Part shown: positions 1 through 31,290 of the stretch, piece by piece
How the letters are laid out: each line of letters starts with the position of its first letter
How positions within the stretch are numbered: position 1 is the first letter of the stretch
Source of the DNA: a virus
IMG/VR virus record: IMGVR_UViG_3300018025_000052
Location: 1-31,290 of that record
Length of the DNA stretch: 31,290 nt
Direction: 5' to 3' (one strand)
Notes under the pieces: model-generated
Told to the model about the DNA's origin: nothing
What the model saw: only the letters and a program-made list of their open reading frames with translations
Databases searched by the model: none
Made by a program: the position numbers and the translations under genes

Positions 1-1
1 C

Positions 2-1114
2 TGGCTAAACATGATTGTCAAAGATGGTGCTTCTACGATTAAACGCTGTCTTGATTCTGTAAAGCCGATTCTTAAGGGCTATGCGATTGTTGACACGGGT
101 TCTACAGACGGAACGCAAGACATTATTCGGATGGAGTTGGCTGATTTACCCGGCAAATTGATTGAGATTCCGTTCCAAGATTTTTCTCAGGCTCGCAATG
201 AAGCTCTGAAACTAGTTAAGGAATTGTGCGAGAAAAACGATTACATTCTTTTACTCGATGCTGACGAAGAGCTTTGTTACCATGCAGAGCACAGCATTCC
301 AGACTTGAAGGCTGATTGCTATGACTCGCTTATTCGTCTTCGGAATTTGGAATATTGGCGGATGCTTATCGTGCGGGCAGGGTTGCCTTGGTGTTGGCGG
401 GGTGCGTGCCATGAGTATTTAGATTGCGCCGGATTATTTCGCAGAGAGAGACTAGATTGCTGGCGTCAAGCTTACGAGCATCCCGAGAGAAGCGGCAAGG
501 AAGTTTCGCTTGCCCACGCCGCCTTGCTGGAAAAGAGCCTAAAGGAAAACCCCGGAGATTCGCGGTCGGTGTTCTACTACGCGCAGTGTTTGCGAGACGC
601 GGGCAGCCTCATGCAGGCCGAGGCGCAGTATCAGCGGCGCGTACAGATGGGCGGGTTTCAGGAAGAAGTCTACGTCTCGCTGTTGGAGATTGGCCGCATC
701 TGTGAACGCGGTGCCAAACAGCCGGGCGTAGTGATCGACGCTTACCTTCGTGCATACGCATTTCGACCGGGGCGTGCTGAGGCTTTGGGAAGTCTGTTGC
801 AGTTTCTTCGTAAGCAGCGCCGGTATTACGAAGCGACGATGTTTGCTTCTGAGGCTCTGTCGTTGAGGCTGTCTCACGATGTTCTCTTCGTCGAAGGGGA
901 CTGGTTGAAGTGGAGGTTGTTAGACGAGATCACGTTCTGTGCGTATTGGGCTAACCGGCTTGATCTGGCAAAGATGTGTTCCGAAAAATTGCTCTTGTGC
1001 GATGTTCCGTCTACGGAGAGGACTCGCATTGACTGTAACCATAAAGTGATTTTGGATGCTTCGCTTGGCATTACAAATCCTCACGCAAAACAAATCTTCA
1101 AAGCATCTGCATAG
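2..1114 (+). CDS. GT2 glycosyltransferase with C-terminal TPR-like region (5' end runs off the window)
   Basis: WLNMIVKD..TIKRCLDSV, IVDTGSTDGT, DFSQARN, LLLDADE (DxD) and GACHE are typical GT2 motifs. The helical tail (SVFYYAQC, EEVYVSLLEIG, RAEAL) is TPR-like. The frame is open to the window edge upstream of ATG 11. Confidence 0.85.
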   Translation, partial: WLNMIVKDGASTIKRCLDSVKPILKGYAIVDTGSTDGTQDIIRMELADLPGKLIEIPFQDFSQARNEALKLVKELCEKNDYILLLDADEELCYHAEHSIPDLKADCYDSLIRLRNLEYWRMLIVRAGLPWCWRGACHEYLDCAGLFRRERLDCWRQAYEHPERSGKEVSLAHAALLEKSLKENPGDSRSVFYYAQCLRDAGSLMQAEAQYQRRVQMGGFQEEVYVSLLEIGRICERGAKQPGVVIDAYLRAYAFRPGRAEALGSLLQFLRKQRRYYEATMFASEALSLRLSHDVLFVEGDWLKWRLLDEITFCAYWANRLDLAKMCSEKLLLCDVPSTERTRIDCNHKVILDASLGITNPHAKQIFKASA

Positions 1115-1135
1115 TTTGCGGTAGGAGACAACGGC

Positions 1136-1516
1136 ATGTACCGAAAACTGACGGCAGAGGACTATGCTTTGCTTAAAGCGGAAATCCTCAAGGACGAAGT
1201 GCATAGCAAGGATTCTGCGTTTTCTTTGGATATTTTTACAAATCCTGATACTCGAAGTATTGTATTTGAGGATTCCAAAGGTGTGGTGTTTTATGCCAAT
1301 CTTTGTAAAGAGATGCGTATTACCATTCAATTTTGTAATGGCGTTGAGAAAGAACGCATCCGAAGAATATTTGAACAGCACATTCCAGAATTTGCGACTG
1401 CTTTCAAAAAAGCAGGCTACATAGCATTTGTATATGAAACCAAAAGTAAAGTGCTTTCTTGGTTTCTACGTCGTTTTGGATTTAGATCAACGGAAATTCA
1501 GCGAAAAGAGTTGTAA
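1136..1516 (+). CDS. Hypothetical protein, possibly GNAT-fold (acetyltransferase-like gene preceding ejection proteins)
   Basis: RBS GGTAGGAG. The C-terminal ..WFLRRFGF resembles GNAT ends, and the position matches small GNAT-like genes that precede internal virion genes in podoviruses. The fold is inferred. Confidence 0.45.
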   Translation: MYRKLTAEDYALLKAEILKDEVHSKDSAFSLDIFTNPDTRSIVFEDSKGVVFYANLCKEMRITIQFCNGVEKERIRRIFEQHIPEFATAFKKAGYIAFVYETKSKVLSWFLRRFGFRSTEIQRKEL

Positions 1517-1543
1517 TAAGTTAGGCTCGTGAGAGGCATAAAA

Positions 1544-2233
1544 ATGAAAATTCACATTAAGACTACATGGGACTGGCAAGGCAATGTTCTTGAAGACGTT
1601 TGGTATGAATGGAGTGGCCCTGTTGAAAGATGTTGTGGTGCCCCGTCTGGCCAAACTGCACTAGCCTCTGCTCAATCTAGCTACTATGGTACTTTGACCT
1701 CTCAGGCAGAACAAGAGTTTGGACAGGCCAGTGCTCTTGCTGCTGAGTTTAAGAGCGAGTTCGAGCCTATCTTCGCTGCCGGGCCAAGTCAAAAAGGCTG
1801 GTCGCCAGAAGAAGCAACTGCTGTTAATACCAACACTCTTACTACTGAGGGACAAGCCACGGCGAATGCTTTGCAAGCCTCGAATTTGAAGACTAACGCG
1901 CTTGGTGGTGGAAATGAGTATGTACCACAAGGTACGGTAAAAGAATTACAAACCGGAACAAACGTCTCTGGCGCAGAAGCTACTGCGACTGCACAACAAA
2001 ATAACTTGATTCAGAATTACGAACAAGGCTTCCAGAACTTCGAGATGGCGGCGCAAGGACTTGAAAGTATTCCATCGTTGTATTCAGGATCGACTGGCGC
2101 AGCAGGCGCAGCAACTCAAAGTGGCGCAGCAGCGGGGCAAACGTACAATGAAATTGCTCAAGAATCATTTGCGCCATGGGGTGCGGCGCTTGGTGCGGTT
2201 AGCTCTGTAGCCGCAGGCTCGAAGTATGTGTAA
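1544..2233 (+). CDS. Putative small ejection / internal virion protein (Gly/Ala/Gln/Thr-rich)
   Basis: ATG 1544 follows GAGAGG, which is better supported than GTG 1529. A compact N-terminal leader (KIHIKTTWDWQGNVLEDVWYEWSGPVERCCG) is followed by a low-complexity A/G/S/T/Q body. It is the first of three such genes of increasing size. Confidence 0.55.
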   Translation: MKIHIKTTWDWQGNVLEDVWYEWSGPVERCCGAPSGQTALASAQSSYYGTLTSQAEQEFGQASALAAEFKSEFEPIFAAGPSQKGWSPEEATAVNTNTLTTEGQATANALQASNLKTNALGGGNEYVPQGTVKELQTGTNVSGAEATATAQQNNLIQNYEQGFQNFEMAAQGLESIPSLYSGSTGAAGAATQSGAAAGQTYNEIAQESFAPWGAALGAVSSVAAGSKYV

Positions 2234-2259
2234 AATTCTTTGAAGGACGGTAAGAAAGT

Positions 2260-2604
2260 ATGACAGCGCAAACGCTAGAGCTAGTGGCCTTGGCCGTGGC
2301 CGAAATGAACGGTGCTTTCATTCCAAGGAGTGAGGCATTTTTGTATCGTAATCCGGGGAAGTTGCGCGAGGCGAATGGAAACCTTCGCATGTTCTCCACA
2401 TGGGCTGGTGGTTTGAAGAGCCTGATTAGTGATCTCTCGCGTTGGCCTGAGTACACCCCTGTATTGACGGTGTTCGAGAAATACGGTTGTGACTCCATCG
2501 AGAAAGAGTTCGTTGTTCTGGATTATCTTGGCCGGGCGGCTGATCGAGAGTTGAGCCAAGAGTCTACGTTGTCTGACGTAGAAGCGCCGAAGGAAGGAAA
2601 CTAA
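2260..2604 (+). CDS. Hypothetical virion-module protein with an RNPGxL motif (possible lysozyme-like fold)
   Basis: YRNPGKL...MFSTWAGGLKSL resembles the NNPGNL..F....G..A motif of small phage virion muramidase-like proteins. The gene is tightly packed in the operon. Confidence 0.4.
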   Translation: MTAQTLELVALAVAEMNGAFIPRSEAFLYRNPGKLREANGNLRMFSTWAGGLKSLISDLSRWPEYTPVLTVFEKYGCDSIEKEFVVLDYLGRAADRELSQESTLSDVEAPKEGN

Positions 2605-2605
2605 A

Positions 2606-4987
2606 ATGTCATTGGAATCAATGCAAGACCCTATCATAAAAACTCCTACGCCGGTTACCACGGCTACGCCGCCTCCCGCGCCTGCTGAGCCAGCGCCGGG
2701 GCAAGGGCAAGACCCTGCGGCTTTGCTTGGAGGAAACACGGCTGGTCCAGTTGTGCCTGCAAATCTGGCTCCCAAAGCCACGCCGCAACCTTCTTTGGCA
2801 AAGCAACAGCAGATAAGGTCTGCGGCTGAGGCTGCGGCTGCTCCAAATGCTCAAACACAGGTGAAAAGTCACCTATCAGGAATCTTGCACGCGATTGGTG
2901 ATGCACTTGGCGGACCTAAGACTGTAGAGACCGGCGGTGTGGCGTTTGACAAACAGGGCAACCCTGTCCCTGAGACTCGGACTCGTGGTACAGGCGAGCG
3001 TGTGATGGGAGTTATCGGGCGTGCTTTGACTGGCGCAGCAGCAGGAGCGGGAGCAGCGCAAGGTCCGGGTGGACTAGGAAAAGCTGCGGCGGCTGGCGCT
3101 CGTGTTGGAACGGAAATGAACGAGGCTGACCAAAAGCGGCGCATGGCGAATTTTGAAATGTTTCGTACTCATGCTGGTATGATCTCCGCATATCGGCATG
3201 AAGGAATGGAAGAGACCAGTGCTCTACAGTCAATTGCTGACCATGCGCTTCCTACACGGGATGCCATGTTGAACATGGGAACGATTAAGAGTGTCTTTGG
3301 TGAAGTTCCTGTAGATAGTGCTACAATGCAGGAAGAGTTGAACAAAGGAATCAAAGCAGGTTATGGAGCAGCCAAGCAATTTGCTTCACCCGGCCCGCCT
3401 ATCCCTGACCCAACTCGTCCGGGCAAGATGCAGCAAAGCTGGTTTATTCTGCGAGCAACGTCGCCTGACATGGATTTGGCTTCGCAAACCGTCACGGTCA
3501 ATTCGGAAGACTTGCGCCAGCAATTGAGCAAGCAGCTTGGTGTCGAAGTCAAGATGGGAGCCGAAGTCCCTGCCATCACTTTGTACAACTTGAATGGGCA
3601 GGCTCTTAACGCGATCTCTTCAATGGAGACTGCGCAAAAGGAACTTAAAGACGCGGGCATCGAGAACAAGACTCCGTTTACGGTCAAGGATTTCTACAAC
3701 CTAAAAGGCTCCGAATTGTTCGTCGCGCAGCGCGCTTTGAACCAGTGGTCCACGAAGTACAAGGGAAGCACCGGTGACGTGGTAACCGATCTGCAAAAGA
3801 TGGATAAGGACAACCCGTGGGGAGCCACGTGGATTGCCAAGAATCTGTACCAAAGCAAGCAAAAAGAGTTGGCCGATTTCCGCGAAGAAAAGAAAGCAGC
3901 AGAGCGTTCCGAATTGGAAGAAAAGCAAAAATTGCAAGTGGGTGCTCTTACTGAAGACGGGGCTAACAACATCCTTGCAACGAATGCTGCGGAAATTAAA
4001 GCCGGTATAAAAACACACACCTTTACTACTCAGCGTGTGGATGCGGCTGAAGATTTCATCAAAAAGAAACATGATCCTTTAGTAAAAATCGAATCAGATG
4101 ACAATGCGTTTACTGGGGATAAAGCCGCAGGAACTTTGGCGATGTTAGGTGAACTGCGCCAGACTGAGACTGACCCCGCTCGCCTTGTTCGTATCAACCA
4201 CGGCATCGCTGCGGCTAAGGCCGGGCACTCGGCATGGATGAATGACAAGTACACTCAGGCGAAGTTTGAACAAGACATCAAAGTAGGAGACCCTAAATCA
4301 GCGGCAGAATTTCTTGCAAATCGTACTATGACTATTGCGGATTTTAAGAACCGGGGCATGACCACAGACTGGATTACTCAAGCATTACATGCTACTCAGC
4401 AATATTGCAAAGATCACGGACTTCCTCCGTATGACGCTGTGGCCGAAGACGTGGCAGAGCGTCAGTCGCAAGGCGTCCAAAACGTTCAATTCTTTACTAA
4501 TGCTAATTCTCTTGTTAGCGAACATGGAACTTTAGCACAGTTGCGAACGGCATCAGAAGGACTAGCTGGTCAGACACAACTTCCCATGCTTAATAAGTGG
4601 GAAGACATTGTGCAAATGGCAACGGGTGGTGGAGCGCCAGCGAAGGTTGCTGCGTTGGCCATCGGTGCGGCGGACGATCTTTCACAAGTCATGGGCGGTG
4701 GCGGAACGGATACGGCCCGCGCTCAGGTGTTGAAGGTAGTGGACGCAAAGTTGTCGCCGGAGCAACGTAAGCAAGCCTTTGACGGCATCATCAACATGGT
4801 TAATTCAAAACGTGTTGCACGGTTTGGACGCAATATGTATCTGCGTCGGTTATATGGTTTGAATGAACAAGAAACTGGCGGATTTGGTGAGATGGACGGA
4901 CAGCACCCAAGATTTCAACAAGGCGAACAACAAAACATTCTAGACAAAGTAAAACAAGCCGCTCCGGGGCTTGTAATCAGTCAGTAA
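2606..4987 (+). CDS. Putative ejection / internal virion protein (793 aa)
   Basis: RBS GGAAGGAAA. Pro-rich N-terminus, Gly/Ala-rich hydrophobic stretches (GAAAGAGAAQGPGGLGKAAAAGA), coiled-coil segments, and operon position. Confidence 0.55.
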   Translation: MSLESMQDPIIKTPTPVTTATPPPAPAEPAPGQGQDPAALLGGNTAGPVVPANLAPKATPQPSLAKQQQIRSAAEAAAAPNAQTQVKSHLSGILHAIGDALGGPKTVETGGVAFDKQGNPVPETRTRGTGERVMGVIGRALTGAAAGAGAAQGPGGLGKAAAAGARVGTEMNEADQKRRMANFEMFRTHAGMISAYRHEGMEETSALQSIADHALPTRDAMLNMGTIKSVFGEVPVDSATMQEELNKGIKAGYGAAKQFASPGPPIPDPTRPGKMQQSWFILRATSPDMDLASQTVTVNSEDLRQQLSKQLGVEVKMGAEVPAITLYNLNGQALNAISSMETAQKELKDAGIENKTPFTVKDFYNLKGSELFVAQRALNQWSTKYKGSTGDVVTDLQKMDKDNPWGATWIAKNLYQSKQKELADFREEKKAAERSELEEKQKLQVGALTEDGANNILATNAAEIKAGIKTHTFTTQRVDAAEDFIKKKHDPLVKIESDDNAFTGDKAAGTLAMLGELRQTETDPARLVRINHGIAAAKAGHSAWMNDKYTQAKFEQDIKVGDPKSAAEFLANRTMTIADFKNRGMTTDWITQALHATQQYCKDHGLPPYDAVAEDVAERQSQGVQNVQFFTNANSLVSEHGTLAQLRTASEGLAGQTQLPMLNKWEDIVQMATGGGAPAKVAALAIGAADDLSQVMGGGGTDTARAQVLKVVDAKLSPEQRKQAFDGIINMVNSKRVARFGRNMYLRRLYGLNEQETGGFGEMDGQHPRFQQGEQQNILDKVKQAAPGLVISQ

Positions 4988-4997
4988 GTGAGGGACT

Positions 4998-7900
4998 ATG
5001 GCAGATCAAGAACAAGGCATTCAAACTCCGGCAACACCAAACTTGGAAGAGCCGGTAGCAGTTAATGTGCCGTCTGAGACCGCTCCTGCGCCTCCGACGC
5101 AATCTTTGATTCCAGCGGCCCCGGTGACTATTCCTACCGTTGACGAACTTGCGAAGGCCGGGGAACAGGTGTCGCATATTCCAGACAACCGTGTTATCCG
5201 CCTGAGCACTGGGCACATCGCAGTCGGGAATAGTGAGGACATCGAAAAGGCTCTGAAGGTCGATCCCGGAGCCACGGAGATTCCTAATGCGCCCGGCTAC
5301 GTTACTGTCCGGTTGTCCAGTGGACACATCGGAAGAATGCCTAAAGAGCAAGTCATCGACGCAATGAAGGCAGACCCTAAGATGCGTGTGCTCGCCGGAG
5401 ACACGAAGGGAATGCTTGACCCGAACGCAAAACAAGATCAGGCGTTGAAGGAACTTGCTAAGCCGCCGGATGCGCATCAAATGGGCATGGGTCCAGAGGC
5501 CGAGTTTGTGACCGGCATGGGAAAAGGTGCGGTCGAGACGCTGCGTGGTTTAAAGGGCGTGATTGCGCATGTTGTTGGAGAAAAAGTTGCCGACGACTGG
5601 ACTACAAACAACATGCCGAAGATCATGACTGTGGATACCGAAGGCAAGACGGCGTATGAAAGCGCCGGTAAGTTTGCCGAAGGTATTGCGGAGTGGATTT
5701 CTGGTGACGCAGCATTGAAAGGTTTGAGCGTTGCTGCGAAGCTCGGGCTGGCCGGGAAGATTGCTGACTTGGCAAAAACAAGTCCATACGCCGCTCGCTT
5801 TATCAGTCTTGGTTTGGACGCCGTGCGTGGTGCCACGGTTGGTGGTGCTATCGGCGGAGTCAAGGGCGCTGCGGGTAGTGAAGGTTTGAAGGGAGCCGCC
5901 GAGGGAGCCGTTGGAGGAGCCTTGATGATCGGCACAGCCGGTTTGACGGGCATGGGCCTTGAGGCCGTGGACAAAGCTGCGGGAATTTGGCTTGCAAAGT
6001 ATGCAGCCGCTCCGCCTAAAGAAGGTGCGCCGTCGCTTGGACAACTCGCTGTGAAATACGGGACCCGTGCTACGGCAGGGGCTATCCTATGGAAAGTGCG
6101 AGACTCCGCGCCTGCGCCAGTGAAGGGTCTCGTGACTATGATGTTGTACGGCCTTGGCTTCGAGTCTATGGGAGCCTTGGCGAGAGACATTCCTAAAGAG
6201 CTTTCAGAAAATCCGACTGTGGTTAGCGGCGCACAAAAGGCCGCGCACAACCTAGCTCCTATCTTCAATCGCATCGCTGGGGAGAGGGGTTTTGAAGAGG
6301 TTCCGGGAGAAGAGGCTGCTGCGCCGACTGAGAAGGCTGCGCCCGAGGCTACGCCGAAGGCCATGGTTGCGCCTGCCGCGCCTGCCCCTGCTCCAACTGA
6401 AGGAACTGCCTTTAAGACCCCTCCGGTAGGCCAGCCTACGGCGGCAGGAAACGTTGATTTTGGAAAGATTACGCCAGAGCCTACCCTGGGCGAGCATCCG
6501 GCTACGCCTATTCTGCGGGCAGAGCAAGAAGCGAAGGCGCGTGAGGCCAACGGCCAGCCAGCGCCGGGCACGCCTGCGAAGGCTACAGGTGAGGAAGTAA
6601 GGGATGTGGAAGAGGCTAAGCCAGCAGAGCCAGCCAAGGCACCGGCCAAACCCGGAACACAGAAACAGACGCCTCCAAATCACGTTGAGGCCCATGCAAA
6701 AGCAGCAGAGGCTACAGCCGTAGACGGTGCAAAGCCCATGGTGTACAACGGGACCGTGGAAGGAACTGCGTACTTTACGGACCCCGAACGTGGTAACACA
6801 ACGTACACGCTTTCTGAGAAGGAAGTCACGCCTGAGAACTTGATGATGCGCCGCGACCTGACTCCTCCGCCAGAGATCGCTCCGGCGGTAAGAGCATTTC
6901 AGGAAGTAGCTGCGCCGTCTCACGCCGAAGGCGAAGTGCCCAAAGTTAAGACTCCTAAAATTGAGGCCCCGCCGCCTCAAGAATCTAGTACTCGTGTTAT
7001 AGAAAGTTACTTGAACACCAGAAATAATCAACGTGTTAATGTGATAGAAACTACTGAAGGAAGGCGTTACATTGAATATCCAGACAATATATCAGAACTA
7101 TCGGGAGCAGGAACTGGAATTTACAGCAAAAGTTTCATAGATGACGCTGTGTCAAGAGGCATATTGAAAAAAATAACAATAGTTCCACTAGGCTCAGCCG
7201 AAGGTGTTGGAGAACCACCTCTTCCTAAGAGCAAGATTACGGCAGGAACACCTGAAGCAGACAATTACATCAAACAGTTCAAAGAATCTCACCCCGAAGC
7301 TGTCGCGCCTAAAGCAAAGGGCGTCGCTCCGATGACAGACGAGGAAATTCTTGCCACACAGCAGGCCAACAAAGGCACCATGGATTTCCGTGGGAAGTTT
7401 GACAGCGAGGCCGAGGCGCAGAAAAAGATCGACACCAGCGGCGAAAAATATAAGGGCTGGAAGCCGTTCCAGATCAAGTACGGAAACAGGGCTGGTGAAT
7501 GGCGTATTGCACGACCGATTATTACTAATGAAAATCTTAATTCATTTGATATTAGTAAAGAGGAAGTAATTTTCGGCCATGAAGCCGCAGGCCATTGTTT
7601 AATGGCAGATATTACTGATACACCCACGAAAGAAGGGATTGAATTTACTCCGACAGGGGCACGCACACGTATTGATTTTGATAAAATAGTCCAAGCAGAG
7701 GCAGACCATCCTGAAGAAATAAGCAATCTGTTGGCGACGTTTGCGGGAACTCGTGCTATTGAAATTGGGAAAAATAATCCTATACAAAGCAAACTTCTTA
7801 CATTTGCAGCCGGGCCTCGTATAGACGAGATCATGGGTTATACTAGTCGTAATGCAGACATGAATGTAATTGGAAGCGACGGCTACAGATTTAAGAAAGT

Positions 7901-8399
7901 TTTAGAGGCGTTAGGAATACCGAAAGAACTTCACCAGCAAGCGTGGGACACATATTCACAGCACGCTAAGGAATTGTTGCGTCATTATCCAAACGCCGTC
8001 AGTCAGGCTATTAACTTCTTTAGAGACCCTGAGAATGTTGGTCGGAGGAAATTTTCTCAGGAGGAAGTGCAAAAACTCGTTAATGATATTCGTGGTAAAG
8101 AAGCTATTCCTGACAGAGTTAATGATGCTCTTAAAACTACTGACCTCGAAGCTCGGAGACAAAAGTTTTGGGACCTAATGAAAGATCAGCCTGTTGAGGA
8201 CGAGTCAAAGCTCGCTTACCAGAGGAAGTATGGTCCGACCGGCGGAGAAGCGATTTGGCTGGCTAAACAAGCTATGAAAGGCGCGGACGAGCATGCCGCT
8301 GCTCCAATAAAAGGAGCAAGCACGTTCGCCAGCAACACGTCTCAGGCTCAAAGAATGAAGCGCCTTGAGGCCATTGGCAAAGCTGGAAGAGGGTATTGA
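4998..8399 (+). CDS. Large ejection / polyvalent-type virion protein (1133 aa) with C-terminal M41-like zinc peptidase domain
   Basis: RBS GAGGGA. The N-half is Gly/Ala-rich and hydrophobic, followed by a long Pro/Ala/Glu linker, then GHEAAGH..LLTFAAGPRIDEIMG..GSD, which resembles the FtsH/M41 HEAGH..AG..AE..G..D pattern. Confidence 0.6.
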   Translation: MADQEQGIQTPATPNLEEPVAVNVPSETAPAPPTQSLIPAAPVTIPTVDELAKAGEQVSHIPDNRVIRLSTGHIAVGNSEDIEKALKVDPGATEIPNAPGYVTVRLSSGHIGRMPKEQVIDAMKADPKMRVLAGDTKGMLDPNAKQDQALKELAKPPDAHQMGMGPEAEFVTGMGKGAVETLRGLKGVIAHVVGEKVADDWTTNNMPKIMTVDTEGKTAYESAGKFAEGIAEWISGDAALKGLSVAAKLGLAGKIADLAKTSPYAARFISLGLDAVRGATVGGAIGGVKGAAGSEGLKGAAEGAVGGALMIGTAGLTGMGLEAVDKAAGIWLAKYAAAPPKEGAPSLGQLAVKYGTRATAGAILWKVRDSAPAPVKGLVTMMLYGLGFESMGALARDIPKELSENPTVVSGAQKAAHNLAPIFNRIAGERGFEEVPGEEAAAPTEKAAPEATPKAMVAPAAPAPAPTEGTAFKTPPVGQPTAAGNVDFGKITPEPTLGEHPATPILRAEQEAKAREANGQPAPGTPAKATGEEVRDVEEAKPAEPAKAPAKPGTQKQTPPNHVEAHAKAAEATAVDGAKPMVYNGTVEGTAYFTDPERGNTTYTLSEKEVTPENLMMRRDLTPPPEIAPAVRAFQEVAAPSHAEGEVPKVKTPKIEAPPPQESSTRVIESYLNTRNNQRVNVIETTEGRRYIEYPDNISELSGAGTGIYSKSFIDDAVSRGILKKITIVPLGSAEGVGEPPLPKSKITAGTPEADNYIKQFKESHPEAVAPKAKGVAPMTDEEILATQQANKGTMDFRGKFDSEAEAQKKIDTSGEKYKGWKPFQIKYGNRAGEWRIARPIITNENLNSFDISKEEVIFGHEAAGHCLMADITDTPTKEGIEFTPTGARTRIDFDKIVQAEADHPEEISNLLATFAGTRAIEIGKNNPIQSKLLTFAAGPRIDEIMGYTSRNADMNVIGSDGYRFKKVLEALGIPKELHQQAWDTYSQHAKELLRHYPNAVSQAINFFRDPENVGRRKFSQEEVQKLVNDIRGKEAIPDRVNDALKTTDLEARRQKFWDLMKDQPVEDESKLAYQRKYGPTGGEAIWLAKQAMKGADEHAAAPIKGASTFASNTSQAQRMKRLEAIGKAGRGY

Positions 8400-8424
8400 C
8401 ATCCGCTTTTAGTTTTGCTATACT
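8396..8424 (+). promoter_or_regulatory. Sigma70-type promoter TTGACA-N17-TATACT with extended -10 TG
   Basis: TTGACA at 8396-8401, a 17-nt spacer ending TGC, and TATACT at 8419-8424. A full SD AAGGAGGTGA follows at 8427-8436. Confidence 0.8.
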
Positions 8425-8462
8425 GTAAGGAGGTGAGTTATGAAGGAAAGAAGAGGTGATAT

Positions 8463-8609
8463 ATGCGCCCAGATGAGTTAGAATTTCAAAAGCTGTTGGG
8501 CAGGCTACGGATGTTGCCTGAGTCTGAGAAGGCAAAGATTCGGGAACGCATCTACAAAGACATTCGCATAAAGCCGAAGACTACAAACTCCCCTAAAGAG
8601 AAAAAGTAA
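8463..8609 (+). CDS. Small basic hypothetical protein, 48 aa (MRPDELEFQKLLGRLRMLPESEKAKIRERIYKDIRIKPKTTNSPKEKK); not in the ORF track
   Basis: Translated by hand. SD GAGGTGAT lies just upstream, and the ORF fills the gap between the promoter and the GIY-YIG gene. Confidence 0.6.
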   Translation: MRPDELEFQKLLGRLRMLPESEKAKIRERIYKDIRIKPKTTNSPKEKK

Positions 8610-8614
8610 CCTAT

Positions 8615-9115
8615 ATGGTTATTTATCTAATTCGCAACAAAATCAACGGAAAAGAATACGTCGGACAGACTGTGCAAAGTTTAGAACGACGTTGGCAAAT
8701 CCATTTGTGTGGAAAACAACAAGCTATTGATCTGGCTATTAAGAAGTATGGTGCTGAAAATTTTGAATTATCAACATTAGCATGGCCACGAACTTTAGAA
8801 GAAATGAATGTTGGAGAAGAGGCCCATATATTTTCACGCCATACGATAGCTCCGAAGGGATACAACCTACTTCCCGGAGGCAACAATCATCGCCCTACCT
8901 CCGAAACTAGAGCCAAACTTCGAGCATCTCGTGCTGGCCAAATACGCCCTTCTTGTACTGAAGAAACAAAATTAAAAATGAGACTAGCACATTTGGGAAA
9001 ACCCGGAACCATGTTGGGAAAGAAGTTTACACAGGAACACAGAAAAAAATTAAGCATTGCGGCGTTTAAGCGCGAAGCAGTAAGGAGACAAATTCGTGCC
9101 TCTTCCAATATATGA
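8615..9115 (+). CDS. Free-standing GIY-YIG homing endonuclease with NUMOD3-like repeats
   Basis: VIYLIRNKINGKEYVGQT, RRW..H and GYNL..GG, then three S/TEETxxKM/L repeats. The sequence is AT-rich. Confidence 0.88.
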   Translation: MVIYLIRNKINGKEYVGQTVQSLERRWQIHLCGKQQAIDLAIKKYGAENFELSTLAWPRTLEEMNVGEEAHIFSRHTIAPKGYNLLPGGNNHRPTSETRAKLRASRAGQIRPSCTEETKLKMRLAHLGKPGTMLGKKFTQEHRKKLSIAAFKREAVRRQIRASSNI

Positions 9116-9764
9116 AGGAGGGTCTTTAGCTAGAAAGATAGACGCCTACCAGCCCGACATCGAAACGCAGATTCGCATCGAGCATGAGATTTTGCAAGCG
9201 CAAGAGGCTGCCCCAAGCATTTATTCTAGCCATGTCTCAAAAAGAGCCAAAGATGCTTGGGAAGAAAAATTTTTTTTGAACTGTGAGCGCCATCGTCATT
9301 TCCGGGTTCGAGACCAAGATGAGATTACTTCGGAGCGCCCCGGGCGCCGTCTGCACATTCAGCAGTTCGTACAGATGTTGAATACGCTGCCACGCAGACG
9401 CTTCATTCTCAATTCTTGGGGAGTGAGGGGCATGAGGGGCCTGAATGCCAGCGTAGGAGGCGGCAAACCGCGCTATGTACTGGCTCTGGATGACGGTGTG
9501 ATGCCGGAATGGTCCTACATTACCCTTGACGAGCATGGCCTGCCGAAGAAGCTCGCGGCGCGAGGCTGGCGGGCGGTGTTGCTCGTCTTGCTCAGGTCCG
9601 GCCTGATTACGGAGTCTGAAATGCAAAAGCTGTTCGGCTTCGCCACAGGGACGCCCGGCGCATTGTTTCGGAAGTATCTTTTTGAGCAGCGCAACCATCG
9701 GTTTGCCGATGGAGAGGAGTGGGTCGAACGTGCCCGCATTCGACCGAATGAGAGGTATGAATGA
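9096..9764 (+). CDS. Hypothetical phage protein (222 aa)
   Basis: Long ORF overlapping both neighbours (ATGA coupling at 9761). No motif recognised. Confidence 0.7.
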   Translation: MPLPIYEGGSLARKIDAYQPDIETQIRIEHEILQAQEAAPSIYSSHVSKRAKDAWEEKFFLNCERHRHFRVRDQDEITSERPGRRLHIQQFVQMLNTLPRRRFILNSWGVRGMRGLNASVGGGKPRYVLALDDGVMPEWSYITLDEHGLPKKLAARGWRAVLLVLLRSGLITESEMQKLFGFATGTPGALFRKYLFEQRNHRFADGEEWVERARIRPNERYE

Positions 9765-10237
9765 CGAAGGAAAATTTCGAGAAAGCACAATTGTTTATGA
9801 AAGTCTGGCAGGAAGCGGGCCATCTTGGTGAGCAGGCAATGATGGCAGTGGCCTTTGCTATTAGAAATAGACAAAGGGCTGGGTGGGAAGGCGGGTTCTG
9901 GCTGAAGGTGATCGAATATGCTGGCAGACTGCGGTATAACGATGCCCCACTTAATTTGGACTGGCCGGACCTGAGAGACCCAATTGTGCATCGGGTCTTG
10001 GCGAGGATTGACGGCGTATATGATGGGTCTGCGTCCGACAACCTTACGAGCGTCACAGCGCCGATGCCCATCGAGCGGTATGCTTGGCAGGGCGGAGATT
10101 CCGCGCAGGTTCGTACTGGAAAGTATTGGGCGGAACTCTCGGGCATAACAAACAAAGAATTTTTGGAAAGAATTGTTCGGGACCCGGCAAGTCACCCCAA
10201 GACTTCTACAGTAGGAAGTCTGACGTTCTTTGCATAG
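9761..10237 (+). CDS. SleB-like cell wall hydrolase (Hydrolase_2 family)
   Basis: WQEAGHLGEQAMMAVAFAIRNR matches the EaRGE..G..AVa.Vi.NR pattern. D-x-T at DNLT and the terminal VGSLTFF also fit. Confidence 0.6.
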   Translation: MTKENFEKAQLFMKVWQEAGHLGEQAMMAVAFAIRNRQRAGWEGGFWLKVIEYAGRLRYNDAPLNLDWPDLRDPIVHRVLARIDGVYDGSASDNLTSVTAPMPIERYAWQGGDSAQVRTGKYWAELSGITNKEFLERIVRDPASHPKTSTVGSLTFFA

Positions 10238-10259
10238 GAGCGATACGATTGCCGCTGTT

Positions 10260-10436
10260 TTAAGAAGTTTTCTGGTCTGAGGGAAAATTCTTTTGCCATG
10301 CTTCGTTGACTCCAGCCGCCGTTGTAATAGTTTGAATCGCTATACGTCCTACCCATTCTATCAAAGCAGGCACAAACCAAGCAACAACCAGAATCAATCC
10401 CAAAAATACCCAAATAGCCCCATCTAAGTTGTTCAT
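10260..10436 (-). CDS. Small membrane protein, 58 aa (MNNLDGAIWVFLGLILVVAWFVPALIEWVGRIAIQTITTAAGVNEAWQKNFPSDQKTS); not in the ORF track
   Basis: Translated by hand. SD GGAGG lies 5-6 nt upstream, directly after the GT2 stop. There is one clear hydrophobic helix. Confidence 0.7.
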   Translation of the reverse strand: MNNLDGAIWVFLGLILVVAWFVPALIEWVGRIAIQTITTAAGVNEAWQKNFPSDQKTS

Positions 10437-10447
10437 TTTTTCCTCCG

Positions 10448-11179
10448 TTAGCCTTGGTCTATTGTTCTTCCTTTTGGAAGTACTTTTACTACTTTTCCTG
10501 TTTCATCTAGCTCCGTCACATGGCCATCTCGCATTACATATTGGTGGTTAGACGCGATGTTAGGCCGGATATTCATTAAGGAAGGCTTAGTCAGCGTCTC
10601 TTGCGTGCGGTAGTCGTAATGATACAAAGGAACGTCGATCATAACAAAGGTTTTAATTTTGTTAGAAATTTTAGCACTCCATGCAGCGTCTTCCCCTTTT
10701 TGAACATCTGGAAACTTTTCAGACTTCGCAATGCTCGCCTTTGTCGGGTTCCAGTGAGCTGTTCTCCCACCTGTAACAGTCTGGTCGGTGTCTTTCACAA
10801 ACCAAAGCGTCTTGTACTCAGGAGTACGCACTAACAAGCGAGGCTTTTTGTAAATGTCTTCTGTCCAGAAGATGGTCATTCCTATTACGTCAACATCTGG
10901 ATGCGAATGCAAAGTATCTATGATAAGTTCCAAATAGTCTGAGAATACACGGTCATCATCGTCGATATAGCAGAGGTGGGTTCCGTTTGCCATATCAAGT
11001 AATTTATTACGCTTTGCACCTATCGTTATTTCGCCGTTGTCTTCTAGCGTTATGATCTCGACTTCCTCGGGGTTCGGCAATGCATTCTTTTGTGCATTTA
11101 ATCCACGCAGTAGCCTATTAAACTTTTCTTTTCGTGAGGGCACCGTAGGAATAAGAATACTTAATAATGGTTGCTTCAT
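10448..11179 (-). CDS. GT2 glycosyltransferase
   Basis: LLSILIPTV, IGAKRNKLL, LCYIDDDD (DxD) and GEDAAWS. Confidence 0.88.
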   Translation of the reverse strand: MKQPLLSILIPTVPSRKEKFNRLLRGLNAQKNALPNPEEVEIITLEDNGEITIGAKRNKLLDMANGTHLCYIDDDDRVFSDYLELIIDTLHSHPDVDVIGMTIFWTEDIYKKPRLLVRTPEYKTLWFVKDTDQTVTGGRTAHWNPTKASIAKSEKFPDVQKGEDAAWSAKISNKIKTFVMIDVPLYHYDYRTQETLTKPSLMNIRPNIASNHQYVMRDGHVTELDETGKVVKVLPKGRTIDQG

Positions 11180-12198
11180 GATTGTTTTGCCTCGATATAC
11201 TCCAAAGCCCTAGCCAGACCTTCTTTAAGCGTGATCTTCGGCTCAAGGCCAAAGTGTTTTTGTTTTGCGGTGTCTCCAACCCTTGCAAAGACGCCCTCTG
11301 GCTGGTGTATATTACCGACCACTTGTGGAACGTATCCGCACAACTTTGCAGCGGTGGAAGTCAGCGTCTTTATGCTGGTGGCTATTCCGGTCGAGAGGTT
11401 GAGGGTATCTCCCGCGTGCATCACGTCCATGGTTTTGAATATGCCGTCAACACAGTCTTCGATGTGAATGAAGTCCCGAATCTGATTGCCGGTCCCCCAC
11501 ACCATAATGATCGGGGAGTGCCGGTAGTCCAGCACTCGTTTGCAAATGCTCCGGTAGTCCAGCACTCGTTTGCAGATGCTAGGGAACGGATAGGTCATAT
11601 CTTGATCTTCTCCGTACCCGGAGAATGGGCGGTACACCACGGAGTCTAGCCCGTGTTTTTCGTAGGCTAGGTGGGCCAGAAATTCATGCGTTAGCTTCGC
11701 CCATCCGTAGCTCATGTCCGGTATACCAATCTCTTGTGCCTTAAAATCTAACATATTTTCTTTTAATAATAATATGCCTCGTATATCCTCGTTTTGCAGA
11801 CAAACGGGGTATGCGGCGCTGGAACTGAAACACAGCGTCTTGCGTGGCCGAGCCTTGGCTGCCCATTGCCAGTACGCGGCGTCGATGGCTAGATCCTCTG
11901 CTACGGCGAGAGGGTTGTCTTCGATCATAAGCCGACCACCGACAATGGCGGCTAGGTGGACGGCGTAGTCGAACTCAGCCTCCATGTTGTGAGCGAAGTA
12001 TTCCCGGCAATCCATCTTGAAGAAGTAAAAGTTGTTGTAGTCGTAAGGCATGTAAAAGGGCCATTTAACGGGGTCAATCGCTCCCGTTTTGGGTACGAGC
12101 GGGTCCACAACGCATACTTTGTCGCCTCGGTCCAGAAACCGTTTAGTGATGTGGCGTCCGACGAAGCCCGCGCCTCCGCTAATTAGTACGGTGTTCAT
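11176..12198 (-). CDS. NAD-dependent nucleotide-sugar epimerase/dehydratase (extended SDR)
   Basis: GGAGFVG, HLAA, FSSSAAY, YGWAK (YxxxK) and VWGTGNQIRDFIHIED. Confidence 0.92.
   Translation of the reverse strand: MNTVLISGGAGFVGRHITKRFLDRGDKVCVVDPLVPKTGAIDPVKWPFYMPYDYNNFYFFKMDCREYFAHNMEAEFDYAVHLAAIVGGRLMIEDNPLAVAEDLAIDAAYWQWAAKARPRKTLCFSSSAAYPVCLQNEDIRGILLLKENMLDFKAQEIGIPDMSYGWAKLTHEFLAHLAYEKHGLDSVVYRPFSGYGEDQDMTYPFPSICKRVLDYRSICKRVLDYRHSPIIMVWGTGNQIRDFIHIEDCVDGIFKTMDVMHAGDTLNLSTGIATSIKTLTSTAAKLCGYVPQVVGNIHQPEGVFARVGDTAKQKHFGLEPKITLKEGLARALEYIEAKQS
11521..11580. repeat. 30-bp tandem duplication (2 copies, one synonymous difference) giving SICKRVLDYR twice
   Basis: ccggtagtccagcactcgtttgca(a/g)atgct occurs at 11521-11550 and 11551-11580. 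Confidence 0.95.
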
Positions 12199-12215
12199 TG
12201 TGTTTTCTCCTGTGG

Positions 12216-12923
12216 TTAAATCTCTGCTTTGAAAAAGCCGCGAGCACAGTTTGGAATACTAAAATCGGAATGCATCGGTTCTAAAGAAAGCAAGGTTATA
12301 TTACTAAATCCTGCAATCTTTAACCAGCTTATCATACAAGGCACGTTCGGTCCTGTCCAACATGAAAAGTCGGTGTTACATTGGTCAGCGTCATAAAAGG
12401 CGCAGGCCGGAGTTTTGACCTCTTGCAAATCAATGTGTCCTTCGATTAAAGCATACTCTTTGCAAATTGCTCTAACCTTTTCAAAAGCTAAGAGAGGGTG
12501 TTTTAGATGGTAATAAACCCCAAACATAAAAACAATGTCGAACATTCCAACATTTTTTGGGTTTATATCATATACACTCATTTGCATGGATTCTACTTTT
12601 GAATGTAAAGCATCGTGAGCAAAATCAAAAGGCTCTTTTGAAGGTCCGGTTTTTACAAGGCTAGGATCGTAAAAATATCCTAAGTCTCCTTGTGATGTAT
12701 CCCATTTATCAAGAGCAACAACTCGTGATGCGCCTCGTTTTTCTGCTAAAAAAGAATTGAAGCCATCCCACGCCCCAATATCAAGAATGCTTTTTCCAGC
12801 AAGGTTTTGAGGAAGGTTAGGATAGTAATAATGTAAATCTTCTACCCTAGACATGCCGGGAGTAGTGATTCCATTTCCAAGGTCAATGCAGTGAAACCAA
12901 TGAAAATCATTTACAGATTTCAC
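12216..12923 (-). CDS. Class I SAM-dependent methyltransferase (CmoB/DUF1698-like)
   Basis: WFHCIDLGNGITTPG, SILDIGAWDG and FDIVFMFGVYYHLKHP. Confidence 0.85.
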   Translation of the reverse strand: MKSVNDFHWFHCIDLGNGITTPGMSRVEDLHYYYPNLPQNLAGKSILDIGAWDGFNSFLAEKRGASRVVALDKWDTSQGDLGYFYDPSLVKTGPSKEPFDFAHDALHSKVESMQMSVYDINPKNVGMFDIVFMFGVYYHLKHPLLAFEKVRAICKEYALIEGHIDLQEVKTPACAFYDADQCNTDFSCWTGPNVPCMISWLKIAGFSNITLLSLEPMHSDFSIPNCARGFFKAEI

Positions 12924-13549
12924 AGGGAATCCTCTCTTTCATTGTTAAAAAAATCACAGCCGTGTGAAATGACAGCCATGCAGTATAGTTTGTATACGTG
13001 GAAGCCTTGCGCCGTAGCATAGTGGATTGTATCTTCGCCTCTGCAAAAGCCTTCGAGGGACGGCATATTCAAGCCCGGCGTTTCGTAACAATCGTCGATG
13101 ACTACTAAAGCTGGCTCACGTAAGAGTTTGGAAACGGCTTTGTACTCTTCGAGGTTTATTGCATAGCTCCCGCCGTCCAAAAAAGCCAAGTCTATCGGGG
13201 TAGTCGAAGCAGAGATTGTACTTACTGAGTCCGCACAGATGAGGTTAACAAACGGGTGCAGGCCCTCTTGTACAAGGTATGCAGAGCATGTGGCGACAGC
13301 GCTGGGGTCGTTGTCAATCGAAGTGAAGGCCCCGCCATGCTCTTTAATCCATTGAGCGATGTAATAGGTACTGTGGCCGTCTCCGATGCGGAACTCAGTA
13401 TTGCGTAGACAGCCTGCTTCTACTACGTTCAACGGAATCTGTTTGAGTTTGAGAAGGGCGTTTAGAAATTGTGCAAGATACCAACCACGTCCTTCGTTTT
13501 TCGGCGGTAGAGTAGAAAAGATATTATGCAAAGGGCACCCCTTTGGCAT
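12920..13549 (-). CDS. Class I SAM-dependent methyltransferase (Methyltransf_24-like)
   Basis: VVEAGCLR..G.ST, FTSIDND, ICADSV, IDLAFLDG and VVIDD. Confidence 0.75.
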   Translation of the reverse strand: MPKGCPLHNIFSTLPPKNEGRGWYLAQFLNALLKLKQIPLNVVEAGCLRNTEFRIGDGHSTYYIAQWIKEHGGAFTSIDNDPSAVATCSAYLVQEGLHPFVNLICADSVSTISASTTPIDLAFLDGGSYAINLEEYKAVSKLLREPALVVIDDCYETPGLNMPSLEGFCRGEDTIHYATAQGFHVYKLYCMAVISHGCDFFNNEREDSL

Positions 13550-15530
13550 TAAGCTGAATTACTTTTCCATCCCTGAAAACTTTGGGTCCTAGCGTCAGCT
13601 TTTCTGTCGGTGTTTTCAAAAGCGCGGCAGTGAGCGTCTTTTCAAGCCGGTCATTTAGACTAGCCCATTTGAGTGCGCGGGCGTGATTCTCTTCGATCAC
13701 TGGAAGCATTTTGTGATACGTGTCCGGCGTAATGTCTTCCATCTTCTCCATCAAGTCTTCGTAGTTCGAGAAACGGATGATGCCGGATTCGTCAAACCAC
13801 TGCCCTATATTTGGGCATCCCCAATAGAACGGTACAGTCTTGGCGATGAAGGCGTCGATGATCTTTTCGGAGAAGTAGTTTTCCTCGAAAGAGTTTTCGA
13901 CGACGATGCTGTACTCGTAAGAGTACATCATCTTGCGCTTGTCTAGCCATGGCTGTGTTTTGTTCATGACGAGGCCGGAGGTCTTGACTGATTCGAGCAC
14001 GAGCTTGCTTGGAAGCGGCGCTTTCACTTTGTCAAAGAGTGCAAGGCGGAAGCGATGGCCCAGCGTCCAATTCTTGGCGCTGACTTGGAAAGATACGCCG
14101 TAATCTCTTTCCGGCAGGTCGGTGTACGTTAGGTTGAAAGGCTTCGCCATGTTTTCGTACCACGAATTTTCGTCGCCGGGGCCTGCGCCTTGGCCGTTCC
14201 AACTGCAACACGCTGGCCCATTGAAGTAGACCGCGTTCGGGCACTTGGAAAGGATTTGTGGGTTCCAACCCAAGACCACGTTGTAGTTATTGCAGTCCTT
14301 AATAATATGAAGCAGGTTTACTCTGTTCGGGCCTTCAAGCGTGAACACGCACTGCGGCTCGTATTGAAGAAAGACTTTGAAGGCAGCCGGGTCCTCGATG
14401 GTCTTGACGGCGTAGTCAACGTTGATGACTACTTTTCGATCTCGCGGAACAAGCGCGGGCTTCCAAGGAAACCGAGCATGGAAGATCGGCGTGAATTGTA
14501 CAGACTTGAATACGCGGTAGCGCATGGTAGACGAAGTCTCTCGCCCGTACTGTGGAGGCTCGATTTTTATCCACGGCAGGTTAAACACCTTTGGATACGG
14601 CAGACTATTGCCTTGCTCAATAACAGTCTTAAATCGTTGTTGTGCGGCGGCGCGTTCTCGAAGAAACTTCTCTCTGGCATCAGCAGAGATTTTGGAAACC
14701 TCTTCCGACTTCAGCTGCATAGTTTGCAATACAGCTTCATAAACAGCCTCGGCTGTAATAAGTCCTACAACTGCCCGCCCCACTCTGCGGTAGGTCGCTG
14801 GTTTCACTTGTGGAACACGAGGGTCGGCGGCTTCATTCATCGGCGGCATCGCTGTCGTAACCAGCACAGCACCGACACTCAGGCCCTCCCACAGCGCATG
14901 GCCGTAGCCCTCGTAAGCGGAAGGCATGATGTGGTACTGGCAGGCGTTCATGAGGTTCTTGAGCGCGGGAAAGGCTATGCTTCCAGTGAAGAAAACGTTC
15001 TTAAGCGTTTCGTCTTTGTAATCGTTCCCGCGAGCGCCGACTACGTACAAGCGCGGAGGTTTGTCAAACATCTTCCACGTGGCTAACGTCGCTTCGGTGT
15101 TCTTCTGTCCGGCTCCGCCGACTAGGTGCATCCAGATTGGCTCCCGTTTGATGGAGGGATCGTACAGGTCCCGTGTCCAATATCCGGTGTAGACGGCCTT
15201 CTCCGTGACGGCGCTTATGATGCGGTGTGAGTCGTGTGTCTTGCACAGGACCCGCGTGAGTCCGGCGAACTCTCGATCACACGTGGACCATTCCGGGTTG
15301 ATGATTAGGTAGTTGTCACAGGCCATCCCAAAGAGATTGGCATCGCAGATTTCGTTGAAGAGATTGATGTCCGCTGGATGGACACTCTGAAACGCTTTGG
15401 GATTTTTCGGATGTAGGTTGACCGCGTTGAGTTTCGCGTCAGGGAACTCTTTGGTGAAAAATTCTCGAAGCAACTCATACTCCATCTCTAGTCCACAGCC
15501 GTTGTACCACGAAATTAGATTGACGAGCAT
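13524..15530 (-). CDS. Fused glycosyltransferase: N-terminal GT4-like (GT-B) domain plus C-terminal GT10 (fucosyltransferase-like) domain
   Basis: The N-half has IMPSAYEGYGHALWEGLSVGAVLVTT (ExxG..xxEa motif). The C-half has YEYSIVVENS..NYFSEKIIDAF..TVPFYWG, the alpha-1,3-fucosyltransferase motif. Confidence 0.8.
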   Translation of the reverse strand: MLVNLISWYNGCGLEMEYELLREFFTKEFPDAKLNAVNLHPKNPKAFQSVHPADINLFNEICDANLFGMACDNYLIINPEWSTCDREFAGLTRVLCKTHDSHRIISAVTEKAVYTGYWTRDLYDPSIKREPIWMHLVGGAGQKNTEATLATWKMFDKPPRLYVVGARGNDYKDETLKNVFFTGSIAFPALKNLMNACQYHIMPSAYEGYGHALWEGLSVGAVLVTTAMPPMNEAADPRVPQVKPATYRRVGRAVVGLITAEAVYEAVLQTMQLKSEEVSKISADAREKFLRERAAAQQRFKTVIEQGNSLPYPKVFNLPWIKIEPPQYGRETSSTMRYRVFKSVQFTPIFHARFPWKPALVPRDRKVVINVDYAVKTIEDPAAFKVFLQYEPQCVFTLEGPNRVNLLHIIKDCNNYNVVLGWNPQILSKCPNAVYFNGPACCSWNGQGAGPGDENSWYENMAKPFNLTYTDLPERDYGVSFQVSAKNWTLGHRFRLALFDKVKAPLPSKLVLESVKTSGLVMNKTQPWLDKRKMMYSYEYSIVVENSFEENYFSEKIIDAFIAKTVPFYWGCPNIGQWFDESGIIRFSNYEDLMEKMEDITPDTYHKMLPVIEENHARALKWASLNDRLEKTLTAALLKTPTEKLTLGPKVFRDGKVIQLNAKGVPFA

Positions 15531-15555
15531 TAAGCACCCTCGGCTGCATATTTTT

Positions 15556-15939
15556 TCATTTGGCCTCTCCCATGGTGGTGAGCGTCACATGGGCACGCTC
15601 TTCACTGGTAGGGCAACGGAGCAAGTTGAGCATGTCCTTGACCAGAATGCCGTAGGCTACGTATTTCTTAACCGGCAAGAATAGAGGAATGGCTGGCCGT
15701 GTTGCCTTGCCATTACGCATTGGTTTGCGATGACTTGGCACCAGTTTGCCCTGCATGTAGCGCAGAAAAATATCGTCTGCCAAGTCCATGTGAGTCTGGC
15801 CTTTGAGGGCCAGCCGCGTAGTATAGCGCGGGGTCCTGAATTTCTGTGCGACCACGCAAAGAAGAAGATACACGTCCTCATGCGTTCTGAGGATCGTAGG
15901 TACGTCTTTGTAGCTTGGGGTTTTGTTTGTCGGTCTCAT
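15556..15939 (-). CDS. Hypothetical protein, weakly sigma-region-2-like
   Basis: ATG 15939 follows a purine-rich RBS downstream of a promoter; the track start at 15966 lies inside that promoter. DLADDIFLRYM..YGILVKDMLNLLR loosely resembles ECF sigma region 2. Confidence 0.5.
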   Translation of the reverse strand: MRPTNKTPSYKDVPTILRTHEDVYLLLCVVAQKFRTPRYTTRLALKGQTHMDLADDIFLRYMQGKLVPSHRKPMRNGKATRPAIPLFLPVKKYVAYGILVKDMLNLLRCPTSEERAHVTLTTMGEAK

Positions 15940-15956
15940 ATTTACCTTTCCCTTCC

Positions 15957-15985
15957 AGTGTAACACAACCTTGCCCGGAAGTCAA
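15957..15985 (-). promoter_or_regulatory. Sigma70-type promoter TTGACT-N17-TACACT driving the glycan cassette
   Basis: Minus strand reads TTGACT tccgggcaaggttgtgt TACACT, with an extended -10 TG. It lies in the gap after the polA stop. Confidence 0.75.
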
Positions 15986-16049
15986 CCCCGTAGATGTCTG
16001 GGCAAGAACCCGGCGTAGGTTCGGACGTATTGAGGAAGGTAAGCGTCTC

Positions 16050-18293
16050 TCATTCCTTGCTCCAATGATCGTCGATGTGCGCGTCTGACTTCATGATGAC
16101 GCTCTTGTAAATCTCTGCTCCGGCCCGCGTGATGCAGTCTTGAATCAGTTCGCTGATGGCTTCTGCGTTTTGTTCCGGGCTTTCTGTGACCAATTCGTCG
16201 TGGACGAGGTTTTCCAGCTTGCCTTCGTATTTAGGCTCAAGCGTGTGCCATAGGAAGGGTTTGCCATTACTGTCAAATCCACAACCAATCGCTAATTTAA
16301 TAAGGTCCCCGTTCCCGCCCTGTACCGGCGCATTACGTGCCTCACGCCCGATGCTTGCCCACATGCCTGCCATCTCACGGCGAACCTCAGCGTCAATTGG
16401 ATCACGTCCATATTTTTTTCTATATTTCTGTATCCAGTGCTTCCTTGCCCGGTCGAAGGTTGGGCGTTTGAATAGACGGCGGCGTCCTAGCGTAGTCCTG
16501 CTTTCCAGATTCATCGTGGCGTAGGTGCTCAAACCTTCTAGGAACTTCCACAAGGTGGGTACCCACTTTTGGAAACGAACCAAGTCTTTATGTGCTTCTG
16601 GCCGGGTCTTGCCGGTGTTGTTGGCGTAGCCTACCTCGCCCAAGCCGTAAATTACACCGAAGTTTCTGGACTTGATCGGAGTACGGACTTCGTTATGCGC
16701 CTTGCATTTGCACTTGTGCTTGTTTCTGTAGTATGCGCAGTCCGGCTCCGCTTTTTGCTTCCAGATTTCAGGATAGGCATCCTCAGCGCCCATTGCGTGA
16801 ACGTCCCAATCTTTCTCGAAGGCTTCGAGCCAGACACGTTCATTCGACATGTCCGCAGCGATGCGAAGTTCGCACCCTGAAATATCAACGGTGATGATCT
16901 TGTAACCTTCCCGTGCTTTGAAGCAAGCGCGGTAGGCTTCGTCACTTGGGATGTTTTGGATGTTCGGGTTGTCGGAAGAAGTTCGTCCGGTGCCTGCACC
17001 TATTTGGTTAATACTGGAATGGATGCGACCCGAGATTGTTGATATGTACTTTTTTATGAACTCTTCGCCATACGTGCCAACCGCTTTGCTCAGTCCACGC
17101 AGTTGACGAACCAGTTTAACCGCCGGATGCTTTTGCAATTTCTCAAGCGTCTTATCGTTTGTGTCCGGCAAGGACCGCGCTTTGATGCCCATCTTCAACA
17201 GAGCGGCGCGTAGCTGCTGATTGGAATCGTAATTGATAGCAGCCTCGCCTTGGTATTCTTCTTGGACCTTCTTAGCTTCGCTGATCTCTCCACGGGCTAC
17301 AAGGTATGCCCGGCGGTATTTGGCGCGGAGTTCTTTGTCCGTCTCTAGCCGCCAGCGCGTCTCCATCGAATTTAGATCGTAGGTGGGCATGACGAAGCGG
17401 CCTACGACCGGGATGAACAGTTCGTCGAGTTGCTTGATTACACTGGTTAGCTCTTTCAGCTTGTCTCGGAACACGTCCATCCATGATTCTTTATGGCAGA
17501 AGAAACCGTGGACCCGCATGTCGCCGAAGGCGGGAATGGCGTCGAACTCGACTTGTGCTGTTGGAGTCAAGCCATCCAGTTCCAGCAGGCGCATCTGCTT
17601 ATCTCGGATGCTGAATACTAGGCGAACGTCGAGGGCGGCGTAAATGATTTGCTCCGGCGTGAGTGGCTTGCCAAGATCGTCAAAAGACGTTTGCAGGCTT
17701 TTGTCGATGTTGACCTTGCCGTACTTCCGCATCAAATCGTCTAATGCAAAGTAGCCTACCGTCTTGGCGGCTACGAGACCGCAGAGCAGAACTTGCTCCG
17801 CAATCATCGTGTCCCAAAAATGCCAAGGACGCAGACCGAATCCCATGCGCGAGTTTTCATATTCAAACTGTAGGAAGTGGCCTAGCTTGAGCCAGTCCCG
17901 GCTTTCCAGCGCCGGGCGAAGTGCGGCGATGATGGGTCCAAAAACATCTTCGCGCAGCTTAGACTCTCGCTGTGCGTGCTTGAGCACCCACATTGCGGCC
18001 TCGGGGGAAGAGTTGCCGGTCATTTCTGCGTAGGCTTGTGCGAAAGCTAGAAGGTTGATTACGTATTGCTCTTCCCGGTCGCCGACCTGAATGGTACGGA
18101 CGTAGCGGTCGTTGATGTCCTTGACAACGTTTGTCTCCACGTCAAAGCCAAACGTTTTCTTGCGAGAGAAGAAGTCAGTAATCAGGCTCAGCTTTTCGTT
18201 TGTGTCCACCAAGGTAACGTTCATTGGTGGATTGAGGGCAGAAATATCCAACGATTTGTAGAACTCTGAAGGCTGAGGAGTAGTATTAGTCAT
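16050..18293 (-). CDS. polA: Family A DNA polymerase with 3'-5' exonuclease domain
   Basis: ExoI FDVETN, ExoIII YAALDV, TGRTSSDNPNIQNIP, motif A DISGCELR, motif B RTPIKSRNFGVIYG, motif C VHDE. Confidence 0.95.
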   Translation of the reverse strand: MTNTTPQPSEFYKSLDISALNPPMNVTLVDTNEKLSLITDFFSRKKTFGFDVETNVVKDINDRYVRTIQVGDREEQYVINLLAFAQAYAEMTGNSSPEAAMWVLKHAQRESKLREDVFGPIIAALRPALESRDWLKLGHFLQFEYENSRMGFGLRPWHFWDTMIAEQVLLCGLVAAKTVGYFALDDLMRKYGKVNIDKSLQTSFDDLGKPLTPEQIIYAALDVRLVFSIRDKQMRLLELDGLTPTAQVEFDAIPAFGDMRVHGFFCHKESWMDVFRDKLKELTSVIKQLDELFIPVVGRFVMPTYDLNSMETRWRLETDKELRAKYRRAYLVARGEISEAKKVQEEYQGEAAINYDSNQQLRAALLKMGIKARSLPDTNDKTLEKLQKHPAVKLVRQLRGLSKAVGTYGEEFIKKYISTISGRIHSSINQIGAGTGRTSSDNPNIQNIPSDEAYRACFKAREGYKIITVDISGCELRIAADMSNERVWLEAFEKDWDVHAMGAEDAYPEIWKQKAEPDCAYYRNKHKCKCKAHNEVRTPIKSRNFGVIYGLGEVGYANNTGKTRPEAHKDLVRFQKWVPTLWKFLEGLSTYATMNLESRTTLGRRRLFKRPTFDRARKHWIQKYRKKYGRDPIDAEVRREMAGMWASIGREARNAPVQGGNGDLIKLAIGCGFDSNGKPFLWHTLEPKYEGKLENLVHDELVTESPEQNAEAISELIQDCITRAGAEIYKSVIMKSDAHIDDHWSKE

Positions 18294-18714
18294 GGATTTT
18301 GACAGCCTCGTTTATCATTTGATGTTTTTTTATACGTGAATTCAGTCTAGACAAAACTTTAGTGCAAGTGCCTTTTATAGGACGATCATCTTCTAGATTT
18401 TTTCCTTCTTGTGCGTCCAATAAAATTGCACAACAAGCCATGACATGGCCTAGATGATGCACTTTGCTATCGGAGGCTACTTCTTCTCCATCTAGCCACG
18501 CTAATAAATGGCGCATCGCTGCTGCTACATAGATTCTTGCCTTCACATTATTTTTTCGCCAATTGTAAGGATCGTATTTACGTGCTCCGTCCATCATGCC
18601 TGTAGCACAATGAACTATAGCTATAGGAGGCACAAGTGATAAATCTACTTTCAAAACTCCTAGCCTGTCTTTCGGGTTTTCCCCCTTTTTACAATGCTTG
18701 TTTTTGTTAGCCAT
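18286..18714 (-). CDS. DUF5664-type dATP/dGTP diphosphohydrolase-like protein
   Basis: NPKD..G..K.DLSLVPP, GARKY.PYNWR, YVAAAMRHL.AW.DGE, D..VHHLGH. The start is placed at MANKNK (ATG 18714). Confidence 0.8.
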   Translation of the reverse strand: MANKNKHCKKGENPKDRLGVLKVDLSLVPPIAIVHCATGMMDGARKYDPYNWRKNNVKARIYVAAAMRHLLAWLDGEEVASDSKVHHLGHVMACCAILLDAQEGKNLEDDRPIKGTCTKVLSRLNSRIKKHQMINEAVKIHD

Positions 18715-19091
18715 TGAAAAGCCTTCTTCCATGTCATAAAATGTTTTTTTCCACGAAGATAGTGAAATATGTGCTGTCGTGGTCCTACAATCACTGTTTT
18801 CTTTTTTAGAGCATCCGCAAAACCATTTTCCCAACAATGGCCTCCACGGGTGAAAAGAGTGTCCGGACTAACTGTAAACAAAACAAAATGTGTTGCTTTG
18901 TATAGTTCCTTTTTATCTCGTATAGCTGCTTTTCTTAAAAAAGATTCTGAAAGATTTGAAATACTAACTTTCGAAATTATGTGTTCATTTAACCACGTTG
19001 AAACAACTTTAATACCTACTGATTTCAAATCGTTAGCTGCTTTAGAAATTTCTTTTTTTCGAGAATAATGACCGGCGAGATATACCTTCAT
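18660..19091 (-). CDS. Nucleoside 2-deoxyribosyltransferase / nucleotide N-glycosidase-like protein
   Basis: MKVYLAG, S.WL, D..E...A, GGHCWENGFA.A..K, VGPR..IFH.L. Confidence 0.7.
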   Translation of the reverse strand: MKVYLAGHYSRKKEISKAANDLKSVGIKVVSTWLNEHIISKVSISNLSESFLRKAAIRDKKELYKATHFVLFTVSPDTLFTRGGHCWENGFADALKKKTVIVGPRQHIFHYLRGKKHFMTWKKAFQWLTKTSIVKRGKTRKTG

Positions 19092-19693
19092 ACTTTTTTC
19101 CATGAAAAGATGTATCGGATAGCCTGCATCGCCGCACTGTGAACGACGAATGGCTTTTCTCGATTGATACTACTTACGAAACTGCTGATGATGCGAGGTT
19201 CATATCTTTCGTACTCAAGCGCAAACAGACGGCAGTGCGGATACACACGTAGTCCACGAGGCCAGCGGTTGTGGCAGTGGCCGTGAATGTTGAGAGTCGC
19301 CCCGGCAGGAAGATGCTTGGACGGACGATGAGAAAAGTAAATTCCGCTCATGACGAGGCCGTCGCAAGCGTAGGCAAACCCGCTGTGCTTCATCCACCAG
19401 CTTATAGACTTACTATCGTGGTTGCCTCGTATTAGAATCTTCATGCCCGGCAAGGTCTGTATCCAGCCTTGCTTGACGGCGAAGAGCCAAGCTACATCGC
19501 CTAGATGAATGATGATGTCTTGTGGAGCTACCAGCCTGCGCCAGTTCCGGCAGATGCGGGCATCCACGTCCTCCGGTCGGCGAGTGTGTTTCTTGATTTC
19601 GCTATGGCCGAAGTGCGTGTCTCCGATTACCCAATAGCGCACTTTCTCCGGTTGCACGTTGTGCAGTTCACTGAGCGGTAGCAGGGCTGACAC
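19088..19693 (-). CDS. Calcineurin-like metallophosphoesterase
   Basis: GDTHFGH, HLGDV, RGNHD, FSH and HGHCH. Confidence 0.9.
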   Translation of the reverse strand: MSALLPLSELHNVQPEKVRYWVIGDTHFGHSEIKKHTRRPEDVDARICRNWRRLVAPQDIIIHLGDVAWLFAVKQGWIQTLPGMKILIRGNHDSKSISWWMKHSGFAYACDGLVMSGIYFSHRPSKHLPAGATLNIHGHCHNRWPRGLRVYPHCRLFALEYERYEPRIISSFVSSINREKPFVVHSAAMQAIRYIFSWKKV

Positions 19694-20132
19694 TGGCAGC
19701 CTCCTGAGTGAAGGGTTTGGTTACCACTGGCACCGCATGGAGCCGCGCCAGCGCAGTTCTGGCGTTGTACAGCTTGCGGGCTAGGCGCACGGCTTTACGC
19801 GCAAGAGACCTCTGCATGTGCCGGTTGGAGAGACCGACTACGCGAGGCGGGCACTTGACTAGCTCGCCGTCCGGCCCTTTGATCGTATCAGCGGCCTTGC
19901 AGCTACACAAGGCGTCGCCCTTGTAGAAGATGCGCCCGCACATGGGGCATTCACACTCGATGGCTCGGATAGGAGCCAAAGGCGGAGTCTTGAGGCGGGT
20001 TTCGATTTCAATTTGCTCCGCCGTGGTGTCAACGTCTGGATTCTCCACTAGCGTTGTCAGGCGGTCAATCAGAATCATACGGTCAAAAGCGCGGCTCATT
20101 GCAGCCACCTCGGAAAGATGAGATTGTACCAC
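19668..20132 (-). CDS. Hypothetical protein with CxC-x-CxxC / CSC cysteine cluster
   Basis: Operon-packed ORF containing ECECPMCG..LCSC. The exact start is uncertain. Confidence 0.55.
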   Translation of the reverse strand: MVQSHLSEVAAMSRAFDRMILIDRLTTLVENPDVDTTAEQIEIETRLKTPPLAPIRAIECECPMCGRIFYKGDALCSCKAADTIKGPDGELVKCPPRVVGLSNRHMQRSLARKAVRLARKLYNARTALARLHAVPVVTKPFTQEAASVSPATAQ

Positions 20133-20332
20133 GGAAGCCGCTCACGGCGTTCCACAGCAAGGATGTCTTGCACGAGGGAACTGATTGCCTCCGCCGTTAT
20201 CTTTTCCCACTCGAATGTGGGAATGGGCGTGCCGGACCACGCAAGACGTAGAGCACTCTGTTCGAGTTGCTCGACTATCTCACCGGCTACATCTATAATC
20301 AGCCTCTCGTAGTTCTTCCCGTTTGCGTTCAT
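20096..20332 (-). CDS. Hypothetical protein (78 aa)
   Basis: RBS AGGAG, directly downstream of a promoter. Confidence 0.65.
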   Translation of the reverse strand: MNANGKNYERLIIDVAGEIVEQLEQSALRLAWSGTPIPTFEWEKITAEAISSLVQDILAVERRERLPWYNLIFPRWLQ

Positions 20333-20350
20333 GTCATTCTCCTACATTCC

Positions 20351-20380
20351 AGACTACAATAAAATGGCTTGTGTTGTCAA
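20351..20380 (-). promoter_or_regulatory. Sigma70-type promoter TTGACA-N18-TAGTCT
   Basis: Located between the tRNA 3' end and the RBS of the 20332 ORF. Confidence 0.6.
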
Positions 20381-20388
20381 GCGAAAAG

Positions 20389-20462
20389 TGGGTTGCCGGA
20401 CGGGAATCGAACCCGCGTAGCAAGAGCCACGGTCCTGCGCTCTACCACTGAGCTACCGGCAA
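20389..20462 (-). tRNA. tRNA-His(GUG) with encoded CCA and atypical features
   Basis: Acceptor TTGCCGG/CCGGCAA; D arm GCTC-AGTGGTA-GAGC; anticodon stem CAGGA/TCTTG with loop CC-GTG-GC; T arm GCGGG-TTCGATT-CCCGT; C73 then CCA. Confidence 0.85.
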
Positions 20463-20467
20463 ACTCG

Positions 20468-20767
20468 TTAAGGCATAAATAGCTTGCCTCGTGGATTCTG
20501 CGGAGGGGGAAAGCCGTACCCGCCTTGAAACATTCCGGGAGGGAAGTTTCCTGATGAGGCGATTTCCGGCATCTTTATCCCGGCCATTGCAATGTTGAAT
20601 ACCGCGCCGCACTTCGCACAGTAGATGACTTGCAAGATGGGGATAGGTTGGCCCGCCGGTATGTCAGGGACTTCCTTTGTGGCCGCGTTCAATTGCAGCG
20701 GTTCGTTGTGACAGTACTGGCATTTGGGTAAGACTTTTGGCGGCTGTTTGGCTGCATCTTCGCTCAT
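20468..20767 (-). CDS. Small zinc-finger protein (CxxC...CxxC)
   Basis: CQYC...CAKC, coupled to the lysozyme gene by a 4-nt overlap. Confidence 0.65.
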   Translation of the reverse strand: MSEDAAKQPPKVLPKCQYCHNEPLQLNAATKEVPDIPAGQPIPILQVIYCAKCGAVFNIAMAGIKMPEIASSGNFPPGMFQGGYGFPPPQNPRGKLFMP

Positions 20768-21204
20768 GTGTTGTCTCCTGATTCAAATAAGGCTTCCTCT
20801 GCCTTGCGCCTTTTGAGTAGGCCAGCCAAGTGCTGTCCGCCTGCCATGTCCCACATCTCTAGCACCTTGGCTGCGCCGTGATAGTCTTTGTTGTTGAGCA
20901 GCCGGAGTGTTGTTGACTTCTCGAAATTTCCGCTTCCAGCATTGAACACGAAGTCCACAAGGCCATCGAACTCCGGCTGCGTTAGTGGAACATGCACGAC
21001 GCGGTTGACTTCGGATTCAGCCCATGCCACGTCTGAGAGTAGCCAAGCATCGGCTTGTTCCTGCGTGCAGGTCATGCCCTCGACCACTTTATAGGTATGC
21101 CCCCAACCAATGGTATAGACCTTTCCGTTGGCGTCCCAATAGGCTACAAGCCTGCATTGCTCGAAGTTTTCAGTTAACTTCATTCCGTCTTTGGAATATC
21201 GCAT
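20764..21204 (-). CDS. GH24 phage lysozyme (endolysin-type)
   Basis: FEQCRL.AY.D...YTIGWGHT (E-x8-D-x6-T), FD.LVDFVFNAG and GL..RR.AE. Confidence 0.92.
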   Translation of the reverse strand: MRYSKDGMKLTENFEQCRLVAYWDANGKVYTIGWGHTYKVVEGMTCTQEQADAWLLSDVAWAESEVNRVVHVPLTQPEFDGLVDFVFNAGSGNFEKSTTLRLLNNKDYHGAAKVLEMWDMAGGQHLAGLLKRRKAEEALFESGDNT

Positions 21205-22331
21205 ACTGCTTTTTCCTTCCCATCGTCTTCCTCGATCACTTGGCAGGCGGCTGGTACGATTTCGTCTGTGTTCTGTTCTTTGAATATGGCTGTAATGGCT
21301 TTGTCTTGTATGTCAAGAACGACCATGCCCGGCTTGCGTAGTTGGCCTGTGCCGATGATCGTTGCCAAAGGACTGACGATGTGTTCCTCGATCATGCGCT
21401 TGATGTTGCGAGCGCCGTGTTTCGGGTCAGACCCCTTGCTCAGAAACTCATTCAATTTCGTAGTCACGCCAAGTGTGAACACGAGTTGTTGTGGGGTGGG
21501 ACTGCGTTCGTTTGCAGCCATCACGACACTCAACCCGCGATTCCATACTTTCCAAACTTCGATGTTAATGATTCGGTTAATGGCCTCGGCGGTGAGAGGC
21601 TTGTATACCAGAATCTTGTTGATACGCCCCATGAACTCAGGGTCGAACTTTCGTTTCGCGGCGGAGGTAGCCTGCTTTGAAATGTCCCTGAAAGCCTCGA
21701 CGTAATCCCTAGCCTCGGCGAAGCCAATGGACTCTTGGTTGATGACCCGGCTACCTACGTTGCTGGTGAGAAAGATGAGCGCCCGCGTCAAGTCGATGCG
21801 CATATTGCGGCCATCGTACATCTCACCTTTGTCCAGAATGCCCAACAGAAGCTCCCACAGGCGTGGGCTGGCCTTCTCAATTTCATCGAAGAGTATTACG
21901 CTCACCTTCGGGCCTTCTTGCGTCCAGCCACGTTGTAGGTTCTCGGGACATAGAAGTGGGCGTGTACCCTTGTTTCCGGCCTCGGCGGGGTTGTAGTGCC
22001 CAGCATAGCCCGGTGGAGACCCTATAATGCGAGCTACTTGGTGATCTTCGGTATATTCTGCGCAGTTGATCTTTATCATGCAATCCGGGTCTCCGTGGAT
22101 TGCTTCGGCGATTGACTCTACGGTCAACGTCTTGCCAACCCCAGTCGGTCCCAAAAGTAAAGAATTAAACATTGGTTTAGACGGGTCTGACAGGCCAACC
22201 CACGCAACCTCGAATGACCTGCTAAGATCATTTAAGGCGTCGTCCTGACCCACTATGCGCTTGAAGAGCAAGTCTTCAAACTTTTGCCGCGCTTTGGTTT
22301 TAAGTGTCAGGTCCAGCGGAATGTTAGCCAT
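21180..22331 (-). CDS. Single-module Clp AAA+ ATPase (ClpA/ClpC D2-like) with IGF ClpP-docking loop
   Basis: IVGQ..A, GPTGVGKT, RIIGSPPGYAG, ILFDEIEKA, LTSNVG..ESIGF, FDPEFMGRI, GARNIKR. There is no N-domain or D1. Confidence 0.85.
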   Translation of the reverse strand: MANIPLDLTLKTKARQKFEDLLFKRIVGQDDALNDLSRSFEVAWVGLSDPSKPMFNSLLLGPTGVGKTLTVESIAEAIHGDPDCMIKINCAEYTEDHQVARIIGSPPGYAGHYNPAEAGNKGTRPLLCPENLQRGWTQEGPKVSVILFDEIEKASPRLWELLLGILDKGEMYDGRNMRIDLTRALIFLTSNVGSRVINQESIGFAEARDYVEAFRDISKQATSAAKRKFDPEFMGRINKILVYKPLTAEAINRIINIEVWKVWNRGLSVVMAANERSPTPQQLVFTLGVTTKLNEFLSKGSDPKHGARNIKRMIEEHIVSPLATIIGTGQLRKPGMVVLDIQDKAITAIFKEQNTDEIVPAACQVIEEDDGKEKAVCDIPKTE

Positions 22332-22367
22332 TTTTATCCTGTAAATAATGAATAGTAGCTTTAAGAA

Positions 22368-23063
22368 TTAAAATACTATCCTTAAAACCGGATTATGAAT
22401 TTTATAGACATAGCAATGTTTCCCCGGCAATTCAATCGAAATCAATTCTCCTTGGTCATACTTTGCTCGAAGTTTTTTCACGAACGGTTTGTAATCCCCA
22501 TTGTATTTCGTCCTAAGTGCGCGGGAATGATAAGTCCGTCCGGTTTCGGGGTCTGTGAATCCTCTGTCCTTTCCGCTGAGACCTATATATTCAAAATTGG
22601 ATGCTTTGTAGATTACACCGCTATGTCCGTGCATCGGGTCAGCATAACTAACAACAATTTTGATTTCAGGCGCATTCTTTTTAATCCAACGCAAGGTATA
22701 GCCGATCATGCGGCTTTCAGCGTTTTTCCCCACCGAATCAAGGAAAACTAATCGCCGTAATTCCAGTACCTCTTTTTCGGATTCTCCAAATCTTTTCCAA
22801 GCCGTAGTTGAAAATTGACCGTAAACAACCGCACCGACCAACGCGCCTTTATACGTGGCCGAAAAGCAGAAAGAAATTTTCACCCCATTCAAATTATGTG
22901 AGTAATGATGCTGTTCTACAAACATCCGAATATCCGAAAGTTTGCATTGCGCAATTACAAAATCTGTCGCTGAAATTTGGAGCGAAGGAGTCGGAATCGA
23001 ACCGCTACCTGACTGCTGGTTGACAGTCTGTCCTACCATTAAACGACCTCCGCACTTCTGCAA
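22368..23063 (-). CDS. Mom-like (GNAT-fold) DNA adenine-modification protein
   Basis: HHYS, LELRRL, KNAESRMI..L, IVVSYAD..GH.G.IYKASNF.Y.G match Mu Mom-family motifs. The start is ambiguous (TTG 23063 or ATG 23039). Confidence 0.78.
   Translation of the reverse strand: MQKCGGRLMVGQTVNQQSGSGSIPTPSLQISATDFVIAQCKLSDIRMFVEQHHYSHNLNGVKISFCFSATYKGALVGAVVYGQFSTTAWKRFGESEKEVLELRRLVFLDSVGKNAESRMIGYTLRWIKKNAPEIKIVVSYADPMHGHSGVIYKASNFEYIGLSGKDRGFTDPETGRTYHSRALRTKYNGDYKPFVKKLRAKYDQGELISIELPGKHCYVYKIHNPVLRIVF
22978..23053 (-). ncRNA. tRNA-like cloverleaf embedded in the 5' coding region of the Mom-like gene
   Basis: Acceptor GCGGAGG/CCTTCGC, then T and CCA; D arm GTTT-AATGGTA-GGAC; stem GACTG/CAGTC with an 8-nt loop TCAACCAG; T loop GGTTCGATTCC with a bulged stem. 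Confidence 0.7.
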
Positions 23064-23067
23064 ATTT

Positions 23068-23250
23068 TCATATTTTACCTTCGCACCAACAAGGCATCCA
23101 TATTAGCCCGTAGTGGGGGCACTTAAAGTCTTCGTGCTCCCACCACTGACCGCAATTAGGACAACGGTGTGGGTGAAGGGCCGTTCGTTCTTTCTTTACC
23201 GGCCCTTCTTTTGCGTCATTTGCTAGCTTCGCTCGTTTTACTGACGCCAT
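23068..23250 (-). CDS. Small Cys/His-rich zinc-ribbon-like protein
   Basis: HRCPNCG..WEH...CPH..PCWC, overlapping the recA 3' end. Confidence 0.55.
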   Translation of the reverse strand: MASVKRAKLANDAKEGPVKKERTALHPHRCPNCGQWWEHEDFKCPHYGLIWMPCWCEGKI

Positions 23251-24298
23251 CTTTGGCCTCCGTTTGTTTCAGGCGCTCTGTCATGGCTGTGAGAACTTTT
23301 TGGTACGTCTCAGTCACAGCCGGGGTATTCAAGGTGTCAATGGCGTTGCGCCGTCCTTGACCGAGGCGTTCGTTGTTAAAAGCGTACCATGCGCCCGATT
23401 TTTCTACTATACCATACTCCACGGCATTGTCAAGCAAATTCCCGGTCACGTCCAAACCCCGGTCAAACAGCAGGTCTATTTCAACTTCGCGGAACGGCGT
23501 CCCTACTTTGTTCTTTACGGCTTTGATGCGAGTCCTGTTTCCAATTATTGGAGCATCTTCGCCAGACCCTTCTTTGATTGCGCCGATGCGCCGCATGTCC
23601 AGCCGGACAGAGGCATAGAACTTCAAAGCACGTCCGCCGGTGGTGGTCTCCGGCGAGCCGAACATAACACCAATCTTTTCGCGGATTTGGTTGATAAATA
23701 TCACGACCGTCTTGCTCTTGTTGATCTTGCTCCGCAGCATCCGCATAGCCTGTGACATGAGCCTAGCCTGTAAGCCTACGTTGGCATCGCCGATCTCGCC
23801 GTCAAGCTCGGCTTGGGGCACCAGTGCGGCAACGGAGTCTACAACGATCACTCCGAAGGCGGCGGATTCGACAAGCATGTCCAAAATTCCAAGAGCTTCT
23901 TCTCCGCTGTCCGGCTGGCTAATCATGAGAGCTTTAACATTGACTCCGTTTGTCGATGCCCACTTCGGGTCTACGGAGTTTTCTGCGTCGATGTACGCGG
24001 CTAGCTCGCCCACAGCTTGTGCAGCGCCGACAATGTGCAGCGCGAGGGTGGTCTTGCCGCTGGCTTCTGGTCCGAAGATTTCGATGATGCGTCCTCGGGG
24101 TACTCCGCCTATACCGAGAAGATCGTGATCGACGCTCCAAATGCCGGTAGGTATATGCGGCATCGGTATGCCTAGTTGTCTGGCCATAGAGAAGATCGCT
24201 CCCTTGCCGTACTTCTCTTCAACTTTCCCAAAAACTTGACTGGCTGCTTTCAGCTTGTCCTGTTTGGTTTGCGGTGTTTCGACAGGTACGTCGCTCAT
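23216..24298 (-). CDS. recA: RecA recombinase
   Basis: GGVPRGRIIEIFGPEASGKTT, IVVDSVAALVP, GLQARLMSQAMR, FINQIREKIGVMFGSPETTTGGRALKFYASVR. Confidence 0.98.
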   Translation of the reverse strand: MSDVPVETPQTKQDKLKAASQVFGKVEEKYGKGAIFSMARQLGIPMPHIPTGIWSVDHDLLGIGGVPRGRIIEIFGPEASGKTTLALHIVGAAQAVGELAAYIDAENSVDPKWASTNGVNVKALMISQPDSGEEALGILDMLVESAAFGVIVVDSVAALVPQAELDGEIGDANVGLQARLMSQAMRMLRSKINKSKTVVIFINQIREKIGVMFGSPETTTGGRALKFYASVRLDMRRIGAIKEGSGEDAPIIGNRTRIKAVKNKVGTPFREVEIDLLFDRGLDVTGNLLDNAVEYGIVEKSGAWYAFNNERLGQGRRNAIDTLNTPAVTETYQKVLTAMTERLKQTEAKDGVSKTSEASK

Positions 24299-24566
24299 GT
24301 TTCTTTTTCTCCGGTTTCAAAAGGTCTTTAACGAGAGATGTTACAAAATCTCGTATTGCTTCTTCACGAACGTTCTGCGCTCGCATGATCTTGACTTCGT
24401 AGGCGTAGTATTCGCAGGCTGTTTGGAAAAGCAGTTTTGCTAATTCTTGTGTTTTTTTAAAAGAAAAGATTTCTTCAGACAAATCCCCATATTGTGCATG
24501 GTCAGGTCCGGGGGTGATGATGTGAAGCTGGCCGTGCTTGTCAACACGAAACTCAGGAAGAGCCAT
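24219..24566 (-). CDS. Hypothetical protein (115 aa)
   Basis: Operon-packed ORF with no recognised motif. Confidence 0.55.
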   Translation of the reverse strand: MALPEFRVDKHGQLHIITPGPDHAQYGDLSEEIFSFKKTQELAKLLFQTACEYYAYEVKIMRAQNVREEAIRDFVTSLVKDLLKPEKKKHERRTCRNTANQTGQAESSQSSFWES

Positions 24567-24999
24567 TGCGGGTCGTCCTTTCCGGCCTGTTGTAGGTCTC
24601 GCTAAAGTAGTCCTTGATTGGGTAGATGCCCCGGCGCTTGAAGGCTTCTCCTAGCCGGTCAATCAGAAAGACGTACTTCTGCGTTTCTGGAATGGAAACG
24701 CGCACGGTATCTACTAGGTGATAAAATAACCGGCGGTGGTGCGGAGGCAACGTGTGTTTTACGGTGAGGTCAACGTCCGTGATGAAATCACTTTGCGTTG
24801 GTTTGATTCTTCCCTCAGCGCGGGTAGCTGGCGACTCTCCCGGATTGCGACCGGGGTTGATCGACGGCACGCATCCTGATATACGCAAGGATTCCTGATA
24901 AGGAAAGAATACACCTTCAAACACGCTTTGCCAGTACGAACGCACTGGCGTCGGCTTTTTTGGCTTAGGCTTGTCTTTGTGTTTACGCAGACGCTTCAT
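24553..24999 (-). CDS. Hypothetical protein with basic N-terminus (148 aa)
   Basis: RBS AGGAG; overlaps both neighbours. Confidence 0.6.
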   Translation of the reverse strand: MKRLRKHKDKPKPKKPTPVRSYWQSVFEGVFFPYQESLRISGCVPSINPGRNPGESPATRAEGRIKPTQSDFITDVDLTVKHTLPPHHRRLFYHLVDTVRVSIPETQKYVFLIDRLGEAFKRRGIYPIKDYFSETYNRPERTTRNGSS

Positions 25000-25426
25000 T
25001 GGGGTCTCCTGTCTGAATGACTACGCCAGTCGCTCCGTTTGGACTCGACGGTGAGGTTGGAAAGATCACGCATTGTAGCAGCCTCAGAAAGTCTATCCAG
25101 TTCATCGTGACCATCGGCTCCGTCTTATTGCGAGAGTGAATGAGAAGGAGCATGAAAGCACTGTTTTGGTAGACCTCTTTATAATCCTGAAACGTCTTGG
25201 CGACGTTTAGATGCTCGACGTTTTTGCATTCTATATTGAATGGCAATATCTTACGAGCCGCCGGGCTGAGCATGATGTCGGAAAAGCCTTCTCCGCCTTG
25301 CGTAGCCATTGGCCGTGATACGATGTCATCAGCCACTAGGCCAAGATTCTTCACAAGCTGTAAAAGATCGAAGGCTACTCGTTTCTGTAGCCTACGGCCT
25401 TTTGCTTTGCAACTTGATGTTTTCAT
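24983..25426 (-). CDS. PD-(D/E)xK Holliday junction resolvase-like nuclease
   Basis: KAKGRRLQ..VA, SDIMLS, IECKN.E.LN, HSRN....V.M. ATG 25426 follows GGAGGG. Confidence 0.75.
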   Translation of the reverse strand: MKTSSCKAKGRRLQKRVAFDLLQLVKNLGLVADDIVSRPMATQGGEGFSDIMLSPAARKILPFNIECKNVEHLNVAKTFQDYKEVYQNSAFMLLLIHSRNKTEPMVTMNWIDFLRLLQCVIFPTSPSSPNGATGVVIQTGDPNEASA

Positions 25427-25992
25427 GAACAACCCTCCGTCCAATTCATGCAAACGTAACACGCTCCGTTGCGAACGGTGATGGCCCCGCAATCTTTGCA
25501 GGCTGGCGCGTCTGTAGTTTGTGTAGAAATGGTGACGCCTTCAGGGTGCTCAGCGGAGATAAGCATGGCTCCGGCAGATTCGTTTGACGACGGGGGCACA
25601 GCCTTTTTATTTTCTTGTTGTTGTGATGGGGGCTTAAGGAATTTAGAAATAAGCCATCGCCCAACATAGTCCATGGGACTTTTAGCAAATTTTATATCTT
25701 GATTTTTCGTCCATCCGCTAGGCTCGAACCGTGTGTGAGCGAGCTTGCTGCACAAGTCTTCCAGCGGCACACCGTATTGCAGCGCAAGAGAAGCAACAAT
25801 GGCAAAACAGTCCATCACGCCTGAGATTGTTGAACCTTCTTTGGACATGTTAATGAAAAGTTCACCGGGAGTTCCGTCTTCGTATAGACCTACAGTGATG
25901 TAGCCTTCGTGACCGGCAATGTCCATCTTGTGAGTGATGGCTTGACGCTCATTGGGCAGCCTACGGCGTTCTGGCATTGGTTGAGTCCTCAT
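25423..25992 (-). CDS. Stand-alone C-terminal (TSCPD / NrdJb-like) domain of class II ribonucleotide reductase
   Basis: RRRLP.ER..ITHK..IAGHEGYITVGLYEDG.PGELFI.MSKEGST, FEPSG, S..DY..RWL, C..CG....RNGACY.C, terminal GCS. Confidence 0.85.
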   Translation of the reverse strand: MRTQPMPERRRLPNERQAITHKMDIAGHEGYITVGLYEDGTPGELFINMSKEGSTISGVMDCFAIVASLALQYGVPLEDLCSKLAHTRFEPSGWTKNQDIKFAKSPMDYVGRWLISKFLKPPSQQQENKKAVPPSSNESAGAMLISAEHPEGVTISTQTTDAPACKDCGAITVRNGACYVCMNWTEGCS

Positions 25993-27950
25993 ATAGATTT
26001 GTCCTGTACTTGCGGCTCGACCGGGACGGCGGAGCCAATCGAAGGAACGCTATCACGTTGACGCATTTCCTCCGGCTTCACTTCACGGACTGTGGACGTA
26101 CCCCCTTCCATGAATAGTGTCGTAGCTCCTCCCGGAGAGTACCGGCTCAAGTCTACGCGGGCTAGCATGTATGGCCCAAAGTTCTGTTCCTCCTCGACAA
26201 ATCCTTCAAACTCATTTGCCTTAATAACGCCGACGCGGTTGCGATGCAGGCAGATCATAGCATCAACGTTCTTTTCGATTGCGGCGGAGCCAGAGGCGTG
26301 TCGGCTAGCGACGATCTCATTGGCCTCGGGTCGGCGTGGTTGAATGACTAGAACGATGAACAGCCCAAGTTCCATGGCAGTAGCCTTGATGCGGGCACTG
26401 AGGTTGGAGATTTCTTGGGCTTGATGTTGGATGCTTTTGCACATCAACTGAAGGTTGTCCAGCACCATGAACTTGATTCCGTATCGGCGGACGGCTTGCC
26501 GGATTAGGTCAAAAACTTTTTCGGTGTCCTGCGGGTTAGTCTTTCCAAGCAGCAGGTCTGCCGTTCTTTGGCGCAAGACTTCTCTAGCCTTTTCGGTTGT
26601 CTCTTTCGTGTACTGGCTTCGCCCCGGTGTGTCATCGGTCTGTGTTACGTGGCAAACCCATTTACGAGCGATGCGACGCGGCGGCATCTCGAAGCACAAG
26701 AATAATCCCGGCTGATTTAGCTTCACTGTGAGGTAGTCGAACCAGTTCATGCAGAACGTAGTCTTACCGACCTTGCCCTCCGCAATGACTCCGCATACGT
26801 CGCCGTACTCATTTCCCCCGAGCACGATGTCCAGCGATTTCCACGGCGTATCAATCGGCGCATCACTGGTCCCACGCTTGTCAATCTCGGCGTCGATCTC
26901 GTCCAGCGCCGTGAACATATCAGAGACGCCCGGCACTTCCAGCGGCTTTGCTTCGCTCTTCAACTGTGCGAAGTCTTCGGCGGTATGCCCGGCCTGAATC
27001 CATTCGCCAAGGTCCTTGCCGTCCTGCCCATCTTTGCGTTTGAAGGCGGGTAGTTTAATCAGCAGGCATTTCTCGATTCCGATGCGCTTGATGATTTCTG
27101 CGGCGGCGTCCTGCCCGGCCTTGTCAGAGTCGTACAAGATGTAGATTTGACGATGTGGGTCCGGCGCTAATGCCCGCTGGTCCCACCATACGTCTAGCCG
27201 GTCAATCCACGTAGCTTTCTTCATGTTCGCGCCGGGCACACCAAGTACATTGTCGTAGCCAAGGCTCATGAGTGAAATGCAATCGGCCTCTCCCTCGACG
27301 AGGATTAGCTCCGTGGTGTCGGAGTGAATTACATCGGCGTGGTAGATCGGATTTTCGCGGCCTTTGGAGCCAAGGAATCGTGGTTCCTTGCTACCGTCCG
27401 GGCGTGTTTCGAGCCTATGCAAGGCACGCATCTTGGCGTACTGGTAGTTTCCGGCATTGATGTACGGATAGACTAGCCAGCGCCGGGCTTCATTGTTTAC
27501 GCCTAGCAGAAGGCCGAGCTTCATACGCTTGATAACGTCCAATGAGAAGCCGCGCTCCGTGACGTAGCGGAATGCCTCGGCGTCATTCAGCAGGCGTTGA
27601 TGACACTCTTCCAGCGGAGGCAGAGGCAGCGTTTCTCTTGGAACGGCGTCAAGCATGGAGCGAATTTCTACGCCGGGGATAGTCGCATCGCCTAGCTCTT
27701 TCTTGAGGCTTTTTAGCGTTCCTGACCGTCCGCATACTTTGCAGTCGAAAAGATAGTCCGGCTGGTTTTCCGGGTGGTTGGCGTTGACCTTCGGGTCCGT
27801 GCTGACGTAGAAGTGCTGCTCTTTCCCGCACAGCGGGCAATCAGTTAGAATCTGTGAGTCATTCGAGCACAGCTTGTGAGGCCAGCCCTTCGACTTCACG
27901 TAGACTAGCGCCTGAGATTCTTCGACCGGCATTGGTTCTTCGTAAGGCAT
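25989..27950 (-). CDS. Bifunctional primase-helicase (zinc finger + TOPRIM + DnaB-like)
   Basis: CPLC..CKVC, LVEGEADCISL, LYDSDKAG, EGKVGKTT, LDNLQ, VIQP, GSAAIEKNVD. Confidence 0.92.
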   Translation of the reverse strand: MPYEEPMPVEESQALVYVKSKGWPHKLCSNDSQILTDCPLCGKEQHFYVSTDPKVNANHPENQPDYLFDCKVCGRSGTLKSLKKELGDATIPGVEIRSMLDAVPRETLPLPPLEECHQRLLNDAEAFRYVTERGFSLDVIKRMKLGLLLGVNNEARRWLVYPYINAGNYQYAKMRALHRLETRPDGSKEPRFLGSKGRENPIYHADVIHSDTTELILVEGEADCISLMSLGYDNVLGVPGANMKKATWIDRLDVWWDQRALAPDPHRQIYILYDSDKAGQDAAAEIIKRIGIEKCLLIKLPAFKRKDGQDGKDLGEWIQAGHTAEDFAQLKSEAKPLEVPGVSDMFTALDEIDAEIDKRGTSDAPIDTPWKSLDIVLGGNEYGDVCGVIAEGKVGKTTFCMNWFDYLTVKLNQPGLFLCFEMPPRRIARKWVCHVTQTDDTPGRSQYTKETTEKAREVLRQRTADLLLGKTNPQDTEKVFDLIRQAVRRYGIKFMVLDNLQLMCKSIQHQAQEISNLSARIKATAMELGLFIVLVIQPRRPEANEIVASRHASGSAAIEKNVDAMICLHRNRVGVIKANEFEGFVEEEQNFGPYMLARVDLSRYSPGGATTLFMEGGTSTVREVKPEEMRQRDSVPSIGSAVPVEPQVQDKSI

Positions 27951-27974
27951 TACGCTCCTTGGTTTTCAAAGTGT

Positions 27975-28190
27975 TCATCGCAAAGATGAATGGTTTCGTT
28001 TCCAGACTGTACTGTATGGTTCCCGTCTTTGTCGCATTGTTCGTACTGTGCTCCATTCAAAATGTTGGCCCGGCGCTCCGATGGTAGCGATTGTTGCGAG
28101 AAAAAGGTATAGGCTTCCGACCGTAAATACGTTCAACCAGTGGCTCATTTGTTTATCCTCAGCCCGAGTTTGCGCCGGAGCTTCCGGCAC
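27975..28190 (-). CDS. Small hypothetical membrane protein
   Basis: Hydrophobic stretch LNVFTVGSLYLFLATIATIG. The true start may be MSHWL. Confidence 0.45.
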   Translation of the reverse strand: MPEAPAQTRAEDKQMSHWLNVFTVGSLYLFLATIATIGAPGQHFEWSTVRTMRQRREPYSTVWKRNHSSLR

Positions 28191-28381
28191 ATGATCTCGA
28201 ATTTTTCCCTAAGCTCATCGGTCTCGTTGGCGTAGATCGTGTGCGAGCCGATGCGGATAGCGTAGTGTGGGCCTTTCGGCGGAGCATCCTCAAGACGCGA
28301 GGCATACGAAGTAAAGTAGTTCCAGCGTTCCAAGCTGTTCATTACCGCCACTTGCTTTGCATCAAGACCTAGCAGCGCCAT
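28145..28381 (-). CDS. Hypothetical protein (78 aa from MALLGLDAKQ)
   Basis: ATG 28381 follows AAGGGGG. The upstream extension in the ORF track overlaps structured RNA. Confidence 0.55.
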   Translation of the reverse strand: MALLGLDAKQVAVMNSLERWNYFTSYASRLEDAPPKGPHYAIRIGSHTIYANETDELREKFEIMCRKLRRKLGLRINK

Positions 28382-28399
28382 TGGACCCCCTTCTTTACC

Positions 28400-28680
28400 A
28401 GTAGAGGCCGGTGTTACCCGGCCCCACCCGGCTCCGCGTCGGCGTGACGAAGCATACACCCCAATCTTGCCCGTCGAAACCGTAACAGGCCCACAATAAT
28501 CAGCCATAATTTCCCTACGGTCATGGCACGATGTTGTCTGTATACGCCTTGCTTTGCAACACACGTCTAAGAACTTGCCTAACAACTAGGGTATGGCTGA
28601 TTATGGTGGACCTGCGGAGGCGGTGAACGCCGTCCATTAAACTCGGTAGGGGAGTCCTTCGACTCCCCATCCTTGTATGC
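28400..28680 (-). ncRNA. Second permuted tmRNA-like tRNA domain (degenerate T arm)
   Basis: CAGGTCC-A-CCA (28614-28604) pairs 7/7 with GGGCCTG (28492-28486), again with G3.U70. It is followed by TTACGGTTTCGACGGG, a typical tmRNA 5' end. The H2-like pairing GCATACA/TGTATGC is also present. Confidence 0.7.
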
Positions 28681-28960
28681 AAACTACGCATTTGCGTAAA
28701 GCACCTTCGTGTTTTTCGCAGTTAGTTTTGAGAGTTGATTTCGGAAGTCTCCCACTCCCGGCTCAAATAAGCGCCGTTTCCTCTTACCCCGGTCGATGCC
28801 ATTATACCCCCGTATGGTGGAGGTAGAGAGAATCGAACTCTCGTGTCGTTGTATAGTCATACGGCCTGTTTATGAGCGTACTTTATAATAGCTCTCGGCG
28901 GACCAGAACGCCGGGCTACTGCCAGTACCAAGGGGCCTCACGGCCTCCACCATCTGATCT
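28604..28960 (-). ncRNA. ssrA: Circularly permuted (two-piece) tmRNA
   Basis: The T arm GAGAG-TTCGATT-CTCTC and TACCTCC-A-CCA (ends 28815) come before the 5' strand GGGGGTA-TAATGGCATCGAC (starts 28811). The acceptor stem has G3.U70 and A73. PK1 is CGGGAG/CTTCCG plus TGGGAG/CTCTCA. The resume context is CTAACT|GCG, giving tag AKNTKVLYANA* at 28719-28684. Confidence 0.9.
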
Positions 28961-28966
28961 ACCTAC

Positions 28967-28995
28967 AGGATAACACAACCCCTTGCTCAAGTCAA
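28967..28995 (-). promoter_or_regulatory. Sigma70-type promoter TTGACT-N17-TATCCT for the tmRNA precursor
   Basis: Minus strand reads TTGACT tgagcaaggggttgtgt TATCCT, overlapping the helicase stop. The predicted start is about 28960. Confidence 0.78.
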
Positions 28996-30665
28996 GACTT
29001 TCTTAAAACTTTTGAAAGAGCAATTTGAGCCATTCCTTTAGTTATCCCTTGTGGAATAGGTATTCTAAATCTCCGTAAAAGTCTAAGTTGTGCAAGCGTA
29101 GCTTCATCTTTATGCCAACGCGCCTCTCGTCTCACCAGTGTCATTTCTTCGGGGCAAAGCAATCTTACAAATTCTTCAGCGATTCGGAGAGCTTCTGGCA
29201 AATCATTGATGTTATGTTCGTCAACATGATTTATTTTTTCGCCCAATTGCCCACTTACATGCCATTTCTGTACAAGGTCTTCATACACATCTAGCCTACC
29301 GCTTTTCAAATATAGCATGTAATGGCCGTCTGTAGACTTATGCCACCGTAACTTTGATGCTCCAAGAATTTCTTCTGCCCATTTGAAAGAAAACAAATCG
29401 ACGCTTACCGCGTAGCTTCTGAGCTTCAACAGGTCTTGTGCGTCTTTCAGGTTGGCGTTCGGATGCTCTTCTTGAACCTTGTTGAAATAGTCCAGCGCCG
29501 CTGTTACTGTCCGCCCTTGCATGTCCATGCGTTCCGACATACCGAAGAGTTTGGGGACTGTGATGAGCGAGTGCTTCGTAGTGGCGTCCACAACGTCCAG
29601 TAAGATGCAGTCTTCCTTTTTAATAGGCGTATTGTCGGCTCTGGCTTCAAGCAGATTATTGAGACCGTCCGGGATGCGCGTGCCCCGGCCTGTGCATTGG
29701 ACGTAGAGGAGTTGGGACTTGGTTGGCCGGGCCATGACGATGCAGCCGATGTGCCAATCGTCGTATCCTTCGGTGAGGACGGCGCAGTTGCATAGAACTT
29801 TAATGGTTCCATTTCGCAGCGCCATAAGTTTAAAGGCCCGGTTGACATCCTCTCCCCATACGGCAGCCGCCGCGATTCCATGGGCTTGGAAAACAGCCGC
29901 CATTTGTTGAGAATGGCTAATTCCGACGCAGAAAACCAAGGTAGGTCGTCCTTGCGCTTTTTCGAGCCAGTGCTTGACGACAAGCTCATTCCGCTGAGAG
30001 TTGTTAACAGCATTTTCCAATTCATCTGTAGCAAAGTCGCCAGCGCGGGTATGTACTCCATCCAGCGATTGATCTGTTGTAATCTTGTAGCCTCGGAGGT
30101 TGACGAGCCACCCTTGTTTGATGGCATCGAGAATGCCCATCTGGTAAGTGACCTCTGAAAACACTTCGGCAAGGCCCTTTCCATCCGCACGATTAGGCGT
30201 AGCGGTAACTCCAACATGTAGGATGTGGCTCGTGTCGGCCAGCACTCCGAAGTACTGGTAAATGGTTTGGTAACTGTCTGCGATTGCATGATGAGCCTCG
30301 TCTGTGACTATGATTCCAAAGTCTTCCGGCCTCAGTGCTTGCAAGCGGTTTGAATTCGCCCGGCTGAGTGTGGGCACGCTACCGACTACAATCTGCGAAT
30401 TGTTGTCGTCGCGCAGATAACCCATCTCAATTGCCACTGACAATTCAGGATTCCATTTCTTGATCTTGTCTGCGGCCTGCTGCGCAAGCTCCTCCCTATG
30501 CACTAGAACTAACATACGCTTATTTGGTATCAGTCGGGGAAGATTCGCAAAAACTACAGTCTTACCGACGCCGGTAGGCATGGTAACCAATTGACGCTTC
30601 ACGCCTAAATACCATTTGTTAGTGATCGCTTGGAGGGCATCGACTTGGTACGGACGCAGTTTCAT
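28992..30665 (-). CDS. Superfamily 2 (DEAH, ResIII/Irc3-like) helicase
   Basis: LRPYQ, MPTGVGKT, TDEAH, TATP, LTEGYD, QCTGRGTR. ATG 30665 overlaps the upstream stop. Confidence 0.93.
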   Translation of the reverse strand: MKLRPYQVDALQAITNKWYLGVKRQLVTMPTGVGKTVVFANLPRLIPNKRMLVLVHREELAQQAADKIKKWNPELSVAIEMGYLRDDNNSQIVVGSVPTLSRANSNRLQALRPEDFGIIVTDEAHHAIADSYQTIYQYFGVLADTSHILHVGVTATPNRADGKGLAEVFSEVTYQMGILDAIKQGWLVNLRGYKITTDQSLDGVHTRAGDFATDELENAVNNSQRNELVVKHWLEKAQGRPTLVFCVGISHSQQMAAVFQAHGIAAAAVWGEDVNRAFKLMALRNGTIKVLCNCAVLTEGYDDWHIGCIVMARPTKSQLLYVQCTGRGTRIPDGLNNLLEARADNTPIKKEDCILLDVVDATTKHSLITVPKLFGMSERMDMQGRTVTAALDYFNKVQEEHPNANLKDAQDLLKLRSYAVSVDLFSFKWAEEILGASKLRWHKSTDGHYMLYLKSGRLDVYEDLVQKWHVSGQLGEKINHVDEHNINDLPEALRIAEEFVRLLCPEEMTLVRREARWHKDEATLAQLRLLRRFRIPIPQGITKGMAQIALSKVLRKS

Positions 30666-31066
30666 CAATGTCTCTTGTAAGGTTTGGGATAGCTGAGGAT
30701 TTCTACTCTGACCCATGCGAGGCCAGCGTCTACAAAGTCTAGCTTCTTTGCTGCGGCCTGAGAAATGTCGAGCATCCTTCGGGCTACGTAAGGACCACGA
30801 TCATTGATGCGCAGGTTAACGCTTTTGCCATTTCCAAGATTCGTAACACGAATTATAGTACCGAATGGCAGTGTCAGATTCGCGGCAGTCGTCACGTTAC
30901 GGTTGAAGTGTTCCCCGTTCGCAGTTTCGTTGCCTTGAAATTCTTGCCCGTACCAACTTGCTCGGCTAACAGTGTAAGGCGGCGGAGGAAAGTATTCCTT
31001 CGTATCAGACTTGGAGGGCGCACCAAGTAAGATGATGAAGGCAATGATTGTGAGCCTCAGCTTCAT
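30665..31066 (-). CDS. rlpA: RlpA-like (DPBB) lytic transglycosylase with signal peptide
   Basis: ASWYG, TANGE.F, TAA..TLPFGT, RINDRGPY, LDIS.AAA..L. The N-terminus MKLRLTIIAFIILLG is hydrophobic, with ATG at 31066. Confidence 0.9.
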   Translation of the reverse strand: MKLRLTIIAFIILLGAPSKSDTKEYFPPPPYTVSRASWYGQEFQGNETANGEHFNRNVTTAANLTLPFGTIIRVTNLGNGKSVNLRINDRGPYVARRMLDISQAAAKKLDFVDAGLAWVRVEILSYPKPYKRH

Positions 31067-31290
31067 ATATGGACCGAGTGTACCACAACTCCGTCCTTTA
31101 TCCAAGAAAAAATTACAATCCCATTTGCGTTGCCCACGATCATGCGTTTGTGAGAATGAACTAATTCGTGATCTCGTAGACAAAGAGTAATGAGGTTGCT
31201 GGCATCGTCGGTGCTGCCTTTACGGGAGCGAAAAACGATGTGGTGAACATGCAGTGTGTTCCTTCGACCACAGAGCCTACAGCGCCAGCC
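31063..31290 (-). CDS. HNH endonuclease, 3' part only (not in the ORF track)
   Basis: Hand translation gives GWRCRLCGRRNTLHVHHIVFRSRKGSTDDASNLITLCLRDHELVHS...SVHI*. The stop overlaps the rlpA ATG. Confidence 0.85.
   Translation of the reverse strand, partial: GWRCRLCGRRNTLHVHHIVFRSRKGSTDDASNLITLCLRDHELVHSHKRMIVGNANGIVIFSWIKDGVVVHSVHI

Follow-up and report, generated by a model that had tools for sequence, protein, structure and literature searches.

[quoted passage not shown] All three E. coli tRNAGly isoacceptors serve as donors for Mu Mom, whereas Gly-tRNAAla does not (PMC13219725). The same paper describes a staphylococcal precedent for the EF-Tu-free, non-ribosomal use of tRNAGly (PMC13219725). 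There, non-proteinogenic tRNA-Gly are the donors for the FemX, FemA, and FemB peptidoglycan transferases (Stewart, Roberts & Strominger 1971; Roberts 1972, both as cited in PMC13219725).

A conserved tRNA-Gly-like locus of 76 bp has been reported in Dehalococcoides islands, with 16 published island copies, and in a marine fosmid, each time in the first 150 bp of a mom homologue (McMurdie 2011, PMC3146451). Annotation pipelines label the Dehalococcoides locus as a pseudo-tRNA, and no function was proposed for it (PMC3146451) because the co-substrate of Mom was then unknown. Silva et al. (PMC13219725) mention neither a phage-encoded or embedded tRNA nor the Dehalococcoides locus. Our literature search found no paper that joins the mom-embedded tRNA-Gly-like locus with the tRNA use of Mom.

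In the Mu annotation, Com is a 62-aa zinc-finger protein that is encoded directly upstream of mom. An RNA structure at the start of Mu mom governs its expression jointly with Com. Mu is without a tRNA-like element and scavenges host tRNAs.

The window analysed in this work is the whole stretch of 31,290 nucleotides of the IMG/VR virus record IMGVR_UViG_3300018025_000052, a viral contig with an estimated completeness of about one third. The window resembles the Dehalococcoides ssrA-island locus in having a tRNA-Gly-like cloverleaf in the 5' coding part of a Mom gene, an agreement by description only. The Dehalococcoides copies are located in bacterial integrative islands, whereas the copy in the window is located in a phage contig, has the anticodon loop CAACCA, and possibly has a start codon in its D loop. 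All features described below lie on the minus strand.

Structure of the element

The element is a tRNA-Gly-like RNA of 76 nt (22978..23053) within the Mom-like ORF, and its structure was obtained from reading of the sequence and from family covariation. The acceptor stem (23053-23047 paired with 22988-22982) consists of 7 bp, GCGGAGG/CCTTCGC, with one G.U pair. The D arm (23044-23030) reads GTTT-AATGGTA-GGAC. The anticodon arm (23028-23011) reads GACTGT-CAACCA-GCAGTC and consists of a 6-bp stem that closes the 6-nt loop CAACCA (23022-23017), the extent of the loop being given by family covariation. The T arm (23006-22989) reads AGCGG-TTCGATT-CCG[A]CT with one bulged A. This bulged A is located in the 3' strand of the T stem (22991..22991) between pairs that covary, and is a hallmark of the family. 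The discriminator of the element is U73 (22981), which is followed by a CCA end (22980-22978) that is encoded in the sequence itself. The sequence-only reading of the window had placed a 76-nt, CCA-ending cloverleaf inside the Mom-like frame, and this is borne out by the sequence and by the score of 71.8 bits with the family model R2.

That reading had also assigned an 8-nt anticodon loop. The closing pair of the 6-bp stem is U.G in the window, and the loop has 8 nt if this pair opens. However, the sixth stem pair covaries across the family (U-A, U-G, C-G, and others), and therefore the anticodon loop is one of 6 nt. The window reads CAACCA where the family reads NUUCCA, with AA in place of UU. 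The element has neither the 7-nt anticodon loop nor the unbroken 5-bp T stem of a canonical tRNA, and the earlier view that it is unfit for normal decoding is supported.

These traits bear on whether the element is a working decoding tRNA that merely stands beside mom, be it of the ordinary tRNA-Gly type or a +1 frameshift suppressor with a larger loop. Such a tRNA would explain the glycine identity set described below and the CCA end. Anticodon loops of 8 nt are those of sufD-type frameshift suppressors, and with a 5-bp stem the loop of the element would be sufD-like. However, the covariation of the sixth pair gives a 6-nt loop, the T-stem bulge is invariant, and the general tRNA model yields only 20-36 bits for members of the family. 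The strict in-frame fusion to Mom is also left unexplained by a decoding tRNA, and we consider this explanation very improbable.

Detection and family membership

ARAGORN does not call the element in the window, where its only call is a tRNA-His elsewhere. The Rfam tRNA model RF00005 gives the element 20.5 bits, which is below the gathering score of 29, and the folding energy of the element is unremarkable (z = -1.03). The element is therefore singled out by family-specific models only.

The Mom-associated tRNA-Gly-like RNA family is defined here by the models R1 and R2. The covariance model R2, which was built from related elements of other contigs with the element of the window and the L003 group left out, scores the element at 71.8 bits (E about 1e-13) with 22 of 22 pairs formed. 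For comparison, canonical phage tRNA-Gly score 50-61 bits and the tRNA-His of the window scores 33 bits with the same model. The element of the window is a member of this family, and it has the bulged A and the 6-bp stem with a 6-nt loop containing CCA that characterise the family.

Selection at the RNA level

The sequence-only reading had named cloverleaf covariation across Mom-like genes as a check, and such covariation was found. Among 30 distinct copies, 98.6% of pair cells are paired compared with 38-49% when the partners are slid, in an alignment that is model-fitted and hence favours pairing. In the same copies, 18 of the 22 pairs have changed on both sides, a number that was reached by none of 500 shuffles. 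An alignment of 16 copies made with MAFFT, which is not model-fitted, gives 92.3% paired (42-49% with slid partners) and 17 of 22 pairs changed on both sides, which was reached by no shuffle. The covariation analysis with MAFFT was also run without the lineage of the window.

Position 18 of the D loop and position 55 of the T loop co-vary as well, G/U versus A/G (19:8, Fisher 4e-6, uncorrected for phylogeny). This suggests that the L-shaped elbow of a tRNA is preserved. C2 and G71, both at third-codon positions, hardly vary. When related contigs are compared, no segment is better conserved than the element, and the DNA upstream is mostly unrelated; the element is conserved to 100% where Mom is conserved to 84-92%, and to 83-88% where Mom is conserved to 48-77%. 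The element is under RNA-level selection and is a functional RNA, not a remnant.

These findings bear on the readings in which the element is a decayed tRNA remnant, an attachment-site scar, or an anticodon-nuclease decoy. For phages, tRNA genes are frequent integration sites and also frequent cargo, and both habits, together with the failure of standard tRNA finders to make a call, would fit such readings. However, the element is full length and covarying, and its conservation exceeds that of the neighbouring gene on contigs that are unrelated and differ in GC content. Its acceptor stems are lineage-specific through compensatory changes, so that it is not a copy of a host tRNA, and its 6-nt loop presents no standard anticodon to a nuclease. 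Decay had been the fallback of the sequence-only reading and a nuclease decoy one of its suggestions; the former is contradicted by the covariation and by a conservation above that of Mom, and the latter found no support. The bulge in the T stem, which had been noted correctly, is not a sign of decay, since all 30 distinct members have the bulged A. We regard this group of explanations as extremely improbable. The candidates of an attP scar, a decoy, and a frameshift-suppressor tRNA were all rejected.

Distribution beside Mom genes

The same element was identified at about 35 Mom loci on viral, metagenome, and MAG contigs. The closest relative of the window is L170, whose Mom is 77% identical and whose element shows a compensatory change from A5:U68 to G5:C68. 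The RNA of L170 is a net 3 nt shorter than that of the window, and the reading frame is preserved. The nearest relatives at about 60% identity (L002, L008, L009, and L171-176) do not have the element, which is therefore dispensable for the Mom clade of the window.

More distant Mom genes also have it. L003-L006, high-GC viral contigs with a distant Mom (36% identity), have a tRNA-like sequence at the same junction that ends in TCCA immediately ahead of the Mom N-terminus. A search with a 5' pattern taken from the element matched ordinary phage tRNA-Gly genes and one further Mom-linked copy, L096/L101. When the Mom of L096/L101 was used for a search, a second Mom clade was found in which a cloverleaf lies directly upstream in 22 of 41 loci, or 15 loci with a cloverleaf after removal of near-duplicates. 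The element is also present in L056 and L076, which belong to another Mom clade. Among MAG contigs, scanned with the narrow Mom alignment A5, it occurs at 14 of 19 Mom loci from Planctomycetota, Verrucomicrobiota, Bacteroidota, Actinomycetota, Pseudomonadota, and a CPR bacterium. The 5' form of the element occurs in at least three places on a Mom tree, and its in-frame placement in Mom-family genes is conserved. In L007, L080, and L074, the same kind of element is located at the 3' end of the Mom frame.

No hidden 3' tRNA-like tails were found by eye or with R1 in AT-rich marine Mom genes with ..LEPIE.. tails, and no trace of the element was found in the com-mom region of Mu. A blastn search against a phage collection gave no tRNA-like match and only short Mom-coding matches in Klebsiella jumbo phages. 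L089/L102, which have a similar 5' half, were rejected as an unrelated odd tRNA beside tmRNA in a record without Mom.

Glycine identity of the element

The identity set of bacterial tRNA-Gly consists of G1:C72, C2:G71, G3:C70, U73, C35, and C36. The full set is present in the copy of the window. Across the family, G1:C72, G3:C70, U73, and C35 are present in 30 of 30 copies, and C2:G71 and C36 in 29 of 30. The CCA is encoded in 23 of 30 distinct copies. The CC of the loop is retained also in copies whose encoded peptide differs (window, L003, L162, and L165). The sequence-only reading had missed both this glycine identity set and the use of Gly-tRNAGly as co-substrate by Mu Mom.

Taken with the dependence of Mu Mom on Gly-tRNAGly, the identity set makes a glycyl donor the leading reading of the element. 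We consider it somewhat better than an even chance that this conserved glycine-tRNA-like RNA in the 5' end of mom is excised from the mRNA as a private, non-ribosomal glycyl donor of Mom. This is the best explanation because it brings together the glycine set and the CCA end, a loop and a T stem that are unfit for decoding, and the linkage to Mom across phyla. Mu Mom makes do with the tRNAs of its host, so that a private donor is no necessity. The 6-nt loop and the bulge in the T stem might hinder not only decoding but also GlyRS, RNase P, or the 3'-processing enzymes. Excision would, in addition, destroy the mom message and would be a costly source of tRNA.

Reading frame and encoded leader

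The Mom-like ORF (22368..23063) has 231 aa if it starts at the TTG at 23063, and its assignment is based on Pfam, PHROG, PDB, and AF2. It matches the Mom family PF25680 at 137.6 bits (cut-off 27.1, E 6e-40, residues 35-223), PHROG 1384, and PDB 8bv8 (E 6e-12), which is the Mom of Mu and belongs to the same family PF25680. The ELRR and AESR of the window align with the catalytic R111 and S124 of Mu, when the 9-residue offset of the crystal chain is allowed for, and the equivalents of both residues are thus kept. The Mom domain starts at residue 30-35, immediately after the CCA. The element ends one base ahead of the domain, which lies 77 nt from nucleotide 1 as in most members.

No stop interrupts the frame through the element in the window, and it reads ..CGGRLMVGQTVNQQSGSGSIPTPSLQ.. 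in translation. Of 32 loci, 31 have the element in their single open frame leading into Mom. That frame extends into Mom over 116-229 codons, with a single locus below 178, and the other two frames are closed by stops after a few codons at nearly all loci. Few loci have a start codon at the Mom domain itself. These comparative data indicate that the element is translated, and they support the earlier claim that it forms the N-terminus of Mom, with a start upstream of the cloverleaf or in the D loop.

The open frame in 31 of 32 loci would also be expected if the encoded N-terminal peptide (..GSGSIPTPSLQ) were the functional product and the RNA fold a relic of a recruited tRNA gene. A sister clade without the cloverleaf retains a homologous leader, DLF..RIxPxSP, with dN/dS of about 0.24 (0.02 for the core), and a serine codon of this leader has switched codon family. 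Since this leader is under purifying selection, part of the sequence constraint on the leader may act at the protein level. However, where stem pairs change in compensation, the peptide changes on both sides, the synonymous sites stay frozen, and the L003 group translates the 3' half of the element in a different frame. The conservation of the GSIP encoded by the T loop, which the sequence-only reading had put forward, accordingly holds for a part of the family and fails in the L003 group, where the T loop is read in another frame. The AF2 model of the Mom of the window has a confident core, whereas the leader is predicted to be disordered, with pLDDT below 50 for residues 1-22. We consider a purely peptide-level function quite improbable.

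Start codons and upstream neighbourhood

Two candidate start codons were identified in the window. The first is a TTG (23061..23063), located 10 nt upstream of tRNA nucleotide 1, with no good Shine-Dalgarno sequence ahead of it. ATG or GTG is found at the position and frame of this TTG in L056, L076, L159, L152, L164, and L166. The second is an ATG in the D loop (23037..23039), in the Mom frame, with GGAGG 7 nt upstream. L109 has no in-frame start other than the D-loop ATG, and L103 has no other upstream of the Mom domain. The GGAGG (23047..23051), which is Shine-Dalgarno-like, belongs to the 5' strand of the acceptor stem and is paired when the cloverleaf folds.

The mini-ORF MKICRSAEVV* of 10 codons (23039..23071), pointed out in the sequence-only reading, is present in the window and overlaps the upstream stop (ATGA) and the D-loop ATG (TAATG). 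It is absent from L170, the closest relative, whose start is an ATG preceding the cloverleaf by 13 nt and whose D loop has neither ATG nor TAA.

An ORF of 60 aa with a weak Zn-ribbon match (23068..23250; Pfam Zn_ribbon_3, E 0.008) is located upstream, in the place of Com in Mu. Its likeness to Mu Com is marginal (BLASTP E 0.002 over 23 aa), and it has no match to Com in Pfam and no match in PHROGs. No equivalent upstream ORF was found in the stretch of L170 that was examined, which begins at the contig end. A promoter-like site, TTGACA-16-TATAGT (23406..23433), was assigned on a consensus match only (11/12, with TG), and could serve as promoter for the Zn-ribbon ORF, the tRNA-like element, and mom.

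This arrangement underlies the main rival to the glycyl-donor reading, in which the element is a purely cis-acting tRNA mimic. The folded cloverleaf would hide the Shine-Dalgarno sequence and the start codon, thereby throttling the toxic Mom, and no charged RNA would be made. In variants of this explanation, the mimic is bound by Mom (autoregulation, substrate mimicry), bound by the Zn-ribbon protein, or cleaved by RNase P. Nearly all 5'-type loci have an ATG or GTG 7-16 nt upstream of nucleotide 1, often preceded by a purine-rich stretch, or a start in the D loop. These positions, the pairing of the GGAGG in the window, the control of Mu mom by start-site RNA structure together with the 62-aa Com, and the 60-aa ORF at the position of Com all favour the mimic; Mom, being selective for tRNAGly, could also recognise it.

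However, an operator would not need the conserved C35, C36, U73, and encoded CCA. The 18/55 covariation indicates a full L-shaped fold, and the likeness to Com, an equivalent of which was not seen in the L170 stretch, is marginal. The 3'-end copies of other lineages cannot hide the start of mom, and with their placement an RNA product fits better than a start-site operator. We consider the purely cis-acting mimic rather unlikely.

Proposed mechanism

The glycyl-donor reading may be set out as follows. The cloverleaf would be carried on the mom transcript exactly at the translation start. From some transcripts, RNase P and the 3'-end tRNA-processing enzymes would free the 76-nt CCA-ending RNA, which the host glycyl-tRNA synthetase would charge through the glycine identity set. 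The 6-nt anticodon loop and the bulged T stem would bar this RNA from the ribosome and probably from EF-Tu, and the phage Mom would use the charged RNA as its private glycyl donor for the N6 of adenine in DNA. With its Shine-Dalgarno sequence and start codon within the cloverleaf or immediately ahead of it, any one transcript could either be folded or cut, or else be translated into Mom, and this exclusion would limit the synthesis of a toxic enzyme. A gating of Mom expression by tRNA-processing enzymes, which the sequence-only reading had suggested, would follow from this geometry. The cutting out of the RNA, its charging, its escape from EF-Tu, its use by Mom, and the gating of translation are steps that we infer.

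More tentatively, and as a possibility that we find somewhat doubtful in its full form, the same RNA may be both a translated leader and an excisable, chargeable, ribosome-excluded co-substrate. RNase P and 3' processing, in competition with ribosome loading, would then set the ratio of Mom to donor and keep the toxic modifier low. The bulge would block EF-Tu and mark the RNA for Mom; it lies between pairs 51:63 and 50:64, the zone that EF-Tu contacts.

Comparison with other tRNA-like systems

The principle that the element would share with the staphylococcal tRNA-Gly, by analogy and as these are cited in PMC13219725, is that of an altered glycine acceptor that serves a GNAT-type transferase and not the ribosome. 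The staphylococcal tRNA-Gly have free-standing genes, a normal 7-nt loop, and T-stem substitutions, and have no common descent with the element. The element of the window has instead a 6-nt loop and a bulged A, and is located in frame inside the gene of the enzyme itself.

The likeness to Mu com-mom consists of a toxic Mom gene, an RNA structure over its start, and the gene of a small protein, putatively zinc-binding in the window, directly upstream. The structure in Mu is a hairpin, whereas it is a whole cloverleaf in the window, and the similarity of the Zn-ribbon ORF to Com is marginal as stated above.

In mascRNA (MALAT1) and mitochondrial tRNA punctuation, tRNA-like elements are cut from longer transcripts by RNase P and RNase Z. 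These systems are alike in having a tRNA-shaped module whose excision decides the fate of the flanking RNA. However, their modules are eukaryotic or organellar, untranslated, and unlinked to a tRNA-using enzyme.

The element combines two known things, the tRNA dependence of Mom and the existence of non-ribosomal tRNA-Gly donors, and the unusual addition is that the RNA is also translated.

Significance

What Mom uses as co-substrate was a puzzle for 40 years, until work with host tRNAGly gave the answer in 2023-2026. Should many Mom genes prove to encode a glycine carrier of their own, then a large part of the family would naturally draw on a donor that is not a translational tRNA. Next to the staphylococcal Fem system, this would be a second, independent instance in which a tRNA is withheld from the ribosome, and the T-stem bulge would be a readily testable anti-determinant for EF-Tu. 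As a tool, such an RNA could help to improve the hypermodification of DNA by Mom enzymes in vitro or in heterologous systems.

For annotation, elements of this kind are missed or called pseudo-tRNA, and the Mom ORFs that host them are given odd N-termini. A tRNA-shaped RNA that is selected while it is translated is rare. If the proposed competition between excision and translation is true, it would be a new mode of control for a toxic gene.

Gene neighbourhood of the Mom module

The neighbours of the Mom module on the minus strand of the window include tRNA-His(GUG) at 20389-20462, a single-module Clp-type AAA+ ATPase at 21180-22331, and a RecA homologue at 23216-24298. The window does not have a ParB-like gene beside Mom, in contrast to the cassettes in which the tRNA-like element lies 3'. 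The RecA-like gene overlaps at its end with an ORF of 60 aa encoding a Zn-ribbon protein (23068-23250, minus strand). This ORF matches Com, the zinc-finger protein encoded directly upstream of mom in phage Mu, in both size and position, but its sequence similarity to Com is marginal. The Zn-ribbon ORF is coupled by an ATGA overlap to the mini-ORF (MKICRSAEVV*). A candidate promoter-like site has a near-consensus TTGACA-16-TATAGT and TG. Located at 23406-23433 on the minus strand, it falls within the RecA-like gene, in its 3' part, with about 350 nt between it and the downstream cloverleaf.

tRNA-like elements of other loci

In three loci, L007 (3567-3635), L080 (1109-1184), and L074 (last ~70 nt of the ORF), the 3' end of the Mom ORF contains a diverged tRNA-Gly-like element in frame. 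In all three, the stop codon of the Mom ORF lies immediately past the CCA of the element, and both the bulged A of the T stem and the glycine acceptor set are retained. The D arm is mostly gone in the L007 element.

The 5' end of a normal tRNA-Arg(UCU) at L066 (2055-2129) lies within the final codons of a Mom-like ORF, a hint of pairing between some Mom relatives and tRNAs for amino acids other than glycine. The TAG stop of that ORF falls within the 5' part of the tRNA. The viral record L102, which does not have Mom, exhibits an odd tRNA-like gene (1493-1570, minus strand) whose 5' half closely resembles the window's element. However, its anticodon loop is about 13 nt long and its discriminator is A. 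The gene adjoins a tRNA-Ile(AAU) and a tmRNA.

Two identical Mom/tRNA-like loci, L159 and L161, were found about 50.8 kb apart on one 101.9-kb MAG contig, and a third, L160, on a 50.8-kb contig. The 101.9-kb contig probably arose when a phage genome about 50.8 kb long was assembled head to tail.

Leader peptide of the cloverleaf-less sister clade

The sister clade without the cloverleaf (L110-L116, L119-L121, L124, L125, L129, L130, and L134) has kept a leader peptide, DLF..ERIxPxSP, 45 nt before the Mom ATG. This peptide, a homologue of the tRNA-encoded peptide, is under purifying selection; thus, part of what was once a tRNA gene has apparently been turned into protein in this clade.

Follow-up and report, generated by a model that had tools for sequence, protein, structure and literature searches.

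A circularly permuted tRNA-like domain behind a complete phage tmRNA gene, most likely the leftover of one tmRNA gene displaced by another

Circularly permuted, or two-piece, tmRNA genes were reportedly described by Keiler et al. in 2000 and by Sharkady and Williams in 2004. Such genes are thought to originate and to turn over through duplication and recombination, and to our knowledge the intermediates of this turnover have rarely been seen. Transcripts can also be punctuated by tRNA-like substrates of RNase P, as in mitochondrial tRNA punctuation and with the non-tRNA substrates of bacteria. Phages, too, are well known to carry two-piece tmRNAs (PMC9004378, PMC11915505). Other tmRNAs are devoid of a tag: a passage of PMC4131195 that cites Mao et al. 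2009 describes the tmRNA of mycobacteriophage DS6A as a tRNA-like domain only; and the class termed "permuted, no CDS" is mostly mitochondrial (PMC11915505; Jacob et al. 2004, cited in PMC10085705). Finally, tmRNA pseudogenes and gene fragments are known in bacterial genomes, and fragments that arise by the integration of islands are common there (PMC4131195).

The locus described here lies in the window, that is, the whole stretch of 31,290 nt that was analyzed (IMG/VR record IMGVR_UViG_3300018025_000052). This 31-kb fragment of an uncultured phage carries a replication module with genes for a helicase, a primase-helicase, RecA, and a family-A DNA polymerase. The source metagenomes of its near-identical contigs (JGI and ENA assemblies) are taken to be peat samples. 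On the minus strand, a second permuted tRNA-like domain (domain 2, 28689-28438) lies behind a complete permuted tmRNA gene (copy 1, 28877-28684), and the whole RNA locus is best read as two circularly permuted tmRNA genes arranged head to tail under one promoter (Table 1). The same promoter is also present upstream of the single tmRNA gene of a sister phage. No terminator-like site was found anywhere in 28100-29100, indicating that the tmRNA and the downstream genes share one transcript.

Table 1. Features of the RNA locus and its surroundings, in the order of transcription (positions are those of the window)
Feature	Position	Strand	Description
Sigma-70-like promoter	28967-28995	-	TTGACT, 17 nt, TATCCT with TG; drives the whole RNA locus
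Leader (5' extension of acceptor piece 1)	28878-28966	-	common to the sister tmRNA gene; 44-nt core identical
Domain 1, 3' half	28815-28877	-	helix-2 strands, T arm, acceptor 3' strand, A, CCA; Rfam RF04321
Gene 1, intervening segment	28812-28814	-	3 nt
Domain 1, 5' half	28720-28811	-	acceptor 5' strand, helix-2 strands, pseudoknot 1
Gene 1, tag reading frame	28684-28719	-	AKNTKVLYANA and stop
Domain 2, 3' half	28604-28689	-	its start overlaps the final tag codon and the stop of gene 1
Gene 2, intervening segment (spacer)	28493-28603	-	111 nt; its ends form a 13-bp helix that prolongs the acceptor stem
Domain 2, 5' half	28438-28492	-	acceptor 5' strand, conserved 5' tmRNA motif, helix-2 strands
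Deletion junction	28437-28438	-	sister phage has 81 nt at this point
3' region common to the sister gene	28382-28437	-	after the tag stop in the sister; 8-bp hairpin 28425-28404
78-residue ORF, function not assigned	28145-28381	-	co-transcribed, downstream of the RNA locus

Copy 1 matches Rfam RF04321 over its full length with 64.8 bits, well within a family whose gathering score is 47. Its T arm is canonical, with 5 bp and a 7-nt loop, its acceptor stem contains the G3.U70 pair, and its 11-residue tag (AKNTKVLYANA) is homologous to the sister tag (ANTKVMYATA) in the Rfam alignments. With all parts of a two-piece tmRNA present, copy 1 is, as far as sequence can tell, the working tmRNA of the phage. 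Of the 108 distinct domain candidates considered below, 7, the window's own counted, have an intervening segment of similar length (3 to 5 nt), and in one other locus (L137) a 4-nt segment accompanies an acceptor stem that is the same as that of copy 1. Domain 1 deviates from the family consensus at two spots that are normally conserved, the GGAC ahead of the T arm and the U-rich part of the 5' motif (28815-28850 and 28790-28811), and copy 1 scores 15 bits below the sister gene; domains 1 and 2 are each atypical, in different places.

Multiple pairings make up domain 2. A preliminary description of this DNA had proposed that the coding piece of copy 1 itself ends in a second acceptor strand, and the acceptor 3' strand, A, and CCA that it placed at 28614-28604 are present base for base (discriminator A at 28607, CCA at 28606-28604). 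The proposed partner of this strand is there as well: 28614-28608 pair with 28492-28486 at 7 of 7 positions, with G3.U70 and the discriminator A. The 111-nt spacer extends the acceptor stem as had been described, with 28604-28592 opposite 28508-28496 (13/13), and both of the nested helix-2-like pairings are found, one imperfect (28646-28639 with 28468-28461, 7/8) and one perfect (28680-28674 with 28458-28452, 7/7). A further helix-2-like pairing, of 28689-28686 with 28445-28442 (4/4), had not been listed. The claim that the second 5' piece has the 5' end of a typical tmRNA is borne out by an exact copy of the conserved motif at 28481-28470, which is unique in the window. In addition, a GGAC is located at 28635-28632 and a branch hairpin at 28668-28649. 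Domain 2 therefore resembles the two-piece tmRNA genes of RF04321 and RF01850 in its order of 3' half, intervening segment, and 5' half, and in its G3.U70, A73, encoded CCA, segment-end helix, 5' motif, GGAC, and helix-2 pairings. Unlike these genes, domain 2 contains no canonical T arm, pseudoknot 1, or tag frame, scores far below the family threshold, and lies directly behind a complete permuted tmRNA, its 3' half being contiguous with the coding piece of that tmRNA.

The T arm of domain 2 is indeed aberrant, as had been noticed from the start, with 2 of 5 pairs in the canonical register. Its place is occupied by a non-canonical hairpin (28635-28616) with 7 bp, bulged, a 5-nt loop, and a 1-nt linker, and the stretch that forms this hairpin is the 17 nt between the GGAC and the acceptor strand. 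A search with RF04321 yields a weak local match of 15.9 bits (E 0.68, in a search of 901 nt) over 28635-28473, below the gathering score. The loss of the T arm argues against domain 2 as a working tRNA mimic. The helix formed by the acceptor stem and the spacer is present in both the minimum-energy and the centroid folds, with a z of -5.3 for the 249-nt domain and of -6.1 for the 581-nt precursor. Forcing the helix-2 pairs of the preliminary description costs 14 kcal/mol relative to the optimum, a penalty that is uninformative because the method fails in the same way on the intact sister gene, where helix 2 is missed as well.

The conserved 5' motif also has a complement immediately ahead of the 3' hairpin (28482-28475 with 28435-28428, 8-9 pairs), and the same complementarity is seen in the sister phage (L052, about 2061-2069 with 2190-2198). 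Energy models prefer this helix, which closes the whole coding piece; as a modelled structure, it may represent a precursor in an inactive conformation, or it may be coincidental.

For comparison, phage permuted tmRNA loci were collected by two pattern scans, and a simple pairing scan gave 108 distinct candidate tRNA-like domains. In every other genuine domain compared, the T arm has 5 of 5 stem pairs and a 7-nt loop and either abuts the acceptor strand or is shifted by 1 nt; domain 2 is the only genuine domain among them without such a 5-bp/7-nt arm. Two permuted domains in tandem were observed, among the loci scanned, only in the window and its near-identical copies. Full-text literature searches likewise returned neither tandem permuted tmRNA genes nor a coding piece with a second tRNA-like domain at its end; the preliminary description, too, knew of no described equivalent. 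The spacer helix had been taken as support for the second domain. It is present, but as an argument it is weaker than it had seemed, since a segment-end helix of 8-14 contiguous pairs that continues the acceptor stem is the norm in the family (23 of the 24 domains with an intervening segment of at least 40 nt), and with 13 bp that of the window is ordinary. The long intervening segments of some other loci (L005, L007, L018, and L034) contain T-arm-like motifs, and one of them (L005) also contains a further CCACCA. These motifs may be the debris of earlier duplications or recombinations in the gene family.

The sister phage offers a close comparison. Its contigs (L052-L055, L072, and L075) have a single canonical permuted tmRNA gene (RF04321, 79.6 bits) in the same place, behind the same promoter and leader. 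Alignment of window and sister by blastn and MAFFT reveals three homologous blocks. The first, window 28996-28896, corresponds to positions 1852-1952 of L052, in the sister leader, with 91% identity and a 44-nt identical core. The second, window 28494-28438, corresponds to the 5' end of the sister coding piece, again with 91% identity (5 substitutions in the 55 nt of 28438-28492), so that the tRNA-like match of domain 2, whose 5' half this is, cannot be put down to chance. The third, window 28437-28143, corresponds to the hairpin after the sister tag and the 78-residue ORF, with 93% identity. Between the second and third blocks, the window is missing exactly 81 nt, a gap to which the greater part of pseudoknot 1 and the complete tag reading frame with its stop fall, and domain 2 is thus without either element. 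Between the first and second blocks, the window has 401 nt (28895-28495), made up of copy 1, the 3' half of domain 2, and the spacer, versus 97 nt in the sister, and no close relative of these 401 nt was found among the loci compared.

This alignment changes several points of the preliminary description. The 8-nt motif that it had placed before PK1 in the second piece comes, in the intact sister gene, after the tag stop codon. The polarity also turns around: the "second" domain appears to belong to the resident gene of the lineage, and the complete upstream gene would be the newcomer. Of the options that had been considered, tandem permuted tmRNA genes are upheld as an arrangement, given the homology with the sister, but not as two working genes, given that domain 2 is without pseudoknot 1, tag, and canonical T arm.

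Copy 1 and the sister gene are homologous in tag and pseudoknot 1, but far more diverged there than in the 5' piece, indicating that copy 1 did not arise by recent self-duplication and is a related allele instead. Both bases of acceptor pair 7:66 in domain 2 differ from those of the sister (A-U versus G-C). Between the 5' piece and its sister counterpart, the difference is 9%, versus 15-23% at the four-fold sites of the flanking genes. This divergence would be compatible with drift in the window lineage alone as well as with partial constraint.

A survey of the primase-helicase gene found a near-identical cluster on 52 contigs and a 96% identical variant, that of the sister phage, on 7 contigs. 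Compared with the near-identical contigs L048-L051, the window has 5 variable sites in 8.8 kb. The RNA locus has one variable site, a C-to-U change at 28407 within the 8-bp hairpin that keeps the pair as G.U. Protein-guided look-ups retrieved these near-identical contigs, the sister type (L052-L055), and distant relatives (L056, L196, and L197) in which this site is devoid of a tmRNA. Scans with patterns from the junction, from the leader (viral and metagenome sequences), and from the 5' piece (viral sequences and genomes) added only more copies of the sister type (L072 and L075). With two haplotypes only, of which the tandem one is near-clonal, covariation cannot decide. One contig, which carries P0090, is a possible third haplotype.

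The gap between the helicase and primase genes, in which the RNA locus lies, is a hypervariable and recombination-prone accessory island in this phage group. In the sister it contains an EcoRII-C gene, and in relatives with 52-57% identity it contains an acetyltransferase gene or methylase genes, with no room for a tmRNA. The gap spans window 27950-28992, L052 634-2500, and L196 2864-4500, and also holds the tmRNA variants and small ORFs. The two 78-residue ORFs that flank the sister tmRNA were considered as recombination repeats and discarded, since they are unrelated.

On balance, the tandem pair probably arose by recombination in this variable island, with the downstream resident copy left as a decaying remnant. 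The downstream copy (domain 2 together with the hairpin region to about 28400) would then be the rest of the lineage's resident tmRNA gene. Unequal recombination at the helicase-primase island would have joined two diverged tmRNA alleles, one of the copy-1 type and the other a resident-type allele whose intervening segment was longer. A 4-nt microhomology, at which the tag end of one allele meets the start of the other, may mark the crossover point; the first helix-2 strand of the sister acceptor piece starts with the same four letters as the 3' half of domain 2. The second tag block would subsequently have been deleted, and the redundant downstream copy would have decayed. The remnant would still fold into its acceptor stem and spacer helix and might be cut incidentally, but no role in trans-translation would be expected of it. 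As nothing separates the two permuted genes, the coding part of copy 1 continues directly into the 3' half of copy 2 as a single RNA. The middle piece shared by two domains, as proposed earlier, thus exists as a continuous stretch of RNA, but it calls for no separate design, as the topology of abutting permuted genes suffices.

Two independent disabling lesions beside an intact copy are the usual sign of a redundant, decaying gene, which favors the reading of domain 2 as a remnant. Change in the reverse direction is less likely, since it needs the insertion of a tag block and the repair of a T arm. With essential parts missing and more than one disabling lesion, domain 2 would fall among tmRNA pseudogenes or remnants. 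Like bacterial tmRNA pseudogenes, it is a partial gene beside an intact one and is without essential parts; unlike them, where one gene end is missing or an island has integrated, it keeps both ends, has an interior deletion, is permuted, and is found in a phage. With the tmRNAs that consist of the tRNA-like domain only (DS6A and "permuted, no CDS" forms), domain 2 shares the presence of such a domain without an mRNA-like part, and the jakobid mitochondrial forms are permuted as well. However, these are the sole tmRNA of their genome and presumably keep the tRNA-like T arm, whereas domain 2 is a second copy directly downstream of a complete tmRNA and has lost its T arm, which sets it outside this class. 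Domain 2 is most likely the leftover of one tmRNA gene displacing another, an unusual arrangement but no new kind of RNA.

Some observations point away from decay. The helix-forming parts of domain 2 are all intact, including the 7/7 acceptor stem with G3.U70, the ACCA, the 13/13 spacer helix, and the three helix-2 segments. Set against the heavily changed and refolded 17 nt of the T arm, their integrity gives an uneven pattern, which could mean that a remodelled structure has been selected and that decay is not uniform. In addition, pair 7:66 is changed on both sides, and the tandem haplotype is the commoner one (52 versus 7 contigs). With no terminator before the downstream genes, a tRNA-like cleavage site could be useful at this position.

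These points bear on an explanation that is unlikely but deserves serious attention, namely that domain 2 has been exapted as a structural or processing module, kept for its fold and no longer a tRNA mimic on the ribosome. In one version, RNase P would cut 5' of 28492 and 3' trimming to the CCA would give the coding piece a protected 3' end, split from the replication mRNA. In the other, uncut version, domain 2 would be a stable 3' domain at the position where one-piece tmRNAs carry pseudoknots 2-4. RNase P cleaves minihelices of acceptor and T stem, as well as several non-tRNA substrates, and domain 2 agrees with working permuted genes both in the -4 to -1 context before 28492 and in its spacer-end helix. 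Moreover, the helix of acceptor stem and spacer is the dominant predicted structure, all the helices are kept while the T arm has been swapped for another stable hairpin, the RNA locus and the downstream genes are on one transcript, and the tandem haplotype is abundant. However, the sister phage does without such a module; there, the coding piece continues through the shared 3' hairpin and directly into the shared ORF. Domain 2 is present in a single near-clonal haplotype, so that exaptation has no comparative support, and the intact helices could equally be explained by a young remnant. As in the punctuation of transcripts by tRNAs, an acceptor-like helix with a 3' CCA stands between an RNA gene and a downstream mRNA with no terminator; in contrast to that system, cleavage at domain 2 is hypothetical, and the sister phage has no such site. 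If the remnant is processed, it would provide the first tmRNA with a coding piece that ends in a second tRNA-like domain.

A more elaborate possibility, which we consider doubtful, is a three-piece complex that results from the processing of both domains. The acceptor piece would hold the coding RNA (28811-28604) at its 5' end, and at its 3' end the remodelled domain 2, with a CCA of its own, would be paired to a third RNA that begins at 28492. Domain 2 would serve as an end defined by RNase P and CCA, perhaps carrying alanine, which shields the coding piece and frees it from the mRNA downstream. Less probable again is a true three-piece tmRNA in which both domains are processed and both CCA ends are charged with alanine. 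Here, a middle RNA (28811-28604) would pair through its 5' end with the acceptor piece and through its 3' end with a third piece (28492 onward). AlaRS needs little beyond the acceptor helix, and G3.U70, A73, and an encoded CCA are found in both domains; the predicted trans-pairing of domain 2 amounts to -14.0 kcal/mol, compared with -7.5 +/- 3.2 kcal/mol for shuffled partners. Nevertheless, domain 2, unlike all of the other domains compared, has no canonical T arm, which makes an elbow for SmpB and the ribosome unlikely; in addition, the tag is deleted, the Rfam score is far under the threshold, and no second example occurs among the 108 distinct domain candidates.

It is quite improbable that domain 2 is a tag-less decoy that titrates SmpB and so damps trans-translation by the host, after the manner of mycobacteriophage DS6A. 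An RNA of the domain-only type acts as an inhibitor of tmRNA even when it cannot be charged (PMC4131195, citing Mao et al. 2009), and domain 2 still has its GGAC and the conserved 5' motif, but a decoy would starve the phage's own intact tmRNA, which is made from the same transcript, and domain 2 has lost the T arm and has no promoter of its own. Hardly any weight is given to an attachment-site fragment (from imprecise excision of a host tmRNA, or an attP) or a chance resemblance, because, common as integration-made tmRNA fragments are in bacteria (PMC4131195), domain 2 has both halves and a family-typical intervening segment in permuted order, its 5' half is orthologous to a phage gene, the window contains no integrase, and a pattern search of bacterial genomes gave no match; the gene content of the window and the empty search led us to reject the attP or host-fragment version altogether. 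A permuted tRNA mimic like that of Y RNA was also rejected, with no Rfam match at E up to 10 and a piece orthologous to tmRNA.

Together, the window and the sister phage form a dated before-and-after pair, and they make concrete the path by which one phage tmRNA gene may be replaced by another. Before, there is a single canonical gene; after, a diverged tmRNA module sits within the old gene and uses its promoter, its leader, and its 3' hairpin, and the older tRNA-like domain is left with neither tag nor T arm.

The locus also has practical consequences for annotation. Gene callers report a 120-residue ORF (28145-28507, minus strand) that starts inside the 3' arm of the spacer and reads through the second 5' piece, so that a spurious protein is annotated across the remnant. 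The version that starts at 28507 is an artefact, as a 1-nt indel relative to the sister, located just upstream of the ATG at 28381, breaks the frame; comparison of the two phages shows the conserved candidate ORF to be the 78-residue version only. A reading of the second 5' piece as protein-coding, or as a "long tag", was rejected on the grounds of the same indel and of the sister gene, in which this hairpin and this ORF come after an ordinary tag stop. ARAGORN detected neither copy 1 nor domain 2.

Several other features of the window were recorded. A single-module AAA+ protein (Pfam AAA_2 and ClpB_D2-small) is encoded at 21180-22331 on the minus strand, in the same phage as the tmRNA, and a homologue is present in the distant relative L196, which is devoid of a tmRNA at the corresponding site. 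Instead of the usual LAA, the tags of these phages have ANA or ATA at their ends, and a phage-specific pairing of tag and unfoldase is conceivable. Lastly, the replication module includes a tRNA-His gene (anticodon GTG) at 20389-20462 on the minus strand, which both ARAGORN and Rfam detect.

Follow-up and report, generated by a model that had tools for sequence, protein, structure and literature searches.

Judged from its sequence, the segment 28877-28684 on the minus strand of the window (the whole stretch of DNA analysed, a 31,290-bp IMG/VR virus record with a completeness rating of 32%) belongs to a genuine phage-borne tmRNA gene (ssrA) of the circularly permuted, two-piece kind, real and well-formed. 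The support consists of homology, structure, covariation, conservation of the promoter and of the tag, and the absence of smpB. We consider it likely that this ssrA gene is functional and that its RNA is processed, charged and used for tagging via host factors; these steps, like transcription and the fate of the tagged proteins, are what we infer from these lines of evidence. The main new point is that a decayed second copy lies directly behind the gene.

The carrier of the locus is a tailed phage of roughly 95 kb. Tailed-phage genes in the window include those for a family A DNA polymerase, a primase-helicase, a superfamily II helicase, RecA/UvsX, a Clp-type AAA+ ATPase and a lytic transglycosylase domain, and annotation of the open reading frames with Pfam and PHROG identified other phage replication proteins as well. 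The Clp-type unfoldase (21180-22331) is a single-module AAA_2 / ClpB_D2-small ATPase. An independent 52.9-kb JGI contig from another sample (L215) is 99.94% identical to the window over 12.3 kb and 100% identical over 960 nt across the tmRNA locus. Because this separate assembly is identical across the locus, the tandem arrangement is not an assembly artefact.

The Rfam family tmRNA_permuted (RF04321) matches 28877-28684 on the minus strand end to end, with 64.8 bits against a curated gathering score of 47 bits (E = 1.6e-10 across the whole window; model positions 1-213 covered), a match well outside what chance would give. The features of the gene and its immediate surroundings are as follows.

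28967-28995, minus strand: sigma-70-like promoter from a promoter scan, with -35 TTGACT at 28995-28990, 17 nt, -10 TATCCT at 28972-28967, and TG upstream
28878-28960, minus strand: 5' leader of the precursor (5' tail of the acceptor piece)
28815-28877, minus strand: core of the acceptor piece, from the Rfam alignment, the two-strand fold and the covariation count
28877-28873 and 28866-28861, minus strand: 3'-side strands of P2, GCUCA and GGCCGU
28842-28826, minus strand: T arm, stem GAGAG (28842-28838) / CUCUC (28830-28826) with the 7-nt loop UUCGAUU
28825-28819, minus strand: acceptor 3' strand UACCUCC, followed by A73 at 28818 and CCA at 28817-28815
28812-28814, minus strand: intervening segment UAC (3 nt), by sequence reading
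28761-28811, minus strand: start of the coding piece, from the Rfam alignment, the two-strand fold and the covariation count
28811-28805, minus strand: acceptor 5' strand GGGGGUA, with G1 at 28811
within 28761-28811, minus strand: D-loop analogue UAAUGGCAUCGAC
28777-28772 and 28765-28761, minus strand: 5'-side strands of P2, ACGGCG and UGAGC
28730-28760, minus strand: pseudoknot PK1, from H-type loop lengths and a complementarity check
28760-28757 and 28745-28742, minus strand: PK1 stem S1 (4 bp), CGGG / UCCG, paired in the Rfam alignment too
28753-28749 and 28734-28730, minus strand: PK1 stem S2 (5 bp), GGGAG / CUCUC
28684-28719, minus strand: tag reading frame AKNTKVLYANA*, from GCG at 28719-28717 to UAG at 28686-28684, 11 codons
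28698-28685, minus strand: tag-end hairpin UACGC-AAAU-GCGUA, holding the last tag codons and the stop
28649-28668, minus strand: terminal hairpin GGGGAGUC-GAAG-GACUCCCC, from folds and the beta_tmRNA alignment

In an unconstrained two-strand fold the pieces form an acceptor stem of 7 bp, a T stem of 5 bp that closes a 7-nt loop, and an interrupted P2 helix, and 10 homologues of differing sequence give the same fold. The acceptor stem GGGGGUA/UACCUCC is paired at all seven positions and, with G3.U70, A73 and an encoded CCA, displays the alanine identity elements. Both P2 pairings (GCUCA/UGAGC and GCCGU/ACGGC) are present, and the innermost P2 segment holds two A.G mismatches in the Rfam alignment, which also places the resume codon at GCG 28719. 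Every sequence feature that a sequence-only reading of this DNA had described is borne out at its stated position: a permuted phage tmRNA whose CCA ends at 28815 and whose G1 lies at 28811, on either side of a 3-nt UAC spacer; the AlaRS pair G3.U70 together with A73; the two H2/P2 pairings, which form in the two-strand fold; a full PK1, whose two stems agree by complementarity; and a tag of its own with the stop codon in a hairpin. That reading had drawn the low boundary at 28604, which is wrong, as this position is the CCA end of the second, degenerate element; the final ~40 nt of its range (28644-28604) are part of that element, not of the tmRNA gene.

The 3' end region of the coding piece is probably the terminal hairpin at 28668-28649, which the beta_tmRNA model aligns to the terminal hairpin of its own family. 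No U tract follows this hairpin, so read-through past it is likely, and a terminator scan found none after the tmRNA gene, after the second element, or between them. The model searches suggested by the sequence-only reading gave a divided outcome. RF04321 cleared its cut-off (64.8 versus 47 bits); ARAGORN made no call for the tmRNA gene, its sole call on the window being tRNA-His; and the three lineage-specific families remained below their cut-offs. Specifically, beta_tmRNA (RF01850) scored 35.8 bits versus a cut-off of 84, with an alignment spanning 28928-28645 and including the terminal hairpin, and alpha_tmRNA (RF01849) and cyano_tmRNA (RF01851) gave no match at the gathering threshold and were outscored by beta_tmRNA within the clan in E-value mode. 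Comparing the locus by blastn with 50,697 phage records gave no match.

A search based on the helicase identified a sister haplotype (L208), whose helicase is 88% identical to that of the window; L217 and L219, from other samples, are identical to L208. This haplotype has a single permuted tmRNA (79.6 bits) with a spacer of 25 nt, and ARAGORN calls it with the tag ANTKVMYATA*, which is homologous to the tag in the window and has the same stop-codon hairpin. A block of 101 nt (28996-28896), made up of the promoter and the leader's first 65 nt, is 91% identical between the two, with the -10 element reading TATACT in L208; the gene's own promoter, mentioned in the sequence-only reading, is thus found upstream as TTGACT-17-TATCCT and is conserved. 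Among the IMG/VR relatives, 9 of 44 records have a tmRNA_permuted match above the cut-off, and a permuted tmRNA is carried by eight of the nine complete 90-100-kb genomes nearest to the window, counting G001, which reaches alpha_tmRNA (59.9 bits versus 50). In a helicase-anchored relative (L002) the tmRNA lies 66 kb from the helicase and none is found near it. A first junction pattern matched only a standard one-piece phage tmRNA (L003), and that by chance.

Within the phage group of the window, spacer length ranges from 3 to 154 nt, and the tags are highly diverse, often 25-33 aa long; those of several relatives end canonically, in ...LAA or ...VAA. Among cultured phages the closest are Tunturi 3 and Tunturi 4, both phages of Tunturiibacter (PP885686, PP885687), whose primase-helicases are 34-37% identical to that of the window phage. 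Both contain unannotated permuted tmRNAs (RF04321 scores of 63.3 and 79.2 bits, spacers of 25 and 154 nt, respectively), and for Tunturi 4 the ARAGORN call includes a long tag that ends in YAVAA. The paper on these two phages (PMC11924767) makes no mention of tmRNA.

Covariation was counted in 12 phage homologues (IMG/VR relatives plus Tunturi 3 and 4) over the 17 pairs of the acceptor stem, the T stem and the outer P2 helix. In this set 98.5% of the alignment cells are paired, and 13 of the 17 pairs show compensatory changes on both sides; none of 500 shuffles reached the observed values, and slid controls gave 29-49% pairing. Within the acceptor stem G1-C72, G2-C71 and G3.U70 are the same in all 12 homologues, and covariation is seen at positions 4-7. 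It is seen too in four of the five T-stem pairs, and every pair of the outer P2 helix (5/5) has changed on both sides. Covariation had been put forward as a check for both the stems and PK1: it was found in the stems by this count, and for PK1 the agreement comes only from a hand comparison of three sequences, in which L208 and G001 have pseudoknots at the same position with different sequences.

The promoter overlaps the stop codon of the helicase gene, and transcription would start near 28960. Within the leader, AUGGUGGAGG (28953-28944) is a perfect 10-nt complement to the acceptor 3' end CCUCCACCAU. This complementarity was not found in more distant relatives, a scan of IMG/VR for the leader motif was unmatched, and a metagenome scan for it gave, besides L217 and L219, the copies identical to L208, only L216, L218 and L220, which proved to be unrelated coding sequence and were discarded. 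Behind the two tmRNA elements lies a conserved gene.

28145-28381, minus strand: gene for a 78-aa protein, with a Shine-Dalgarno sequence and ATG at 28381

The 78-aa protein is 99% identical to its counterpart in L208 (nucleotide identity 93%) and 56% identical to the product of the gene directly after the helicase in L209, where no tmRNA separates the helicase from the 78-aa homologue. The promoter, both elements and the 78-aa gene probably form one transcript that is cut up afterwards. Two open readings of this region were rejected. A 146-aa ORF (28145-28585, TTG start at 28585) has no Pfam or PHROG match and was judged an artefactual extension across the second element. A 'long tag' beginning GGU AAA GAA and continuing in frame into the 78-aa gene is ruled out by a 1-nt insertion that breaks the frame in L208 and by the presence of a separate tag there. 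On these two grounds the purine run is the Shine-Dalgarno sequence of the conserved 78-aa gene.

The second copy (element 2, the intact gene being element 1) has the following parts.

28438-28680, minus strand: second, degenerate permuted tRNA-like element, 15.9-18.1 bits with RF04321 versus 47, in E-value mode
28680-28674, minus strand: vestigial P2 strand GCAUACA
28631-28615, minus strand: broken T region (17 nt), with 2 of 5 positions paired in the canonical register, by reading
28614-28604, minus strand: CAGGUCC-A-CCA
28603-28493, minus strand: intervening segment of 111 nt, which folds into a long hairpin
28492-28438, minus strand: GGGCCUG (28492-28486) and the 5' half, with the typical UUACGGUUUCGACGG continuation

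Element 2 still has a fully paired acceptor stem of 7 bp, together with G3.U70, A73, CCA and the conserved GGUUUCGAC motif. In its score, T arm, PK1 and tag frame it falls short of a functional tmRNA, and its minimum-energy fold has local hairpins instead of P2, with a vestigial GCAUACA/UGUAUGC pairing remaining. Over its 5' half (28494-28438) element 2 shares 91% identity with the corresponding half of the working L208 tmRNA, in line with the background identity of 87-93% between the window phage and the L208 phage, and an 81-nt block corresponding to the PK1 and tag of L208 has been deleted. By this comparison element 2 is a decayed orthologue of the L208 tmRNA, and element 1 is the sole intact tmRNA copy in the window phage. 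Outside the tag, element 1 diverges from the L208 gene far more than the flanking DNA does. Most simply, element 2 is a relic of gene duplication or replacement, and two histories may account for the pair: element 1 was gained by recombination, or it was lost in the L208 lineage. The tandem of an intact gene and a relic provides a concrete case of tmRNA genes turning over inside a phage genome.

Because the two genes lie head to tail, an RNA running from 28811 to 28604 would have its parts in one-piece order: 5' acceptor strand, P2, PK1, tag, T region and CCA. This order may correspond to the duplication-and-loss route proposed for permutation and to the 're-permuted' gene of Jakoba libera; duplication followed by loss is the accepted origin model for permuted genes (PMC3978253). 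A cut by RNase P at the intact acceptor stem of the relic may set free both the coding piece and the mRNA that lies downstream. A broader proposal is that the tandem locus is an intermediate of tmRNA turnover caught in the act, and/or that the relic is kept as an RNase P signal or SmpB decoy, with a soil-phage lineage bringing non-canonically tagged two-piece tmRNAs to one-piece hosts; we offer it tentatively and consider it rather unlikely.

For element 1, the features suggest the following pathway. Transcription from the sigma-70-like promoter, located where the helicase gene ends, would give a precursor in which the tRNA-like 3' half precedes the 5' half. Host RNase P would cut 5' of G28811 and host 3' exonucleases would trim UAC, exposing CCA at 28815, and the acceptor stem and the long P2 helix would hold the two pieces together. 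Host AlaRS would charge the RNA via G3.U70 and A73, and host SmpB and EF-Tu would bring it to stalled ribosomes, where translation would resume at GCG 28719 and AKNTKVLYANA would be appended. By Pfam, SmpB is absent from the window, as the sequence-only reading had remarked, and likewise from four relatives rated 94-100% complete, so that dependence on host SmpB is plausible; searches for smpB and RF-1 in the window and its relatives were negative except in Tunturi 4. Whether the tag would target proteins for proteolysis is uncertain, as it ends in ...YANA and not in a hydrophobic ...LAA-type degron. The ...LAA/...VAA ending is typical of the family, though not universal; the non-standard ending pointed out in the sequence-only reading is real, with YANA in the window and YATA in L208, versus ...FALAA in Granulicella, a genus from the family to which the hosts of the nearest cultured phages belong.

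An Acidobacteriota host is suggested by the primase-helicases of the cultured phages (34-37% identical), whose hosts are Tunturiibacter and Granulicella, and by the peat origin of related contigs. In two Granulicella genomes the tmRNAs are of the standard one-piece kind (167-171 bits, tag AEPQFALAA), with none permuted above the cut-off, and for the Acidobacteriota as a whole a 2025 tmRNA database holds 1589 standard versus 5 permuted (beta-type) tmRNAs in 2144 genomes. If the host assignment holds, the form of the phage gene would differ from that of its host, as is the case for phage Melnitz (PMC9004378). Because Acidobacteriota hosts use the one-piece form, the gene would not be a fresh capture from the host, and it would instead have been inherited within the phage lineage.

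Several other explanations of the locus were weighed. The RNA could be made and bind SmpB and ribosomes with a main role other than tag-directed proteolysis, either freeing ribosomes or directing tagged proteins to a phage Clp-type unfoldase and not to ClpXP. This would suit a tag ending in ANA here and ATA in L208, versus AEPQFALAA in Granulicella, as well as the diversity and frequent length (25-33 aa) of the tags in the phage group, and the window does encode the single-module ATPase at 21180-22331. However, no ClpP was found among the window ORFs scanned, the ATPase and the tag are tied only by their presence in the same genome, and the canonical ...LAA or ...VAA endings in several relatives argue against a non-proteolytic role; on balance we regard this explanation as possible, if on the unlikely side. 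Far less can be said for the idea that the region codes for a small protein. A 58-codon, ATG-initiated ORF (28860-28684) is open and ends in the tag frame, but no Shine-Dalgarno sequence was seen ahead of it, and its codons would span the T arm, the CCA end and the acceptor stem, a stretch in which substitutions compensate one another within RNA pairs and not codon-wise. With spacers of 3-154 nt among the homologues its frame is not preserved, and we take this idea to be almost certainly wrong.

The remaining explanations turn on the second copy. In one, the two elements form a composite unit: a three-piece RNA with two chargeable ends, or a gene in which element 2 serves as an RNase P signal or as a tRNA-like-domain-only decoy for SmpB. 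An RNA from 28811 to 28604 would carry the 5' acceptor strand of the first domain and the CCA end of the second, no terminator lies between the two elements, and the 7-bp stem, G3.U70, A73, CCA and GGUUUCGAC of element 2 are what such a unit would use; in phage DS6A a tRNA-like-domain-only tmRNA is reported to inhibit the host tmRNA (PMC4131195, PMC11915505). The composite unit is nevertheless improbable given a T region paired at 2 of 5 positions in register, local hairpins in place of P2, a score of 15.9-18.1 bits versus the cut-off of 47, and the loss of the PK1 and tag seen in L208; moreover, element 2 is present in one haplotype only, so that selection on it is not evidenced. It is more improbable still that the tmRNA gene itself is a leftover with no function, or acts purely as a decoy, and is carried along with the genome. 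ARAGORN misses the gene and the adjoining, decaying copy documents tmRNA turnover at the locus, but all defining elements of the gene are intact, its promoter and leader are conserved, its tag and tag-end hairpin are conserved relative to L208 at the protein level, and most complete relatives retain a tmRNA. A working ssrA gene followed by a relic thus remains our preferred reading.

The 3-nt spacer of this gene is not unusual. Genomes were scanned for CTCCACCA, 1-10 nt and a tmRNA 5' end, and matches were filtered for a full acceptor stem and T arm. In IMG/VR this gave 38 distinct permuted tmRNAs with spacers of 3-10 nt (3 nt in two, 4 nt in fifteen), and in bacterial genomes at least 29, mostly from Rhodocyclaceae/Accumulibacter with 4 nt and at least two with 3 nt. 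Many short-spacer pattern matches in high-GC Actinomycetota and others lacked a T arm and stem complementarity and were set aside as chance. A complete Accumulibacter genome has no tmRNA above the cut-off apart from its 4-nt-spacer gene, and in one Pseudomonadota MAG a 3-nt-spacer gene is the only tmRNA; because these are the sole tmRNAs of those bacteria, short-spacer precursors must be processed in vivo. Spacers of 3-4 nt are therefore common in phages and in Rhodocyclaceae-type bacteria. These counts, together with the phage two-piece tmRNAs described in PMC9004378, show that the rarity ascribed to such genes in the sequence-only reading was overstated. They also touch on an annotation blind spot, in that ARAGORN misses the 3-nt-spacer gene and calls its L208 sister with 25 nt, a difference for which spacer length is one possible cause.

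In summary, the locus is an added member of a known tmRNA class and not a new kind of system; its modest novelties are the soil/peat phage lineage, the non-canonical tag end and the relic copy behind the gene. It shares with the RF04321 family the gene order (3' tRNA-like half, spacer, 5' half, PK1, tag), G3.U70, A73, the encoded CCA, the T arm, the P2 helix between the pieces and the alanine resume codon, and it differs from its RF04321 relatives in being carried by a phage, in a tag ending ...YANA and in scoring below all three lineage-specific cut-offs. A very short spacer (mostly 4 nt in theirs, 3 in one) and a terminal hairpin after the tag are found in the two-piece tmRNAs of Rhodocyclaceae/Accumulibacter as well, whereas BLAST aligns only the tRNA-like domain with these (76-81% over ~55 nt) and the leader and tag are unrelated. 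Element 2 resembles the CDS-less tmRNAs of DS6A, of jakobid mitochondria and of the 'Permuted, no CDS' class, which was described alongside 79 phage tmRNAs (PMC11915505), in having an alanine-identity acceptor stem and no tag frame; unlike them, it has a disrupted T arm, stands in tandem behind an intact copy and, by comparison with L208, owes its lack of PK1 and tag to a deletion.

Two-piece tmRNAs of marine phages are known from Methylophilales phage Melnitz and the pelagimyophages, and two-piece forms make up 53 of 133 unique phage tmRNAs (PMC9004378). Like these, the window phage has a permuted ssrA behind an early-type promoter, in a form mismatched to that of its putative host; unlike them, it belongs to a soil/peat lineage, has no glutamine riboswitch by Rfam search and carries a decayed second copy. 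The locus thus extends phage two-piece tmRNAs, so far mainly marine, to a peat/soil lineage related to Acidobacteriota phages. Looking forward, the cultured Tunturi 3 and 4 offer a system for asking how a phage benefits from encoding a ribosome-rescue RNA: they belong to the same phage group by primase-helicase and their tmRNA stems covary with those of the window, although their spacers, at 25 and 154 nt, are longer than its 3 nt, and Tunturi 4 has a long tag ending in YAVAA.

The precursor leader of tmRNA 1, the intact permuted (two-piece) tmRNA of the window phage, contains the sequence AUGGUGGAGG (window 28944-28953), a perfect 10-nt complement to the acceptor 3′ end of tmRNA 1 itself, CCUCCACCAU. 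Element 2, the decayed second permuted tRNA-like element, has a CCA end to which this leader segment is complementary over 8 nt, and in the sister haplotype with a single permuted tmRNA (L208) the corresponding leader is complementary over 7 nt to the 3′ end of that haplotype's own tmRNA. The leaders of more distant relatives contained no complement of this kind. In L208, the stretch that separates the helicase from the tmRNA promoter also holds an additional EcoRII-C-domain gene and two small ORFs (2451-3569), all missing in the window. Either CCUAGCAACAGAA or UUGGAAACAGAA follows the tag reading frame on its 3′ side in most relatives (L004, L301, L303-L305, L307 and L309); in the relative G001 this motif lies inside a terminator-like hairpin.

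Several other genes of the window phage were noted. Window 21180-22331 encodes a Clp-type AAA+ ATPase with a single module (AAA_2 and ClpB_D2-small; PHROG label 'ATP-dependent protease'), in one phage with the tmRNA, and ClpP was not found among the scanned window ORFs. The 52.9-kb contig of the same phage from another sample (L215) extends upstream of the window, where genes for a T4 Rnl1-type RNA ligase (4533-5921) and a DksA/TraR zinc-finger protein (1574-1987) precede the helicase by a few kb, and genes for tRNA-Tyr and tRNA-Gln stand at the start of the locus.

tmRNA genes and arrangements resembling them were also encountered in bacteria and in another virus. At 6065-6095 of the Granulicella match L014, CUCCACCA, identical to a tmRNA 3′ end, lies 1-4 nt upstream of a tmRNA-type 5′ end; the matches L127 and L130 share this layout, and in all three CUCCACCA is present without a preceding T arm. 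The genomes of L014 and L130 were each confirmed to carry a standard one-piece tmRNA, and one genome of this set (G047) holds two standard copies. A permuted tmRNA with a 3-nt intervening segment, UAC, was identified on a 2.9-kb contig (L075) of a Candidatus Peribacteria MAG (87.2 bits). This genome additionally encodes two standard tmRNAs, and the permuted copy on its short contig may be phage-derived or mis-binned. A further, unrelated viral contig of 83 kb (IMGVR_UViG_3300032397_000008) encodes a standard one-piece tmRNA (7094-7530, 100.2 bits) within a cluster of 15 tRNA genes.

Unannotated permuted tmRNAs were found in both of the nearest cultured phages, which infect Tunturiibacter:

PP885686.1 88172-88396, Tunturi 3: permuted tmRNA, 63.3 bits
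PP885687.1 43532-44293, Tunturi 4: permuted tmRNA, 79.2 bits, and gp53

The intervening segment measures 25 nt in Tunturi 3, for which the genome paper reported tRNAs alone, some as 'unknown' (PMC11924767), and 154 nt in Tunturi 4. Directly adjoining the Tunturi 4 tmRNA is gp53, whose annotation is that of a peptide chain release factor with an RF-1 domain, an ArfB-like rescue factor; Pfam RF-1 matches it at 41.8 bits. As a pair, the permuted tmRNA and gp53 of Tunturi 4 resemble a small ribosome-rescue module of the phage.
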